Source: Patescibacteria group bacterium (GTDB taxonomy: Bacteria > Patescibacteriota > Patescibacteriia > XYB2-FULL-38-15). From it: 64,000 bases of DNA. Made by a program: the position numbers and the translations under genes. The stretch lies in the NCBI GenBank assembly GCA_041653675.1, contig JBAZEY010000001.1, forward strand, positions 64,098 to 128,097. The letters are read 5' to 3'. Under the pieces are notes generated by a model. That model searched no databases. It was not told the DNA's origin and worked only from the letters and a program-made list of their open reading frames with translations. This document shows positions 1 through 64,000 of this stretch, piece by piece (positions within the stretch are counted from its first letter, which is position 1; every line of letters starts with the position of its first letter).

Positions 1-1
1 G

Positions 2-1117
2 GATAAAAATGGGAAAAAAATTTGGTCAAAAAGTTATCAAGGCACTCAGGGGCCGGCTTTGGCGGAAGACGGAACTATCTATTTTTTGGCGCAGGACACA
101 ATCATTGCTTTGGATAAAAATGGAAATGAAAAATGGAAATTCAAAACCAATGGAAATACGGGCTTTGGCCCAACCATAGGACCGGACGGAACTGTTTATC
201 AAGGCAGTTGGGATAAATATTTTTACGCGATAAATAAAGACGGGACTTTAAAATGGAAATACAAAACGGCGGGAACGATCTCTTATCCCGCCAGTATCGG
301 CCAAAACGGAACGATTTATTTAGGAGGTGGCGATGCGCATGCCGGTCCCGACAGCAATCTTTACGCTTTTGATTTCGATGGAAATTTAAAATGGAAATAT
401 GATACAAAAGCCCTGCGGGTCGGTTCGCCGGCAATCGGTTCCGACGGATTGATTTATCTTCCAGCCGCTCCCTATTTGATTGTTTTGGATTCTTCGGGAA
501 ATTTAAAATGGAAAAAAGGTTCCGATTTCATTTCCAATAATAATATCCAAACAAATAATGAAGCAGGGTGCGGTGCTCCGCCCCTCCCGGCTTGTAACGG
601 AATCCGCCCCGCTGACGGAAATACACCGCCATCCTCATCATCTGGATGCGGTGCTCCGCCTCTTCCTCCTTGCAATGGCGGCAGTCTGCCGCAAAACGGA
701 AGTATATCCCAGCCACAAAACGGGAGCATAGTTCAGCCGCCTTCAAACAAAGATGATATTGCGGGAATTATCACCCCGGCGCTTTCTTCCGACGGGATAA
801 TTTATATCGGCAACGCTCAAGGAATTTTATCCGCCATTGATTCCAAAACTCAAGAAATAAAGTGGACTTATCAAACGGACGCCGACCCGAATCAGGCAGG
901 CTTTTACGGTTTGCCGAGTTTTCCGCTTGTTGATAAAAATGGAACAGTCTATATCGGTTCGGTCGACGGTAAAATGTACGCGGTTGATAAAAAAGGAAAA
1001 CTTTTGTGGAAATATCAAACCGGCGGAAAAATTTCCGAAGCTTCGCCCGCTTTTGATTCGGACGGCACGCTTTATTTTACTTCTCAAGACGGCTATTTGT
1101 ATGCGATAGGAAATTAA
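2..1117 (+). CDS. PQQ-like beta-propeller repeat protein (5' end outside window)
   Basis: Reading frame is open from the window edge; the track start at 59 is TTG. Repeated blade motifs 'DG(T/L)IY...(D/S)..G.LKWK(Y/F)' typical of PQQ-enzyme-repeat propellers. Central insert has two copies of Cys-rich 'GCGAPPLP(A/P)CNG'. Confidence 0.6.
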   Translation, partial: DKNGKKIWSKSYQGTQGPALAEDGTIYFLAQDTIIALDKNGNEKWKFKTNGNTGFGPTIGPDGTVYQGSWDKYFYAINKDGTLKWKYKTAGTISYPASIGQNGTIYLGGGDAHAGPDSNLYAFDFDGNLKWKYDTKALRVGSPAIGSDGLIYLPAAPYLIVLDSSGNLKWKKGSDFISNNNIQTNNEAGCGAPPLPACNGIRPADGNTPPSSSSGCGAPPLPPCNGGSLPQNGSISQPQNGSIVQPPSNKDDIAGIITPALSSDGIIYIGNAQGILSAIDSKTQEIKWTYQTDADPNQAGFYGLPSFPLVDKNGTVYIGSVDGKMYAVDKKGKLLWKYQTGGKISEASPAFDSDGTLYFTSQDGYLYAIGN

Positions 1118-1281
1118 ACGAGAGATGTTAGTCGAGCGATCCTTGATTGCAAAGACACTTCGTTTGAAGTTAAAGCGATCGTCCGCCCGAGCTTAATCCC
1201 GCCAAGGCGGGATTAAAATTCAGCGTCAGGATTTTCACTAAAAAGATTCGGATTTCGTTCAGTGTTCGGAGCCAATTAAAT

Positions 1282-1455
1282 ATGAATAGAAAAAGAATTA
1301 AAATATTATGTTTTGTTCTTGCCATATTGTTCGGTATTTTTATGTTTGTGTATGGTGAATTCGATGATAGTCCCGGAGGGCAAATGCTCGGACTCGTAGC
1401 AGTTGTCATTGGCATGGTGGGCATTATAAAGAGCAAGAAGAAAATTTCTAACTAA
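1282..1455 (+). CDS. small membrane protein (57 aa)
   Basis: ATG-initiated short ORF MNRKRIKILCFVLAILFGIFMFVYGEF... with one hydrophobic helix pair. Not in the track because it is under 60 aa. Native AT-rich codon usage. Confidence 0.3.
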   Translation: MNRKRIKILCFVLAILFGIFMFVYGEFDDSPGGQMLGLVAVVIGMVGIIKSKKKISN

Positions 1456-1613
1456 CGAGGAGTTTTCAAATGAATATAAGTTCCGGAGTTGTGATTTAGG
1501 ATTATTAAGAATATAAAATCGCTTTTGGCGGTTTTTTGTTTGTGGATGAAAAACTATGCCGACACCGAAAAAGGTGATAAGCTGATAATGGTTTTACTCT
1601 TAAACAAAACTCT

Positions 1614-3623
1614 ATGCGCTGCTCAAAGTGCGGCCGTTCCTTGGGGATGATCGCGAAGTTTTGCCCTAAGTGCGGTACAGAGGTTACTGCCGGACAAAAA
1701 AAGAAAAGTTTAATCACCTTTGTTGTCTGGCTGGCGGTTTTTTTAATTTTAATTCCGGTGTTTTATTATCTCTCTGTGAAGTCGGGGAGTCTGGAGGACC
1801 ATAGCAATTTGGAGATTTTTGGGGCGGTCGCGCTCGTCGCTTTTTTGACGGCCTGCGTTCTTTATCTCATTTATCTTATAATTTATTCCATCGTTCGTTT
1901 TTTTATTATCCATCCGATTGTTAGTTCAGTTGTTCTTGGCGCAGTTTTAATTTTGGTAGGTTTCGGGGCATATGCTTACCTGGCTGATAAAAATGAAAAA
2001 GACTTTTCTGATTCACTTTATTTAATCCAGGATAATTTGGCCGAAGCAACAGTGGCTAAAATAATGGGAGACTCTCTTGTGGCAAAAAAACCGCTCATTA
2101 CTGCGTCCTGGCAGAGAGTTGGCATTGAAACCCAAATGGTTTCGGGCAGATTAAAAGCTCTCAATGTGCCCAAAGAATTGGAGAGTTACAAAGAGGCGGC
2201 TATTGCCTGGACTGATGAAGTAGGGATTGCTTCTTTGGATCCCAAAGTTTGGAAAGACGTAGCGGATGATCCGGGAAATTTTGATTTAAAATTGAGAGAC
2301 AAAAGAGCAGAACAATTATTTGAAAAAAGTGTTCAAAAAATTTCCGAGTTCAAAGAATTTGGTGACAACTCTATTAAAATGAAAAACAATGTGTCGATGC
2401 TTTATATTGGTGCTAAGTTAAGAGTGGAGAGACACTGGTTAAATGGCATTACTCATTCCGAAAAAGCGAGTTTACTTGGGTTTAATTTTATTTCTTCGGC
2501 CGAGGCTGCTCTGCCGGCCGTGCCGGAGGTTGGTCCAGGAATGGATGTTACCTGCCAAGTTTGCGGCAATCCGAGCGTTAAGATGACTGATTATCAGAGA
2601 AAAATGTATAACTGTGATTTGAAATGTAATCCGTCAGGGCAGCAAGGGCAGAGCCAGGGTGGTGGAACGGTCGGTGGGCAAACAACTGGTGGAACGGTCG
2701 GCGGAACAAATAGCGGACAAACCGGAGGAACGACGGGCGGAACAGCTGGTGGCATGACGGGCGGAACAGCTGGGAGCGGTGATTATCAAACACCGACTCG
2801 CCGAATTTGTATTGGCCGCGGCGGGACGAGCACTGGTTCAGGCGGACCGACTAACGTTTATTGCGTCGAAGATGTTTTACAATCAACAAATGGCATTGAC
2901 GCTTCAGCTATTGGTTTTGCCAAAGGCGAAAAGAATTCAGGGAAAGATTGGGAAAACGGTTGGCATAATTTGGAGGGGTTGGGAGTTATTTCAACCGGCG
3001 AGCCGTCAGCGCAAGGTAATAGTCCGACCGTGCAGAAATTTTACGATGAATGTACGGCTCGGGGCGGGACCGTCGGCGGCGCGGGAATGGCCAAAGTCCG
3101 TCTTCCGACCACTGAGTTTGGTTACACTTGCGATTACAAAAAAGATAGTAGTACAGGGTGTTGGGCATTCTTAACTTATTCGGGTGGGGCATATATGGGA
3201 GGCAATCCCGGTTGCGAAGAAAAAAATCTTTTGCCCGATACTGGCAAAGAAGAGGCCGATAAAAAAGTTGGCGGCCGCTGGGACGGACATTATGTTGGCC
3301 CCTTGTCCGGCACTTGCGCGTCAACTTCAGGCAGGACTTACGCGGATACGGTTGGCATGGATTTTGCTGTGGTCAATAATGTCACTTATGATAGTACTGT
3401 GAATGTATATGTTTCAATTGACGAGGGGGGATTTGCTATTGAAACTTTTCAAACCTCAGTGGCTGTTACGAACGGAACCGCTTACGTTTCCGGTATTTTC
3501 TATTTTGGCTTTAATCAGAATGGTTTTTCTGGCAGTGGGTCAATGGATGCAACTGGTGTTTTTGAAGATGGCACTGTTGATTATGCCAGCTGTACTTTAA
3601 CTGGCTCGGGTACTAAGCAATAA
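1614..3623 (+). CDS. membrane protein with N-terminal double zinc-ribbon (CxxC...CxxC) and Gly/Thr-rich low-complexity linker
   Basis: N-terminus CSKCGRSLGMIAKFCPKCG. Several TM helices follow. Central (GGT.GG)n tract, then a C-terminal Cys-containing globular region. Confidence 0.5.
   Translation: MRCSKCGRSLGMIAKFCPKCGTEVTAGQKKKSLITFVVWLAVFLILIPVFYYLSVKSGSLEDHSNLEIFGAVALVAFLTACVLYLIYLIIYSIVRFFIIHPIVSSVVLGAVLILVGFGAYAYLADKNEKDFSDSLYLIQDNLAEATVAKIMGDSLVAKKPLITASWQRVGIETQMVSGRLKALNVPKELESYKEAAIAWTDEVGIASLDPKVWKDVADDPGNFDLKLRDKRAEQLFEKSVQKISEFKEFGDNSIKMKNNVSMLYIGAKLRVERHWLNGITHSEKASLLGFNFISSAEAALPAVPEVGPGMDVTCQVCGNPSVKMTDYQRKMYNCDLKCNPSGQQGQSQGGGTVGGQTTGGTVGGTNSGQTGGTTGGTAGGMTGGTAGSGDYQTPTRRICIGRGGTSTGSGGPTNVYCVEDVLQSTNGIDASAIGFAKGEKNSGKDWENGWHNLEGLGVISTGEPSAQGNSPTVQKFYDECTARGGTVGGAGMAKVRLPTTEFGYTCDYKKDSSTGCWAFLTYSGGAYMGGNPGCEEKNLLPDTGKEEADKKVGGRWDGHYVGPLSGTCASTSGRTYADTVGMDFAVVNNVTYDSTVNVYVSIDEGGFAIETFQTSVAVTNGTAYVSGIFYFGFNQNGFSGSGSMDATGVFEDGTVDYASCTLTGSGTKQ
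2640..2790 (+). repeat. imperfect tandem DNA repeats (GGTGGAACGGTCGG / GGCGGAACAGCTGG units) encoding the (G-G-T-x-G-G)n tract
   Basis: Repeated 12-15 nt units are visible in the sequence. Sits inside CDS 1614..3623. Confidence 0.5.
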
Positions 3624-3650
3624 AGGGCAAATACCCTTTGTTGTCTGCGG

Positions 3651-3682
3651 CGCTCGGGAATGCGAGTGCTCGCATTCCGCTC
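3651..3682 (+). terminator. perfect 10-bp palindromic hairpin GGAATGCGAG-TG-CTCGCATTCC after the stop of the upstream gene (no clear T-run)
   Basis: Read directly from the sequence. The track ORF 3638 start overlaps it, so the next gene more likely starts at ATG 3710. Confidence 0.35.
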
Positions 3683-3709
3683 ACTATCCTCGACAATAAT
3701 TTAATTAAA

Positions 3710-4576
3710 ATGTCTGATTCCTTGATTTTAAAAACCAAACCCTCGGCGGATTATGAATTGATTGATTCTGGCGAGGGAGAAAAATTGGAACGCTACGGGC
3801 GGTTTGTTTTTTCGCGCCCGGATCCGCAGGCGCTTTGGCCGAAATTAAATTTGGCCGCGTGGAAAAAAGTTGACGGAGAATTTACGCGGAGCGCGGAAAA
3901 GGCTGAATGGAAAATTAAAAAAGAAGTGCCCGGCCGCTGGCAGATAAATTTAGGTGGTTTGGGTTTTTGGATAAAACCCACGACTTTCAAACATTTGGGA
4001 ATTTTTCCGGAGCAAGTTGGAAATTGGGAATGGATTAAAAATTCAGTTAGCGGAGCAAAAAGAAAAGTTTCCGTCTTAAATCTTTTTGGCTACACGGGCG
4101 GAGCAACGCTCGCGGCGGCCTCGGCCGGAGCGGAAGTTTGCCATGTTGACGGATCAAAAGTCGCCATCACCTGGGCGCGCGACAATGCGGCATTATCAAA
4201 ATTAGATAAAAAACCGATTCGCTGGATTTTGGAAGACGCGGTAACATTTGTAAAACGGGAAATAAAACGCGGCCATCACTATGAGGGAATTGTTTTGGAT
4301 CCGCCGGCGTTTGGCCACGGGCCGGGCGGTGAACTTTGGAAAATTGAAGATAATTTTTTGGAATTAATGACTTTGTGTTTTAAATTATTGTCCGATAAGC
4401 CATTATTTTTTCTGATCAATGGGTATGCCTCGGGATATTCCGCCACGGCTTATAAAAATAATTTATTGCTGATGCTAGAAAAAAACGGCGGAACGCTTGA
4501 AGCGGGGGAATTAACAATTGAAGAGAAGAGCGGCCGGCTTTTGCCCTGCGGAATTTTTGCTCGCTGGAACGCATAA
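3710..4576 (+). CDS. class I SAM-dependent methyltransferase (RlmI/RlmK-like rRNA methyltransferase family)
   Basis: Motifs VLNLFGYTGGATLAAA (SAM-binding G-rich loop) and ILDPPAFG (DPPxF catalytic motif). Start moved to the ATG downstream of the hairpin. Confidence 0.55.
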   Translation: MSDSLILKTKPSADYELIDSGEGEKLERYGRFVFSRPDPQALWPKLNLAAWKKVDGEFTRSAEKAEWKIKKEVPGRWQINLGGLGFWIKPTTFKHLGIFPEQVGNWEWIKNSVSGAKRKVSVLNLFGYTGGATLAAASAGAEVCHVDGSKVAITWARDNAALSKLDKKPIRWILEDAVTFVKREIKRGHHYEGIVLDPPAFGHGPGGELWKIEDNFLELMTLCFKLLSDKPLFFLINGYASGYSATAYKNNLLLMLEKNGGTLEAGELTIEEKSGRLLPCGIFARWNA

Positions 4577-4577
4577 T

Positions 4578-5246
4578 ATGAAGCTTAATGTTTTATACGA
4601 AGATAATCATTTAATCGTGGTAGAAAAACCAGCGGGAATGCTTGTGCAAGGAGATAAAACTGGCGACCCTTGTTTAATGGATGAAGTGAAGAAATATTTG
4701 AAAGAAAAATATAAAAAGCCAGGCAATGTTTTTTTGGGATTAGTTCATCGGTTGGATCGTCCGGTTGGCGGGGTCGTGCTTTTCGCGAAAACAAGCAAAG
4801 GCGCGTCAAGACTTTCGGCGCAATTTCGCGAACGAGCGGTGGAAAAATATTATTACGCGGTTGTTCTCGGAAAAATGAAAGAGGTGAATGGCACGATTGT
4901 AAGTTTTTTAAAAAAAGACGAAAATAAAAATATAGTAGAAGTTTTTGATCGTGAAGTTGTGGGCGCCAAACAGGCGGAACTTTTTTGGGAGGTAGAAAAA
5001 GCGGGCGCGAAAAATACTTTGTTAAAAATAAAATTAGGAACGGGCCGGGCGCACCAAATCCGGGCGCAGCTCGCTTCAGTCGGCTATCCGGTTTTAGGCG
5101 ACGTAAAATATGGCGCGGATGAGCCCTTGCCTGATAAATCAATTGCTCTTTTTTCTGCTTCACTTACTTTTCTCTCGGCCACCGGCGGCAAATCAGAAAC
5201 AATTGAATTGCCTTGGCCAAAAGTTTGGGAAAAATATTTAAATTAA
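4578..5246 (+). CDS. RluA-family pseudouridine synthase
   Basis: HRLDRPVGGVVLFAKT motif (catalytic Asp in HRLD) and KYYYAVV. Start placed at ATG 4578 (MKLNVLYEDNHLIVVEKPAGM) rather than the overlapping upstream ATG 4518. Confidence 0.75.
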   Translation: MKLNVLYEDNHLIVVEKPAGMLVQGDKTGDPCLMDEVKKYLKEKYKKPGNVFLGLVHRLDRPVGGVVLFAKTSKGASRLSAQFRERAVEKYYYAVVLGKMKEVNGTIVSFLKKDENKNIVEVFDREVVGAKQAELFWEVEKAGAKNTLLKIKLGTGRAHQIRAQLASVGYPVLGDVKYGADEPLPDKSIALFSASLTFLSATGGKSETIELPWPKVWEKYLN

Positions 5247-5310
5247 TCCGGCTTCGCGAAAAAGAGTTTTTCCGACCGGTTTTTTGATTAAAAATTTAAC
5301 ATTACGAAGT

Positions 5311-5664
5311 ATGGCAAATCTCCAAGAAGTTTGGCTACGGATGCAAAAAACAAAAAAGAAACAAAAAGAAATCAGGTCGGCGTATAAAGATGCGCTCGTG
5401 AATAGCGCTGATTACGGAAAAATCGTGGAAGATTTAAAAACTCTTCGCGAAAAAAAGAAAAAAATTGAAACGGATGTGCGGGGAGATTTTACTTCCGAAT
5501 TTAATGAATTGGAAACCCTAAAAGCGGACACGGAAACTGACGCGGAAATGCTTTCAGATCTCGCCTTAAATACTTTTGTGAAAGGCGAGACAGTTCAGGT
5601 GACTGATGAATACGAAAATAAATACGAACCGGTTTTTGTCGTGAAATTTAAACGGGTGTACTAA
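5311..5664 (+). CDS. hypothetical protein (charged, coiled-coil-like)
   Basis: ORF with native codon usage. No recognisable motif. Confidence 0.35.
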   Translation: MANLQEVWLRMQKTKKKQKEIRSAYKDALVNSADYGKIVEDLKTLREKKKKIETDVRGDFTSEFNELETLKADTETDAEMLSDLALNTFVKGETVQVTDEYENKYEPVFVVKFKRVY

Positions 5665-5745
5665 CGTTATAATGGAAATGGACGCCGGTTTTAAAAAATG
5701 ATAAAATTTAATCGGTGTCCGCCTAAATAATAATCTTAATGCGTT

Positions 5746-6468
5746 ATGAGAAAACAGGCATTTTCCATTGTAGTTTTAGCTATTTTGGCCGTTATTTTTT
5801 GGCCAAGCGGCGAAGTTAAAGCTGAAGAGTGCTGCGGCTGCGATCCGATTTACGACCGCGATTTGCGGGGTGAAGTGATTATCAGCGCTTACGTCCGAAA
5901 CGAGCCATGCACGGTGAATTCCACAATTTTAAAAACCGTGGTCAAGGGATCGGTCATTAAAGTTATCGGCGAAACGGACGGCTGGTATAAAGTGCAATTG
6001 GCTGACGGAACAGTTGGTTGGGTCGGCCAGGTTTTAATGCAGCTCACTGACAAGGCCTTAACAAATACTTCCGGCACAACGAGTGGCACCGGGACTTCTG
6101 CGACGAGTTTAACAAAATATCTTGGTTACATTTTTTTAGCGGTGGAAAAACACGGCGAGGCGTACTACTATTATCCGGTGGATAAAAAAGGATATTATCT
6201 TGGCCGACCGGCAGACGCATTTAATGTAATGCGAACTTTGGGCCTTGGCGCGACGCACGATTTTATCACGAACACCACTTATTTTCCGACGAGCGTGGTT
6301 GGGAGAATTCTGCTCGATGTCCAGTCGCACGGCGAAGCCTATTACATTTATCCAAAGGACAGGAAAAAATATTATCTTGGCCGGCCAGACGATGCCTACA
6401 GTATTATGCGGAGTTTAGGCCTGGGCATCAGCAATACAAATCTGACCGCGCTTCCGTTAGCGCAATAA
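5746..6468 (+). CDS. secreted SH3b-domain protein with two tandem ~55-aa repeats
   Basis: N-terminal signal peptide. SH3b-like segment (YVRNEPCTVNSTILKTVVKGSVIKVIGETDGWYKVQLADGTVGWV). Two copies of HGEAYY(Y/I)YP.D.K.YYLGRP.DA...MR.LGLG. Confidence 0.55.
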   Translation: MRKQAFSIVVLAILAVIFWPSGEVKAEECCGCDPIYDRDLRGEVIISAYVRNEPCTVNSTILKTVVKGSVIKVIGETDGWYKVQLADGTVGWVGQVLMQLTDKALTNTSGTTSGTGTSATSLTKYLGYIFLAVEKHGEAYYYYPVDKKGYYLGRPADAFNVMRTLGLGATHDFITNTTYFPTSVVGRILLDVQSHGEAYYIYPKDRKKYYLGRPDDAYSIMRSLGLGISNTNLTALPLAQ

Positions 6469-6512
6469 AAAATTTAACCCCGGATTTAATTCCGGGGTTT
6501 TGGTTTTAAATT

Positions 6513-7748
6513 ATGAAAAAAATTATTTTGGTAATAGTCGCAGTCATTTTTTTAGTTGCCATCGGCTGGGCGGGAATTTATTTGTGGAAAAACTATGGCG
6601 GGTTTTTGAGAAATATTGAAGAGCCATCAGTAAATATCGTGAATTCGCTGGAAAACCAAAATATTAGCCCACTGCCGCCGAACTCCACCAAAATTCCGCT
6701 GACCTTGCCAAACGGATTTTCTATTTCCATTTTTGCAAAAAATCTTGGCGCGCCGCGCGTTGTTATTTCTGATGAAGCTGGACGGCTGCTTGCGAGCGTT
6801 CCCAGCGCCGGGAAAATTTTTGCTTTGCCAGACAAAAATCAGGACGGCGCAGCCGATGAAACTATCGAAGTGCTTAGCGGTTTAAATAATCCGCACGGCC
6901 TGGCCTTGTGGTGTGAAAATGAAAAATGCAGTTTGTATGTCGCGGAATCGGACAAATTATCAGTTTATGATTATGATAAAGAAAAAGCCGCCGCGACAAA
7001 TGGAAAGAAAATTGTTGATTTGCCGGGTGGAGGTAGGCACTTTACGCGGACACTGCAATTTTTACCAAATAATCCCGATAAAATTTTAATTTCTGTTGGT
7101 TCGTCTTGTGATGTTTGTAATGAAAGCGATTGGCAGCGGGCAAAAGTTTTAGTTGTTGATATTAAAACCGGCGAGCTCAAAGTTTTTTCCTCAGGTTTGC
7201 GTAATTCAGTTTTTATGGCTGAACATCCGGTAACGGGAAAAATTTGGGCGACGGAAATGGGTCGAGATTTTTTAGGCGACAATCTGCCGCCGGATGAAAT
7301 TAATATTATTGAGGATGAAAAAAATTATGGCTGGCCTATTTGTTACGGAAAAAATATTCACGACACGGTTTTTGATAAAAATGTTTACATTAGAAATCCG
7401 TGCATGGAGCCATTTGAAACGCCGTCTTATATTGATATTCCGGCGCACTCGGCGCCGCTCGGTTTGGCTTTTGTCGCGGAAGGAAGCGGTTGGCCGAAAG
7501 ACTATGAAAATAATTTATTGGTTGCGTATCACGGTTCTTGGAATAGAAGTGTTCCGGCCGGATACAAAATTGTTCGTTATAAACTGGATGCGGAAGGAAA
7601 ATATCTTGGCGAAGAAGATTTTATTTTCGGTTGGCTCGCGGGCGGAGAAGTCCTCGGCCGTCCGGCGGGAATTTTATTTTTTGACGGCGCGGCTTATGTT
7701 TCCGACGATAAAGCCGGCGTGATTTATAAAATAACTTATCATCCTTAA
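6513..7748 (+). CDS. PQQ-dependent sugar dehydrogenase (soluble glucose/sorbosone dehydrogenase, YliI-like)
   Basis: N-terminal TM anchor. Motifs GRDFLGDNLPPDEINII, KNYGWP, GLAF typical of the SGDH beta-propeller family. Confidence 0.7.
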   Translation: MKKIILVIVAVIFLVAIGWAGIYLWKNYGGFLRNIEEPSVNIVNSLENQNISPLPPNSTKIPLTLPNGFSISIFAKNLGAPRVVISDEAGRLLASVPSAGKIFALPDKNQDGAADETIEVLSGLNNPHGLALWCENEKCSLYVAESDKLSVYDYDKEKAAATNGKKIVDLPGGGRHFTRTLQFLPNNPDKILISVGSSCDVCNESDWQRAKVLVVDIKTGELKVFSSGLRNSVFMAEHPVTGKIWATEMGRDFLGDNLPPDEINIIEDEKNYGWPICYGKNIHDTVFDKNVYIRNPCMEPFETPSYIDIPAHSAPLGLAFVAEGSGWPKDYENNLLVAYHGSWNRSVPAGYKIVRYKLDAEGKYLGEEDFIFGWLAGGEVLGRPAGILFFDGAAYVSDDKAGVIYKITYHP

Positions 7749-7766
7749 ACGAGGGGAGGTGAATTT

Positions 7767-8129
7767 ATGAATTGGAAAAAAGCTATTGGTTTTGGCGCTC
7801 TGCTTTGGGGACTAATGTTTATTATAGTTTGCATTTTTATTGGTTTTAAAGTTCCTGAATCAACTTGGCTAAACGTTGGATATGCCATTGTTGCCGGTAT
7901 CATCTCTTTCGTTTTGGCCGGTTATGTTAAGCCAAAAAGTTATGGTATGGCGCTCGGTTATGGTGTTTCCTGGCTCGTGGTCGGCGTAATTTTGGACGCC
8001 ATTATCACGACGCGGTTTAATCCGGCAATCTTTACGGCTTGGACACTTTGGCTCGGCTACGGCCTTGCCGTCTTGGCGGTTCTTTTAAGAGTTAAAAAGG
8101 AATCAGCAGTATCTCCGCCCATGCCATAA
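7767..8129 (+). CDS. small integral membrane protein
   Basis: Four predicted hydrophobic helices. RBS GAGGGGAGG upstream. Confidence 0.4.
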   Translation: MNWKKAIGFGALLWGLMFIIVCIFIGFKVPESTWLNVGYAIVAGIISFVLAGYVKPKSYGMALGYGVSWLVVGVILDAIITTRFNPAIFTAWTLWLGYGLAVLAVLLRVKKESAVSPPMP

Positions 8130-8237
8130 TTTTTATTTTAGTCGCGACTAAAATACTCACCTTTGGGGTGGGTATTTTGTTTGCGCTAAATTTTTATTTA
8201 TGATAGGACAAACAGAAGGGGAGATAAGGAGGGAGTG

Positions 8238-8825
8238 ATGGAGGAGAGGAAGATCAACTGGCGAGATCAGGCATTGAAGCCTATCGTGGAAGTGTTTCCG
8301 CCGTGGGTCAAACCCAACCATCTGACCTACACCCGGGCCGCGCTGGTAGTACCCGTGGCAGCGTGTCTTTGGCATGGCTCAAACATTCTGGCAGTGGTTT
8401 TTCTTTCAGTTGCCGTACTGCTGGATATGTTGGACGGCGCCATGGCGCGAATCCGAAACCATCAGACTTCAAACGGCGAATGGCTGGATGCTTATGCCGA
8501 CAAGCTGCTCATTGTTGGACTACTTCTGATCTATGGCTGGGATCATTTCCCGGCCGCGCTCATCTGGGTTATTTTCGCGGTTGAGGTGGTTCTTTGCCTC
8601 GGCCGGCCGATCAAGATCTGGCTCGGTAAGTCGGGCAAGGCAAACGTTTTCGGCAAGATCAAGATGTGGCTGCAGAGCGCGGCTGTCATCGGACTTGCGG
8701 CGCACGCTAGCTGGACGCTCGTCGTTGCCAATGTTACTTTGTGGTCCGCGCTCGTCTTCGCCAGTTTGAGCGTCGCTTTCCATCTTCGCGACATTTTCGC
8801 GCGAAGTCAGCCAGCCGCCGGATAA
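8238..8825 (+). CDS. CDP-alcohol phosphatidyltransferase family protein (GC-rich gene)
   Basis: Signature D-G-x2-A-R-x8-G-x3-D-x3-D present as LDMLDGAMARIRNHQTSNGEWLDAYADKL. Strong SD AAGGAGGG. About 57% GC against ~40% in flanking genes. Confidence 0.65.
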   Translation: MEERKINWRDQALKPIVEVFPPWVKPNHLTYTRAALVVPVAACLWHGSNILAVVFLSVAVLLDMLDGAMARIRNHQTSNGEWLDAYADKLLIVGLLLIYGWDHFPAALIWVIFAVEVVLCLGRPIKIWLGKSGKANVFGKIKMWLQSAAVIGLAAHASWTLVVANVTLWSALVFASLSVAFHLRDIFARSQPAAG

Positions 8826-8845
8826 GGAGAATCCGGGCGGTTCGT

Positions 8846-8889
8846 CCCGCATTTTGTCTTCGGACGGGGTGCGGGATTTTTTCTTTTAT
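8846..8889 (+). terminator. rho-independent terminator (CCCGCA...TGCGGG stem + T-run)
   Basis: Hairpin cccgcattttgtcttcggacggggtgcggg followed by attttttctttt. Confidence 0.6.
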
Positions 8890-8959
8890 TAATTTGTGGT
8901 ACAATAATAAAAAGAGTCATTGCAAAAAATAATTTTTATAATAATTAAGTTAAAATTTT

Positions 8960-9271
8960 ATGGGAAAAAACACATTTATGAAGGGTGCGCTGCTCGGCGC
9001 ACTAATTGGCACGGCCGTTGCGCTTCTTACAACTAAAAAAACTGGCAAACAAAGGCAAGAAGAATTTAAAAAAGCTCATCCGGAACTTTCCGCTAAAATT
9101 TTGGAAGCGGTTGGAAAAATGAAAGTGATGAGTAAAGAAAAATATGAAGAGGTGGTGGAGAAGGTAGTCGTGGAATACGGCAAAAAAAAGAAAATGGCCG
9201 GAGCGCAGATCAAGGAAATAATGGCAGAATTGAAAAGCAAGTGGAGCGATATTCAAAAGCACATGAAATAA
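8960..9271 (+). CDS. YtxH-like small protein (N-terminal TM GxxxGxxxG + Lys/Glu-rich coiled coil)
   Basis: MGKNTFMKGALLGALIGTAVALLTTKKTGKQ... resembles the YtxH/DUF948 architecture. Confidence 0.5.
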   Translation: MGKNTFMKGALLGALIGTAVALLTTKKTGKQRQEEFKKAHPELSAKILEAVGKMKVMSKEKYEEVVEKVVVEYGKKKKMAGAQIKEIMAELKSKWSDIQKHMK

Positions 9272-9391
9272 AATTTTTAAAAAACAAGTCTAAAATAAAC
9301 ATTGGACTTGTTTTTTTATTTATGTTAAATTTGTTTTTAACGGATTGACGGATCCGTTTTTTTAGCCGGGGGAGGGAGGAGGAGCACGGGC

Positions 9392-9976
9392 GTGACGGAG
9401 GAAAAGGAAGGGTGCCAGGGAGGTTGGGTCAAGGAAGGGCAGAACGACGCCATTAGCAGAGAATTGGCGGGGGCAATGGCCGCCGGCAAGGCGCCTCAGT
9501 TCGAAGTAGTCAGGTTTGAGGCGAACAACGGTTGGGTAGACGAGAGCAGCAGCCGGATAAAAATCGATCTTGCTCTGATTTTGGATGGCCAGTTGGTTCA
9601 GGTCTTGGACGAACGGGTAATTGAGGAGCGTCCCAAGAATGGGGCTGCCTTCGACGGCCGACTCGGTTCAATTGACGTGATGGAATGTGCTCTGCGCCGG
9701 GCACTCCAAGAGCGCTGGCCAGAGATTAGGCAATATCTTGAAAAAGTAGAAATCGTGAGCTACTGCGCCTTCACGGCCGATTACAAGCAGAGCCATCATG
9801 TTCAAGTTACCTTCAAGATAATCTGCGATAAAGACGAGACGCCACGCGCTGTAGTGCGCGAGGGTGTTGATACGATCGGCAAGACGCGCTACACTTTGGT
9901 CACCATTTTCCGCTGGCTTGCCTGGCGTCTCTTGCGGCGGCTGCGCGGCGAGAAACGCGCGCGAGGCGAGTGCTAG
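9392..9976 (+). CDS. hypothetical protein, GC-rich, GTG start, C-terminal basic amphipathic tail
   Basis: Strong SD GGGGGAGGGAGGAGG upstream of GTG. About 58% GC. No recognisable domain. Confidence 0.45.
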   Translation: MTEEKEGCQGGWVKEGQNDAISRELAGAMAAGKAPQFEVVRFEANNGWVDESSSRIKIDLALILDGQLVQVLDERVIEERPKNGAAFDGRLGSIDVMECALRRALQERWPEIRQYLEKVEIVSYCAFTADYKQSHHVQVTFKIICDKDETPRAVVREGVDTIGKTRYTLVTIFRWLAWRLLRRLRGEKRARGEC

Positions 9977-9994
9977 ACAAGGAAGGTTCCGTCC

Positions 9995-10031
9995 CCGGCC
10001 GGCTTTACTATAATCCGGCCGGCTTTTTATT
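9995..10031 (+). terminator. rho-independent terminator (CCGGCCGG ... CCGGCCGG stem + CTTTTTATT)
   Basis: Read directly from the sequence. Confidence 0.6.
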
Positions 10032-10074
10032 ATATTTCAAGCAGAAATAAGCCTGCCCTTGACTTTGGGAGGGG

Positions 10075-10103
10075 TTGACAAAAATGACAAAAAGATATAC
10101 ACT
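10075..10103 (+). promoter_or_regulatory. sigma70-like promoter (TTGACA -35; TACACT/ATATAC -10) upstream of the glycosyltransferase cluster
   Basis: TTGACA followed 16-17 nt later by a TAnnnT hexamer. Confidence 0.4.
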
Positions 10104-10162
10104 TTAAACAGAAAATAGGGCTAAAAATAAGCTTTATTTTGAATTTTCAAGAAACCGTTTTT

Positions 10163-11680
10163 ATGAAGATTTCAGATAAGACAAAATATAGAATTCTCGA
10201 AATTATTCCAGGCGCGCTCGTCTGGGTTACTTTTATTTTGGCGATTTTACTTTCTTTTTGGAAACCACTCTGGGTGATTTATTTTATTATAGTTTTTTGT
10301 ATCTATTGGCTTTTTCGCGTACTCTACTTTGTTTTTTACATGGCAATTTCTTGGCGGCGTTTTAAAAAAGATATCAAGACAAACTGGTTGGAAAAAGTTT
10401 ACGCCTTACCCGATTGGCAAAATTTTTATCATTTGATAGTCTTTCCGACTTCGAAAGAACCGCTTGAAGTTTTGCGTTCTACTTTTCAAAACTTATCGAC
10501 GTCTCATTATCCTCTGGATAAAATGATTGTCGTTTTGTCAGGAGAAGAAAGAAATAAGGAAAATTTTTTAAAAAACGCTGAAGAGATTAAAAAAGAATTT
10601 GGTGATAAATTTTACAAGCTTCTTATCACCATGCATCCGGATAATTTGGTTGGTGAAATTAAGGGTAAGGGAGCGAACGCTCATTGGGCGGGTTTTAAAG
10701 CCAAAGAATTGATTGACGAACTTAAAATTCCTTACGGAAATATTATTGTTTCTTATTTTGACAGCGATACCTGCGTACATCCGGAATATTTTGCTTGCTT
10801 GGCGTATAAATATATTACTCATCCAAGACGCGAGCGCGCGGCTTTTCAGCCGGTGGCGCTTTATAATAACAATATTTGGGATTCAATGTCTCTGATGCGC
10901 GTCGCGGCTTTTGGCACAACCTTTTGGCTTTTAACAGAACTCGCGAAACCCGATCGGCTTTTTACTTTTTCTTCGCATAGCATTGCCTTCAAGGCGCTTG
11001 TTGATGTTGATTTTTGGCAGAAGGATGTTGTGACCGACGATTCAAGAATTTTTTTGCAATGTTTTATCCGTTATGGCGGAGAGTTTGAAGTCGTGCCAAT
11101 ATATGTTCCTGTGTCTATGGATACTGTCATGGCGGAAACGCCGTGGCGAAGCATGGTTAATCTTTACAAACAACAGCGGCGTTGGGCTTGGGGAGTAGAA
11201 CATTTTCCTTACATGGTTTGGCATTTTTCCCGCGGCACGTTGAAGACGGATAGTGGCGAAATCAAAGTACCAAAAATTCCTTTTTGGAAAAGATTTAAAT
11301 ATCTTTGGAACTTGGGAGAAGGAATGTATTCCTGGGCGACAGCGCCGATCTTGATGTTTGTTTTAAGTAAATTGCCTCTTTGGGTTGGAAAGGATGAAAT
11401 TGGAACGATGGCATTTTTCCAAACCGCGCCGCTTGTTTTAAAGTGGCTTCTTACAGCCGCCATGCTTGGTATGGTTGTTTCGGCGATTTTATTTTTATTT
11501 TTATTGCCGCCTCGACCAAAAAATAAGAGTCCGTTTAAGTTTGTGATTATGCTTGCGCAGTGGGCATTGCTTCCGGTGTCTTTAATTATATTTGGTGCAA
11601 TTCCGGCAGTGGAAGCGCAAACAAGATTGATGCTTGGAAAATATTTAGGTTTTTGGGTAACGGAAAAAGCAAGAAAATAA
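10163..11680 (+). CDS. membrane-embedded family-2 glycosyltransferase (processive, cellulose/hyaluronan-synthase-like; QxxRW motif)
   Basis: DSD (YFDSDT) motif and QQRRWAWG motif. Multiple TM helices at both ends. Start set at ATG 10163. Confidence 0.65.
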   Translation: MKISDKTKYRILEIIPGALVWVTFILAILLSFWKPLWVIYFIIVFCIYWLFRVLYFVFYMAISWRRFKKDIKTNWLEKVYALPDWQNFYHLIVFPTSKEPLEVLRSTFQNLSTSHYPLDKMIVVLSGEERNKENFLKNAEEIKKEFGDKFYKLLITMHPDNLVGEIKGKGANAHWAGFKAKELIDELKIPYGNIIVSYFDSDTCVHPEYFACLAYKYITHPRRERAAFQPVALYNNNIWDSMSLMRVAAFGTTFWLLTELAKPDRLFTFSSHSIAFKALVDVDFWQKDVVTDDSRIFLQCFIRYGGEFEVVPIYVPVSMDTVMAETPWRSMVNLYKQQRRWAWGVEHFPYMVWHFSRGTLKTDSGEIKVPKIPFWKRFKYLWNLGEGMYSWATAPILMFVLSKLPLWVGKDEIGTMAFFQTAPLVLKWLLTAAMLGMVVSAILFLFLLPPRPKNKSPFKFVIMLAQWALLPVSLIIFGAIPAVEAQTRLMLGKYLGFWVTEKARK

Positions 11681-11682
11681 TT

Positions 11683-12681
11683 ATGAAGGTTTCCATAAAT
11701 TTAGTAACTTGGAACGGAAAAAAATATTTGCCATATTGTTTAGATTCAATTGCCAAACAAACATTTCGCGATTTTTCTTTGTTTATTTTGGATAATGGAT
11801 CAACTGACGGCACGGTTGAGTATTTAAAAAATTCTTTGCTGCCAGTCGCTAATTGCCGGCTGGAGTTTAATGAAGAAAATATCGGTTTTGCCGCCGGCCA
11901 AAATCAAGCGCTTCGGGAAACGGACAGTGATTATGTTTTAATGTTGAACCAGGATATAATTTTAGAGCCAAACTTTTTGGAAGAAATTATTAAATTTTTA
12001 GATGGCAAAAATGAAGTCGCGGCAGTAACGGGAAAACTTTTGCATTGGGATTTTCCCAATAATCAAAAAACAGATTTGATTGATTCCGCCGGAATTAAAA
12101 TTTTCAAGAACCATCGGGCAATTGAATTTGGGGCGGGGGAGATGGATTTGGAAGAATGGAGCGCGCCGCGGGAAGTGTTTGGCGTTTCAGGAGCCGCGGC
12201 GGTTTATCGGCGGGCGGCTTTAAATGATGTCGCTATTAATGGGGAAGTTTTTGATGAAGATTTTTTTAGTTATAAAGAAGACGTGGATCTTGCTTACCGT
12301 TTGCGCCTTGCTGGGTTTAAGGCATGGTTTTTGCCCGGGGCTAGAGGCTACCACGACAGATCGGCAAGAAGCATGGCCCAAACTGATTCCGCGGTGGCGA
12401 GAGCGCGAAAAAATAAATCAGCTTTTGTTAATTATCATTCTTATAAAAATCATTTATTTTTTCTTTTGAAAAATGTTTCAGCGGGAGTTTGCTGGCGCTG
12501 GGGTTATCGGATAAAATGGTATGAATTTAAAAAATTTATTTATCTTTTATTTTTGGAGCCAAGGACGCTCGGAAGTTTAGGAGAATTTTTTAAAAAATTT
12601 CCCAAAATGTGGAGAAAAAGAAAGTGGATTATGAAAAATAAAAAGGCGGATATAGCGGAAATCAAAAAATGGTTTTCTTAA
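11683..12681 (+). CDS. glycosyltransferase family 2
   Basis: N-terminal GT-A fold motifs (LVTWNG.KYL..CL.S...QTF, ILDNGSTDGT, DxD-like DSAG). Start at ATG 11683, one codon after the upstream stop. Confidence 0.65.
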   Translation: MKVSINLVTWNGKKYLPYCLDSIAKQTFRDFSLFILDNGSTDGTVEYLKNSLLPVANCRLEFNEENIGFAAGQNQALRETDSDYVLMLNQDIILEPNFLEEIIKFLDGKNEVAAVTGKLLHWDFPNNQKTDLIDSAGIKIFKNHRAIEFGAGEMDLEEWSAPREVFGVSGAAAVYRRAALNDVAINGEVFDEDFFSYKEDVDLAYRLRLAGFKAWFLPGARGYHDRSARSMAQTDSAVARARKNKSAFVNYHSYKNHLFFLLKNVSAGVCWRWGYRIKWYEFKKFIYLLFLEPRTLGSLGEFFKKFPKMWRKRKWIMKNKKADIAEIKKWFS

Positions 12682-12684
12682 AAT

Positions 12685-13491
12685 ATGGATTTATCAATTA
12701 TTATTTTAAATTATAGGGCGCGCGGGCTCCTCAAAGAATGTCTGAAGGGCATTAAGATGGTTCAGCCAAAATTGGATTACGAAATTATTGTGGTTGATAA
12801 TGCTTCGGGCGATGGGACTGCGCAAATGATGCGCGAAAATTTTCCGGAAATTAAATTTATCGCTTCGGAAAAAAATTTAGGTTACGCCAGGGGAAATAAT
12901 TTGGGAATTAAAGCGGCTAGCGGGCGCTACATAATGATTATGAATCCCGACATTATTGTTTTTTCCGATGTTTTGGAAAAGTTAGTTAAATTTTTAGACG
13001 AGAGACAAGATGTGGGAATTGTCGGACCGAAACTTTTGAATCCCGACAAATCTTTGCAATATTCGTGCTATCGTTACCCGGATTTTTGGGAACCGGTTTA
13101 CCGCCGGACGCCGCTTGGTCGCCTTGGTTTTGCCAAAAAGAAATTGGATCATTATTTTATGAAAGATTTTGATCATAATTCTGTAAAAGAAGTTGATTGG
13201 CTTTTGGGCGGATGCCTTCTTATCAGAAAAAAATCCTTGGACGATGTCCGCCTTTTAGATGAAAGATATTTTGCTTATTTTGACGACGTTGATTTATGCC
13301 GAAGTATGTGGGAGAAAAAATGGAAGGTAGTTTATGATCCAGAAATTTCCGTGATTCATTTTCACCGCCGTGAGTCGGCCGAAGGGAATTGGTGGAGCGC
13401 AATTTTTAAAAAAGTTACGCGGATTCACCTCTCAAGTTGGTTAAAATATTTTAAAAAATGGGGAAGAGAAACAATGGCAACTGGCAGATAA
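12685..13491 (+). CDS. glycosyltransferase family 2
   Basis: LSIIILNYRARGLLKECL, VVDNASGDGT, NLGYARGNN motifs. Confidence 0.65.
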   Translation: MDLSIIILNYRARGLLKECLKGIKMVQPKLDYEIIVVDNASGDGTAQMMRENFPEIKFIASEKNLGYARGNNLGIKAASGRYIMIMNPDIIVFSDVLEKLVKFLDERQDVGIVGPKLLNPDKSLQYSCYRYPDFWEPVYRRTPLGRLGFAKKKLDHYFMKDFDHNSVKEVDWLLGGCLLIRKKSLDDVRLLDERYFAYFDDVDLCRSMWEKKWKVVYDPEISVIHFHRRESAEGNWWSAIFKKVTRIHLSSWLKYFKKWGRETMATGR

Positions 13492-13512
13492 TATAAATGA
13501 TTATATAATCTT

Positions 13513-15510
13513 ATGAAATTTAGGGGGACAAATTTTTTGGATTTAGTTCGTCCGGCGAAGGCAGAGCGACGGAGAGCAATTTTGTTCGTTAAAATTTTGC
13601 TTTACACTTTTGCCGCCGTAGTGGCGATAAGCTTAATTTTAGTAGGAATTTATTTTGGGACTGCCCGCAAGGTTTACGGGTTGTCGGAAAAAGGAAAACA
13701 AAATTTGGAGTTGGCTTCAAATGAAATCTCCGCGCTTAATTTAGAAAAAGCAGGCACGTATCTGACAGAGGCGGAAAATAATTTTAGCGAGGCAGCGGAG
13801 AGTTTTAATAAGTTAAGTTTTTTGAGTAAGCTTCCCTGGATTGGCAATCAGTACGACGCCGCCTCAAGCCTGCTTCGGTCGGGAGTCCAGACTTCGTCCG
13901 CCCTTCACGATCTCGTGGGCGTGGCAGGGGAGGTTATAAGCGTTATGGGCGATGCGCAAGCAGTAGTGCAGGGAATTCCGTCGGTTAGTGGAGAGGCGAG
14001 TTTCGCAGGAATAAGCCCGGAGAAAAAACGAGAACTTTTACAAAAACTTTTTGAGTCGCCGCCGCGTCTTGCCGGAGCGAAAGCAAAAATTGATTTGGCC
14101 TTGCTCGCGCTTGATCAGATTAACGAAGATGATGTCGCGGGCCAGATTTTAAAAATTTTAGAACCGGTAAGGGAGGCTTTATTAAAGATTCAGGGTATTC
14201 TTGCCAAAGCGATTCCCGCGGCGGAAATTTTACCAAAAATTGCCGGCTACCCCGAAGGCAAAACTTATCTTTTTCTTTTACAAAATAGTGACGAGATGCG
14301 TCCGACAGGCGGATTTATCGGCACCTACGGAATTGTTAAAGTTAAAGATGGAAATGTGGAAACTTTTGATACGGATAATGTTTATGCCCTGGATGGCGCG
14401 GCTGAGAGATTTTTACGGGTTAGTCCGCCCGCGCCAATCGGAAAATATTTAAGAGTTGGCGCCTGGTTTTTGCGCGATGCCAACTGGTCGCCGGATTTTC
14501 CAACCGCGGCGGCCCAGGCCGAATGGTTTTATAAAGCTGAAGGTGGACGTGAAAAAAAGATTGACACGGTTATCGCCGTCACCCCGACCTTTATTGAAAA
14601 TATTTTGCGCCAGATTGGGAATATTGAAATTAACGGAGAAACCTTCACACCGGAAAATTTAATGGATGTTCTTCAATATAAAGTGGAAAAAGAATATTAT
14701 GAAAAGGGTATTCCGGAAATTCAAAGAAAAGATATCGTCGGTGATTTGGGGGAAAAGATTTTTGAGCGTCTAACAAATCTCCCGTCATCGCGTTGGTCAA
14801 GTATTTTTAAGGTAGCCGATCAGGCTTTGGCCGAGCGGCACCTTCTTGTCTGGAGCGAAGACCAGGAATTGCAGGCGATTATTGCTCGCGAAGGATGGAG
14901 TGGAAAAATTTTGGAATCTAGCGGGGATTATTTAATGGTGATTGACGCGAATTTAGCTGCCTTGAAAACCGACGGAGTGATGGACAAAAAAATAAATTAT
15001 TCTCTGTCAAAAGATTCATCGGGAAATTACCGCGCCAAGGTTGATATTAATTATAGAAACAACGGAACTTTTACTTGGAAAACTACGCGTTATCGAACCT
15101 ATACCAGAATCTATGTTCCGGACGGAAGTGTTTTGATTGGCGGCAGCGGCATGATGGAAAATGATAAAATTTTAGATCCTTCGGGGCGACCGGGAAAAAT
15201 TGATGTTGGCGAAGAAGCGGGGAAAACTTATTTTGGCGCCTTTATTTCCATTGAACCCGGAAAAGAGAGAACGCTCAGCTTTGAATATACTCTGCCGGAA
15301 AAAATTAAGAACCAGATTGATCAGAAGTTGTATAAATTATTAGTTCAAAAACAATCTGGTACAATTGCTCATCCCTTGACTTTAAACCTTAATTTTGGTA
15401 AAAATATTAAACAAGCCGTTCCGGCGGAAGAGCAGAAAAATTGGGGTGATAACATATATAAACTGCAGACTGAACTACGAGAAGACAAGTCGATTGAAAT
15501 CGGATTTTAA
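13513..15510 (+). CDS. large N-terminally membrane-anchored extracytoplasmic protein (DUF4012-like)
   Basis: Single N-terminal TM helix and 665 aa. Gene context among glycosyltransferases is typical of DUF4012 proteins. The domain assignment is from memory of the family, not a search. Confidence 0.4.
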   Translation: MKFRGTNFLDLVRPAKAERRRAILFVKILLYTFAAVVAISLILVGIYFGTARKVYGLSEKGKQNLELASNEISALNLEKAGTYLTEAENNFSEAAESFNKLSFLSKLPWIGNQYDAASSLLRSGVQTSSALHDLVGVAGEVISVMGDAQAVVQGIPSVSGEASFAGISPEKKRELLQKLFESPPRLAGAKAKIDLALLALDQINEDDVAGQILKILEPVREALLKIQGILAKAIPAAEILPKIAGYPEGKTYLFLLQNSDEMRPTGGFIGTYGIVKVKDGNVETFDTDNVYALDGAAERFLRVSPPAPIGKYLRVGAWFLRDANWSPDFPTAAAQAEWFYKAEGGREKKIDTVIAVTPTFIENILRQIGNIEINGETFTPENLMDVLQYKVEKEYYEKGIPEIQRKDIVGDLGEKIFERLTNLPSSRWSSIFKVADQALAERHLLVWSEDQELQAIIAREGWSGKILESSGDYLMVIDANLAALKTDGVMDKKINYSLSKDSSGNYRAKVDINYRNNGTFTWKTTRYRTYTRIYVPDGSVLIGGSGMMENDKILDPSGRPGKIDVGEEAGKTYFGAFISIEPGKERTLSFEYTLPEKIKNQIDQKLYKLLVQKQSGTIAHPLTLNLNFGKNIKQAVPAEEQKNWGDNIYKLQTELREDKSIEIGF

Positions 15511-15522
15511 ATAAAATAAGAT

Positions 15523-16530
15523 ATGCTACGCAAAAAGATCGGCATTGATCTTGGAACAACGAACGTCCTGGTTCATGTTCCCAAAAGAGGCATTATCATC
15601 AACGAGCCGTCGGTGGTCGCGCTCTCTGTTTCTGATAGAAAAATTTTGGCTGTTGGTCATGAAGCAAAGGAAATGCTCGGCCGCACTCCGGAAACAATTG
15701 TTGCGAGGCGTCCCCTAAAAGACGGCGTTATTGCTGATTATAAAACAACCGAAACAATGCTTAGATATTTTATTAATAAAGCTTTGGGCGGCGTGCGTCT
15801 TTTCCGTCCAGAGGTGATGGTGGCTGTGCCAGCCGGGATTACTTCAACTGAAAAAAGAGCGGTCATTGACGCGACGATTACAGCCGGAGCAAAGGCGGCA
15901 TATGTTATTAAAGAACCAATTGTGGCGGCGATTGGCGCGAATATTCCAATCGGCAGCGCTTCGGGACATATGATCATTGATATTGGCGGAGGTACGGCAG
16001 AAATGGCAGTTATTTCTTTGGGTGGCATTGTTTCTTCCGCGTCGGTCCGAATCGGCGGAAATAAATTGGATATGGCATTGGCTGAATTTATTCGCCGAAA
16101 ATACGGTTTGGCGATTGGCGAACGAACAGCTGAACAAATTAAAATTGAAATCGGTTCGGCGATGTATCTTGAAGATAAATTAAGAATGGAAGTTCGCGGG
16201 CGCGACATGATTTCAGGTTTGCCGCGAACAATTATTGTTACTTCAGATGATGTGACTGACGCGCTAGGAAATGAGTTGGAAGGAATTGTCGCTGCGGTTA
16301 AAGAAGTTTTGTACAACACCCCTCCGGAACTTTCCGCCGACGTGATTGACAAGGGGATTGTTCTTTCTGGTGGGACGTCGTTGCTTAGAAATATCGACCA
16401 ATTAATTTCCCAGGCAACGGGAATCCCTGCTTATGTGGCAAACGATCCGCTGCTTTGCGTGGCCAAAGGCACGGGCATCGCTCTTGAAAATCTCGAATCT
16501 TATAAAAAAAGTATTTTAGCGACGAAGTAG
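15523..16530 (+). CDS. mreB: rod shape-determining protein MreB
   Basis: GIDLGTTNVLVHV phosphate-1 motif, actin-fold motifs, 335 aa. Confidence 0.85.
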   Translation: MLRKKIGIDLGTTNVLVHVPKRGIIINEPSVVALSVSDRKILAVGHEAKEMLGRTPETIVARRPLKDGVIADYKTTETMLRYFINKALGGVRLFRPEVMVAVPAGITSTEKRAVIDATITAGAKAAYVIKEPIVAAIGANIPIGSASGHMIIDIGGGTAEMAVISLGGIVSSASVRIGGNKLDMALAEFIRRKYGLAIGERTAEQIKIEIGSAMYLEDKLRMEVRGRDMISGLPRTIIVTSDDVTDALGNELEGIVAAVKEVLYNTPPELSADVIDKGIVLSGGTSLLRNIDQLISQATGIPAYVANDPLLCVAKGTGIALENLESYKKSILATK

Positions 16531-16548
16531 CCAATATAAAAATTTCAC

Positions 16549-17667
16549 ATGACAATTGGTATCGACGCCTCGCGCGCCAACAAAACCGAAAAGACCGGTA
16601 CTGAGTGGTACTCTTACCATTTAATCCAGGAATTAAAAAAAATCACTGATCCAAAAGATCAGTTTATTTTGTATTCGCGGGAAAAGTTACGCGATGAACT
16701 GGGAGAATTGCCGTCAAATTGGCAGAACAGGGTGCTCGATTGGTCGCCTGGAAAATTATGGACGCAGGTGCGGTTTTCCGCTGAAATGTGGCAGAGGCCG
16801 CCGGAGCTGCTTTTTGTTCCCGCCCATATTCTCCCAACCATCCGTCCGGAAAAAGTCGTGACAACTTGCCACGATGTGGCATTTCTTCGGTTGCCGCAAG
16901 TTTACGATTGGGCATCTTTAAATTATCAGAAGCTAGCCGTGAAGTTTGCTATTCACCACGCGACAAAAATTATTGCCGTTTCAGAATTTACTAAAAACGA
17001 GTTAATTGATTTTTTTAAAATTTCTGCTGGACGAATTGCAGTCGTGCCAAATGGTTATGATAGCGAGAGTTACAAAATTATTGAAGATGGGACAGCGGTG
17101 GCAAAAGTTTTGGAAAAATATAAAATTACTGAGCCATACATTTTATACACCGGTCGGCTGGAGCTGAAAAAAAATACGCCAGGATTAATTGAGGCGTTTA
17201 AAGTTTTGAAAAAAAGTTACAATCAGCCGTTAAAATTAGTCTTGGTCGGCCAGCCAGGTTTCGGTTTTGAAAAAGTCACAAAAGCCATCGCAGAAAGCGA
17301 TTTGCAAAATGATATTATAATGCCCGGCTGGGTTGCGCGAGAAGATTTACCGTATTTGATGAGCGGCGCGCGCGCTTTTGTTTTTCCGTCATTTTATGAA
17401 GGATTTGGCATTCCGGTTTTGGAAGCTATGGCTTGCGGTACGCCAGTCGTCGCTTCGGGAATTCCCGCGCTTCGCGAAGTAGCGGGGGAGGCGGCGTATT
17501 TAGTTGATCCGGATTTTTCGGAAAATATTGCCGAAGGAATTAACCGAGTTTTAACTGATGAACATTTACGGAAAGATTTAAAAATCCGCGGACTCGCGCG
17601 GGTGAAAGATTTTAGTTGGGAGAAATGTGCGAGAGAAACGTGGAAAGTTTTAGAGGGGTTGAAATAA
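16549..17667 (+). CDS. glycosyltransferase family 4 (GT-B, group 1)
   Basis: C-terminal EGFGIPVLEAMACGTPVVAS motif. Confidence 0.7.
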   Translation: MTIGIDASRANKTEKTGTEWYSYHLIQELKKITDPKDQFILYSREKLRDELGELPSNWQNRVLDWSPGKLWTQVRFSAEMWQRPPELLFVPAHILPTIRPEKVVTTCHDVAFLRLPQVYDWASLNYQKLAVKFAIHHATKIIAVSEFTKNELIDFFKISAGRIAVVPNGYDSESYKIIEDGTAVAKVLEKYKITEPYILYTGRLELKKNTPGLIEAFKVLKKSYNQPLKLVLVGQPGFGFEKVTKAIAESDLQNDIIMPGWVAREDLPYLMSGARAFVFPSFYEGFGIPVLEAMACGTPVVASGIPALREVAGEAAYLVDPDFSENIAEGINRVLTDEHLRKDLKIRGLARVKDFSWEKCARETWKVLEGLK

Positions 17668-17705
17668 TTTTTAATTTAAAATTTTGAATTTTGAGTCAAT
17701 TTTAA

Positions 17706-18092
17706 ATGGGGGAATTACAAAACAATCATTTTAATCTAGAAGAGCGGACAGCACAATTTGGCATAGCGATAATAAGGTTCAGTAAAACATTGAGTCAAGA
17801 TGCTGTTTCAAGGCCACTTATAAATCAGTTGGTGAGATCGGGGACTAGCGTCGGTGCGAATTATATGGAAGCCAACGGTGCCAGCTCCAGAAAAGATTTT
17901 CAGAATAAAATTTATATTTGCAAAAAAGAAGTTCAAGAAACAAAACATTGGTTGAGAATGATCGCGGAGTGTTGCCCCAGCTGTAGAGAACGGGCAAGAA
18001 TTTTATGGGCCGAAGCACAAGAGCTGACTCTAATTTTTGGAAAAATAGTTTCTACTTTAAATAGCAAAAAAAGGGACGAACAGATTTTATAA
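17706..18092 (+). CDS. four-helix-bundle protein (23S rRNA intervening-sequence protein family)
   Basis: GTSVGANYMEANGASSRKDFQNKIYICKKEVQETKHWLRMI matches the conserved core of that family. Confidence 0.7.
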   Translation: MGELQNNHFNLEERTAQFGIAIIRFSKTLSQDAVSRPLINQLVRSGTSVGANYMEANGASSRKDFQNKIYICKKEVQETKHWLRMIAECCPSCRERARILWAEAQELTLIFGKIVSTLNSKKRDEQIL

Positions 18093-18139
18093 ATTTAATA
18101 ATTTAGTCATTCATTAAAAATTCAGAATTAAAAATTTTA

Positions 18140-19030
18140 AATTAAAATAAAGAGAGGTCCGTCCGCAAATTGGATTTAGAGTCCAAGTCGCAGGCAGACC
18201 TCAATGGGTGGGATAGAAGAGTCTCAAGAGTCGAGACTCGGGCGGGACGAACTAGTACAGGTCGTCGGCCGGGTCCTCGAGCTGTCCACCGGTGTGGAGC
18301 AGCCGGAGGTGGTCGTCGTCGCAGGCCAAGGCGATCGCGCGATCGCGGTCGCGGGTCTGGCGCCAGACGCCGTCGGGATCCCTCACGAGATCGGCGGGAT
18401 CGTCTTCTCCGTCGTCGCCACGCTGGTCGGGCGACAGCAGTTCGCGCAGTTCTTCGGACAGTTCGCCGCGGTTCAAATCGCACTCCGCGAAACGTCGGCA
18501 AGCCATTCTACCCACTCCTCCTTCCCAACTCCGCTCGGATGAGCGAAGTGATGACCTCCTCCTGATAGTCATCCAGTTGTTTAGAAATTTTTCCAAGCAA
18601 CTGGATAATTGTCAGGAATTTCCGCCTCTTCGGTGGATTTATTTTTTTAAAAAAGTAGGGGCAGAAGAGTTTTTACGCTCCTCTGCCCCATCGTGTTCAA
18701 TGCGCGCCCCGCGCTGCAGTTTCGGGGTAGGGCATTCGCGTTTCCTCCCTGCCGTTTGGATGTGGGTGCCTGCCACCAAACATTGTGTGGTCCAGAATAC
18801 ACACCCTGGGTTAGTTGGCCATCGGCGCTCGCCGGGCGGTGGGGGCGAACATCGAAATGTCGCCTGTCGCGTAATCGGTTAGAGCAGCCTTGGCCCAGCT
18901 CAGAACAGCCTCATCGCCGGCGTCGTCGTGCCGGCACGCGCTTCGGGGAATCCCGCTTTTGCCAGATGGCAGAGCGGTTAGCTCGGTCCTAAGCCGGTTA
19001 AGGCCGTGACAGAGCTTCCCCACGTTCGGT
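18140..19030. other. GC-rich (~62%) island lacking a credible long ORF
   Basis: Six-frame ORFs overlap on both strands in the Arg-rich-junk pattern of GC-rich noncoding DNA. Bounded by AT-rich intergenic sequence. Confidence 0.5.
18252..18505 (-). CDS. small acidic protein (84 aa), very high GC3, perfect SD (GGAGGAG-N7-ATG)
   Basis: MACRRFAECDLNRGELSEELRELL... About 85% G/C at third positions. SD and ATG read from the sequence. A 7-bp hairpin GAGTCTC...GAGACTC follows the stop. Confidence 0.4.
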
Positions 19031-19168
19031 GGTTTTACTTTATCATATTTTTATAATTTTGTCAAGGGTTATTGACAAAATAAGCAAAAAGCCCCAGTTT
19101 TATAGGGCTTTTCTTTATTCCGTATTTATGTTATGATATGTGAATAATTAATAAAAATTAGTAATATT

Positions 19169-19927
19169 ATGTTGGAAAAAGAATTACAAAAATTAGGCTT
19201 ATCAGACAAAGAAGCCAAGGTTTATTTATCTTCAATGGAACTCGGGCCATCTCCGGTGCAAAGCATCGCGAGCAAGGCTGGCGTTAATCGCGCCACAACT
19301 TATGTGATGATTGAATCCCTGATTGAACGGGGACTGATGAGTTCTTTTGAAAAAGGTAAGAAGAAATTTTTCACAGCTGAATCGCCTTTGCGTCTTTTGG
19401 CTCTACTCCGAAAAGAAGAAGCGGAAATTAAAGATAAAATGAGAAATTTAGAAGAAATAATTCCGCACATGAACACACTTTTGGCTAACACGGAAGAGAG
19501 ACCGAGAGTTCGTTTTTACGAGGGAAAAGAAGGACTTCGGGCGGTACAGGAGGATTTTTTACGGACACATGATAAAAAAATAGAAACAATTTATTCGGCT
19601 GATTATATTCGCCAAGTTTTTACCGATGATGAAAGAAAAGAATATGTGGAAAAAAGAATGGAAAAGGGGATCAAGGTTAGATCAATTTACACATTTGAAA
19701 AAGGTACTTTAGTGGATAAAACGGCCACGAGATGTAAAATTCCTACCTCAAAATTCCCGCTTTTTTGCGATATTATTATGTATGGCAACAATGTGGCAAT
19801 AACTTCCCTAAAAGGGAGATTATTTGGCATTATTGTGGAAAGTAAAGAGTTCGCCGATACCATGAGATCCATATTTGAATTATCCTGGGAAGCTGCGGAA
19901 AAATATAAATCAGAAGAGAAAAAATAA
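19169..19927 (+). CDS. TrmB-family transcriptional regulator
   Basis: N-terminal wHTH LGLSDKEAKVYLSSMELGPSPVQSIASKAGVNRATTYVMIESLIERGL. Confidence 0.65.
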   Translation: MLEKELQKLGLSDKEAKVYLSSMELGPSPVQSIASKAGVNRATTYVMIESLIERGLMSSFEKGKKKFFTAESPLRLLALLRKEEAEIKDKMRNLEEIIPHMNTLLANTEERPRVRFYEGKEGLRAVQEDFLRTHDKKIETIYSADYIRQVFTDDERKEYVEKRMEKGIKVRSIYTFEKGTLVDKTATRCKIPTSKFPLFCDIIMYGNNVAITSLKGRLFGIIVESKEFADTMRSIFELSWEAAEKYKSEEKK

Positions 19928-19939
19928 TTTTTTAGATAA

Positions 19940-20340
19940 AAAAACAGCCCGATTATTTTGGCGTGCCTATGTCCACTTAATGGATTCGGCAATCGCCGCA
20001 ACTCTCGGGCTGGATCGCCTGAGAAGGGTAGTGTCCTGCTCTTCACAAGCGGGTTCAACGCTTGCGCGTTGTTGCTCAGTCTCCTGAATCTCCCATGGGG
20101 TTCTCCTTGTCGGAGAGGACTATCTAAAGCAGCAAGCCAAGGCCAAAAGCCTCAAAGCTAAGCCGCAAAAGGCGAATGGGTCTCGAACGACCTCTATTTA
20201 CGCCCTCCTTTCTAGCGGCATGAAGCTTATCAGCTAGTCTGGTGTGGGTAGGTTGGATTGGTTGGCCGAAAGCCGCTACTTCAGAAATCCTCAAGAATTG
20301 GGACGAGGGCATCCCGCCCCATTGCTGATTCTAATTTAAC
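19940..20340. ncRNA. candidate structured RNA (GC-rich intergenic, many local hairpins; family not identified)
   Basis: About 55% GC noncoding region between trmB-like and holB. An 8-bp long-range stem CAGCCCGA/TCGGGCTG. T-arm-like hairpin CAAGCG-GGTTCAA-CGCTTG. Confidence 0.25.
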
Positions 20341-20392
20341 ACGGTATTAAAGATTTGTCAAGTTCAATTGACAAAACATAAGAAGTTAGCCA

Positions 20393-21373
20393 ATGTTTTC
20401 TAATATTATCGGCCATAAAAATATCACAAGTTTCCTGACAAAAAGCTTGAAAAATAGGGAAGTTTCCCACGCTTATTTGTTTTATGGTCCGGCGCGTTTG
20501 GGCAAAAAAACCGTGGCTAGCCGCTTTGCTGAGGCTGTACTCGGTCAGCCGATTTTAAATCATCCGGATGTTTATGAGGTCCGCCGCGAGCGAAAGGAAA
20601 AAGAAGAAAAATTAGCTAAAAATATTAGTATTGAGCAAGTACGCGAATTGGAGCGAAAATTATCTTTGAGCTCCTTTTTAAATTCATACAAAATTGGTAT
20701 TATAGAAGAGGCGGAGACTTTAAGTCTTGAGGCGGCTAATAGTTTGTTGAAGACTCTAGAGGAGCCGACGGCTAAGACCATAATCATTCTTATTTCTACG
20801 AGTATTTCGGCGCTGCCGGCGACGATTGTTTCTCGTTGCCAGACTTTAAAATTTTTGTCAGTAGCAAAAGAAAAAATTTATGACAGATTGCTAGAGCTTG
20901 GGGCAAGCCGCGATGAAGCGAGGGATTTGGCGGGAATTTCTTGGGGTAAGCCCGGCCTCGCGCTTGATTTTTGGGAAAATCGGAAAAATGAGGGGCAGGA
21001 GTCGGCGGTCGCGGAATATGAAGAACAAGCGCAAAATATTTTGGATTTAATGAAAGCAGAAACGCTGCGCGACAAAATGAAAATTTTTGATGAGGTTTTA
21101 GGAAAAGATCCGGGCACGGAAGATTTGTTTGGTTCCCTAAACCAGATTTTATCTCTTTGGACTTCGGTTTTACGCGACGCGGTAATGCTTCGCGAGGGAT
21201 GTCCGGAACTTGTGGCGAATATGAGATTTTCCGAAGAGATAAAAAAAGTTTCCAGCCGTTTTGGCACAGAAAAATTTCCCGAGCTCTACCGAGAGATTCG
21301 GCTTGCTAGAAAATATTTTGGAGAAAATTTAAATCCGCGTTTGGTTTTAGAAAATTTAATGCTTTCTTTTTAA
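20393..21373 (+). CDS. holB: DNA polymerase III subunit delta'
   Basis: AAA+ motifs: HAYLFYGPARLGKKT (Walker A-like) and ILISTSISALPATIVSRCQ (SRC). Confidence 0.75.
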   Translation: MFSNIIGHKNITSFLTKSLKNREVSHAYLFYGPARLGKKTVASRFAEAVLGQPILNHPDVYEVRRERKEKEEKLAKNISIEQVRELERKLSLSSFLNSYKIGIIEEAETLSLEAANSLLKTLEEPTAKTIIILISTSISALPATIVSRCQTLKFLSVAKEKIYDRLLELGASRDEARDLAGISWGKPGLALDFWENRKNEGQESAVAEYEEQAQNILDLMKAETLRDKMKIFDEVLGKDPGTEDLFGSLNQILSLWTSVLRDAVMLREGCPELVANMRFSEEIKKVSSRFGTEKFPELYREIRLARKYFGENLNPRLVLENLMLSF

Positions 21374-21388
21374 ATAATTTTTTAAATT

Positions 21389-22444
21389 ATGAAAAAAATC
21401 TATTTTGTTTTTTTTCTTTTAGCCGGACTAGTTTTGACGGGCGCGGGGTGCATTAGTTTTTCTGGCGGCGGAACAAGCGGAACAGACGGGGGAATTTTTA
21501 AATCAGCTGACAAGGCGGAAAATTGGGGGCAAAAAGTTGCCGTGGCGGCGGTGCAGCCAGGAAGCTTGGCGAACGTTAATGTTGTATCTTTGGTTTTTGA
21601 TCCCGCGGATTCAAAAACAATGTATCTAGCTACGGCCGAGAATGGCCTTTTTTATACGACCGACGGCGCGGAATCATGGTTTACTGCCGGATCGCTTGCT
21701 GGCGGAAGAATTAATGCCGTGGCACCGGACGCGAAAGATAAATGCAATGTTTACGCCGCCGCGGGAAATAAAATTTTTAAAACTTCGGACTGCACGAGAA
21801 GCTGGCAGAATATTTATGTTGATACGCGCGCCGACCAAGCCGTGACGGCGCTCGCGGCCGATTCTTACACGCCGAGCATTATCTATGCCGGGCTTTCTGG
21901 CGGAGATTTTTTGAAATCCACCGATTCTGGGGCGAGCTGGACGGTGACGAAGCGTTTTGAAAATCAAGTCATGAAAATTTTAGTTAATTTTTACGACACA
22001 AGAATAATTTACGTTGGAACTCAAGGGCGGGGAGTTTGGAAAACAACAGACGGCGGAGCGAATTGGACAGACTTGAGCGAAAAATTAAATCAGTTCGACG
22101 GGGCGCGTGACTACAAAAATTTAATCTTGGATTTTTCTAAGCGCGATTCTTTGATTTTGGCATCTCGCTATGGATTACTCCGTTCGTCAGATGGCGGCTC
22201 GTCTTGGCAAGCGATAAATCTTTTAACCCCGCCGGGCAGCGTGGATATTTATTCGCTCGCAGCTAATCCGCAAAATGGAAATGAAATTTATTACGGGACG
22301 ACTTCCACACTTTATAAAACGAGTGATGGCGGATCAAAATGGGTGACAAAAAAATTACCGACAACCCGCGCCGCGACGTATTTATTAGTTGATCCAGGAA
22401 ACGGCAGTATTGTTTATCTTGGCACGACAAGATTTCAAAAATAA
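21389..22444 (+). CDS. BNR/Asp-box repeat (Ycf48/sortilin-like beta-propeller) lipoprotein
   Basis: Lipobox LTGAGC. Repeated S/T-D-G-G-x-(S/N)-W Asp-box motifs (TDGAESW, TDSGASW, TDGGANW, SDGGSSW, SDGGSKW). Confidence 0.55.
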   Translation: MKKIYFVFFLLAGLVLTGAGCISFSGGGTSGTDGGIFKSADKAENWGQKVAVAAVQPGSLANVNVVSLVFDPADSKTMYLATAENGLFYTTDGAESWFTAGSLAGGRINAVAPDAKDKCNVYAAAGNKIFKTSDCTRSWQNIYVDTRADQAVTALAADSYTPSIIYAGLSGGDFLKSTDSGASWTVTKRFENQVMKILVNFYDTRIIYVGTQGRGVWKTTDGGANWTDLSEKLNQFDGARDYKNLILDFSKRDSLILASRYGLLRSSDGGSSWQAINLLTPPGSVDIYSLAANPQNGNEIYYGTTSTLYKTSDGGSKWVTKKLPTTRAATYLLVDPGNGSIVYLGTTRFQK

Positions 22445-22465
22445 TTTATAAATAAAAATAATTTT

Positions 22466-22750
22466 ATGACAGGAGAATTTAGGGGTGAGGGGGAGTTATC
22501 AGGAGAAGCTTTAGAGGAACAAAAACATCAAGAATTTTTAGCCGCAGAAGAGGAAGTGGGCAAAATAATGGAGGAAATTAATAGAATATTTGCGACGATG
22601 CCAGACAGAAGAGAGGCGGAAAAAGTTGTATTAGAAAATTGGGGAGATAAAATGGATAAAGCTATGAAGGTGTCAGGAGAAGCCCTTAGAGAGTGGTTGA
22701 GAGCCATGGAAGAATCTCAGGCAAAATATAAAAGAGAAATGGGGAAATAA
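22466..22750 (+). CDS. hypothetical acidic protein
   Basis: ORF with native codon usage. Confidence 0.35.
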   Translation: MTGEFRGEGELSGEALEEQKHQEFLAAEEEVGKIMEEINRIFATMPDRREAEKVVLENWGDKMDKAMKVSGEALREWLRAMEESQAKYKREMGK

Positions 22751-22765
22751 TTATATTGAAAAAAT

Positions 22766-23320
22766 ATGAATAATTTTTTAGAAGCACATAAAGAAGATTT
22801 TGCAAAAACCGTGGAGCATTTGAAAGGAGAGTTGTCGGCGCTCCGGACCGGGCGGGCGAACGCGTCGCTTGTGGAAAATATTTTAGTTGAAGCGTACGGC
22901 ATCAAAACTCCGATTCGCGGTTTGGCAAATATTACTGTTCCCGATCCGAGAACTTTGGCGATTGAGCCATGGGACAAAAGTGTTATAAAAGATATGGAAA
23001 AAGCGATTCAGATGGCGAATATTGGGATTAATCCGGTGAATGAGGGAACGAAAATCCGCCTCTCCATGCCGCAGATGACCGAGGAAAATCGGAAAGAAAT
23101 GATTAAAATTCTTGGCCAAAAATTAGAGCTGGCGAGGATAAGTTTACGAAACGTCCGCGAGGCGGTAAAAGATGAAATTAATAAAGCGGAAAAAGACAAA
23201 AAAATTGGTGAAGATGAAAAATTTAGATTTCAAGAAGAGTTGGAAGAATTTGTTAAAGAAAAAAATGAGGAAGTAAAAACAATCGGTGAGAAAAAAGAAC
23301 AGGAATTAATGACGATTTAA
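22766..23320 (+). CDS. frr: ribosome recycling factor
   Basis: LSALRTGRANASLVENILVEAYG and PQMTEENRKEM motifs, 184 aa. Confidence 0.85.
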   Translation: MNNFLEAHKEDFAKTVEHLKGELSALRTGRANASLVENILVEAYGIKTPIRGLANITVPDPRTLAIEPWDKSVIKDMEKAIQMANIGINPVNEGTKIRLSMPQMTEENRKEMIKILGQKLELARISLRNVREAVKDEINKAEKDKKIGEDEKFRFQEELEEFVKEKNEEVKTIGEKKEQELMTI

Positions 23321-23325
23321 TTTTT

Positions 23326-24684
23326 ATGGCAAAAAAAGAAAATCAGAATGAATTAATGGATAAAATCGTTTCGCTTTGCAAGCGGCGCGGTTTTATTTTT
23401 CCTGGTTCGGAAATTTATGGCGGCATGGCGAATTCCTGGGATTACGGGCCGCTTGGCGTAGAACTAAAAAATAATGTTAAACAGGCGTGGTGGAAAAAAT
23501 TTGTTCATTCCCGAACGGACATGGTTGGAATTGACGCGGCGCTGATTATGAATCCGAAAGTTTGGGAAGCGTCTGGGCATTTGAAAAATTTTACCGATCC
23601 GCTTGTGGAATGTAAAAAATGCCATGAAAGATTTCGAGCGGATAAAATTTCAGGTGACAAATGTCCGGCTTGCGGTGGGGAATTGACTACAGCAAAACAA
23701 TTTAATTTGATGTTTAAAACTTTTATCGGTCCGGCTGAAGAGTCGGCGAACGTCGCGTATTTCCGTCCTGAGACGGCGCAGGCAATGTTTGTGGATTTTA
23801 AACAAGTCACGGAAACTTCAAGAAAAAGAATTCCTTTTGGCATTGCCCAGATTGGCAAGGCATTCCGAAATGAAATCACTCCGGGAAATTTTATTTTCCG
23901 CACGCGCGAATTTGAACAGATGGAAATTGAATATTTTATCCGCCCGCCTAGACTCGGCGAGGCTGGCGAAAAAGATTGGGAAAAAACTTTTGAATATTGG
24001 CACGAGGAAATGTATGAATGGATGAGGATGCTGGGCTTAGAGAAAAAACATTTGCATGATTTGGAAGTTCCGGAAAAAGAACGGGCGCATTATTCCAAAC
24101 GGACGATTGATATCGAATATGATTTTCCTTTTGGCACGGATGAACTCTACGGCCTGGCTTACCGCACGGATTTTGATTTAGGAAATCATTCAAAGGCCAG
24201 CGGCCAGAGTTTAGAATATTTGGATCCGGAAACGCAGGAAAAATTTATTCCGCACGTGATTGAGCCGACGTTTGGCGTTGACCGGTCAGTGCTCGCGGTT
24301 TTATGTGAATCGTATAATGAAGAAGAAGCGCCGACTTCGGAAGAAGGGAAAACAGAACCGCGAGTGGTTTTGAAGTTTCCGAAATGGCTCGCGCCGATTA
24401 AAGTCGCGATTTTGCCATTATCTAAAAAAGAAGAGTTGGCAAAAGTGGCGCGGCCGCTTTATGAAGATTTGGTCAAAAATTTTGTTTGTGAATACGACGA
24501 AACGCAATCAATCGGCAAGCGCTACCGCCGCCAGGATGAAATTGGCACGCCATATTGTGTGACAGTTGATTTTGAAACTTTGGAAGACAAAGCCGTGACG
24601 GTTCGCGACCGCGACACGATGAAACAAGAGAGAATCAAAATTGAAGAATTAAAAAATTATTTAAAAAATAAGTTGGAGGAGTAA
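23326..24684 (+). CDS. glyQS: glycine--tRNA ligase (homodimeric class II GlyRS)
   Basis: FRNEITPGNFIFRTREFEQMEIEYF motif 2/3 region and zinc-ribbon insert CKKCHERF...CPACGG. Confidence 0.85.
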   Translation: MAKKENQNELMDKIVSLCKRRGFIFPGSEIYGGMANSWDYGPLGVELKNNVKQAWWKKFVHSRTDMVGIDAALIMNPKVWEASGHLKNFTDPLVECKKCHERFRADKISGDKCPACGGELTTAKQFNLMFKTFIGPAEESANVAYFRPETAQAMFVDFKQVTETSRKRIPFGIAQIGKAFRNEITPGNFIFRTREFEQMEIEYFIRPPRLGEAGEKDWEKTFEYWHEEMYEWMRMLGLEKKHLHDLEVPEKERAHYSKRTIDIEYDFPFGTDELYGLAYRTDFDLGNHSKASGQSLEYLDPETQEKFIPHVIEPTFGVDRSVLAVLCESYNEEEAPTSEEGKTEPRVVLKFPKWLAPIKVAILPLSKKEELAKVARPLYEDLVKNFVCEYDETQSIGKRYRRQDEIGTPYCVTVDFETLEDKAVTVRDRDTMKQERIKIEELKNYLKNKLEE

Positions 24685-24688
24685 AATT

Positions 24689-24967
24689 ATGGTTTTTAGA
24701 AACAGTCCATCATCAGAACAACACGAGGAACAAGAAAGAATAAAGTGGGCCGAAGAGACAATGAAACGAGAAATTGAACAAATCGCGGCTCAGTTAAACG
24801 ACATTTTAGGAAAGGAAAATTATGTTATAGATCGAGAGGGGAAGATAACACCTACTCGACAAGGTGATTTAAAATTGGAGCCAAAAGAATCAGAGTTGGT
24901 GGAGCAATTGGAAAAGCGCTTGCGGCAAGTTTATGGCGACTTGAAGAAAGTTCATAAGAGTACTTAA
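24689..24967 (+). CDS. hypothetical protein
   Basis: ORF only. Confidence 0.3.
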   Translation: MVFRNSPSSEQHEEQERIKWAEETMKREIEQIAAQLNDILGKENYVIDREGKITPTRQGDLKLEPKESELVEQLEKRLRQVYGDLKKVHKST

Positions 24968-25014
24968 GATATTTGTAGATTGGGACTTCATTTGCAGATT
25001 TGAATTAATTTTTT

Positions 25015-26283
25015 ATGTTTCAAAAAAAAGTATTAAAAAGTGGATTGCGCTTGATTACCGCGCCGATTTCCGGAACTGAGGCGGCGACAATTTTAGTTTT
25101 GTGTAAAGTTGGTTCGCGTTATGAAGAATTGCCGCAAAACGGCGTTTCGCATTTTATTGAACACATGATGTTTAAGGGAACAAAACGCCGGCCAGAGACG
25201 ATTGATATTTCCAGGGATTTGGACAGCGTGGGCGCGGAATACAACGCTTTTACTTCGCGTGACCACACGGGGTATTACATAAAAATTGAACAAGATAAAA
25301 TTGAATTGGCACTGGACATGCTCTCTGACATGCTTTGGAATTCTAAATTTGATGAGAAAGAAATTAAACGCGAGTCGGGTGTGATTTCGGAGGAAATCAG
25401 AATGTATGAAGATAATCCGATGATGTTTATTGAAGATCTTCTGGAGCAGACGATGTTTGGCGACCATCCACTCGGCCGGAAAATCAGCGGCGATGTGGCG
25501 ACCGTCAAAAGTTTTAATAGAAAAATGATGTTGGAGTACCGCGATAAATTTTATCAGCCGAATAATACGGTTCTAGCTCTGGCGGGAAAATTTGATGATC
25601 GGGCGGTCGGACTTGCTGAAAAATATTTTGGCGCGGGGGGCGTGAAAGCTAAACCAATTTTTAAAAAATTTGATTTTTCCGCGGGAGAAGCGAAGCCGAA
25701 ATTAAAAGTTCAATTTAAAGAAACCGAACAGGTGCAATTGGCTTTTGGTTTTCCGGGGTTTTCCCATTCAGATTCAAAACTCTACGCCCTACAGCTCATG
25801 AGCATAATTTTGGGCGGTTATATGAGTTCGCGTCTTTTTATTTCCATCCGCGAGAAACGGGGATTATGCTATTTTATTAGATCATACGCGAATGTCTACG
25901 AAGATACGGGGAATTTAGTAATTCAGTCCGGACTCGATAAAACAAGAATTACTTCGGCAATCGGCGCGATTTTTGAAGAATTGGATAAGGTTGCTCAAAA
26001 GGGTGTGACGGAAGAAGAGTTGGAGCGGGCGAAAGAATGTGTTAAGGGCAGGTTGGTTTTGGCGCTTGAAGATTCAAGCCAGGTAGCCGATTGGTATGCC
26101 AGGCAAGATCTTTTGACCGGAGAAATTTTGACACCGGAGGAAAAATTGAAAAAAGTTTTTGCCGTGACAACGGGAGATATTAAAAAAATTGCGAAAGAAG
26201 TGATGCAGAAAAAAAACATGACTGTCGCTCTGATCGGGCCGTTTAAGGATGAAGCGCCTTTCGCGAAGTTCCTAAATTTATAA
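25015..26283 (+). CDS. M16 family zinc peptidase (pitrilysin/insulinase-like)
   Basis: Inverted zinc motif HFIEHMMFKGT (HxxEH). Confidence 0.75.
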   Translation: MFQKKVLKSGLRLITAPISGTEAATILVLCKVGSRYEELPQNGVSHFIEHMMFKGTKRRPETIDISRDLDSVGAEYNAFTSRDHTGYYIKIEQDKIELALDMLSDMLWNSKFDEKEIKRESGVISEEIRMYEDNPMMFIEDLLEQTMFGDHPLGRKISGDVATVKSFNRKMMLEYRDKFYQPNNTVLALAGKFDDRAVGLAEKYFGAGGVKAKPIFKKFDFSAGEAKPKLKVQFKETEQVQLAFGFPGFSHSDSKLYALQLMSIILGGYMSSRLFISIREKRGLCYFIRSYANVYEDTGNLVIQSGLDKTRITSAIGAIFEELDKVAQKGVTEEELERAKECVKGRLVLALEDSSQVADWYARQDLLTGEILTPEEKLKKVFAVTTGDIKKIAKEVMQKKNMTVALIGPFKDEAPFAKFLNL

Positions 26284-26295
26284 AAATTTTAAGAT

Positions 26296-27069
26296 ATGAA
26301 AAAAAAGATTTTTGTCGCCAATTGGAAAATGAATTTAACCGTGGCGGAAACAGAAGATCTTACGGAAAAATTGAGCCAAGGATTGCGAAGCCTTGCGAAC
26401 GAAAAAACGGAAATAATTTTATGTCCGGCTTTTCCCGCCTTGGATAATCTTTCTCTAATACTTAGGAAAGAAAATCCGGCTGATTTGAAAATTGGCGCGC
26501 AAGATGTTTTTTGGGAAGAGAAGGGCGCTTTTACCGGAGAGGTTTCAGTGAAAATGTTGAAAGAGGCAGATTGTCGTTATGTTATTGTCGGACACTCGGA
26601 GCGCCGGAAAAATTTGGGAGAGACAGATGAAATGGTAAATAAAAAAGTAAAAATTTTATTGGAGAATGACCTTACGCCGATTGTTTGCGTTGGAGAAACT
26701 TTTGAAGAAAGGCAGAAGGGGATTCGCGATGTCCGGGTTGCCGCGGAAACCACGGCGGCGGTGGAAGGAATTGAGCTTTTTGGAAATAAAAAAATTATTA
26801 TCGCGTACGAACCAGTCTGGGTAATCGGCACGGGCCAGGCGGTAGAACCGGAAGACGCGGAACATTCTCATCGGATGATTCGCGAGGCGTTATTAGAGAT
26901 TTTTCCGCCAGATGCTATTGAAAAACATTTCCAGATTATTTATGGCGGGAGCGTTGACAGCAAAAATATCAGAGATTTCGTTGATAGGGAAAATATTGAC
27001 GGAGTTTTAGTTGGAGGAGCATCGCTTAAAGTTGAAGAATTTGTTAAAATGATAAAAGAGATAGCATAA
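26296..27069 (+). CDS. tpiA: triosephosphate isomerase
   Basis: VIVGHSERR and AYEPVWVIGTG motifs. Confidence 0.85.
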   Translation: MKKKIFVANWKMNLTVAETEDLTEKLSQGLRSLANEKTEIILCPAFPALDNLSLILRKENPADLKIGAQDVFWEEKGAFTGEVSVKMLKEADCRYVIVGHSERRKNLGETDEMVNKKVKILLENDLTPIVCVGETFEERQKGIRDVRVAAETTAAVEGIELFGNKKIIIAYEPVWVIGTGQAVEPEDAEHSHRMIREALLEIFPPDAIEKHFQIIYGGSVDSKNIRDFVDRENIDGVLVGGASLKVEEFVKMIKEIA

Positions 27070-27074
27070 TTTTT

Positions 27075-27941
27075 ATGCCACTTGTCCACATCAAAAATTT
27101 ATTGAAAGACGCGAGCCGCGGGAAATTTGCCCTCGGCGCATTTAATACGCAAAATTTAGAAACTACTTTGGCGATAATGCGCGCGGCGGAAGTTAATCGC
27201 GCGTCGTTTGTAATTCAAGTCAGCGAGGCGACGATTGATTATGCTGGATTGGAATCAATTACGGAAATTGTGAAAACCGCGGCAAAAAAAGAAATGAGGA
27301 ATTCTCGGGCGGCATTGCACCTTGATCATGGAAAGAAATTTGAATCAATTGTAAATTGTATCAAGGCTGGATTTTCTTCAATTATGATGGACGCCTCGCA
27401 TTTGCCTTTTAAAGAAAACATCGTAGTGACGCGCCGGGCGGTACAATACGCACATAAACACGGAGTATTTGCGCAAGGAGAAATAGGGCGGCTCGCGGGA
27501 GTGGAAGATGTTGTTCGCGTTGCCGGACACGAAGCTTTTATGACCCATCCGGACGAAGCAGCGGAGTTTGTTAAAAAAACCGGCGTTGATACTCTCGCGG
27601 TTTCTATCGGAAATGTTCACGGTATTACAAAAATCAGAGAAGGCGTGCCGAAACTTGACTTGGAGCGCTTGAAAGAAATTGAAAAAAAAGTTAAAGTTCC
27701 ATTAGTGTTGCACGGTGCTTCGGGTATTCCGGAAGAAGAAATAAAAAAGGCAATAAAATTGGGAATTAGAATAATTAATATTGATACGGAAATAAGATTG
27801 GCCTTCACGGATTCCTTGAGGGCGACGCTTTCAGGCGACAAAAATATTTTTGATCCAAGAAAAGTTTTAGCCCCGGCAATCTTGGCAGTAGAAAAAGTCG
27901 TGGCGGAGAAAATGAAGATCCTCGGCAGCGCAAAGAAATAA
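27075..27941 (+). CDS. fba: class II fructose-bisphosphate aldolase
   Basis: FNTQNLE and LHLDHG motifs, 288 aa. Confidence 0.8.
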   Translation: MPLVHIKNLLKDASRGKFALGAFNTQNLETTLAIMRAAEVNRASFVIQVSEATIDYAGLESITEIVKTAAKKEMRNSRAALHLDHGKKFESIVNCIKAGFSSIMMDASHLPFKENIVVTRRAVQYAHKHGVFAQGEIGRLAGVEDVVRVAGHEAFMTHPDEAAEFVKKTGVDTLAVSIGNVHGITKIREGVPKLDLERLKEIEKKVKVPLVLHGASGIPEEEIKKAIKLGIRIINIDTEIRLAFTDSLRATLSGDKNIFDPRKVLAPAILAVEKVVAEKMKILGSAKK

Positions 27942-27955
27942 TTTTAATTTTAAGT

Positions 27956-28741
27956 ATGTCATCTTACGATATTATTCCTTTAGGAACTATTGTTCTTTGT
28001 TTGGCTGGAATGATTTTTATTGTTGTGAGAAAATTTCCCGTTTTGGCGTCCATTAATATTGAAACCATAAAGAGCGAACAGGAAGCGGTTAAAAAAGAAA
28101 AAATTGTAGCCGAAAGGCTCAGCCGGAAAATTTCTTCCGCGGGAAAATTTTTATACGTCCTGCTTTCTCCGATTGGCCGGGCAGTAAAAGGATTATTTTC
28201 TAAAATTCACGCGAAAGTTTTGGATTGGGAGAAAAAATACGGTAATAAGAAAAAAGAAAAACAGATCTCTCTTCCTGATGCCGGCAGCCAGATGAAAACA
28301 CTTTTTTTTGAGGCAGAGGAATGTTTGAAAACGGGAAAACTGGAAGAAGCGGAACAAAAATGTATTGGCATTATCGCGCTTGACCATAAAAACATTGAGG
28401 CGTACAAAAAATTGGGCGCGGTTTATTTAGAACAGAAAAATTATGAGAATGCCTTTGAAACTTTTAAGCATATTCTTAAATTAAATCCTGATGATGCGGA
28501 AACAATTCTTGATCTTGGAGCGCTTCACCGAGAGCGGGGGGAAAATGACGCGGCACTCGCGAATTTTAAGAGAGCGGTTGAGCTTGAGCCGGGGAGCCCC
28601 AAAAACCTTGATTTTTTAATTGATATCAGTATAATAGTAAAGAACAAAGATTTGGCGGAAGAGACGCTTAAAAAGTTGAGAGAGGTAAATCCGGAAAATC
28701 AGAAATTGGCGGAATTCGCGGAGCGGATTAAGGCAATTTAA
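27956..28741 (+). CDS. TPR-repeat protein with N-terminal TM anchor
   Basis: TPR-like helical repeats (AYKKLGAVYLEQKNYENAFETFKHILKLNPDDAE...). Confidence 0.5.
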   Translation: MSSYDIIPLGTIVLCLAGMIFIVVRKFPVLASINIETIKSEQEAVKKEKIVAERLSRKISSAGKFLYVLLSPIGRAVKGLFSKIHAKVLDWEKKYGNKKKEKQISLPDAGSQMKTLFFEAEECLKTGKLEEAEQKCIGIIALDHKNIEAYKKLGAVYLEQKNYENAFETFKHILKLNPDDAETILDLGALHRERGENDAALANFKRAVELEPGSPKNLDFLIDISIIVKNKDLAEETLKKLREVNPENQKLAEFAERIKAI

Positions 28742-28797
28742 AAAGGGTGTAAAAATTGAAGATCGCCCGAAATATTTTTTGTTTTTGGCTAGGTTAT

Positions 28798-28870
28798 GCC
28801 GTTGTAGCTCAGTTGGTAGAGCATCTCCATGGTAAGGAGAAGGTCGCCAGTTCAATTCTGGCCAACGGCT
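28798..28870 (+). tRNA. tRNA-Thr (anticodon GGT)
   Basis: Cloverleaf folded by hand. Acceptor GCCGTTG/CAACGGC. Anticodon loop ATGGTAA. T-arm GCCAGTTCAATTCTGGC. CCA encoded. Confidence 0.8.
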
Positions 28871-28924
28871 CCATTCCTTTTCACAATCGGGGCCCCCAAA
28901 CGAAGTTTGGGGAAAAACATTAGG

Positions 28925-29007
28925 GGGCAGGTACCGAAGTAGTCAAACGGGGCAGACTGTAAATCTGCTGGCTCACGCCTTCCAAGGTGCAAATCCTTGC
29001 CTGCCCA
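28925..29007 (+). tRNA. tRNA-Tyr (anticodon GTA, long variable arm)
   Basis: Acceptor GGGCAGG/CCTGCCC. Anticodon loop CTGTAAA. Long variable arm. T-arm CAAGGTGCAAATCCTTG. Confidence 0.8.
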
Positions 29008-29028
29008 TTGAGTTTAAATTATCCCCGT

Positions 29029-29101
29029 TTGCCGATGTAGCTCAGCTGGTAGAGCAACGGTTTTGTAAACCGTAGGTCGCCGGTTCGAACCCGGCCATCG
29101 G
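29029..29101 (+). tRNA. tRNA-Thr (anticodon TGT)
   Basis: Acceptor GCCGATG/CATCGGC. Anticodon loop TTTGTAA. T-arm GCCGGTTCGAACCCGGC. Confidence 0.8.
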
Positions 29102-29143
29102 CTTTGAAGTAAAAATCTAAAATCATAAATCTAAAATAAATTT

Positions 29144-29299
29144 ATGTCACAGGAAAATTTAATCAAAATGGAGTGTACAGTCTGCAAGCGCGTCAATTAT
29201 TTTTCTCATAAAAATAAAAAGACCTTGAAGAACAGATTGGAACTCAAAAAATACTGCAAGTGGTGTAAAAAACACGTTGCGCACAAAGAAACGAAATAA
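29144..29299 (+). CDS. rpmG: 50S ribosomal protein L33
   Basis: 51-aa [30 protein letters not shown]...[15 protein letters not shown] with the L33 Cys4 zinc-ribbon. Absent from the track because it is under 60 aa. Confidence 0.8.
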
Positions 29300-29339
29300 T
29301 AACCCGTCTGCCGCGAGGGTGGGCGCGTAATTTTTTCTT

Positions 29340-30893
29340 ATGCCCGAAGAGGGAAAGCAGGAAGTTCTAAAGCTCCCGAGCCTCATTGTTTTCGTGAGCA
29401 GTTTTTGTCTGATGGTCTTGGAACTTGTGGCCGGAAGATTAATGGCGCCGTATCTCGGCGTTTCTCTTTATACTTGGACAAGTATTATCGGCATAATTTT
29501 GGCCGGAATAAGTTTGGGAAATTATTTGGGCGGCCGTCTCGCCGACCAGAAACTCTCTCGGCAAATTCTGGGATCAACATTTTTTCTGGCGGGGATTTCT
29601 TCCGCCGCCGTGCTTTATCTTGTCCCAACGCTTGGAACGGTTTTGGGGAAAATGAATTTACCGCTCGCTCTTTCAACCTTTCTTTTTTCACTTGTCATCT
29701 TTTTTCCGGCAAGCATGTTTTTGGGCTGCATCTCGCCGATGGTCATAAAGTTTGATTTAAAAAATCTGGAGCAAACCGGGCGGACAGTCGGAAAAATTTA
29801 CGCCATGAGCACGCTCGGCAGTATTCTTGGAACTTTTGCCACGGGATTCTTTCTAATCTCACTTTTTTCCACAAAATATGTTGTCATTGGAATTTCCGCG
29901 ATTTTGATAATTTTGGGAATTATAATTTTTGGGCAAGGCAGGGGACTCTTAAAAGACAAAGCCAATATTATTTTTAGTTTAATTTTCGTCGGAAGTTTTT
30001 TCCTGCCGCAAAATTGCGACAAAGAAACAAATTACTATTGCATCAAGGCAACCGCGACGGAGACTGCGAGCGAAGCGCAAGGTTATGTTTTGAAACTTGA
30101 CCACTTGATTCATAGTTTTGTTTATCCGGGACAAGAAGAAATTTTGACTTACGAATACGAAAAACTTTATAAATTTTTGACGGACTATTGGTTGAACGAA
30201 AATAGGACAAATAATTTTTCATCGCTCTTTTTAGGCGGCGGGGGATACACGCTTCCCAGATATTTTGAAAAAAATTATTCCGGCGCGAGTTTAGAAGTCG
30301 CGGAAATTGATCCGGGCGTGACGAATTTTAATTATCAAAAATTAAGTTTAAATCCGGAAACAAAAATTAAGACCATAAACCAGGACGCGCGAATATATCT
30401 CCAGCGATTGCCGGCTGACAAAAAATATGATTTAATCTTTGGAGATGCTTTTAACGATTTTTCCGTTCCATATCACCTCACAACCCTTGAATTTGGGAAA
30501 GTGGTAAAAGAGCATTTGGCGCCTGGCGGATTTTACGCCGTGAATGTGATTGATGATTATAAATATGGAAAGTTTGTCAGTTCTTTTGTGAAAACCTTGG
30601 AAAAAATTTTTCCGAATGTTTATCTCGCCCCGCTTGCCCTGGATTGGAAAAAGGAGCATCGAAATACTTTTGTAGTTTTGGCCGGCGAGAAGCCGATAAA
30701 TGAAGAGGGTTGGTCGGCGATTTTGCGAGTGCTTGAGCAAGGCGGGCAATACAGCAATATGGATAAAGCGAGTTTTCTTGTGAGCAAAGATGAGACGCAG
30801 AAATTTTTGGAAGAAAAGGGAGCGATTGTTTTGACCGACGATTATGTTCCGACAGACAATTTGTTAGCTCCGGTTTTCAATTACGCGTATTAA
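29340..30893 (+). CDS. fused polytopic membrane domain / spermidine-synthase-like aminopropyltransferase
   Basis: N-terminal ~7 TM helices. C-terminal motifs FLGGGGYTLPRYF, VAEIDPGV, GDAFNDFSVPYHLTT as in spermidine synthase family proteins. Confidence 0.65.
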   Translation: MPEEGKQEVLKLPSLIVFVSSFCLMVLELVAGRLMAPYLGVSLYTWTSIIGIILAGISLGNYLGGRLADQKLSRQILGSTFFLAGISSAAVLYLVPTLGTVLGKMNLPLALSTFLFSLVIFFPASMFLGCISPMVIKFDLKNLEQTGRTVGKIYAMSTLGSILGTFATGFFLISLFSTKYVVIGISAILIILGIIIFGQGRGLLKDKANIIFSLIFVGSFFLPQNCDKETNYYCIKATATETASEAQGYVLKLDHLIHSFVYPGQEEILTYEYEKLYKFLTDYWLNENRTNNFSSLFLGGGGYTLPRYFEKNYSGASLEVAEIDPGVTNFNYQKLSLNPETKIKTINQDARIYLQRLPADKKYDLIFGDAFNDFSVPYHLTTLEFGKVVKEHLAPGGFYAVNVIDDYKYGKFVSSFVKTLEKIFPNVYLAPLALDWKKEHRNTFVVLAGEKPINEEGWSAILRVLEQGGQYSNMDKASFLVSKDETQKFLEEKGAIVLTDDYVPTDNLLAPVFNYAY

Positions 30894-30898
30894 ATTAC

Positions 30899-30969
30899 GG
30901 GGGTGTAGTTCAGTGGTAGAACACTGGTCTCCAAAACCAGGGATGAGGGTCCGATTCCTTCCGCCCCCG
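30899..30969 (+). tRNA. tRNA-Trp (anticodon CCA)
   Basis: Acceptor GGGGGTG/CGCCCCC (one G-U). Anticodon loop CTCCAAA. T-arm GAGGG-TCCGATT-CCTTC with an unusual C55. No encoded CCA. Confidence 0.7.
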
Positions 30970-31097
30970 CTTGGCCAAAGTTACCGTCCGTGACGGTTAT
31001 TTTGGCCAATGAGGTCGGAGTTGGAGAGAAGCCGCGCCCCGTAAGTCCGTTGCGGCCGTTTCTGCACCGAGGAGCCTCCGATTCCTTCCGCCCCCGT
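30950..31097 (+). repeat. 20-nt direct repeat of the tRNA-Trp 3' end (TCCGATTCCTTCCGCCCCCG at 30950-30969 and 31078-31097) flanking a ~108-bp hairpin-containing spacer
   Basis: Exact duplication read from the sequence. Spacer has an imperfect palindrome GGCCAAAGTTACCGTC...GACGGTTATTTTGGCC. Confidence 0.6.
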
Positions 31098-31140
31098 GGA
31101 AAATACTGATCTTAGTAGAAAAATAATTTAACTTAAAAAT

Positions 31141-31629
31141 ATGAACAACGAAAATAAAGAATGTTGCCCAAAATTTAATCCGGAAAAATGGAACGAAAAA
31201 ACGTATACCTGGGATAACAAGCCGTTTATAAAAGAAACTATTCCGACGTTTCTTCACATGCCGCTTCCCTCAATGATTGGTAAAAAAGTTACTAAAATGT
31301 GCAAGATGATGGAAGATTCGAAAAAGGCAGAAGCTAACGGTGAGGATGTTTTATTATTGTTCCACGATCCCAGCGCTTTTAAATCGGAAATATTTTTATC
31401 GGTTACCGGTCCGGTGGAAAATGCGAATAATGTGAATCTTTCCGGCACATTTGTTGCTAAAGTTTTTTCCGGCCCGTATAATGCCATTCCAAAATTTATA
31501 AAACAAATTGATGAATATTTGGCGGCGCAAGGAAAGAAAGCTAAGGATTATTATGTTCATTACGCCTACTGCCCCAAGTGCGCGAAAAAATACGGCGATA
31601 ACTATATGATTTTATTCGCCCAGATTTAA
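31141..31629 (+). CDS. hypothetical Cys-containing protein
   Basis: ORF. Pairs CCPKF and CPKCAKKYG suggest metal binding. Confidence 0.4.
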   Translation: MNNENKECCPKFNPEKWNEKTYTWDNKPFIKETIPTFLHMPLPSMIGKKVTKMCKMMEDSKKAEANGEDVLLLFHDPSAFKSEIFLSVTGPVENANNVNLSGTFVAKVFSGPYNAIPKFIKQIDEYLAAQGKKAKDYYVHYAYCPKCAKKYGDNYMILFAQI

Positions 31630-31683
31630 ATTTCCGCCCCCGCCTTGACCGAAACCGCCGCTTTGCGGAGTTAACGTAAATTT

Positions 31684-32790
31684 ATGAAAAAGGCAATTCT
31701 TTACAATGTTATCGGAGTGCTCGCGGTCTTAGCCATAATAATTTTTAAGATATCAATGATCTGGGTAATTCTGGGAGTGTTGGCACTTTTTATTTTTATA
31801 ATTTTTAATCCATTCAGACTTTCCGTTGAGGAGATTCCTAAAGGATTTGCTGAGAAAAAATTTAATACAGGAAAAGTAATCTTAAACTATATTGAAGGCC
31901 CGGATAACGGGCCTCCGCTATTGTTCATCCCGGGGCAGACGGAATTTTGGCAGGGATATAAATTGGTAATTCCGTATTTCGAAAAAAAATATCATGTTTT
32001 TGTCGTTGATGTCAGGGGACACGGAAAATCAACGCATACTCCTGGAGAATATTCATATAACATCATCGGCGAGGATTTCAAAGAATTTTTGAAAAATGTC
32101 GTTAGGAAACCCGCGATTGTATCCGGGCTTTCTTCAGGAGCAATTCTTTCGCTTTGGCTGGCGGCCAATGCGCCCGAACACGTTTCCGCGGCAATCAGCG
32201 AAGACCCGCCGCTTTTTTCTTCCATGTATCCAAGAATCAAGGAAGAAAAATACATGTATCACATTTTTAAAACAATGATAGATACTCTTGAACCGGAAAG
32301 AGATATAAAAAATTATTTTTTATTGCAGGGAATTCCTCATCCTAAAGGCAGAAAAGAACTTTTGCTGATTCCTTCTTGGATAGCCAATTTTATCACCGGA
32401 CTTTTTTATCTCAATAAAAAATTTCGTCCCAAAAAACAATATGACGTGCCCATGGCTCCTTATAGCGGACGAGCGGGTTTCAAGTTTTTGAGCGAATACG
32501 ATGTTGATTTTTCCAAGGCAACAATTGACGGAAGGTTAACCGAAGGATTTGATCCGGAAGAAACATTGAAAAAAATAAAATGCCCAGTTTTGTTAATCCA
32601 GGCAAAGTGCACACGAGATGAAAATTGGGGAATTATCGGAGCGCTGGAAGATGAAGATGTTCAAAAAATCCTCCCGATTGTAAAAAATTTAAAACATGTG
32701 CATGTTGATTCTTTCCACGATGTTCATTTGTCAAAACCAAAGATATTTATCAAAGTGGTTAATGATTATTTGGAAAGTTTAAATAAATAA
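31684..32790 (+). CDS. alpha/beta-hydrolase fold protein with N-terminal TM anchor
   Basis: Nucleophile elbow GLSSGA (G-x-S-x-G), HG oxyanion motif RGHGKS, C-terminal His. Confidence 0.6.
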   Translation: MKKAILYNVIGVLAVLAIIIFKISMIWVILGVLALFIFIIFNPFRLSVEEIPKGFAEKKFNTGKVILNYIEGPDNGPPLLFIPGQTEFWQGYKLVIPYFEKKYHVFVVDVRGHGKSTHTPGEYSYNIIGEDFKEFLKNVVRKPAIVSGLSSGAILSLWLAANAPEHVSAAISEDPPLFSSMYPRIKEEKYMYHIFKTMIDTLEPERDIKNYFLLQGIPHPKGRKELLLIPSWIANFITGLFYLNKKFRPKKQYDVPMAPYSGRAGFKFLSEYDVDFSKATIDGRLTEGFDPEETLKKIKCPVLLIQAKCTRDENWGIIGALEDEDVQKILPIVKNLKHVHVDSFHDVHLSKPKIFIKVVNDYLESLNK

Positions 32791-32843
32791 TTTTCCGCCA
32801 AAGGATAAAATATGCCCTTGGCACGACTTCCGTCCCCGCCACT

Positions 32844-33377
32844 ATGCCCAAACTGTCATATCAAAATAGAAGATATACTATCACGTTGTACGACCCAGAT
32901 TGGAAGAAAAATTTTGAAAACGAGGTTAAAATAATTCAACCAATTTTTGCCGGTAAAGCATTACAGATTGAACACATTGGAAGCACTTCTGTCCCGGGTC
33001 TAGCGGGAAAACCAACAATAGATATTCTTGTTTTAGTAAACGATGTTTCTGAAATTGATGGACTAAATAAAAAAATGGAAGATATTGGCTACAAGGTGTT
33101 GGGTGAATATGTGATGCCGGGAGCTCAGCTTTTTGTAAAGGAGAAAAATGATGTTCGACTGGTAAATTTGCACGTATTCCAAAAGGATCATTCCCACGTA
33201 AAAGAAATGCTTCAGCTGCGCGACTATCTTCGCGTTCATCCAGAGGATGTGAAAGAATATAGTGATTTAAAATTTGAGTTAGCCGAAAAGTATCCAAACG
33301 ACTACGCCCAGTACCGTAAATATAAGGATGAGTATATGGAAAGGTTAAAGGATAAAGTAAGAAAAAGTTTTAGTTAA
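32844..33377 (+). CDS. GrpB-family protein (nucleotidyltransferase-fold, UPF0157)
   Basis: IEHIGSTSVPGLAGKPTIDILV motif. Confidence 0.65.
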   Translation: MPKLSYQNRRYTITLYDPDWKKNFENEVKIIQPIFAGKALQIEHIGSTSVPGLAGKPTIDILVLVNDVSEIDGLNKKMEDIGYKVLGEYVMPGAQLFVKEKNDVRLVNLHVFQKDHSHVKEMLQLRDYLRVHPEDVKEYSDLKFELAEKYPNDYAQYRKYKDEYMERLKDKVRKSFS

Positions 33378-33383
33378 ATTTTT

Positions 33384-34022
33384 ATGAAACTTCTTTTAAC
33401 TTCAGTTGGTTGGCGAAAAAATCCCGAAATAGGGAAAGAATTTTTAAAACTTGTCGGGAAAAAACCGTCGGAAGTAAAAATATTTTTAGTCGTGACTCCG
33501 AGAAAATATCTCAAAAGAAATAAATACATATTAAGATTGTTTAGGCAGTTTAAGGTGGCAAAAATTTCGGAAAAAAATGTTACGTTTTTTAAACTTGACA
33601 GAAAGGCCAAAAAGGAAGATTTAAAAAACATTGATGTTGTTTTCGTTTTTGGTGGAAACACTTTTGAGTATTTATACAGAATTAAAAAAACGGGTCTTGA
33701 TAAATTGATAAAAAGTTTTGTCAAAAGGGGCGGAGTTTACGTTGGCTTAAGCGCTGGCAGTTATGTTGCTTGTCCCACGATTGAAGCCGCCGGATGGAAA
33801 CATGCAGATACAAATTTTGTGAAGTTAAAAAATTTAAATGGTTTGAACCTAGTTCCTTTCTTGATAACAGCACATTTCAGTGAAAGATTTCGTCCTATCA
33901 TCGAAAGATCGGCTAAAAACACCAAATATGAAGTTATTGCTTTGACTGATAAGCAGGCGGTGTTAATTAAGGGAAAAAGTAGAAAAATTATTGGAAAAGG
34001 AAAAAAGAATATTCTAAACTAA
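33384..34022 (+). CDS. peptidase S51 / type-1 glutamine amidotransferase-like (PepE-like)
   Basis: VVFVFGGNTFEYLYRIKKTGLD...GGVYVGLSAGSYV (nucleophile Ser context). Confidence 0.6.
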   Translation: MKLLLTSVGWRKNPEIGKEFLKLVGKKPSEVKIFLVVTPRKYLKRNKYILRLFRQFKVAKISEKNVTFFKLDRKAKKEDLKNIDVVFVFGGNTFEYLYRIKKTGLDKLIKSFVKRGGVYVGLSAGSYVACPTIEAAGWKHADTNFVKLKNLNGLNLVPFLITAHFSERFRPIIERSAKNTKYEVIALTDKQAVLIKGKSRKIIGKGKKNILN

Positions 34023-34122
34023 AATTAATTAAGTTCTCGCCCTCGGCGGAGATTCCTTCCGTTCACGCGGAAAATTCTGATTTTAAAACCAGGGACGTGG
34101 GTTTTTAACCCCGCAATACTCT

Positions 34123-35016
34123 ATGCAATTTTTTTCTGATTTATTAATTGTGAAGAGTCTCTCAGTGTATAGTTTTTTATTAGTAGTGATGGTTAGCTTA
34201 ATCAGTTTTTTGTTTATCAAAGACGGATCAAATAAATCTAAAAATCTACAAAAAATAATAGGTGGCTTGTCAGTATTTATTATTGCGATAATTTCCCAAA
34301 ATGGATGGGTTTTTAGTTTATCGGTATTTGTAGGAGGTTTAATAATTGCTAGCGAGGATTTTATGAAGTTTTTTGCGGCAATTATGAAAACTTCCGGAGA
34401 TAAAGTGCCAGAGACAATAGATGCTTTGAATGCGTCAAAGGCAAGTACAAAAGATATTGATAAAAAAATTGAAGAAGAAGGGGCCGGGGCGGACGTTAAA
34501 GTTTTTGGTGAGGAGGAAGGTGGTTTGGAAGTTACGCATTGTGGAGACAAATTAAAGATGGGTTCAAATGATCGCGTAAATGAGAGAATTGCTAAAATAA
34601 AAATAATAGAAGAACAGCTTCAGCCAATTTTGGCCACAGAATTTGGGAAAAATTATGAAAGTAATATGAAAATTACTAAGGGTAAACAATCTTTAGTCGT
34701 TGACGGATTGATTAGAAAGAAAAATAAAATTAGGAAAGTGGTGGAGATTAAATACATTAGTAAGGAAAGTTTCCCGGCCATTAAATATCTAATAGCAAGA
34801 ATACGAGAGAAGCTCGCTAAAATGGATATTTCCAGGAAGATAATGTTGGTTATTGTTTCGGAGACCATGACCGTTGAAATAGCATCAAATATAAGGAAAG
34901 AAAATTGGGGACTTGCCATTTTATGGTTTTTTAAATTTGCTGATAACAAGGTATATCCAATATTAACAAAAGAAGAATTTGTAATACCCAGCGTGTCAGA
35001 GTCTTCAGAGGTATAA
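34123..35016 (+). CDS. hypothetical membrane protein
   Basis: Two or three N-terminal TM helices and a charged C-terminal domain. Confidence 0.4.
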   Translation: MQFFSDLLIVKSLSVYSFLLVVMVSLISFLFIKDGSNKSKNLQKIIGGLSVFIIAIISQNGWVFSLSVFVGGLIIASEDFMKFFAAIMKTSGDKVPETIDALNASKASTKDIDKKIEEEGAGADVKVFGEEEGGLEVTHCGDKLKMGSNDRVNERIAKIKIIEEQLQPILATEFGKNYESNMKITKGKQSLVVDGLIRKKNKIRKVVEIKYISKESFPAIKYLIARIREKLAKMDISRKIMLVIVSETMTVEIASNIRKENWGLAILWFFKFADNKVYPILTKEEFVIPSVSESSEV

Positions 35017-35021
35017 ATTGA

Positions 35022-35996
35022 TTGTTTATGCCAATCATTGAAATAAAAAACTTAACCAAAAAATACAACGGCTTGACGGCCGTTGATGGTTTGAATTTGG
35101 AAGTTCAAGAAGGGGAGATTTTCGGTTTGCTCGGACCAAACGGCGCGGGAAAGACGACAACCTTGATGATGCTCACCACGCTCGTGAAACCAACCTCGGG
35201 AACCGCTCTCGTCGGCGGATTTGATATTGTAAAAAATCCGGCGGATGTCCGGCGGTCGATTGGCATTGTTTTTCAGGATCCAAGTTCTGATGAAATTTTA
35301 ACCGGTTATGAAAATTTAAAACTCCACGGCATGCTCTACGGTATGCCGGCGAAATTGCGCGAAGAAAGAATTAAGGAAGTTTTGGAACTCGTGGAACTAA
35401 CGGAGCGAAAGAATGATTTAGTAAAAAAATATTCTGGCGGAATGCGGCGGCGGTTGGAAATGGCGCGCGGCTTAATGCACCATCCGAAGATTTTATTTTT
35501 AGACGAGCCGACGCTCGGCCTTGATCCGCAAACGCGCGAACACATTTGGAAATATGTGGACGATCTCGTCCAAAAAGAAAAAATTACAGTTATTATTACA
35601 ACTCATTATATGGACGAGGCGGATAAACTTTGCGACCGGCTCGCGATTATTGATCATGGAAAAATTTCCGCTCTGGATTCGCCCGCGAAATTAAAACAAG
35701 TCGTGGGCGGGGATGTTGTAGTTTTAAAAACCAAAAATCCAAATTTGGAAAATATTAAAAAATTGGAATTTGTAAAAAAAATCCAGACAAAAGACGACAT
35801 AGTTTCTCTTACCGTGACAAACGCCGGCGAACATTTGCCGGAAATTTTAGCAGCCATTGGAAAAGTGGAATCCGTAGAAGTCCATCTGCCAACGCTTGAA
35901 GATGTTTTCCTGCATTATACCGGCCGGGCAATTCGGGAAGCATCGGGCGAGGGCGGATGGGCGGAAAAAGTTATGGCTTTCAGGGCGAAGAAATAG
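35022..35996 (+). CDS. ABC transporter ATP-binding protein
   Basis: Walker A GPNGAGKTT, signature YSGGMRRRL, Walker B ILFLDEPT. Confidence 0.8.
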   Translation: MFMPIIEIKNLTKKYNGLTAVDGLNLEVQEGEIFGLLGPNGAGKTTTLMMLTTLVKPTSGTALVGGFDIVKNPADVRRSIGIVFQDPSSDEILTGYENLKLHGMLYGMPAKLREERIKEVLELVELTERKNDLVKKYSGGMRRRLEMARGLMHHPKILFLDEPTLGLDPQTREHIWKYVDDLVQKEKITVIITTHYMDEADKLCDRLAIIDHGKISALDSPAKLKQVVGGDVVVLKTKNPNLENIKKLEFVKKIQTKDDIVSLTVTNAGEHLPEILAAIGKVESVEVHLPTLEDVFLHYTGRAIREASGEGGWAEKVMAFRAKK

Positions 35997-36022
35997 AATC
36001 TAGAAAATAGAAAGTAGAATAT

Positions 36023-36802
36023 ATGAATATACAAAATGAATTAGTCGGAATTTTGGCCGTGTGGTATCGGGAGTTTAAAGTTTTCTTGCGGGAAAAATCA
36101 AGAATCGTGGGGTCAATCGTCACGCCGGTTCTTTGGCTTTTGATTTTCGGCGGGGGATTGGGCAGCAGCGTTTCTATCTCAGGATTAAATTATCAAGCTT
36201 TTATTTTCCCCGGAATCCTTACTCAGGCGGTGCTTTTTTCTTCAGTTTTTTTCGGCGTCTATATCGTTTGGGACAGGAAAGTAGATTTTTTGAAAGAAGT
36301 TTTGGTGGCGCCAATTTCTAGGACTTCAATTTTTATCGGAAAAGTTGTCGGCGGCACGACAGACGCTCTTCTCCAATCTTTGATATTGCTCGTGATCGGC
36401 TGGATTTTCGGCTACTTTGGAATAATTCCCGGACTTCACATCACGATATTTTCTTTTTTTCTCGCGATTTTGGTTTTGTTTATTACGACGACTTCACTCG
36501 TTAGTATTGGTTTGATTGTCGGATCGCAAATGGAAAGCCCGGAAGGATTTCAGCTGATTTCAAGTTTTCTTATTTTCCCGCTTTTCTTCCTCTCCGGCGC
36601 GCTTTTCCCGATTAACAATCTGCCGGCATGGCTCGCACCATTTACTTTTTTAAATCCGATAACTTATTGCGTTGACGCGCTTCGAAACGTTATTCTCGGC
36701 ACGGCGCAATTTTCCTTGGCCCACGATCTGGTAATTATGGCAATCTTTACCGTTGTGGCTATCGCCGTCGGCACTTACTCTTTCAAAAAAATGAAGGTTT
36801 AG
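36023..36802 (+). CDS. ABC-2 type transporter permease
   Basis: Six TM helices. Immediately downstream of the ATPase. Confidence 0.7.
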   Translation: MNIQNELVGILAVWYREFKVFLREKSRIVGSIVTPVLWLLIFGGGLGSSVSISGLNYQAFIFPGILTQAVLFSSVFFGVYIVWDRKVDFLKEVLVAPISRTSIFIGKVVGGTTDALLQSLILLVIGWIFGYFGIIPGLHITIFSFFLAILVLFITTTSLVSIGLIVGSQMESPEGFQLISSFLIFPLFFLSGALFPINNLPAWLAPFTFLNPITYCVDALRNVILGTAQFSLAHDLVIMAIFTVVAIAVGTYSFKKMKV

Positions 36803-36858
36803 GGCGAACACTTTTGTGCTCGCCGCTTTCCGTTAAATCGGCTAAAAGCCGATTTTTA
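36802..36858 (+). terminator. tandem hairpins ending in T-run (ATCGGCTAAAAGCCGATTTTT)
   Basis: Read from the sequence. Confidence 0.55.
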
Positions 36859-36869
36859 GTTTAGTTCCC

Positions 36870-36898
36870 TTGACATAGTTTCTTTTCCGTGTTATACT
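36870..36898 (+). promoter_or_regulatory. near-consensus sigma70 promoter TTGACA-17-TATACT, giving a ~115-nt structured 5' leader for the DEAD-box helicase gene
   Basis: Hexamers and spacer read from the sequence. Confidence 0.55.
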
Positions 36899-37015
36899 AA
36901 GTAATCTTAAATAATGTCGCGACTAATTTTTGTCCCGACAAGACTCGAACCTCTTTTGTGTCATGCATTAAATTATGTGGCCCCTACTAGAGAAATCGGG
37001 TCACTAATTTTTTTT

Positions 37016-38332
37016 ATGACACCTAAAACACAAACGGCTGTTCGCTTTAGCGATCTCGGCCTCTCGCAAAAAATGCTTTCCATTTTGGAACGGCAGAATT
37101 TTTCCGTTCCAACTCCTATTCAGCATAAATGTATTCCCTTGGCCCTGGAAGGCCGGGATATCGTGGGTATTGCCCAGACCGGCACGGGCAAGACCCTGGC
37201 TTTCGGTTTACCAATGATTGAGCGATTGGCCAAATGCCGAGGCCAGGCTTTGATTTTAATGCCGACAAGAGAACTTGCCTTGCAGGTTGACGAAGTTTTG
37301 CAAAAAATCGGACGTTCAATCGGTCTCAAAACCGCGGTTGTAATCGGAGGCGCGTCTTCGCATCAGCAATTGCAGATGTTACGCCGCAATCCGCACGTCG
37401 TGGTTTCGACTCCGGGCCGCTTGATTGACCACCTTCATCAAAAAAATTATTCGTTGCGAAACGTAAAAATTATTATTTTGGACGAAGCAGACCGCATGTT
37501 GGATATTGGTTTCGCGCCGCAGTTGAAACAGATTTTATCTGTCGCTCCGAGCGAGAGACAGACAATGCTTTTTTCGGCAACAATGCCGGGAGCAATCGCG
37601 GAGATCGCCAAGGGGCACATGAGAACGCCCATGCGAATTGAAGTGGCGCCGTCGGGCACGCCGGCCGAGAATATTGATCAAAAAATATTTATTGCCAGCA
37701 AAGAACAAAAAATGCAGTTGTTAGATAAAGTTTTAACCGATAATTCTGGAACAGCATTAATTTTTGCCCGCACAAAATTTGGCGCTAAAAAGATTGCGGC
37801 GAATTTAAATGCGTCAGGATACCGCGCGGCGGAAATTCATTCTAACCGCTCGCTAGCTCAGCGCAAGGAAGCGCTTGGCGGTTTTAAATCCGGTAAATAC
37901 CGAGTGCTTGTCGCGACAGATATTGCCGCTCGCGGCATTGATGTGAATGACATCGCCATGGTTATAAATTTTGATTTGCCTGACAATCCGGAAGATTACG
38001 TGCATCGTATCGGACGCACCGGCCGAGCCGGAAATTCCGGCCAGGCAATATCTTTTGCCTCTCCAGGGGAAACATACGATATTCGGCAGATTGAGCGGTT
38101 GATCAGACGGGCGATTCCCGTTGTCGGTTTGCCGGTTTTGCCGCCCCGCCGCGCTAATTTAGTGGAAACCGACCGGGACCAGGGAAGAGGAAACGGAAGT
38201 TATGCCCGCGGCGGAAATCATAATTTTCAAAAACGAAGCGGTGGTTTTAAATATGGCGGCGCTCCAAAACGGCGAGGAGGCGGCCGAGAGTTTGGTTCGT
38301 TCGCGCGCCGCGAGAGTTATGCTCGCATTTAA
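37016..38332 (+). CDS. DEAD-box ATP-dependent RNA helicase with Gly/Arg-rich C-terminal tail
   Basis: Q-motif, Walker A AQTGTGKT, DEAD (ILDEAD), SAT, HRIGRTGRAG. C-terminal RGG-like tail. Confidence 0.8.
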   Translation: MTPKTQTAVRFSDLGLSQKMLSILERQNFSVPTPIQHKCIPLALEGRDIVGIAQTGTGKTLAFGLPMIERLAKCRGQALILMPTRELALQVDEVLQKIGRSIGLKTAVVIGGASSHQQLQMLRRNPHVVVSTPGRLIDHLHQKNYSLRNVKIIILDEADRMLDIGFAPQLKQILSVAPSERQTMLFSATMPGAIAEIAKGHMRTPMRIEVAPSGTPAENIDQKIFIASKEQKMQLLDKVLTDNSGTALIFARTKFGAKKIAANLNASGYRAAEIHSNRSLAQRKEALGGFKSGKYRVLVATDIAARGIDVNDIAMVINFDLPDNPEDYVHRIGRTGRAGNSGQAISFASPGETYDIRQIERLIRRAIPVVGLPVLPPRRANLVETDRDQGRGNGSYARGGNHNFQKRSGGFKYGGAPKRRGGGREFGSFARRESYARI

Positions 38333-38345
38333 GTAAGATTTTTAT

Positions 38346-39587
38346 ATGCGCGTGGCAATTATCGGCGGCGGAGCAGCCGGCATGATGGCAGCCGCGACAA
38401 TCAATGAAAATAATCCGGAAGTAGAGGTTTTTTTAATTGAAAAAAACGAATCGCTTGGAAAAAAGGTTTTAATTTCCGGCGGCGGCCGCTGCAATATCAC
38501 GACTGGAATCGCGGATATAAAAATCGTGCTTAAAAATTATCCGCGGGGAGAAAAATTTTTAACTCCCGCCATGCATCGTTTTTCGCCTTCGGATGTCCGC
38601 GACTGGTTTCTCTCGCACGGCGTACCGCAGCAGTGCGGCGATGATCTTCGCGTTTTTCCAAAATCCAACGACGGCCGCGACGTGGTCGGCGTTTTTGAAA
38701 GAATTTTTTCCCGCCATCGGACTAAAATACTTTTTGGCCACGCGGTTAAAAATATTGAAAAAAATCAAAACAGGTTTATTATTAATTTTAAGGAACAGCC
38801 GCCACTTGAAGTTGATCGCGTAGTTTTGGCTCTTGGTGGCGAAGCGTACCGCCACACGGGATCAACCGGAGACGGCTATGCGCTTGCTGAATCTCTGGGA
38901 CATCACATAAGTCCGCTCGCGGCCAGTTTATATTCTTTTGTCACGAAAGAGAAATGGCCGAAAGAAATTTCCGGCCTTACCATTCCGAAATCGGCGGTTA
39001 TCGTAAAACGTGAAAAGCGTTACCGGACAGCCGGCTCGGTTTTATTCACTCATTGGGGCGTCTCCGGTCCGGCAATTTTTGCCATGTCGTCTCTTGTTGC
39101 CTTTTTAAATTTTAGTTCGGCCGAACCGTTTGATATTTTTATTGATCTTATTCCCGATGCGTCGGCGGAAAAAATTATTACTGATATGAAAAATTTTGCG
39201 CGGGAAAATCCCCAAAAAAGCTTTAAAAGCACGCTGCATCATTTTGTTCCGCGGTCGCTCGCCGAAATAATCGCGCGGGAAGCCGGGATTCCTTCTTTAA
39301 AAAAGAATGCCGAAATAAGCAACGCGGAAATAGGAAAAGTTGGGCGATGGTTTAAGTTTTTGCCGCTTCATGTTGTTGGAGGAGGGGCAGGCGAAGAATT
39401 TGTTACAGCCGGAGGAGTGGAATTATCTGAAGTTAATCCACATACCATGGAATCAAAAATTTGTCCCGGGCTTTACTTCGCCGGAGAAATCTTAAACATT
39501 GACGGTTTCACTGGCGGATTTAATCTTCAGGCCGCCTGGACTACGGGACGCGCGGCGGGGGAATCTTTGGCTCGAAATGAGAAATAA
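38346..39587 (+). CDS. NAD(P)/FAD-dependent oxidoreductase, HI0933/BaiN family
   Basis: N-terminal Rossmann VAIIGGGAAGMMAA. Family-typical ...GRCNIT... and C-terminal GEILNIDGFTGGFNLQ. Confidence 0.7.
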   Translation: MRVAIIGGGAAGMMAAATINENNPEVEVFLIEKNESLGKKVLISGGGRCNITTGIADIKIVLKNYPRGEKFLTPAMHRFSPSDVRDWFLSHGVPQQCGDDLRVFPKSNDGRDVVGVFERIFSRHRTKILFGHAVKNIEKNQNRFIINFKEQPPLEVDRVVLALGGEAYRHTGSTGDGYALAESLGHHISPLAASLYSFVTKEKWPKEISGLTIPKSAVIVKREKRYRTAGSVLFTHWGVSGPAIFAMSSLVAFLNFSSAEPFDIFIDLIPDASAEKIITDMKNFARENPQKSFKSTLHHFVPRSLAEIIAREAGIPSLKKNAEISNAEIGKVGRWFKFLPLHVVGGGAGEEFVTAGGVELSEVNPHTMESKICPGLYFAGEILNIDGFTGGFNLQAAWTTGRAAGESLARNEK

Positions 39588-39598
39588 CCCGCCTGGAT

Positions 39599-39627
39599 TT
39601 GACTTTTTTATTGGTTTGAGTTATAAT
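39599..39627 (+). promoter_or_regulatory. consensus sigma70 promoter TTGACT-17-TATAAT upstream of cspA with ~70-nt leader containing hairpin GTAGAAA...TTTCTAC
   Basis: Read from the sequence. Confidence 0.55.
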
Positions 39628-39697
39628 TAACATAGAAAAGTTAAGTAGAAACATCGTCGAATTTCTACAAATAAATTATATTTATCGTTTCGTTACT

Positions 39698-39898
39698 ATG
39701 AATGGTACAATCAAAACTTTAGTGGTGGAAAAGAACTTCGGTTTTATCACCCCAGAAGATGGATCAAAGGATGTCTTTTTCCATGCCACTAGCCTTCAGG
39801 GCGCCGAATTCGGACAATTGAAATCAGGCGATGCTGTGACATTTGATGTCGAGCAATCAGAAAAGGGTCCGAGAGCCGTGAACGTTGTCAAAGCGTAA
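39698..39898 (+). CDS. cspA: cold-shock protein (CspA family)
   Basis: RNP1 motif KNFGFI and VFFHATS (RNP2-like), 66 aa. Confidence 0.85.
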   Translation: MNGTIKTLVVEKNFGFITPEDGSKDVFFHATSLQGAEFGQLKSGDAVTFDVEQSEKGPRAVNVVKA

Positions 39899-39910
39899 AA
39901 TCTTTGAAGA

Positions 39911-39950
39911 AAACAGAGCTGCTAAACCGGCTCTGTTTTTATTTTATTTA
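39911..39950 (+). terminator. rho-independent terminator (CAGAGC...GGCTCTG + T-run)
   Basis: Read from the sequence. Confidence 0.65.
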
Positions 39951-39979
39951 ATTTTAAAAAAGTGCTAAAATAATAGAAT

Positions 39980-42223
39980 ATGTTTAAACCAAAAATTTAT
40001 CTGCCAGTTTTATTTTGTCTCGCGGCCGGAGTTCTGGGCTTGTCTTTTTGGCATTTTGAAAATGGCGGGGAGGGGACAGTGCAATTAGCGGCGAGCAGTT
40101 GCTCAACCGCGCCCGTAAGTTCGACGACACTCATCAATACTCATCATTTGCGTACTGATACGCACGGCTACGGAATTTTTCCCACTAAAGACGGCGGATA
40201 TTTACTGACGGGCGACACTATTTGGGCCAACGCCATGGCGGTTCCAAATCCTTTCACAATTAAAACAAATTCTAAAGGCAGCGCTTCGTGGAGCAAACAA
40301 TACAGTAGTCAAAGCATGCCCGACAGCGGCTATGACATAAGGCGCCTCGCAGTAGAGACATCGGACGGGAATTTTATTACCGCCAATAATATTTTAGATT
40401 TTATTGACGCCGCCTACGAAAAAGTGTTGGAGGTCACCGGCGATATTTTGGTTACTAAACTAAATTCCAAGGGCACAAAACAATGGTCAATCATGCTCGG
40501 CGATTATAGTATTGATTGGGTGCAAGATATGTGGCCAACATCTGACGCAGGAGTAATTTTGCTCGCGCGATTTATGGAGACGGGTTATGGCAATGACATC
40601 GCCGACATTGACGCTATCCCTAAATACAGTGTTTTGATGAAAATTGATAAAAATGGAAAAGTAGTATGGACTAAAAAGTTAAATTTTGAGGCAATAGAGA
40701 TGCAATATCTCTCGGACGGCGGCTTTATCGCGCTCTCCGAGATTAGGCCGCCCACGATAGAACAAGAAGGAAATCCAATGGGACTCGAAACCGCGATCGG
40801 GGATTTGCCAACCGTTATCAGGTTGGATAAAAATTTAAATCTTCTCTGGGCCAAAAGTATAGAAATGATTCCGTCCACTATCAACAGTTCTCCTACAACC
40901 ACAACAACGCTTAGAATTTCCGGCGGAGATTTTCAAACAGTACAGGCCGCACCAGACGGAGGTTTTATTGCCTTCGGCTTTGCTAATCTTTTGGCAACGC
41001 AAGGGCTCCTGGGGAATTTAACCGGGATAACGTCTTTTTCCCCACAGTCGTTTATTGCGGTAAAATTTAATTCAGCAGGAAATTATTTATGGGGGAAAAA
41101 GTTAACCAGCGGCTCAATCGGCGGTCTGAGTTCAAACGATTTTATGGTGGCCAAAACCACTGACTCTAATTTTGTGATGATGCGGAGCGTGGTTCGCGAT
41201 AGCGCTGGATTACAGGCGAAATACAACGATGCCGGAGAAAAAGCAAAATTGGTAACGGAAAAATGCAAAGAATATAATTGTAAATTGCCGGGCGATGAAT
41301 ACGAGATTCCCGAAGTTAAGCCGTTTGCCGAAAGCTCAGCCGCCGCCGCTAAGTTGTTGAGTGAAGCATGGGCGGCGAATATTGAGTTAATTAAAATAGA
41401 CGCGGATTTTAATCCCAGATGGATTAAACAAATTGATGTGGAGCGGAATTTGACCTGGGAAGATATCCAGCCGACTTCCGACAAGGGTGTGGCGATTCTC
41501 GGCACCATTGAAACTCGCAAACAATATTATTATCTCGGCAGCTGGTATCCTTACAAGGAAGCGACATTGATAAAAGCGGATGTGAATGGAAATGTGGTTT
41601 TGCCCAGAGCTGTTGGTTTTGAAATGGAGGGTTATGTGGACGTTAGCTCGTACGACGAAGCGACAGTGGAAGATCAAAGTTCATATTTAATAACACAAAA
41701 CATGAACGTCAGCGTAGAAAGTTATAAATTAAATATAAATAAGTCAGTAAACGAAAAAGTTTCCACAATCAAAAATACTGTCCGGAATATTGCATCTTAT
41801 AAAAAAATCAGTGTTGTCCCGGTCTGTTCATATTTAACCTCAGGCGGAGCCTCTTCTGGATCGGGCACGACTCCGACAGCCAAAACTTGGGCCCAAATAA
41901 ATTATGATAATGCTAAAGAAGATACGCTTGATGGCGCGCGAGCTACAGAAATCCACGAAGAACTATTGCCGATCTTGAACCAGATTTTTAATAATCAGGT
42001 CAAGATGACGGATAGTTTAGCCAGTATGTGGCAGGATTATGTTTTTCCGCGCCTTGTGACGCGCGATGATGTTGTGACAGTTGAAAATTATTACAAAGGT
42101 TTAGGATATAAAATTGACAGTTCCGAGGGCGGAGATCTTTATGTTTCAAGGATCGGCCTGACAATGCATTTGGATTTTTCTATTACGAGCCAGCTAGCCG
42201 GAAAATTAGAAGTGACCTATTAG
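39980..42223 (+). CDS. large secreted/surface protein (747 aa), no recognised domain
   Basis: N-terminal signal/TM. Ser/Thr-rich segments and repeated aromatic/Gly beta-rich stretches. Confidence 0.45.
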   Translation: MFKPKIYLPVLFCLAAGVLGLSFWHFENGGEGTVQLAASSCSTAPVSSTTLINTHHLRTDTHGYGIFPTKDGGYLLTGDTIWANAMAVPNPFTIKTNSKGSASWSKQYSSQSMPDSGYDIRRLAVETSDGNFITANNILDFIDAAYEKVLEVTGDILVTKLNSKGTKQWSIMLGDYSIDWVQDMWPTSDAGVILLARFMETGYGNDIADIDAIPKYSVLMKIDKNGKVVWTKKLNFEAIEMQYLSDGGFIALSEIRPPTIEQEGNPMGLETAIGDLPTVIRLDKNLNLLWAKSIEMIPSTINSSPTTTTTLRISGGDFQTVQAAPDGGFIAFGFANLLATQGLLGNLTGITSFSPQSFIAVKFNSAGNYLWGKKLTSGSIGGLSSNDFMVAKTTDSNFVMMRSVVRDSAGLQAKYNDAGEKAKLVTEKCKEYNCKLPGDEYEIPEVKPFAESSAAAAKLLSEAWAANIELIKIDADFNPRWIKQIDVERNLTWEDIQPTSDKGVAILGTIETRKQYYYLGSWYPYKEATLIKADVNGNVVLPRAVGFEMEGYVDVSSYDEATVEDQSSYLITQNMNVSVESYKLNINKSVNEKVSTIKNTVRNIASYKKISVVPVCSYLTSGGASSGSGTTPTAKTWAQINYDNAKEDTLDGARATEIHEELLPILNQIFNNQVKMTDSLASMWQDYVFPRLVTRDDVVTVENYYKGLGYKIDSSEGGDLYVSRIGLTMHLDFSITSQLAGKLEVTY

Positions 42224-42388
42224 AGCTGAGCTGGTGGGATAGTGATAATAAATTTAGTTATAAAAATTACCTTCTTGAGGGTAATTTTTAATTATCCGCG
42301 GTTGGCCTTGCTATCCCTTGATTTTTAAGGCAGTTTCTGCTAGAATTAAGGAAAAGGAAAGTTTGTTTTAAATCTTAAAATTTAAACT

Positions 42389-43012
42389 ATGTTCAAGAAA
42401 TTTTTGATTTTGACCGCGGCTTTTGCCTTAGTTTTGGCTGGCGCGGGATGTGGAGAAGAAAAGACTCCGGCAGCAGAAAATGAGAATCAAAACGCAAATG
42501 TTATCACGGCGAATGTTAACGGTTCGGTTGTGGAGTTAGTTGAACCGCAAGAAGAAGAGGAAACTGGCGAGATGGCGTTTGTTGAATTTGTTAATAAAAC
42601 AATGGGCTACAAGATTGTTCGGCCAGATGGATGGTATTGGCAGCATCTTATCCAAAGAGAAATCGGCGAGACGATGCCTGAAGTAGACGATCTATTTGTC
42701 ACCGATCCAAATCCATTACCGCCGCTTGGCACGGGATATCTCGGGAGAATTGTGATTGAAGTTTCAAGAAGAAGTTTAACCGATTTAGAAAGAAATCTTT
42801 CTGATCTGACTTCGCGAACCGTGACGGTCGGCGGAATTTCCGCGACAAAGTATGAAGGTGTGCGCTCAAATGAAATGGTAGAAAATCAAAAATATATTAC
42901 TTATCTTTTTCAAAAAGATAGTAAAACATACCGGATCGCTTACACCATGAAAGACAGCACTACCGAAGACGAAGCGGTATTTACAAGAGTTGTGGAAAGC
43001 CTTAGTTTCTAA
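42389..43012 (+). CDS. lipoprotein, hypothetical
   Basis: Lipobox LAGAGCG. Preceded by terminator AATTACC...GGTAATTTTT. Confidence 0.45.
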   Translation: MFKKFLILTAAFALVLAGAGCGEEKTPAAENENQNANVITANVNGSVVELVEPQEEEETGEMAFVEFVNKTMGYKIVRPDGWYWQHLIQREIGETMPEVDDLFVTDPNPLPPLGTGYLGRIVIEVSRRSLTDLERNLSDLTSRTVTVGGISATKYEGVRSNEMVENQKYITYLFQKDSKTYRIAYTMKDSTTEDEAVFTRVVESLSF

Positions 43013-43065
43013 AATATAAATCAAAAAATTCCGCCGGGAGGAGGCGGAATTTTTATAAGTCGCAG

Positions 43066-43533
43066 ATGTTTAATATTGTTATTTTAGCCGTAGGAAAGAT
43101 TAAAGAAAAACACTGGCAGACGGCAGTGAAAGAATATTTGGCGCGGTTAAAGCCGTACGCCAGAGTTATTATTGAAGAAGTGGAGCCGGAACCATTTAAA
43201 AGGGAATCGGACAAGGAAAAGTCAAAACAAAAAGAAGGGGAGAGATTGCTCGCGGCTCTGTCTAAATATTCCGACAGTGAAATTATTATTCTTGATGAAC
43301 GCGGCCGAGAATTAACTTCGCCGGAATTTTCTGAATTTTTTAACCGCGAAGCGCGGCGCATAATTTTTGTTATTGGCGGAGCCCTGGGGTTCAGTGAAAA
43401 TTTTTCTAAAAGAACTTTTACTAAAGTATCTTTATCAAAAATGACCTTGCCGCACGAGCTTGCGAGAGTGGTTTTGTCGGAGCAAATTTATCGGGCGGCG
43501 ACGATTGTTACCGGGAAAAGTTATCATTATTAA
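43066..43533 (+). CDS. rlmH: 23S rRNA (pseudouridine1915-N3)-methyltransferase RlmH
   Basis: 155-aa SPOUT protein. MFNIVILAVGKIKEK...IIFVIGGALGF... Confidence 0.8.
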   Translation: MFNIVILAVGKIKEKHWQTAVKEYLARLKPYARVIIEEVEPEPFKRESDKEKSKQKEGERLLAALSKYSDSEIIILDERGRELTSPEFSEFFNREARRIIFVIGGALGFSENFSKRTFTKVSLSKMTLPHELARVVLSEQIYRAATIVTGKSYHY

Positions 43534-43536
43534 AGT

Positions 43537-44322
43537 ATGAATTTTTTTCATGCGATAATTTTGGGAATAGTAGAGGGTGTGACAGAATTCCTGCCGATTT
43601 CCTCCACCGGCCACTTGATTTTGGCGTCAAAAATTTTACAACTGCCATCAACTGAATTTTTAAAAAGTTTTGAAATTGCTATTCAGCTTGGAGCAATACT
43701 GGCGGTAGTTGTTCTTTATTGGAAATCTTTTTTTGTAAAACTTGAAATTTTGAAAAAAATAATTGTTGCTTTTTTGCCGACGGCGGCGCTCGGATTAATT
43801 TTTTATAAAATTGTCAAGCAGTTTTTGTTGGGAAGTGAAGGAGTTGTTTTATGGGCGCTGTTTTTAGGCGGCGTTTTTTTGATTATATTTGAATGGAAAT
43901 ATAGTGAAAAACCGGACGCCGTGGAAGAGGTGGAAAAAATAACCTGGCGGCAAGCGCTCCTCATCGGCGTTTTTCAGTCAGTAGCAATTATTCCCGGAGT
44001 TTCCCGCGCCGCCGCGACAATTATTGGCGGCCTTTTACTCGGACTCAAAAGAAAAACTATTGTTGAATTTTCTTTTTTGCTCGCCGTTCCGACTATGATT
44101 GCGGCTACCGGACTTGATTTTCTAAAAAGCGGAGGGAATTTTTCTTTGGGAGAATTTGGTCTGCTCGCCCTGGGTCTTGCTTTTTCATTTTTTACGGCGC
44201 TCGCGGCGATTAAATTTTTCTTGAATTTCATCAAAAATCATTCTTTTGTTTTTTTCGGGGTTTATCGAGTTCTTTTGGCACTCGCTTGGTGGGTTGGCGC
44301 ACTGTTTCTCTTGCGGGTTTAA
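43537..44322 (+). CDS. uppP: undecaprenyl-diphosphate phosphatase (UppP/BacA)
   Basis: GIVEGVTEFLPISSTGHL and SRAAATIIGGLLLG motifs. 8 TM helices. Confidence 0.8.
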   Translation: MNFFHAIILGIVEGVTEFLPISSTGHLILASKILQLPSTEFLKSFEIAIQLGAILAVVVLYWKSFFVKLEILKKIIVAFLPTAALGLIFYKIVKQFLLGSEGVVLWALFLGGVFLIIFEWKYSEKPDAVEEVEKITWRQALLIGVFQSVAIIPGVSRAAATIIGGLLLGLKRKTIVEFSFLLAVPTMIAATGLDFLKSGGNFSLGEFGLLALGLAFSFFTALAAIKFFLNFIKNHSFVFFGVYRVLLALAWWVGALFLLRV

Positions 44323-44335
44323 AATGATATAATGT

Positions 44336-45328
44336 ATGAAGGTTTGTTTGTATCTTGAATTTAAGCGATTTTTAAGAGGTTATTTTTATAAGAATGCGGG
44401 TACGGGTTTTTTATCGTCCTTTAAAAATTATTTAAAAGCGTTAAACTTGGCCGGAGTGGAGATTACGGAAAATTTGAAAGATAATTATGATATTTTACAT
44501 ATTAACATTCCATTTTTAAAGTCACTTTGGGCAGTCCGGCAAGCGAGAAAAAGGGGAATAAAAATTGTGATGTCGGCCCACGCTACGGCAGAAGATTTTA
44601 GGGGCGTTTGGCGGGTGAGCAATTTTTTGATGCCGCTTGCGCGCCGTTATTACCGATTTGCTTACAATCGGGCGGATATCGTCATTACCCCGACTATTTA
44701 CACCAAAAGTTTGCTCGAAAAATATCCTTTGAAAAAAAGAATCGAGGTTATCTCCTGCGGCGTTGATTTCGGAAAATATTCTCTGGCCGGAAAAGAAAGA
44801 AATTATCGTAAACCCGAAAAAGATTTGGTTATTTTAAACGTCGCGAACGCGATTTCGAGAAAAGGCATAGAGAGTTTTATAAATTTGGCCAAGGCTTTTC
44901 CTGATAATAAATTTTTTTGGTACGGAAAAATTTTTAAATCTTTTTTGTATAAACGACTGCCAAAAAATTTTCCGCCGAATTTGGAATTTAAAGGATTTGT
45001 GTCCGACATTTTAGCAACTTATCGGGACGGAGATATTTTTGTTTTTCCATCACATGAAGAAAACCAGGGTATGGTTATTTTGGAAGCCGCAGCGGCGGGG
45101 TTGCCGATTTTAGTAAGAGATTTGCCTGCCTATCATGGATGGCTTGTCCATAACGAAAATTGTTTAATTGCTAAAAGCGAAGAAGAATTTCAAAAATATT
45201 TAAATCAGTTAATTTCTGATGCGGAACTTCGAGCGCGGCTGGGTGTGTCGGCAAAAAAAATAGCCGAGTCGGAAAATTTAAAAATTATCGGAGAACGTTT
45301 GCGCGCCGTTTATCAAAGTCTAATATGA
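44336..45328 (+). CDS. glycosyltransferase family 4 (GT-B)
   Basis: C-terminal PSHEENQGMVILEAAAAGLPILV (E-x7-E region). Confidence 0.6.
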   Translation: MKVCLYLEFKRFLRGYFYKNAGTGFLSSFKNYLKALNLAGVEITENLKDNYDILHINIPFLKSLWAVRQARKRGIKIVMSAHATAEDFRGVWRVSNFLMPLARRYYRFAYNRADIVITPTIYTKSLLEKYPLKKRIEVISCGVDFGKYSLAGKERNYRKPEKDLVILNVANAISRKGIESFINLAKAFPDNKFFWYGKIFKSFLYKRLPKNFPPNLEFKGFVSDILATYRDGDIFVFPSHEENQGMVILEAAAAGLPILVRDLPAYHGWLVHNENCLIAKSEEEFQKYLNQLISDAELRARLGVSAKKIAESENLKIIGERLRAVYQSLI

Positions 45329-46059
45329 AAGTATCAATCATCATCCCGGCCTATAACGAAGAAAAATTATTGCCGCGGTGTTTAAAATCAATTTTCTCCG
45401 CCCGCCTTCCGGAAGATTTTGAAGTGATTGTCGTAAACAATGCTTCAACCGATCGGACAGAAGAAATTGCAAAGAGCTTTTCCGGAGTTAAAGTCGTGAC
45501 AGAATTGAACAAAGGAATTACAAGGGCCAGGCAAGCCGGGTTTCAAGCTGCGAGCGGCGATATTTTAGTTTTTTTTGATGCGGACACAATCATTCCTTCG
45601 GATTGGTTTCAAATCGCGACAGAAAAATTGAAATCTGATCCAAAACTTGTTGGCGTTTCCGGTCCATATCATTTTGAAGCAATTTCTTGGTGGGCGAGGG
45701 GGTTTGAATGGTTTTATAATTGTATTGTGATGCCATCCGGCGAATTTGTTTGGAAATATTTTTTGCGTCAGGGTGGAATAATGCTTTTAGGGGGAAATTT
45801 TGCCGTGAGACGCGAAGCCCTTGTGGCTATAAATGGTTTTAACACGGAAATAGATTTTTATGGTGAGGATACAAATCTTACGAGGAGAATGGCGAAGATT
45901 GGGAAAATAGATTACACCAATAAGTTGTTTGTTTATTCTTCACCGCGACGGTTTGAAGGAGAAGGTCGGCTGAAACTCATAATTAAATACATTATAAATT
46001 TTTTTGGAGAGTGGATTCTTAAAAAACCTATAAATAAATCTTACGAAGATTTTAGATAA
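45325..46059 (+). CDS. glycosyltransferase family 2
   Basis: VSIIIPAYNEEKLLPRCL, VVNNASTDRT, FFDADT (DxD). Confidence 0.65.
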   Translation: MKVSIIIPAYNEEKLLPRCLKSIFSARLPEDFEVIVVNNASTDRTEEIAKSFSGVKVVTELNKGITRARQAGFQAASGDILVFFDADTIIPSDWFQIATEKLKSDPKLVGVSGPYHFEAISWWARGFEWFYNCIVMPSGEFVWKYFLRQGGIMLLGGNFAVRREALVAINGFNTEIDFYGEDTNLTRRMAKIGKIDYTNKLFVYSSPRRFEGEGRLKLIIKYIINFFGEWILKKPINKSYEDFR

Positions 46060-46065
46060 AATTTA

Positions 46066-47448
46066 TTGAAAATTTTTAAAATGAAAAACGGGAATAACAA
46101 TAATCACAATCATGGTTACAAAAAAGCCTGGGTTGTTACTGTGGATATGGGCTACGGGCATCAGCGCGCCGCTTTTCCCCTAAAAAGTTTGGCTTACGGC
46201 GGAAAAATTATTAATGCCTCAAATTATACCGGAATGCCGCGCACCGATAGAAAAACTTGGCGAGAAAGCAAGAAGTTTTATGAATTTATGTCGCGGTTCA
46301 AGCGCGTCCCGTTAGTTGGTGAAGCGGCTTTCGGCATTTATAATAAACTTCAAGCAATCCCCTCGTTTTATCCCAAGCGCGATCTTTCCGATCCGAGTGT
46401 GCAGATTGAGCAGACAGCGGCCTTAATCAAAAAGAGAGAATGGGGGAAGCACCTGATCCACACCTTGAATAAGAAAAAAATTCCTTTGATTACAACCTTT
46501 TTTATTCCGGCTTTTATGGCCGAGGCCTGGGGATATAGCGGAGATATTTATTGTGTAATTTGCGATGCTGATATTTCCAGAGCTTGGGCGCCGCCCGATC
46601 CGACTCAAAGTAAAATAAAATATTTTGCTCCTAATTATAGAGTTGTCGAAAGACTGAAGTGTTATGGTGTTCCGGCGGAAAATATTTTTTTAACGGGTTT
46701 TCCATTGCCTGAAGAAAATACGGGAGGAAGGTATCTTGGAAATTTACGCCACGATTTAGGGATAAGGCTTACCCACCTTGATCCGAAAAAACTTTATACT
46801 TCAAAATACGCGCTGACGATCGATGAACACTTGGGGACAAAATGGCCGCCGCCAAAAACAAAGGGCCCACCGACCTTAATGTTCGCAGTTGGAGGTGCCG
46901 GAGCGCAGCGGGAACTAGGGGTAGAAATAGTAAAAAATTTGGCGCAAAAGATTAAAGCGAAAAAAATAAAAATAGTTCTTGTAGCCGGTATCAGAAACGA
47001 AGTGAACCAATATTTTAAAAGAAGTATCAGGCGTTTTGGTTTAGGGAGTTATCTTGGAAAAAATATTAAAATAATTTTTGGGGAAAATACTGATGATTAT
47101 TTTAGAAAATTTAATCGGGCTTTACGGGAAGTTGATGTTTTATGGACAAAACCTTCCGAACTTTCTTTCTATACCGCCTTGGGCTTGCCCATTATTATTT
47201 CTTCGTCAATCGGTTCGCAGGAAGATTTTAATAAAAAGTGGTTGATAGCTATTGGCTCTGGGATTGAACCCGAAGATGTAAAGTATGTTGACCAGTGGTT
47301 TTTCGACTGGATTGATTCAGGGTGGTTTGCTAGAGCAGCCATGCAAGGATTTATGGAGGGAGGAAAATATGGAACTTACAACATTGAAAAGTTTATCAAG
47401 CACAAGATAGCGGAAGTTAAGGCCATGAAGATGGTTTTGCAGTATTAA
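46066..47448 (+). CDS. MGDG-synthase/UgtP-like (GT28-type) glycosyltransferase, putative
   Basis: N-terminal G-Y-G-H-x2-A-A motif (DMGYGHQRAAF), similar to diglucosyl-diacylglycerol/MGDG synthase N-domains. The C-terminal half is less clear. Confidence 0.4.
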   Translation: MKIFKMKNGNNNNHNHGYKKAWVVTVDMGYGHQRAAFPLKSLAYGGKIINASNYTGMPRTDRKTWRESKKFYEFMSRFKRVPLVGEAAFGIYNKLQAIPSFYPKRDLSDPSVQIEQTAALIKKREWGKHLIHTLNKKKIPLITTFFIPAFMAEAWGYSGDIYCVICDADISRAWAPPDPTQSKIKYFAPNYRVVERLKCYGVPAENIFLTGFPLPEENTGGRYLGNLRHDLGIRLTHLDPKKLYTSKYALTIDEHLGTKWPPPKTKGPPTLMFAVGGAGAQRELGVEIVKNLAQKIKAKKIKIVLVAGIRNEVNQYFKRSIRRFGLGSYLGKNIKIIFGENTDDYFRKFNRALREVDVLWTKPSELSFYTALGLPIIISSSIGSQEDFNKKWLIAIGSGIEPEDVKYVDQWFFDWIDSGWFARAAMQGFMEGGKYGTYNIEKFIKHKIAEVKAMKMVLQY

Positions 47449-47456
47449 TTTTTTGG

Positions 47457-48458
47457 TTGATGTACTCCCTTTTTAAAAAAATATTGATTGCCATCGGCGC
47501 CACGATAGTCGCGATGGTTTTGTTTCTCGCAGTTTTATGGTTGCCGTCTTTTAATTCCCCAAAAGAAATTGAATTTGGCGTAAGTTTTAGCAAATCTTAC
47601 GCTGATTATTTAGAATTGGACTGGAAGGAAACTTACCTTGCAATTTTGGACGATCTTGGAGTCAAGTCAGTGCGGCTTCAGTCGGACTGGGATAAAACGG
47701 AATTATCTGAAGGAATTTTTGATTTTTCCGTGCTTGATTGGCAAATGGCCGAAGCGGAAAAGAGAGGAGTTAAAGTATTACTCGCGGTGGGGAAGCGCCA
47801 GCCGCGCTGGCCAGAATGTCACATTCCTTCTTGGCTTGCCGAAACACCTGAAGTTGAAATTCAAGATAGGGCGCTTGAGTTTATAAAAACAATGGTTTTG
47901 AGATATAAGGATTCGCCCGTTCTGACAATGTGGCAAGTGGAAAACGAGCCGCTTTTGAATGCTTTTGGGGAATGCCCTCCGGGAGATATAAATTTTTTAA
48001 AACGAGAAATCGCGCTTGTAAAATACCTGGATGATCGTCCAATTTTAATTACCGACAGCGGAGAATTATCAACCTGGCGTAAAACGGCACATCTTGGTGA
48101 TTATTTTGGCACAACAATTTATCGGCGCGTGTATAGCACCTATTTCGGGTATTTCCGCCATTTTTTTGCGCCAGCCTTTTATCGATTAAAAGCTAAAATG
48201 GTCGGATTATCTCCAGAAAAGGTAATTATTTCCGAATTACAAGCCGAACCGTGGATGCCGGACGGAAAAGAAAGCAGAGGAAGTCTTGAGGATCAAAAAA
48301 GCGTAATGGATGATGAATTTATAAAGAGACAAATTGAGTTCGCCCAAGAAACAAGGTTCTTTAAAGCCTATATTTGGGGAGTAGAGTGGTGGTATTGGGC
48401 AAAAACTCAGGGGGATGAATCAATTTGGGATATTGGGAAAAATATCTGGCAACCTTGA
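47457..48458 (+). CDS. TIM-barrel glycoside-hydrolase-like protein with N-terminal TM anchor
   Basis: Catalytic-acid-like WQVENEPL (NEP) motif. GH5/GH42-like spacing. Family assignment is tentative. Confidence 0.4.
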   Translation: MMYSLFKKILIAIGATIVAMVLFLAVLWLPSFNSPKEIEFGVSFSKSYADYLELDWKETYLAILDDLGVKSVRLQSDWDKTELSEGIFDFSVLDWQMAEAEKRGVKVLLAVGKRQPRWPECHIPSWLAETPEVEIQDRALEFIKTMVLRYKDSPVLTMWQVENEPLLNAFGECPPGDINFLKREIALVKYLDDRPILITDSGELSTWRKTAHLGDYFGTTIYRRVYSTYFGYFRHFFAPAFYRLKAKMVGLSPEKVIISELQAEPWMPDGKESRGSLEDQKSVMDDEFIKRQIEFAQETRFFKAYIWGVEWWYWAKTQGDESIWDIGKNIWQP

Positions 48459-48535
48459 TTTTCCTTTACAATTATTAAAAAAGTGCTATAATTAGATAAA
48501 AGTTATACACACCCTAATTTTTAACTTTTTAGACT

Positions 48536-48706
48536 ATGGCCAATGAACCAGTAGTAGCTTATTGCGTAAAATGCAAAGCAAAAAAAGACATGAAAGACCC
48601 ACAAGAGGTGGAAATGAAGGGAAAAGGCGGCGTGGCACGAAGAGCCATGAAGGGCACGTGCCCGGTCTGCGGAACAGGCATGTATAGAATTCTGGGAAAA
48701 AAATAG
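48536..48706 (+). CDS. small zinc-ribbon protein (56 aa; C-x2-C ... C-x2-C)
   Basis: MANEPVVAYCVKCKAKKDM...GTCPVCGTGMYRILGKK. Extended -10 promoter TGCTATAAT upstream. Absent from the track (under 60 aa). Confidence 0.45.
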   Translation: MANEPVVAYCVKCKAKKDMKDPQEVEMKGKGGVARRAMKGTCPVCGTGMYRILGKK

Positions 48707-48998
48707 TTGAATTTGATAGTTTTGACTAAAAAATGCTGAAAATTAATTTTTCGGCATTTTTTTGGTGGTTTAGGGGCGGCGTCGTAGGCTAATTTAATCT
48801 TTCTTTAATTTTTCTCTGTTATATTATTAGGTGAGGGGCAATCGATTGCGAGAGGTTCGTCTTTGGCGAACCTGCAAATCAAAATTTGCATGCAAAGCAG
48901 TGGATTGTCTCTCGCCAAAAGATTCCCGGGTCAGTGGGAATTTTTTGTTTTTTGTGGTAAAATAAAGCAAAAGATAATTTATCTCATATATTTTATTA

Positions 48999-50488
48999 TG
49001 CCTTTTTTTAAAATAAAGAAATTGGATTTTAAGACCGGTGGAAGATGGATTGTAGTTTTACGTGAAAAGGAAGCGCAGGCCTACGGTATCAGAATGGGCG
49101 ATAAGTTGAAATTAAAATGGGATGGCAAGGAAACCGTAGTGACGGCTAATTATACTACTTCTAAGGTTGGCGAGGGCGAAGTGGGCCTTTTTAAAGAGAT
49201 TTGGCAAGGGCGCGCTTTTCGGCCTGGCGAAATGTCTGAACTTACTCTTCTTGAACGGCCGGTTTCTATTGAATCAATCAAGAAAAAACTTTTAGGCGGA
49301 GAATTGAATTATAAGGAAATGCACGCGGTCGTAAAAGACATTGCGGATTATGTTTTGGGTGATCTGGAAATAACTTATTTTGTCGCTTCGGGTTTTGCCA
49401 GAAAATTTTCTAATCGTGAGCTTTACTATCTTACGAAATCTATCGCGGAAACTGGTGATACACTTCGTTTGCCTGGCGCGGTAGTAGATAAGCATTCGGT
49501 CGGCGGTTTGCCGGGAAATAGAACAACAATGCTTGTGATTCCAATTATCGCGAGCTTGGGTTTTAAAATTCCGAAGACTTCTTCGCGAGCCATTACTTCG
49601 GCCGCGGGTACGGCTGACACAATGGAAGTTTTGGCGCCAGTAACTTTCCCAATGAAAAAAATAAAAGAGATTGTCAGAAAAACCGGCGCTTGCATTGCTT
49701 GGGGAGGGGGAACGCGCATTGCTCCGGCCGATGATCGGATTATCAGAGTTTCTTATCCGCTGTCTCTCGAGCCGTATACAAAAATGATTGTTTCCGTGCT
49801 GGCGAAAAAAGTAGCCATGGGAATAAAATATTTAGTGATTGATCTGCCGGTTGGCCCGACTGCTAAAATTCATCGCGTCGCTGACGCAAAAAAAATTGAA
49901 CGGATAATGAAATATCTGGCTAAACGATTTGGCATAAAAATAAAAGTGGACACGAGCGAGGCCCTAAAACCGATCGGCCGAGGCGTTGGCCCGTCCCTTG
50001 AGGCGCGAGATGTTTTGCGCGTGCTCCAAAGAAAAGAACATCGGCCGCTTGATTTGGAAGAAAAATCCTTGGAGCTTGCCGGTGAACTTTTGGATTTAGT
50101 TGGATTTTCTAAAAAAGGAGACGGCTATGATCGGGCGATGGAGGCTCTCCGAAGCGGCAAGGCCTGGAAAAAAATGCAGGAAATTATTCGGGCGCAAGGC
50201 GGAAGAGCAAATATTGACTCAGAAGAAGTTGTTTTAAGCGATAAAATTTTAAAAGTTAAGGCAAAAACTGCCGGCCAGATAGCAAGTTTTGATAATAAAG
50301 CTATTGTCGCCATTTGCCGAATTTTGGGGGCGCCCACTTGCAAAATTGCGGGAATCTACTTAAATAAGGTGATGGGCGACCGGGTAAGAAGGGGAGATGT
50401 GCTCTTTACGATGTACGCAGAAAGTAAGGATAGGCTTGATTTAGCGGAAAAGGCGTTAGAAAAGAATGAGGTTTTAAAGATAAAATAA
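48999..50488 (+). CDS. AMP phosphorylase / thymidine phosphorylase family protein
   Basis: VVDKHSVGGLPGNRTTMLVIPIIASLG...SSRAITSAAGTADTMEVLA (phosphate-binding TGGT-like region). Start placed at ATG 48999 (MPFFKIKKLDFKTGG). The track ORF extends further upstream through a hairpin-rich leader. Confidence 0.7.
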
Positions 50489-50507
50489 AAGGTTACAATA
50501 ATCATTT

Positions 50508-51218
50508 ATGAGTATATTTAAAAAAATATTTAAAGGGAATACGCTGTATTATCCGGGATGTCTTTCTAAGTTTGTGGCGAAAGAGTTGGTGGAAAATTAT
50601 CGTCGGATTTTGCGCGAAGCCGGAGTTGATTTTATCGAACTTTCGGATCTTGAAGTTTGTTGCGGTTCGCCAGCGCTTAAGGCTGGCTATGGTGATGATT
50701 TTAAAAAATTGGCGGAAAAGAATTTACAAGTTTTTAAAGATCATTCGGTTGGTCGAATTGTCACGCATTGCCCGGCGTGTTTTATGATTTTTAAAAAAGA
50801 ATATCCAAAAGTTTTGGGTGACAAGTGGGACATTGTAGTCGAACACGCGACAGAAGTGTTAAATAAAAAAATTAAAAAGTTGGAAAGCCGTAAGGGTGAT
50901 GTAACATATCATGATCCATGTCATCTTGGCCGGCAGATGGGAGTTTATGAGCCGCCGCGGGAAATTATAAAATCTTTAGGCTACGAAATTAAAGAAATGG
51001 ATTTAGTTGGCAAAGAAAGTTTTTGTTGTGGCGGAGGCGGGGGAGTCCAGTCCAATGAATCGGAGCTAGCGGATAAAATCGCGAAAGACAGAATTGCTAT
51101 GGCGAAGAAAACCGGCGCGAAAATTTTAGTTACGCCTTGTCCGCTTTGTTATATGCACTTAAAGAAAAACGCCGAGGGAGAAGATATAGATGTTAAAGAA
51201 CTGTCGCATTTAATGTAA
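50508..51218 (+). CDS. cysteine-rich (CCG) domain Fe-S oxidoreductase subunit, LutA/GlpC-like
   Basis: Two CCG-type motifs (EVCCGSPA, ESFCCGGGGG; HCPAC, CPLCYMH). Confidence 0.65.
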   Translation: MSIFKKIFKGNTLYYPGCLSKFVAKELVENYRRILREAGVDFIELSDLEVCCGSPALKAGYGDDFKKLAEKNLQVFKDHSVGRIVTHCPACFMIFKKEYPKVLGDKWDIVVEHATEVLNKKIKKLESRKGDVTYHDPCHLGRQMGVYEPPREIIKSLGYEIKEMDLVGKESFCCGGGGGVQSNESELADKIAKDRIAMAKKTGAKILVTPCPLCYMHLKKNAEGEDIDVKELSHLM

Positions 51219-51220
51219 AT

Positions 51221-52477
51221 ATGCAAAAAGAATTTTTACCGAAAGAAACAAAAGAAAATATTTGGAAAGTAGTTTTTGAGTATAAAGCCAAGCGGGAAAA
51301 AACTTTGGCTAATTTAGGTTTGGATCCGGAAAAATTCCGTAACGAATTTAGAAAGATGAAAGAGGATTCTTTTCGCGATATGGAAAATTTGCGAAAGACA
51401 GCCATCGTTAATTTAGAAAAAAACGGGATTAAAGTTTTTGAGGCGAAGAATATTGCCGAGGCACAGAAAATTTTAAAAGATTTAACCGCAAGTGAGGAAG
51501 TGATTATAAAATCCAAAACTTCCGCTGCCGATGAAATAGAAATTGATAAAATTTTGGGCGACAAACTCGTGAGTACCGACCTGGGAGATTTTATTATGAG
51601 CATTGCCGGGGCGCGCGACATGCATCCGGTTTTTCCGTCATATCATTTATCGCCAAAACAGATCTCAGAAATTATTAAACAAAAATTTGGTGAAGATGTC
51701 CCAGCTGACGCCAAAAGCATTGCCGCTTTCGCGAGAAAATATTTGAGAAAAAAAATGGCCGAGGCAGGAGCGGGAATTACGGGCGCGAATGTTATTACTG
51801 CCGACGGCCGGATTGTGGTTTTGGAAAATGAAGGAAATATTTCTTTGGTTTCCCGCCTGCCGGATAAACATATTATAATTTCCGGCTGGGAAAAAATCGT
51901 GCCGACCGTGGAAGATGCCATGAAAGTCGTCCGGGCCGCCTCCGTTTGGGGTACGGGTCAGGACTGGCCGGTTTATGTTTCCATAATTTCCGGGCCGTCT
52001 AAAACCGCCGATATTCAAAATGAACTTGTGGTTGGAGCACAGGGCGCGAAAGAAGTTTATTTGATTTTATTGGATAATGGCCGTAGTCAAATGTTAAAAG
52101 ACGGATTTGAAGAACTTTTATATTGTATTAATTGCGGCGCGTGTTTGAATTTTTGTCCGGCCTATCACCAGTTAGGCACAAAATACGGCGATAAATATTT
52201 GGGAAGCAAAGGAATTATTTTGTCGGCGTTTATGGCGGAACTTTTACGCGCTAAAGAATCAGGCTGTTATTCTTGTACTTTATGCTCCGCTTGCCTGGAA
52301 AATTGTCCGGCAAAAATTGATTTGCCTGGGATGATGAAAAAAATTCGCGGCAAATTAAACGCGGAGAATTTAGAAACAGATGAAAATAAAAAAATGATTG
52401 GAAATACTAGAAAGTTTGGCAATCCGTTCGGCGAAATAGGAGATGATGGCACGCCAAAAGAACTTTATTGCTGCTAA
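51221..52477 (+). CDS. LutB/LldF-like iron-sulfur protein (DUF162 + 2x[4Fe-4S] ferredoxin motifs)
   Basis: CINCGACLNFCP and CTLCSACLENCP motifs. Adjacent to the LutA-like gene. Confidence 0.65.
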   Translation: MQKEFLPKETKENIWKVVFEYKAKREKTLANLGLDPEKFRNEFRKMKEDSFRDMENLRKTAIVNLEKNGIKVFEAKNIAEAQKILKDLTASEEVIIKSKTSAADEIEIDKILGDKLVSTDLGDFIMSIAGARDMHPVFPSYHLSPKQISEIIKQKFGEDVPADAKSIAAFARKYLRKKMAEAGAGITGANVITADGRIVVLENEGNISLVSRLPDKHIIISGWEKIVPTVEDAMKVVRAASVWGTGQDWPVYVSIISGPSKTADIQNELVVGAQGAKEVYLILLDNGRSQMLKDGFEELLYCINCGACLNFCPAYHQLGTKYGDKYLGSKGIILSAFMAELLRAKESGCYSCTLCSACLENCPAKIDLPGMMKKIRGKLNAENLETDENKKMIGNTRKFGNPFGEIGDDGTPKELYCC

Positions 52478-52531
52478 AAATTTGGATAAAAAATCAGGGC
52501 GGTATGAACGCTCTGATTTTTATTTATACTT

Positions 52532-55066
52532 TTATGCCAAGGATTTTTGATTATGGTTTGAAAAACGAAAATAGATTAATTTAACAATTTCCGTAATGGC
52601 GAAATAACAAATAACAACGCCAAAAATAATCAAGAAATGGCTAGGCTTGGGCTTTACGAAGTTAAATATTTTTTGTCCGAACGAAGTAAGCGGAAGAGTG
52701 ATGGTAATCGCGATTGTCAAAACCGCAAGACCAATCAAGAATGATGAAGCGCGTTTGGCCGAGAGAAAAAAGAATTTTGTCCGGACGGAAAAAATTAGAA
52801 TAATTTCCGTAAGGACGCTGCCGATAAACCAATTTGTTTGGAGTACGCCAGGCGAAATGCGGTAGAATAATCCAAAGAAAATGAAATCAAAGATAGTGCT
52901 TACTACGCCCAAGATTGTTGCCAGTAAAACAATTTCTTTGATGTTATAGCTTTTTGGTTTTTTTAATTCATCTTGATCGACCGTGTCCGTCGCGATAGAA
53001 ATCATGGGAAAATCGGAAAGCAAATTTAGAAGAAGAATTTGAATCGGCAGCATGGGCAAGAAGTCGATCAAAAGCGATGCCGTGGCTACGGCAAAAAAAT
53101 TGCCGAAATTGGAGGATAAAGTCACTTTAATATACTTTGAAATATTGGCGAAAATTTTTCGGCCCTCTCTGATTCCTTCAATAATTACCGATAAGCTCTT
53201 TTTTAGGAGAATAACGTCGGCGGCGTCTCTCGCGATATCGGCTCCGCTTTGGACAACAATGGCGACATTCGCAATTTTCAACGCCGGAGCATCATTAATT
53301 CCTTCACCCAAAAAACCAACTTCATTTTTTTCTTGCAATAATTTGATAATGTTATATTTTTGTTCCGGAGAAACGCGGGCGAAAACAAAGAAACGTTCTG
53401 CGGCGCTGTGTTTTTCCTCAATTGTCAACGCGTCAAATTCTTCACCAGTAATTACTTCGTTAGGAGAATTAATCAGATCTATTTTGTAGGCTACGGCCCC
53501 GGCTACTTCTCGGCTGTCGCCGGTCAAAATTTTTATTTTTACTCCTAATTTTTTAGCTTCTACGATTGTATGAGCTGCGGTTTTTTTAATCGGATCTACA
53601 AAAGAAATGATACCAAAAAATTCCAGATTGTTTTCCTCTTTTTCCAAATCAGAATTATTTTTGGCGGATATTTTTTTTCGCGCTATGGCCAGAACCCGAT
53701 GACCGTGCGCTCCTTCCGCGGCCATCCAAATTTTTAGTGAATTTTTCAGAGACTCGTCTAGTTTTGGACAGAACTTAAAAATAATTTCGGGCGCGCCGCG
53801 TACGATAAGTTCCGCGCCGTTTTTGGTTTGAACAAGAACGCTGTTACGCCGCCGCTCGGGGCTAAAGGGAATTTCCGCCAGATGTTTATATTGGTTTATT
53901 TCTTCACGGACGGCCGGAGAAAGTTTTTCCCAAAGGGCGACATCAAAAGCGTCTGTTGGTTTTTTTTCTTTAGTATCTAAAAACGAAGAAGCCATGGCGG
54001 CAAAGAAGAGGCAGGCTTCTTCGCTATCAGATTTTATTTTTTCCACGGTGAGTTTATTTTCGGTCAGAGTGCCGGTTTTATCAGTACAGAGAACCTCAAG
54101 ACTACCCAAATCTTCAATCGCTGAAAGCCTCTTAACAATCACTTTACTTTTTGCGAGACGCAAGGCACCGCGGGAAAGGGAGATCGTCGTGACGGCCGGT
54201 AATGGTTCAGGAATAACGCTGATAGCGAGAGCGATAGAAAATATAATTAGTTCGGGGATATTGGCTTTGTCTCCGCGGACAATAATATTAGCTAAAAATA
54301 CAAGAACAATAGTAATTAAAATCAGACGTAAAATAAATTTGCTGAAACCAAAGATTCCTTTTTCAAAACTGCTTACGCGTTTTGTTTCCGCTGTCAATTT
54401 AGCAATCCCGCCCAGACCCGTATTTTTTCCGGTGGCGATAACAACACCCAGTCCTTTTCCGGCAACCACTGTTGTGCCGGAAAAACCCAAATTTTCCGCT
54501 TTATAAAAATCTTGGGCCGGTTTTTCCATGGCAACAGAAATTTTATGGACCGGAACGGATTCCCCAGTCAAAATCTCCTCATCAACCATTAAATTATTTT
54601 CTTCAAGAAAACGGACGTCGGCGGGAATTTTATCGCCGGCTTCCACAATAACAAAATCGCCGGGAACGAGGTTTTGACTTTCAATAGTCAATTCTTCATT
54701 CGCTCGGCGAACTTTAGCGTGAGATAATATGTATTTTTTAAGAAGTTTTAAATTTTTTTCAGAATGATATTCTTGGAAAAAGCTAAGCGTTGCGTTTAGC
54801 GCCACAAAGACCAAAATCATTATTGCTTCAGTCAGCTCGCCAAAAAAAGAAGAAATCAGCGCCGCGGCAAAAAGAATGTAAATAAAAGGAGATTTCAATT
54901 GGCGAAAAAATATCTGCCACCAGTGGGTTTCCTTAGCTTCAATTTCATTTTTGCCGTATTTGCCAAGGCGAAGGGTTGCTTCCTCAAGGCCGAGACCCGT
55001 TGAAGTTACCCCGAACTCATTAAAAATTTCCTCGGCGGTTTTGGTAGTGTATGAGGAAAAATTCAT
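52532..55066 (-). CDS. cation-transporting P-type ATPase (P2/P3-like)
   Basis: CTDKTGTLT phosphorylation motif, TGES (LTGESVPV), GDGINDAPALK. Start trimmed to MNFSSY (55066) because the track start 55126 runs through tRNA-Pro. Confidence 0.8.
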   Translation of the reverse strand: MNFSSYTTKTAEEIFNEFGVTSTGLGLEEATLRLGKYGKNEIEAKETHWWQIFFRQLKSPFIYILFAAALISSFFGELTEAIMILVFVALNATLSFFQEYHSEKNLKLLKKYILSHAKVRRANEELTIESQNLVPGDFVIVEAGDKIPADVRFLEENNLMVDEEILTGESVPVHKISVAMEKPAQDFYKAENLGFSGTTVVAGKGLGVVIATGKNTGLGGIAKLTAETKRVSSFEKGIFGFSKFILRLILITIVLVFLANIIVRGDKANIPELIIFSIALAISVIPEPLPAVTTISLSRGALRLAKSKVIVKRLSAIEDLGSLEVLCTDKTGTLTENKLTVEKIKSDSEEACLFFAAMASSFLDTKEKKPTDAFDVALWEKLSPAVREEINQYKHLAEIPFSPERRRNSVLVQTKNGAELIVRGAPEIIFKFCPKLDESLKNSLKIWMAAEGAHGHRVLAIARKKISAKNNSDLEKEENNLEFFGIISFVDPIKKTAAHTIVEAKKLGVKIKILTGDSREVAGAVAYKIDLINSPNEVITGEEFDALTIEEKHSAAERFFVFARVSPEQKYNIIKLLQEKNEVGFLGEGINDAPALKIANVAIVVQSGADIARDAADVILLKKSLSVIIEGIREGRKIFANISKYIKVTLSSNFGNFFAVATASLLIDFLPMLPIQILLLNLLSDFPMISIATDTVDQDELKKPKSYNIKEIVLLATILGVVSTIFDFIFFGLFYRISPGVLQTNWFIGSVLTEIILIFSVRTKFFFLSAKRASSFLIGLAVLTIAITITLPLTSFGQKIFNFVKPKPSHFLIIFGVVICYFAITEIVKLIYFRFSNHNQKSLA

Positions 55067-55083
55067 TTTAGTGTTTTTATGGA

Positions 55084-55157
55084 AAAATTCTGGTCGGGGT
55101 GGAGGGATTCGCACCCTCGATCTCACGGTCCCGAACCGTGCGCCTTAGACTACTGGG
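55084..55157 (-). tRNA. tRNA-Pro (anticodon CGG)
   Basis: Minus-strand cloverleaf. Acceptor CGGGGTG/CACCCCG. Anticodon loop TTCGGGA. T-arm GGGTGCGAATCCCTC. CCA encoded (to 55081). Confidence 0.8.
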
Positions 55158-55290
55158 CCACACCCCGTAGTAGAACTTCGACTTGAAATAATACTACACT
55201 ATTTTTTCAATTTTTGACTATGCACCATAGCGAATCATTGACGGATATTTTTGTTCGCCGCGAGCGAACCGTCGAAGTTTCACTACGGGG
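55153..55290. mobile_element. MITE-like element copy 1 (~138 bp; TIR CCCCGTAGTAGAACTTCGAC / GTCGAAGTTTCACTACGGGG; flanking 4-5 bp direct repeat CACA(C)) inserted at the 5' end of tRNA-Pro
   Basis: Inverted repeats and duplicated CACAC flank read from the sequence. The left TIR supplies the first 5 nt of the tRNA. Confidence 0.45.
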
Positions 55291-55428
55291 CACACCCCGT
55301 TAGAAATAAAAGACCGCAAAAGGTCTTAAAATTATTATACAAGATAATCTTTTTTTCGTAAACCCTAAAAGTTAGCCCCTTCACTAAAAGCAGAAAAAGG
55401 ATTAAAATATATATACTCAAATAATTTT

Positions 55429-56691
55429 ATGCAAGACCTCTTCGACGGAAAATTAAATAAAGACTTGGCAAAAAACGCGCCGCTCGCGGATCGTTTGCGG
55501 CCGGAAACGCTTGATGAATTTGAAGGCCAGGAAGAATTGATCGGCCAGGGAAAAATGCTCCGTAATTTGATTCAAAATGATGAAATTCCTTCCATGATTT
55601 TTTGGGGGCCGCCGGGATCAGGGAAAACAACTCTGGCGCGGATTATTGCCAAAATGACCAAGTCGGAATTTATCCAGATGTCAGCGACGGCTTCCGGCCT
55701 CGCGGATTTGCGAAAAATTGTTTCCGCGGCACAAAGCGGACGAAAGTTTAATAATCGCCGGACGATTTTATTTATTGATGAAATTCATCGCTGGAATAAA
55801 TCCCAACAAGATTCGCTTTTGCCGTACGTGGAAAACGGAACAATTACTCTAATCGGCGCGACTACGGAAAATCCGTCATTTGAAGTTAATTCCGCTCTTC
55901 TATCCCGCTCGCGGGTTTTTGTTTTGAAATCCTTAACCGCGGAAAATATTAAAAATATTTTAAAGCGGGCGATTTCCGACAAAGTTCGCGGTTACGGCGC
56001 GCTTGACGTGCAAATTCTTGACAAGACACTTGACTATCTCTCAGGAGTGGCGAACGGCGACGCGCGGATTGCCTTGAATGCTCTAGAATTTGCGATTAAA
56101 GCCTCTCGAAAAGAAGGCCAAAAAATGATACAATTAAATCAGGAAACAATTCGCGAGGCTTTGCAAAAAACTCATTTGCTTTACGATCGGGCCGGAGAAG
56201 AACATTATAATATTATTTCCGCGCTTCATAAATCAATGCGCGGTTCGGATGCCGATGCCGCTCTTTATTGGCTCGGGAGAATGCTCGAGGCCGGAGAAGA
56301 TCCGCTCTATGTTGCTCGCCGTTTAGTTCGTTTTGCATCGGAGGATATTGGCCTCGCTGACCCGCAAGCGCTCGTGCAGGCGACAACTGGCTACACGGCT
56401 TGCCATTATTTGGGAATGCCAGAGTGTAATGTAATTTTGGCGCAAGTTGTGGCCTATCTCGCTCGCGCCCCGAAATCAAATGAACTTTATACGGCTTACG
56501 GCGAAGTGCAGCGCGACATCCGGGAAACGGAAAATGAGCCCGTCCCGCTGCATCTTCGAAACGCGCCGACGGATTTGATGAAAGATTTGGGCTACGGAAA
56601 AGGATATAAATATAATCCAAATTTTAAAGAGCCGGTGCAGCAAGATTATTTTCCGGAAAAATTAAAAGGAAGAAAATATTTTAAAAAATAA
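55429..56691 (+). CDS. rarA: replication-associated recombination protein A (AAA+ ATPase RarA/MgsA)
   Basis: Walker A GPPGSGKTT, Walker B ILFIDEIHR, sensor motifs, C-terminal MgsA helical domain. Confidence 0.8.
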   Translation: MQDLFDGKLNKDLAKNAPLADRLRPETLDEFEGQEELIGQGKMLRNLIQNDEIPSMIFWGPPGSGKTTLARIIAKMTKSEFIQMSATASGLADLRKIVSAAQSGRKFNNRRTILFIDEIHRWNKSQQDSLLPYVENGTITLIGATTENPSFEVNSALLSRSRVFVLKSLTAENIKNILKRAISDKVRGYGALDVQILDKTLDYLSGVANGDARIALNALEFAIKASRKEGQKMIQLNQETIREALQKTHLLYDRAGEEHYNIISALHKSMRGSDADAALYWLGRMLEAGEDPLYVARRLVRFASEDIGLADPQALVQATTGYTACHYLGMPECNVILAQVVAYLARAPKSNELYTAYGEVQRDIRETENEPVPLHLRNAPTDLMKDLGYGKGYKYNPNFKEPVQQDYFPEKLKGRKYFKK

Positions 56692-56692
56692 G

Positions 56693-57031
56693 TTGACGCA
56701 TATGACTGATGAAAGATGGTTAGACACAATTTCCATACTCAAAGATAAATTTCCCGTTTTGGAAGAAGGAAAGGAAGATTTATTGGAAGAAGAGGGAAGG
56801 GGCTTCCGGGAATTTGTAATTTTCAACGGTCCGCTCGGAAAAATGAAAATTGAACGTACAACCAAGGCCGTTGTCACCGGTAAAAAAACCATTGGCTCAA
56901 AAAGAATGGGCAGCCAAGCCTCGGTTGAATATCTTTATTCTGAAACGGAAAAAAGCCATAAATTTAAAGCTTACAAATGGGATGAAGCGCAAAATGATTG
57001 GATAGAGATTACACTAGAGGGAAGTTTATGA
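56693..57031 (+). CDS. hypothetical protein
   Basis: ORF only. Confidence 0.35.
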   Translation: MTHMTDERWLDTISILKDKFPVLEEGKEDLLEEEGRGFREFVIFNGPLGKMKIERTTKAVVTGKKTIGSKRMGSQASVEYLYSETEKSHKFKAYKWDEAQNDWIEITLEGSL

Positions 57032-58866
57032 GTAGATTCAGAGAGAGAAAAAAATTTAGTGAAAAGGCGAGCGACGGCGACCGTCGCTTAAAGCTTATTA
57101 AGCTGATTATTTTTTTATTCGCGGGGATTATTGCTCTCCGCCTTTTTAGTTTACAAATTTTAAATAATGATTTTTATTCCGCCCTCGCCGCCGGCCAACA
57201 CGAAATTTATAAAGCGATTTTTCCCGAGCGGGGAAGAATTTTGATGCAGGAAGTTGGCGGAAGCAGTGCCACGCAAGACGAAAAATTATATCCCCTGGCC
57301 ACAAACCAATCATTATATCTTGTGTATGTTGATCCTCGTAAAATAAAAAATGCCGAGGAGTTGGCAAAAAAATTAGTTGATATTTTATATGTGAGGGAAG
57401 AAAAAGAGGGAGAAGAATTAACTCCAGAAGAAATTGAAGATATAGAATTTGTTGATAAAAAGAATTTGGAAGAAGAATTTTTGGCCAAATTAAAAAAAGA
57501 AAATGATCCTTACGAACCCTTGCGCCATGGAGTGCCCGAGACAACGGTTACAAAAATTAAAGATTTGCAAGCAGAGGGGATTGGCTATATTGAAGAAGAA
57601 GCGCGTTATTATCCGGAAAATAATTTGGGCAGCCATTTTTTGGGATTTGTTGGAACAAAAGATAATAAAAAAATAGGGCAGTACGGACTCGAGGGTTATT
57701 TTGAAAAAGAGCTGGGCGGGGTTCAGGGATTTCTTTCCTCGGAAAAAGATGTGGCCGGCCGCTGGATTCCGATTTCCGGACGGGAATGGCAAAAAGCCGA
57801 GGATGGCGGGGACATAGTTATCACAATTGATAGAAATATTGAATATTTTGCTTGCGGAAAATTGAAAGAAGCAGTGGAGCGTCATGACGCCGACGGAGGA
57901 ACAGTAATAATTATGGATCCGAAAACCGGAGCGATTCTCGCGATGTGTTCTTACCCAGATTTTAATCCAAACGAATACTCCAAAGTAGAAAATATAAATG
58001 TTTATAATAATCCGGCGATTTTTAATCAGTACGAGCCGGGATCAATTTTTAAAGCCATAACTATTGCCGCGGCGTTGGATGTGGGAAAAATTAGCCCAAC
58101 AACAACTTATGTTGACGAAGGGGAAGTAAAGGTTGATGATAGAACAATTAAAAATTCCGACTTGAAAGCGTATGGCGTGCAAACGATGACGCAAGTTTTG
58201 GAAATGTCATTAAACACCGGCGCGGTTTTTGCCGCGGATACGATTGGTCCGGAAATTTTTAAAAAATACGTCGAAGATTTTGGGTTTGGGACAACAACAG
58301 GGATTGAGTTGGATTTTGAAAATTCGGGCAGTATCAGTTCTTTGGATAAAAAAGGAAAAATTTGGAGCGCGACGGCTTCTTTTGGTCAAGGAATTTCCGT
58401 CACGCCGATTCAGGTTGTAACCGCGTTTTCAGCAATCGCGAACGGCGGGAAACTTATGGAGCCTTACATCGTTGACCGTGTTATAAAAAGTAACGGCGAA
58501 ACAATTAAAACAGAACAAAAAGTTATCCGCCAGGTGATTACGCCAAGAACTTCAACTCTTTTGGGCGGCATGCTTGTTTCTGTGGTAGAAAATGGACACG
58601 GCAAGCGAGCTGGCGTTCCGGGATATTATGTGGCAGGAAAAACCGGTACGGCGCAGGTTGCAAAAAAAGACGGCAGCGGTTATGAAAAAGATATTACTAT
58701 TGGTTCATTTATCGGTTTCGCGCCGGTTGAAGATCCGAGATTTGTTATGTTGACAAAGATAGATCATCCAAGATCAACGATTTGGGCAGAGTCTACGGCC
58801 GCTCCGTTATTTGGCGAAATTGCCAAATTTATGCTAAACTACTTGAAAGTGCCTCCGAGCAGGTAA
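57028..58866 (+). CDS. penicillin-binding protein 2 / FtsI-type transpeptidase
   Basis: N-terminal TM. Active-site SxxK (EPGSIFK), SxN (SLN), KTGT (GKTGTA). Start at ATG 57028 (MSRFRERKKF). Confidence 0.75.
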   Translation: MSRFRERKKFSEKASDGDRRLKLIKLIIFLFAGIIALRLFSLQILNNDFYSALAAGQHEIYKAIFPERGRILMQEVGGSSATQDEKLYPLATNQSLYLVYVDPRKIKNAEELAKKLVDILYVREEKEGEELTPEEIEDIEFVDKKNLEEEFLAKLKKENDPYEPLRHGVPETTVTKIKDLQAEGIGYIEEEARYYPENNLGSHFLGFVGTKDNKKIGQYGLEGYFEKELGGVQGFLSSEKDVAGRWIPISGREWQKAEDGGDIVITIDRNIEYFACGKLKEAVERHDADGGTVIIMDPKTGAILAMCSYPDFNPNEYSKVENINVYNNPAIFNQYEPGSIFKAITIAAALDVGKISPTTTYVDEGEVKVDDRTIKNSDLKAYGVQTMTQVLEMSLNTGAVFAADTIGPEIFKKYVEDFGFGTTTGIELDFENSGSISSLDKKGKIWSATASFGQGISVTPIQVVTAFSAIANGGKLMEPYIVDRVIKSNGETIKTEQKVIRQVITPRTSTLLGGMLVSVVENGHGKRAGVPGYYVAGKTGTAQVAKKDGSGYEKDITIGSFIGFAPVEDPRFVMLTKIDHPRSTIWAESTAAPLFGEIAKFMLNYLKVPPSR

Positions 58867-58891
58867 TCTGTGTTTACATATAAATTAATTT

Positions 58892-60184
58892 ATGAAAAAA
58901 ATAGTTCAAAAAATTTTATACGTTTTAGCCCGATCAATTTTAAAAAAATATAAGCCCGAAGTTATTGGCATTACGGGCAGCATGGGCAAAACTTCTACTA
59001 AAGAGGCGATTTTTGCCGTGCTGTCTTCTAAATTCCGCGTGCGCCAGAATTTAAAAAATTATAATAATGAACTTGGCGTGCCGCTTTCTATTTTGGGAGC
59101 GGAGTCTGGGCGGAAATCCATTTTGAGATGGCTTGGGATATTTTTCCATGGCATAAAATTAATTTTATTTCGAGACGCCGAATATCCGCAGATTTTAGTT
59201 TTGGAAATGGGAGCCGATCACCCGGGTGATATAAAATATTTAACAGAGCTCGCGCCATGCAAGGTCGGTGTTGTGACAGGAATCGGTCCGGCGCATTTGG
59301 AATTTTTTGAAAGTATTGAAAAAATTATTAAAGAAAAAAGAGTAGTTGTGAGCCATCTTCGTCCGGAAGGTTTCGCAGTTTTAAATCGTGATGATGAGAA
59401 AGTTTTTGAGATGAGAGAAAAAACGCGAGGTAAAGTTTTGACTTATGGTTTTAACGCGGAGGCTGAAGTTCGGGCCGGGGAAGAGGGGATGATTGGAGAT
59501 GGTGTGGAAATTTCCGGAATGAATTTTAAATTGAGTTATGCTGGCGCGGTTGTTCCGATTTTTTTGCCCGGAGTTTTGGGGCGGCAACACATTTACGCGG
59601 CGCTTGCCGGCGCGGCCGTGGGAATTACTTATGGAATGAATCTTGTTGAAGTTGCTGAAAGTTTAAAAAGATATATAGCGCCGAAAGGCCGGATGAATTT
59701 GATCCCCGGCATCAAGAGAACTTTGATTATTGATGATACTTATAATGCTTCGCCAATTCCCGTGGAAGCGGCGCTCGGAGTTTTACAATCAATAAAACTT
59801 CCGGCGGAAGATGATAAAAAATTTGCCGTGTTGGGCGATATGTTGGAACTCGGAAGCTTCAGCGAAGAAGGGCATAAGCAAGTTGGACGGGCTGCGGCGG
59901 CGAGCGGAGTAGATTTTCTCGTGACGGTTGGCGAGCGGTCGCGCGATATAGTTCGGGCGGCAAAAGAAGCCGGAATGAGTGAAGATAAAATTTCTAATTT
60001 TCCAACACCGGAAGAAGCAGGAATTTTTGTTCAGGGAAAAATGAAACAAGGGGACATAGTTTTGATAAAAGGATCGCAGGGAATGCGGATGGAAAAAGTT
60101 GTTAAAGAACTTATGGCTGAACCCCTGCGGGCATATGAATTTTTAGTCAGGCAAGACGCGTCGTGGGCGCGTAAGAGAGAATAA
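58892..60184 (+). CDS. murF: UDP-N-acetylmuramoyl-tripeptide--D-alanyl-D-alanine ligase
   Basis: Mur ligase P-loop GITGSMGKTSTKE. Follows the PBP gene as in dcw clusters. Confidence 0.8.
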   Translation: MKKIVQKILYVLARSILKKYKPEVIGITGSMGKTSTKEAIFAVLSSKFRVRQNLKNYNNELGVPLSILGAESGRKSILRWLGIFFHGIKLILFRDAEYPQILVLEMGADHPGDIKYLTELAPCKVGVVTGIGPAHLEFFESIEKIIKEKRVVVSHLRPEGFAVLNRDDEKVFEMREKTRGKVLTYGFNAEAEVRAGEEGMIGDGVEISGMNFKLSYAGAVVPIFLPGVLGRQHIYAALAGAAVGITYGMNLVEVAESLKRYIAPKGRMNLIPGIKRTLIIDDTYNASPIPVEAALGVLQSIKLPAEDDKKFAVLGDMLELGSFSEEGHKQVGRAAAASGVDFLVTVGERSRDIVRAAKEAGMSEDKISNFPTPEEAGIFVQGKMKQGDIVLIKGSQGMRMEKVVKELMAEPLRAYEFLVRQDASWARKRE

Positions 60185-60254
60185 GTTGTGATATTTTAGA
60201 TTTAAGATTAAAGCGGGCCATGAAAGGCTCGCTTTTTGAAACCCCCATTGATGC

Positions 60255-60283
60255 TTGACAAATTCGTTATCATGGTTTATAAA
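60255..60283 (+). promoter_or_regulatory. sigma70 promoter TTGACA-17-TATAAA driving a noncoding GC-rich transcript
   Basis: Read from the sequence. Follows the murF terminator AGCGGGCC...GGCTCGCTTTTT. Confidence 0.5.
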
Positions 60284-60290
60284 TAGAGAG

Positions 60291-60446
60291 CCGCTGACAG
60301 ACCCGTGGGCGGCATGCCGGCCCGAAAGGCTCGGCGACGGAGGTTTGTTCGATGTACAAGTCAACGTCTGTCGCACAGAGATCGCGCTCTATGCGGCTAC
60401 ATGGGTCACTGGCTCTCGATCGAAACGACCGAGAGCCACTTTTTAT
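60291..60446 (+). ncRNA. candidate small RNA (~155 nt, GC-rich, own promoter and terminator; family unidentified)
   Basis: Long-range helix AGCCGC-U-GACAGAC / GTCTGTC...GCGGCT. GNRA hairpin GCCGGCCC-GAAA-GGCTCGGC. Terminator TGGCTCTCG...CGAGAGCCACTTTTT. No plausible ORF. Confidence 0.35.
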
Positions 60447-60482
60447 ACATACAGCGAGCCGCTGATTTTTTTGTCGACAATT

Positions 60483-60511
60483 TTTTCTTTTTTTGATATA
60501 CTAAAAATCAG
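60483..60511 (+). promoter_or_regulatory. promoter TCGACA-17-TATACT for tRNA-Glu
   Basis: Read from the sequence. Confidence 0.4.
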
Positions 60512-60523
60512 TTTAGAATTTGA

Positions 60524-60598
60524 GGCCTCATCGTCTAGCCTGATCTAGGACGCCTCCCTCTCACGGAGGAAACTCGGGTTTAAATCCCGATGGGGCTA
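60524..60598 (+). tRNA. tRNA-Glu (anticodon CTC)
   Basis: Acceptor GGCCTCA/TGGGGCT (two G-U). D-arm GTCT...GGAC. Anticodon loop CTCTCAC. T-arm TCGGGTTTAAATCCCGA. CCA encoded. Confidence 0.75.
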
Positions 60599-60798
60599 CC
60601 AAAATAAATTAGAAATTAAATACAAACTAGCAAAAAGAAATTACCGCGAATTTATTGCGAAGGATTTAAACCAGGGAAGGGTCGGAAACCGCTAGGTTTC
60701 CGTTCGCGGAAATATTAAAACCGCAGGGTTTTAAGGAGCGAAGCGACGTTTAATTTCCCGATGGGGCTACCAAAAATAAATTAGGAATTAAATAAAAT
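60578..60798 (+). repeat. ~46-nt direct repeat of the tRNA-Glu 3' end plus 25 nt of downstream flank (TTTAAATCCCGATGGGGCTACCAAAATAAATTAGAAATTAAATA; second copy 60753-60798) flanking a ~130-bp hairpin-rich spacer
   Basis: Near-identical copies read from the sequence (3 differences). Confidence 0.6.
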
Positions 60799-60803
60799 AG
60801 TCT

Positions 60804-61493
60804 ATGATTACAAAAATTTCCGAAATTATTTTTTTGGTAGGGTTATTGGTATTCGTGGGTGCCGGTTGCGGTAATAAAAATTCTGCTGATAACGAGGAAC
60901 CGGTAGAAAGTGATTCAGCAAGTCTTTGCGACTCGGCCAAAGAAATGAAGTCGCCAAGTGATTTTGCAAAAGAATTAAAGGAAATTTTTGAAGAGGCCGG
61001 CGGCAAGGTAAAAATAACAGACAGTACGGAACAAGATTCGGCGAATGGAGAAATGTTTACTTTTGTTTGGGAAAATACACCTACGGCCAAGGATTTGGAA
61101 GATGCTTTTAAAAAACACGGTTATAAAATAGAAGTTCCGGGTACGGCTATGGTGGTTTCAAAAAATAATATTATTTTTGAGTTCAATTTGACGGAGGGAT
61201 CTGAATGCGCACAAGTTATTGTCAAAAAAACAGAGGGGCCGTTTAATCGAGCCAGCAGGGTAACAATTAGTGAATGTGCGGAAATGAAGGCGTTAGCTCT
61301 CCATGCCGATGTAAGAAATCATGATTTAGGTACTGCTATGATTTGGGCTAAAAAATTATTCGACAGAATGGCCGTGATTGAGGCAAAATATGGCATATCG
61401 GAAAAACAACTCAAGACGATTTGTGAAGGAACAAGAGCCAAGGAATCGGGATTTGACGCCTTGGTGGATGAATGGGTGCGGTTATTGGAGTAA
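60804..61493 (+). CDS. lipoprotein, hypothetical
   Basis: Lipobox VGAGCGNK, 229 aa. No recognisable domain. Confidence 0.45.
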   Translation: MITKISEIIFLVGLLVFVGAGCGNKNSADNEEPVESDSASLCDSAKEMKSPSDFAKELKEIFEEAGGKVKITDSTEQDSANGEMFTFVWENTPTAKDLEDAFKKHGYKIEVPGTAMVVSKNNIIFEFNLTEGSECAQVIVKKTEGPFNRASRVTISECAEMKALALHADVRNHDLGTAMIWAKKLFDRMAVIEAKYGISEKQLKTICEGTRAKESGFDALVDEWVRLLE

Positions 61494-61519
61494 GTAAATA
61501 AGGTTTATAAATTTCTATT

Positions 61520-62233
61520 ATGTTTCATCAAGTTTGGCATGATGTTCTATACACCCCTCTTTTGAATGTTTTGATTTGGCTTTATAATGTTCCGGCTTTT
61601 GGAAATTTGGGCGTAGCGATTATTTATTTAACAATCATTATTCGCGTTGTTCTTTTGCCTTTTACGGTTGTTTCCGAACGCAGCAAAATTTTATACGAAA
61701 GATTGGGGCAAAAGATAGACAGAATCGGGCAAGATTTTAAAAACGATCCGATTCAGAAAAAAGAAATGATTCGCAAGGTCATGCGCGAACATCGAGTGAG
61801 CCCTTGGGCAAAAGTTATGGTTTTAGGCGTTCAGGCTTTAACCTTGGTTCTTTTGTACCAAGTTTTCATTGGCGGAATTAATGGCAAGCTCGGCGACCTA
61901 TATTCTTGGGTGACTCATCCAGATTTTATTAATACGGATTTTTTGGGATTTGACTTGGGAGAGGTGAGAAATTTATTTTGGAGTGGGCTGGTCGGCGCGG
62001 TTTTATTTTTAGAAATTTTTATTGACTACCGCGGCAAGTCAACCGGACTCACTAAATCCGAAGTGGCTTACATGATCTTTTTCCCCGCTGCCGTTTTTCT
62101 GACGCTCTGGATTTTGCCGATAGCTAAATCAATTTTTATTTTAACTTCAATTTGTTTTTCTTTTATTGTAATTTTCTTTAGGCAGATATTTAAAAAGAGA
62201 TTTGAAGCGGCGCCCGCAGAGTCAAAGAAATAA
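61520..62233 (+). CDS. yidC: YidC/Oxa1-family membrane protein insertase (short form)
   Basis: Conserved core GNLGVAIIYLTIIIRVVLLPFTV...KILYERLGQKIDRIGQDFKNDPIQKKEMIRKVMREHRVSPW. Confidence 0.7.
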   Translation: MFHQVWHDVLYTPLLNVLIWLYNVPAFGNLGVAIIYLTIIIRVVLLPFTVVSERSKILYERLGQKIDRIGQDFKNDPIQKKEMIRKVMREHRVSPWAKVMVLGVQALTLVLLYQVFIGGINGKLGDLYSWVTHPDFINTDFLGFDLGEVRNLFWSGLVGAVLFLEIFIDYRGKSTGLTKSEVAYMIFFPAAVFLTLWILPIAKSIFILTSICFSFIVIFFRQIFKKRFEAAPAESKK

Positions 62234-62254
62234 AGATATAAAAATAAATTTTTG

Positions 62255-62281
62255 AAACCGGCCATAAAGCCGGTTTTTTTA
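62255..62281 (+). terminator. rho-independent terminator (ACCGGC-CATAAA-GCCGGT + TTTTTTT)
   Basis: Read from the sequence. Confidence 0.65.
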
Positions 62282-62347
62282 AATCCCTTGACTCGCTATC
62301 GCTCGCTCAGAAAATAATTATGTCCTGAGTCTGTCGAAGGCCGGGGA

Positions 62348-62376
62348 TTGACAAAATTTTCATTCCATGATATAAA
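62348..62376 (+). promoter_or_regulatory. sigma70 promoter TTGACA-17-TATAAA upstream of the GC-rich noncoding unit
   Basis: Read from the sequence. Confidence 0.5.
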
Positions 62377-62384
62377 GATATGTG

Positions 62385-63566
62385 CGGGCAAACTTTCGTA
62401 AATTCAATCCGGGAGGATTAAGACACCGGTAGGTGATTGCCTCTCCAACAGGCCCGCCTTGAAAGATACGAGCTACCGCTCGTTGGAAATATGACGCGGC
62501 AGATAACTGCCGTAAGCCGCTGTAGCGCAATACGGGTATGCGTTTCGGAGCAATACCCTGAAGTTGTGGAGGTTCAAATCCTCCCTAGCGGCTCTACGAA
62601 GGTTGGCGGCCGGCGGAAGATCTCAGCCGGGTACGTCAGCAGCGGCCAGCGCGCTTGGCGCGTGTGGCTTAAAAAAAAGCCCAGTGGCTAAGTCCAAGGG
62701 GACTAGAATTGGGAAGTGTGCTCTCCCGAGCCACAGGGGAGAGCGCCAAAGCTTCCGCGAGCCGAGCTCGCGTTGGCAATAAGTTGCGGTCGGTCTGAAA
62801 GCGCGAATACGAGCGTGGTGTCGGGTTTCCCCCGATGGCTCTGGGCGCTTGCCGGCCGCGACCTGCGCTGTTCCAAAGCGGCTGCCAGAATGCGGTCGTT
62901 GAACGCTCGCCGCCAGAATGCGGTGGGCGGAATGGCGCAGATCTTTGCTCCCCGTGGTTGCCTGGATGGTGGTCTGGGCATGGGGCATTAAGGTTTCCCG
63001 ACGCCACTTGGGAAATCAGGAGGAACCCTGCTCGTCGTTATCCGCCTTAGGCGGACTGCGGCGGGTATAAAAATCTCGCGGGTGCCATCACACACTGCGA
63101 GATGGGGGCGGCACAATCGGACTCGGTGGGGTGGATCCTCCTGAGGAGGAGTTCCAGCCGAGATCGGTTCCGGGCCAAGGGAGGCCTGCTGTGTCGCTTT
63201 CTCTTAATCACGACCCATCGGGTTTGTCGGGCTTGCTCGGCAGCACGGTGGGTTGGGGCCCGGCGGTTGTCCAGGTGGTTCTGGGCAGGGCTTTAAAGGA
63301 CGCTCTCCGCCGCTATAAGAGAGGTCTAGGCGTTCCTGTCGTTCCGCAAGGGGCGAATCCCGATACTGAAACCACACCAGTAAAGGGACATCAGGAAGCG
63401 ACATAATCATGTTCCCCTCCCTGAGGAACACATGATTCCGGGCTATTTCCCGCCGTGGTATGCCTGCGATGTCGCAGTTTGCTCAGTACTTCCAAGTGCG
63501 GAATCCCGCGCGAGGAAGTCGCGATACTGCGCCGTGATGATTCATTCGTCACGGCGCCCTTTTTTA
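62385..63566 (+). ncRNA. candidate large structured RNA (~1.2 kb, ~58-60% GC, promoter-to-terminator, no credible ORF; family unidentified)
   Basis: Arg-rich junk ORFs in all six frames. Dense local hairpins. Embedded tRNA-like element. Ends at strong terminator GCGCCGTGA...TCACGGCGCCCTTTTTT (63529-63566). Confidence 0.3.
62515..62591 (+). pseudogene. tRNA-like element (acceptor, D-arm and canonical T-arm GGAGG-TTCAAAT-CCTCC present; anticodon arm degenerate)
   Basis: Hand fold gives 7-bp acceptor GCCGCTG/TAGCGGC, U8, A14, D-stem GCGC/GCGT, T-loop TTCAAAT. No 5-bp anticodon stem/7-nt loop. One extra base between T-stem and acceptor. Confidence 0.3.
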
Positions 63567-63579
63567 TCGATGACCTTGA

Positions 63580-63703
63580 CCCCGTAGTAGAATTTCGGAA
63601 TGTGAAACGGCGTTATGCAAACAAGCTTTGTGACAATTTAAAATTTTTTTAAAACAAATTATTTTTTCCGGCTTTGACGGAAATCCGAAATTTCACTACG
63701 GGG
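63580..63703. mobile_element. MITE-like element copy 2 (~124 bp; TIR CCCCGTAGTAGAATTTCGGA / TCCGAAATTTCACTACGGGG; flanking direct repeat TTGA(C))
   Basis: Same TIR family as 55153-55290, including the same asymmetric AG/GA positions. Internal sequence differs. Confidence 0.45.
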
Positions 63704-63732
63704 TTGACAAAATTGCTTTTCAGAGTTAGTAT
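63704..63732 (+). promoter_or_regulatory. sigma70 promoter TTGACA-17-TAGTAT for the last gene
   Basis: Read from the sequence. The -35 overlaps the MITE target duplication. Confidence 0.45.
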
Positions 63733-63777
63733 TAGCCATAGGGTAGATTTAATTTTTAAATCTAAACAAAACAAAAT

Positions 63778-64000
63778 ATGGCTGATTCTTTAGACAAAAT
63801 AATGTATTCGTTTGTCGTGGAAGACGTCTTAAAGGGCTTTTTTATCACTGTTCCGCCGGGTTATGTTGCCTGCGTTTACGACCTTGGCAGGGGAGTCCTG
63901 AAAAAAGTTTTGCATCCCGGTTTGCATTTAAAAATTCCATTTTGGCAGAGAGCAAAATTGTTTAATACTCAAACTTTGGAATACAATATCAGCAAGGATT
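63778..64000 (+). CDS. SPFH/band-7 (stomatin/prohibitin-like) domain protein, 3' end outside window
   Basis: N-terminal FFITVPPGYVACVYDLGRGVLKKVLHPGLHLKIPFWQ resembles SPFH-domain proteins. Confidence 0.5.
   Translation, partial: MADSLDKIMYSFVVEDVLKGFFITVPPGYVACVYDLGRGVLKKVLHPGLHLKIPFWQRAKLFNTQTLEYNISKD

Follow-up and report, generated by a model that had tools for sequence, protein, structure and literature searches.

An anticodon-less tRNA-like module in a large modular non-coding RNA unit of Patescibacteria

Introduction

What does a tRNA-shaped element that seems to lack an anticodon arm do inside a long, GC-rich transcription unit? This question is raised by a 64,000-nucleotide stretch of DNA (hereafter, the window) from a Patescibacteria group bacterium (GenBank assembly GCA_041653675.1, contig JBAZEY010000001.1, positions 64,098–128,097). 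A preliminary description, made from the nucleotide sequence alone, suggested that the element may act as an RNase P/RNase Z processing signal, serve as a tmRNA-like or viral-type tRNA mimic, or represent a decayed tRNA captured by an integrated element. tRNA mimicry within long non-coding RNAs (ncRNAs) has been described extensively for eukaryotes and for the viruses that infect them; it is also known from a few bacterial RNAs (Y RNAs, tmRNA and the linkers of GOLLD). A search of the literature on structured RNAs and tRNA-like elements of Patescibacteria, CPR and Falkowbacteria found no description of the locus, which is weak evidence of novelty given the incomplete coverage.

Results and Discussion

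Organization of the locus

The element lies in a GC-rich modular unit whose predicted primary transcript spans 62383–63566 on the forward strand, as judged from composition, promoter and terminator bounds, and homologous units in relatives. The GC content is 58–65% within the unit compared to ~40% in its flanks. The unit is ~1.18 kb long in the window and 0.45–1.5 kb in related loci, with a minimum free energy (MFE) of −570.7 kcal/mol for the full 1184-nt transcript. It is located between yidC on one side and a Band_7/hrcA/grpE/dnaK cluster on the other, with hsp20 also among its neighbors. A MITE-like element adjoins the unit.

The unit has its own, strong promoter (62348–62376, forward strand), which can be read directly as a −35 box TTGACA (62348–62353), a 17-nt spacer and an extended −10 box TGnTATAAA (62368–62376). 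It does not appear in the list from our consensus scan, the rule of which demands a T at position 6 of the −10 hexamer. The same layout (TTGACAAAATT...TG-N-TATAAA) is found 5′ of the unit in most relatives, exactly in L004, L005, L007, L083 and L163, and with variants of the −10 or −35 hexamer elsewhere. The unit ends with an intrinsic terminator (63529–63566, forward strand) consisting of a 12-bp stem with 8 GC pairs followed by a T run, which is kept in L003, L005, L083, L088, L089 and L164.

A homologous unit occupies the same site in related genomes, and we conclude that it is carried by a Falkowbacteria-like clade of Patescibacteria. The related loci compared here represent ~15 distinct unit variants among the matches listed; L001 and L002 are 100% identical and add no information, and L137 is a duplicate contig of L089. 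The content of the unit is reshuffled between relatives, even in cases in which the flanking genes are 93–95% identical in DNA.

Protein coding was considered and rejected. The ORFs of the unit are of the chance type and gave no matches in a Pfam scan, and the alignment of its largest conserved domain (class B, see below) contains indels of 1, 4 and 5 nt. A Pfam scan of 29 ORFs of the window identified ordinary housekeeping genes. No Ro60, RtcB or CCA-adding enzyme was among them, and no RNase P protein or RNase Z.

These features bear on the suggestion of a decayed tRNA captured by an integrated element. A related reading, which takes the modules for scars (duplicated att sites) of integrative elements that target tRNAs and regards the GC-rich unit as foreign, would fit a GC content far above that of the genome, the MITE-like element next to the unit, and presence/absence differences resembling cassette indels (L163 and L085 differ by exactly one tRNA-like module plus CTG). 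We nevertheless regard it as very unlikely: no integrase or conserved ORF is present, the promoter and terminator are conserved, the stems of the tRNA-like modules and other domains show strong covariation at the RNA level, and no phage, plasmid-type or viral matches were obtained. The unit lacks ORFs and an integrase, is bounded by a conserved promoter and terminator of its own, and contains heavily covarying RNA domains. We conclude that it is an RNA gene rather than an integrated element, and that the idea of a captured tRNA is not supported.

The suggestion of a viral-type mimic also found no backing, as no phage or viral relatives were detected in a phage collection or in IMG/VR. A blastn comparison of the unit with 50,697 phage records returned no match, and a 32-nt pattern from module f (see below) was absent from IMG/VR. 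Two 14-mers had at least 120 IMG/VR matches each. A blastn comparison of all units with the 240 loci concerned gave, beyond one marginal 57-nt match involving the tRNA-like region of the L003 unit, no extended match, and the 14-mer matches were judged to be due to chance.

Structure of the tRNA-like element

The tRNA-like structure (TLS), identified by direct reading, Rfam, ARAGORN under relaxed settings and folding, is a contiguous 78-nt element at 62516–62593 on the forward strand, beginning 130 nt inside the unit. The preliminary description had placed it at 62515–62591 with a length of 77 nt; the element itself stands, with its coordinates shifted by one base. Most of its anatomy was read correctly. 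The acceptor stem is formed by GCCGCTG (62516–62522) and TAGCGGC (62586–62592), followed by the discriminator T62593. U8 (62523) and A14 (62529) are present. The D region (62525–62543) contains GCGC (62525–62528) and GCGT (62540–62543), as well as GGG at 62534–62536. A central region (62544–62567) leads to the T arm GGAGG-TTCAAAT-CCTCC (62568–62584). A bulged extra base (C62585 or U62586) is located where the T stem meets the acceptor, and a G·U pair is found at a stem end.

The Rfam tRNA model (RF00005) scores the TLS at 27.4 bits (E = 0.0039 in a 1.5-kb search), short of the gathering score of 29, and the element is not listed in gathering mode. ARAGORN does not call it at default settings, but with -ps and 95% thresholds reports a "tRNA-Ile(aat)" at 62516–62594. 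The folding z-score of the TLS is −3.0 and none of 200 shuffled sequences is as stable. Inside the fold of the full 1184-nt transcript, the pair probabilities are 0.69–0.98 for the acceptor and 0.77–1.0 for the T stem. Thus, the TLS of the window is real, better than chance and independent of its context.

The middle of the element is less straightforward. The preliminary description listed a D stem together with a 6-bp helix GGGTAT/ATACCC, whose strands (62534–62539 and 62553–62558, forward strand) are indeed complementary and separated by 13 nt. Each stem is readable by itself, but the two could form together only as a pseudoknot, because GCGT sits within the 13-nt loop and the GGG of the helix is the "GG" of the D loop. 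When the GGGUAU/AUACCC helix forms, a single long arm takes the place of the separate D and anticodon regions and the element becomes a three-way junction. Five of the six pairs of this helix have probabilities of 0.97–1.0, both alone and in the full transcript. By nearest-neighbor energies, the MFE fold with this stem reaches −31.0 kcal/mol, compared to −23.8 to −25.8 kcal/mol for the cloverleaf, which is thereby disfavored by 5–7 kcal/mol. No close homologue suitable for a covariation test of the helix was found among the related units.

The claim that the anticodon arm is missing holds for a canonical arm, but not for any arm at all: a weak anticodon-like arm, UCGG(A)/(C)CUGA, can be drawn with an A·C mismatch and the loop GCAAUAC, which carries C33. 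Compared to a canonical tRNA, the TLS has the 7-bp acceptor, the UUCRANN T loop and the GG in the D loop, with one bulge at 62585/62586; it does not have the 5-bp anticodon stem and the 7-nt loop with U33 and purine 37, owing to the mismatch and C33.

Could it still be a genuine, if odd, decoding tRNA, namely tRNA-Ile with the anticodon AAU? The relaxed ARAGORN drawing, a cloverleaf with a 7-nt loop, and the E-value of the Rfam tRNA match speak for it. Nonetheless, we find it highly improbable. The element falls below the default thresholds of both programs, its cloverleaf is energetically disfavored, C33 replaces the universal U33, an A·C mismatch closes the anticodon stem, and the homologous modules carry loops of 6–35 nt or whole domains at this position. 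To our knowledge, U33 is universal, and an A34 anticodon of this unmodifiable type is not used for Ile in bacteria. The view that this is not a functional canonical tRNA is thus borne out by the sub-threshold score, C33, the A34-A35-U36 triplet, the mismatched stem and the better competing fold.

A family of tRNA-like modules

The preliminary description had made its reading depend on conservation of the module in homologous loci, and among the related units the module class is conserved. One or two TLS modules are present in 10 of the ~15 distinct unit variants among the matches listed. Several pass the 29-bit cut-off of the Rfam tRNA model (L005, 62.3; L083, 60.9; L089b, 53.8; L006, 38.2), and all ten relatives folded (a set to which L163 and L168 do not belong) adopt a four-way cloverleaf by energy alone. 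In ten aligned members, 99.2% of the cells of the acceptor and T stems are paired and compensatory changes occur in 9 of 12 pairs; none of 500 shuffles does as well, and the signal collapses when the partner strands are slid against each other. The elbow nucleotides (GG in the D loop and UUCRA in the T loop) are retained in most members. A home-made scanner for acceptor/T arms proved too permissive for a census, and its result was not used.

The position of the anticodon arm is very different. At its smallest in the family it is a 6-bp stem closed by a tetraloop, and at its largest a branched domain of 165 nt. Over the eight members that can be aligned, identity is 84% in the tRNA body and only 51% in the stem at the anticodon position, although all 5 pairs of this stem form in each of the eight, with loops of 6–35 nt. 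The contrast is illustrated by L083 and L163, whose bodies are identical at 45 of 47 positions, with 6 of 10 in the arm stem and unrelated loops (31 nt vs 7 nt). We conclude that selection keeps the "top half" of the tRNA, consisting of the 7-bp acceptor stacked on the T arm, the C after the discriminator and, in most cases, the D/T elbow, and that the anticodon position is free to act as a cargo slot, with inserts as small as a tetraloop hairpin or as large as a folded domain of 165 nt.

The C in question begins a CCA-like C-Y-R trailer directly after the discriminator, C-U-A in the window (62594–62596, forward strand). The pattern is present in 12 of 12 members (CCA in two, CTA in five, CCG in three and CTG in two) with C74 being invariant. 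The conservation of the trailer is partly inherited, as five members share one cassette in which the TLS is followed by module X. Module X is 137 nt long and lies immediately 3′ of these five modules; its 13-bp closing helix covaries. In general, the TLS is placed between RNA domains closed by their own helices, and modules are gained and lost between close relatives. Four or five variants (L004, L084, L085/L164 and L008) have no TLS, and the module is therefore dispensable for the rest of the RNA. Origin of the modules from a tRNA gene is plausible.

The acceptor stem also bears on the proposed tmRNA-like role. G3:U70 is the alanine identity pair of the tmRNA acceptor stem, and among bacterial synthetases AlaRS is the principal one that can dispense with both the anticodon and a long variable arm. 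An aminoacylated mimic, tmRNA-like or otherwise, would share with the tRNA-like domain of tmRNA an acceptor and T arm in which other RNA replaces the anticodon arm. However, the window has C-G at 3:70, the other nine aligned members have G-C, and none has G·U, so that AlaRS would find no identity element. The TLS is, moreover, contiguous at its 78 nt, and neither ARAGORN nor Rfam calls a tmRNA in the window. Aminoacylation is, in our view, extremely improbable, and the tmRNA-like suggestion is not supported.

Within this family, no copy is more degenerate than that of the window, in which a short cargo arm is combined with one bulge and the competing three-way-junction fold. By blastn against the related units, it has no sequence homologue in other species. 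It could be decaying. The stronger statement, that this copy is a non-functional remnant of a module or of a captured tRNA gene, would explain the lowest score of the family (27.4 bits vs 38–62), the bulged base, the G·U at a stem end, the alternative fold that is better by 5–7 kcal/mol, and the missing orthologous sequence in a family whose modules come and go between close relatives. We consider it rather unlikely. Apart from the one bulge, the acceptor and T helices are perfect and the T loop is canonical; the arrangement of two upstream hairpins (hp1 and hp2), TLS and C-Y-R trailer is kept as in L007 and L089; and the folding z-score is −3.0.

Other domains of the unit

The rest of the unit is also genuinely structured RNA. 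All of the following features are on the forward strand. The leader hairpin hp1 (ACGAGC-UACC-GCUCGU, 62468–62483, read directly) has an equivalent of the form CGAGC-NNNN-GCUCG upstream of the TLS in L007 and L089. Hairpin hp2 (GCGGCAG-AUAA-CUGCCGU, 62496–62513) ends 2 nt before the TLS; the modules of L003, L007 and L089 (and of the duplicate L137) have the same CGGCAG..CUGCCG hairpin 2–3 nt upstream, and analogous short hairpins precede the TLS in L088 and L089b. In the MFE fold of the window transcript, the far 5′ leader (62391–62400) pairs with the trailer of the TLS (62595–62604).

Downstream of the TLS, module e (62684–62747) also occurs in L006 and L089 (73–77% identity by blastn). It is followed at 62748–62862 by module f (AAGCUUCC-GCGAG..CUCGC-GUUGGCA), which is kept in 8 loci, and by helix g, seen in the MFE fold, whose strands GUUGCGGUCGG (62783–62793) and CCGGCCGCGAC (62852–62862) enclose a variable hairpin and, by direct reading, co-vary in L006, L085 and L088. 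The class-B domain (~340 nt, 62858–63200) is the largest conserved structured domain. RNAalifold on 6 sequences gives 100 pairs, 32 of them with compensatory changes; the indels described above show that it is not coding, and it has no Rfam match. The segment at 63201–63480 has no detectable homologue in the related units. Module j, a 3′ hairpin (ACUUCC-AA-GUGCGG..CCGCGC-GA-GGAAGU, 63483–63527), occurs in 10 loci with an almost invariant sequence, only one of its 12 pairs showing a compensatory change. No second copy of any module of the unit was found within the 64-kb window.

Rfam searches of the whole window (gathering mode) and of 62200–63700 (E ≤ 10) yielded only the sub-threshold tRNA match. 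No GOLLD, ROOL, RNase P, tmRNA, SRP, 6S, group I/II intron, riboswitch or ribozyme was identified in the window, and the same was true of nine related loci. Mimicry of rRNA was examined and rejected. A 13-nt identity to the 790 loop of 16S rRNA (GGATTAGATACCC) lies in a hairpin loop of the cargo arm of the L083 TLS and occurs again in L003. However, matches of all units to E. coli 16S/23S/5S rRNA number 17, compared to 4–19 in shuffled units, and perfect matches of at least 13 nt number 2, compared to 0–2, making this identity a curiosity only.

A candidate processing handle and scaffold

Of the roles first suggested, an RNase P/RNase Z processing signal is the best supported, although it is unproven. 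The main determinant for RNase P is a 7-bp acceptor stacked on a T arm, and in engineered tRNA scaffolds the cargo sits at the anticodon arm. The modules combine a tRNA-shaped fold, an acceptor/T minihelix under selection and an unconstrained anticodon loop, as expected of a processing handle. We put at about even the chance that the TLS is a tRNA-shaped handle and scaffold for RNase P and 3′-end processing within a modular ncRNA; RNase P cleavage at the module is a step that we infer entirely. The tRNA maturation machinery would recognize the module, with RNase P cutting 5′ of G62516 to release an upstream leader that ends in the hairpin at 62496–62513, and a 3′ tRNA-processing activity trimming after U62593. 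The ~1.18-kb primary transcript would thus be split into separately folded RNAs, and the tRNA body would provide a nuclease-resistant scaffold for whatever the anticodon arm carries, the module itself neither decoding nor being aminoacylated. C74 and the following C/U75 could pair with the GG of the P15 loop of RNase P RNA, through G-C or G·U pairs.

Several precedents exist for such a route. [quoted passage not shown] The expression of recombinant RNAs in E. coli by means of engineered tRNA scaffolds is well established (PMC3753655, PMC3401473). In the window copy, recognition could be reduced by the three-way junction and the acceptor/T bulge, the hairpin 2–3 nt upstream leaves RNase P a very short single-stranded leader, and the pairing of the trailer with the far 5′ leader in the MFE fold would hold the pieces together after cutting.

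The same pattern of conservation would be expected if the module stayed uncleaved within the long RNA and recruited a partner, such as the ribosome, EF-Tu, a modification enzyme, a toxin or a phage factor, much like the effector module of a bacterial Y RNA or the tRNAs in GOLLD linkers. The elbow nucleotides kept in most members would suit such binding, and hypervariability of the locus between near-identical flanks would suit a conflict-type role. The tRNA-like domain of YrlA is an effector module (PMC4201824), and GOLLD, whose linkers sometimes contain tRNAs, pulls down ribosomes (PMC12286853). On the other hand, no gene for Ro60, RtcB or the like is found among the window genes examined, the YrlA model has no match in the window and reaches only 22.1 bits (cut-off 69) in L083, and a 7-bp acceptor with free flanks is an RNase P substrate that would need protection to stay uncut. 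We view this uncleaved mimic as possible, but improbable, and retain the processing handle and scaffold as our preferred reading.

Comparison with known systems

mascRNA and menRNA (at the ends of MALAT1 and NEAT1) and the gammaherpesvirus tRNA-like–miRNA transcripts (TMERs) resemble the modules described here in having a tRNA shape without a working anticodon inside a longer ncRNA. The likeness extends to the neighboring RNA, which ends in a protective structure in the case of mascRNA (PMC8457004) and in hp2, 2 nt upstream of the module, in the window. In contrast, these RNAs are eukaryotic or viral, with one module in a fixed place, whereas the present ones are bacterial, with one or two modules in variable places of a reshuffled multi-domain RNA, cargo in the anticodon arm, and processing that is so far presumed.

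YrlA (RF02553), also a bacterial ncRNA, likewise contains a tRNA-like domain in which the D/T elbow is retained. However, the ends of YrlA form the Ro-binding stem and its "acceptor" is an internal stem-loop, whereas here the ends of the module itself close the acceptor, like those of a tRNA gene. The rsr/rtcB neighborhood is also missing among the window ORFs scanned: TROVE (Ro60) has no match in any of the 29, and the YrlA model has none at E ≤ 10 in 62200–63700.

GOLLD (RF01998) and ROOL (RF03087) are large, ornate bacterial ncRNAs. In GOLLD the 5′ part varies and the 3′ part is conserved, and tRNAs are sometimes found in a linker (PMC12286853). The present unit is similar in that its conservation is highest at the 3′ side (module j and the terminator) and in that tRNA-shaped modules are embedded. 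The differences are that our unit occupies a syntenic chromosomal site rather than a phage or prophage, that the embedded modules are anticodon-less mimics as opposed to true tRNAs, and that the GOLLD and ROOL models do not match the window unit (E ≤ 10) or nine related loci (E ≤ 5).

L006, L007, L083, L088 and L089a look like natural versions of the engineered tRNA scaffold, which uses the tRNA body to obtain RNA that is stable and properly processed in E. coli (PMC3753655, PMC3401473), the difference being that those scaffolds are man-made and that the arm of the window copy is short.

Implications

We suggest, with considerable reservation, that the yidC–Band_7 unit represents a class of large modular ("ornate") bacterial ncRNA that has not been described before and is specific to one clade of Patescibacteria, in which natural tRNA scaffolds display interchangeable cargo and cassettes turn over between near-identical flanks as in a conflict locus. 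One possibility is that these RNAs are decoys or sponges for factors that recognize tRNA-shaped or other conserved RNA shapes. The class-B domain (~340 nt), module X (~137 nt) and module j, which show strong covariation and belong to no Rfam family, are candidate new RNA families. What this locus adds to the known cases of tRNA mimicry is a family of anticodon-less tRNA modules, some with large inserted domains, in a chromosomal structured RNA of small-genome Patescibacteria. If they do act as handles or scaffolds, the mascRNA mechanism and the engineered tRNA scaffold would both have a natural counterpart in bacteria, and these reduced genomes would devote ~0.1% of their length to an accessory RNA with rapidly swapped parts.

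The tRNA-like element and its transcription unit

A block of 58–65% GC, in a genome of ~40% GC, lies between yidC (61520–62233, PF02096) and a Band_7 gene (from 63778) that is followed by hrcA, grpE, hsp20 and dnaK. The YidC homologues assign the organism to the Falkowbacteria-like Patescibacteria. The block contains only chance-type ORFs, which have no Pfam match, and forms a predicted transcription unit (~62383–63566, 1184 nt) with a promoter (TTGACA at 62348–62353, a 17-nt spacer, then TG-N-TATAAA) and an intrinsic terminator (63529–63566).

The tRNA-like element of the preliminary description exists, but one base off, at 62516–62593 (forward strand). Direct reading gives the acceptor strands GCCGCTG (62516–62522) and TAGCGGC (62586–62592), U8 and A14, the D-region pairing GCGC/GCGT (62525–62528/62540–62543) with GGG at 62534–62536, the T arm GGAGG-TTCAAAT-CCTCC (62568–62584), a bulged extra base at the junction of T stem and acceptor (62585/62586) and a discriminator U (62593). 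It is not a working tRNA, as had been proposed. ARAGORN makes no call at default settings, nor does Rfam in gathering mode; a permissive search with the Rfam tRNA model yields 27.4 bits (E=0.0039), below the cut-off of 29. The relaxed check, ARAGORN at 95% thresholds, returns a flawed ‘tRNA-Ile(aat)’ (62516–62594) rather than a normal tRNA, one whose anticodon stem has an A·C mismatch and whose loop has C33.

The 78-mer has a folding z-score of −3.0, and its minimum free energy is −31.0 kcal/mol versus −23.8 to −25.8 for the cloverleaf. The GGGUAU/AUACCC helix, described earlier as replacing the anticodon arm, holds in the predicted fold, with pair probabilities of at least 0.97 for five of six pairs. 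However, it excludes the D stem listed alongside it, and vice versa, unless the two are pseudoknotted, a point missed in that description. When the full 1184-nt transcript is folded, acceptor pairs have probabilities of 0.69–0.98 and T-stem pairs of 0.77–1.0. In the minimum-energy fold of this transcript, the trailer directly 3′ of the module (62595–62604) is predicted to pair over 10 bp with distant 5′ leader sequence (62391–62400), which would enclose the module in a single domain made of the first 220 nt.

A family of tRNA-like modules

Related loci were gathered through YidC relatives from species genomes, metagenomes and exact-protein look-ups, and all family counts refer to the yidC–Band_7 site. 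This comparison of homologous loci, suggested in the preliminary description, recovered one or two modules in 10 of ~15 distinct unit variants: the window, L005, L006, L007, L083, L088, L163 and L168 carry one each, and L003 and L089 two (12 in total). Several score above the cut-off of the Rfam tRNA model (62.3, 60.9, 53.8 and 38.2 bits). The window's copy is the weakest of the family, and the covariation evidence comes from the family, not from that copy.

In an alignment of ten modules, with anticodon-arm inserts trimmed and only natural bases counted as pairs, pairing reaches 99.2% in the acceptor and T stems, with both-sided changes in 9 of 12 pairs. None of 500 shuffles matched these values, and sliding the partners lowers pairing to 45–64%. 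Energy alone gives a four-way cloverleaf in all ten relatives that were folded, a set without L163 and L168. The arm at the anticodon position ranges from a tetraloop on a 6-bp stem (L089b, one of the two modules of L089), through loops of 6, 7, 8 and 9 nt and 31–35-nt loops with a hairpin (L083, L006), to 60 nt (L089a) and a branched domain of ~165 nt (L007, L088); L006 has an additional 57-nt insert in its D loop. Among eight alignable modules the body is 84% identical and the anticodon-position stem only 51%, yet the stem pairs 5/5 in each. The L083 and L163 modules share 45 of 47 body positions but only 6 of 10 in the arm stem, with unrelated loops. These comparisons are evidence that the modules form one family under structural selection. 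What this selection retains is the top half of the tRNA together with some arm in the anticodon position; an anticodon loop is not retained.

The modules are located between self-closed domains, and each is followed by a CCA-like C-Y-R: 3′ of the discriminator, C, then C/T, then A/G is found in 12 of 12, while CCA is encoded in three of the six real tRNA genes of the window. Six modules have a short hairpin 2–3 nt upstream. In the window, as in L007 and L089a, two leader hairpins precede the module in the order hp1, hp2 (CGGCAG..CUGCCG), lying at 62468–62483 and 62496–62513 in the window; by this position, the window's copy corresponds to the cargo-bearing type with a shortened arm.

Other structured domains and turnover of the unit

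Class B (62858–63200) has 100 predicted pairs, 32 with compensatory changes among six sequences, and its indels do not fit a coding sequence. Module X (137 nt; 40 pairs, 9 compensatory in five sequences) lies directly 3′ of five tRNA-like modules and is missing from the window. The strands of helix g (62783–62793/62852–62862) co-change in relatives by direct reading, and module j (63483–63527) is almost invariant across ten loci. None of these four matches an Rfam family. Module j could form either of two mutually exclusive hairpins (ACUUCC/GGAAGU around GUGCGG..CCGCGC, or CGCGA-GGAAG-UCGCG), and AGCUUCC of module f (62750–62756) could likewise pair with its GGAAGU; these alternatives may constitute a structural switch. 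The class-B variable loop of L164 (~5455–5475) contains a T-arm-like hairpin, CCGGG-TTCGATT-CCCGG, where the window has an unrelated one. In L083 (2266–2285) and L003 (6765–6785), a hairpin is identical in its loop and closing pairs (GGATTAGATACCC) to the universal 16S rRNA 790 loop, lying once within the cargo arm of a tRNA-like module and once after a GGTTCCGGGC motif; in a search against whole rRNAs, such identity was not above shuffle expectation.

The yidC–Band_7 adjacency is kept throughout the group, with a spacer of mostly 50–200 nt. In close relatives (YidC 70–95% identical) the spacer contains a GC-rich unit of ~0.45–1.5 kb with the same promoter type 5′ and one of two terminator types 3′. 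The unit is missing in L087, L090 and L009/L092 and short in L008; in L087, yidC DNA is 81% and YidC protein 85% identical. Content is also reshuffled: between the window and L083, yidC and Band_7 are 93% and 95% identical in DNA, and 80 of 1184 unit bases align. Compared with L083 and L163, the flanking genes of the window are 90–95% identical in DNA, yet <7% of the RNA unit (62383–63566) aligns. Neither 62385–62683, which holds the tRNA-like element, nor 63201–63460 has a sequence homologue in the related-locus set. The behaviour of the locus is that of a hypervariable RNA island.

Neighbouring repeats and a second GC-rich block

A MITE-like element, ~126 nt long and bounded by terminal inverted repeats of 21 nt (ACCCCGTAGTAGAATTTCGGA), has copies at 63579–63704 and 55163–55290, one within the Band_7 promoter with TTGAC on either side, the second adjoining the 5′ end of tRNA-Pro; the window contains four matches to its arm versus 0.09 expected. 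The Band_7 promoter of L007 and that of L164 carry related insertions. L084 (~1686–1720) and L088 (~4797–4830) have in common a short sequence, CCCCTCTTAAGATAAGAGGGGATTAAG, just outside the unit, 3′ of the terminator in one and 5′ of the promoter in the other, which may be a small repeat element.

A second GC-rich (60–70%), ORF-poor block at 18150–19040 (minus strand) adjoins a 23S_rRNA_IVP-family gene (17706–18092). It has a similar promoter-like TTGACAAAATT...TATGATAAAG (~19070–19041, minus strand) and a terminator-like hairpin with a T run (~18650–18690), matches nothing in Rfam or Pfam and is not similar to the yidC–Band_7 unit. It may be another RNA of ~380 nt, possibly with a small GC-rich ORF.

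Proposed role

Of the roles suggested earlier, the tmRNA-like, viral-mimic and integrated-element readings were not supported; for the tmRNA reading, position 3:70 is never G·U in the aligned modules. Judged from sequence, aminoacylation is unlikely because the modules lack an anticodon, G3:U70 and a long variable arm. The best interpretation, by analogy, is a role in processing or as a scaffold. RNase P recognizes its substrates mainly by a 7-bp acceptor stacked on the T arm. [quoted passage not shown] In the tRNA-scaffold method the anticodon arm is replaced by cargo, and the modules of L006, L007, L083, L088 and L089a resemble these engineered scaffolds in carrying cargo at that arm. Such scaffolds are an established route for recombinant RNA expression in E. 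coli (PMC3753655, PMC3401473).

The element is a tRNA-like module of a known kind in a long ncRNA, and its host looks like an undescribed modular ncRNA family. The most unusual feature of the whole RNA is the fast turnover of cassettes between conserved flanks.
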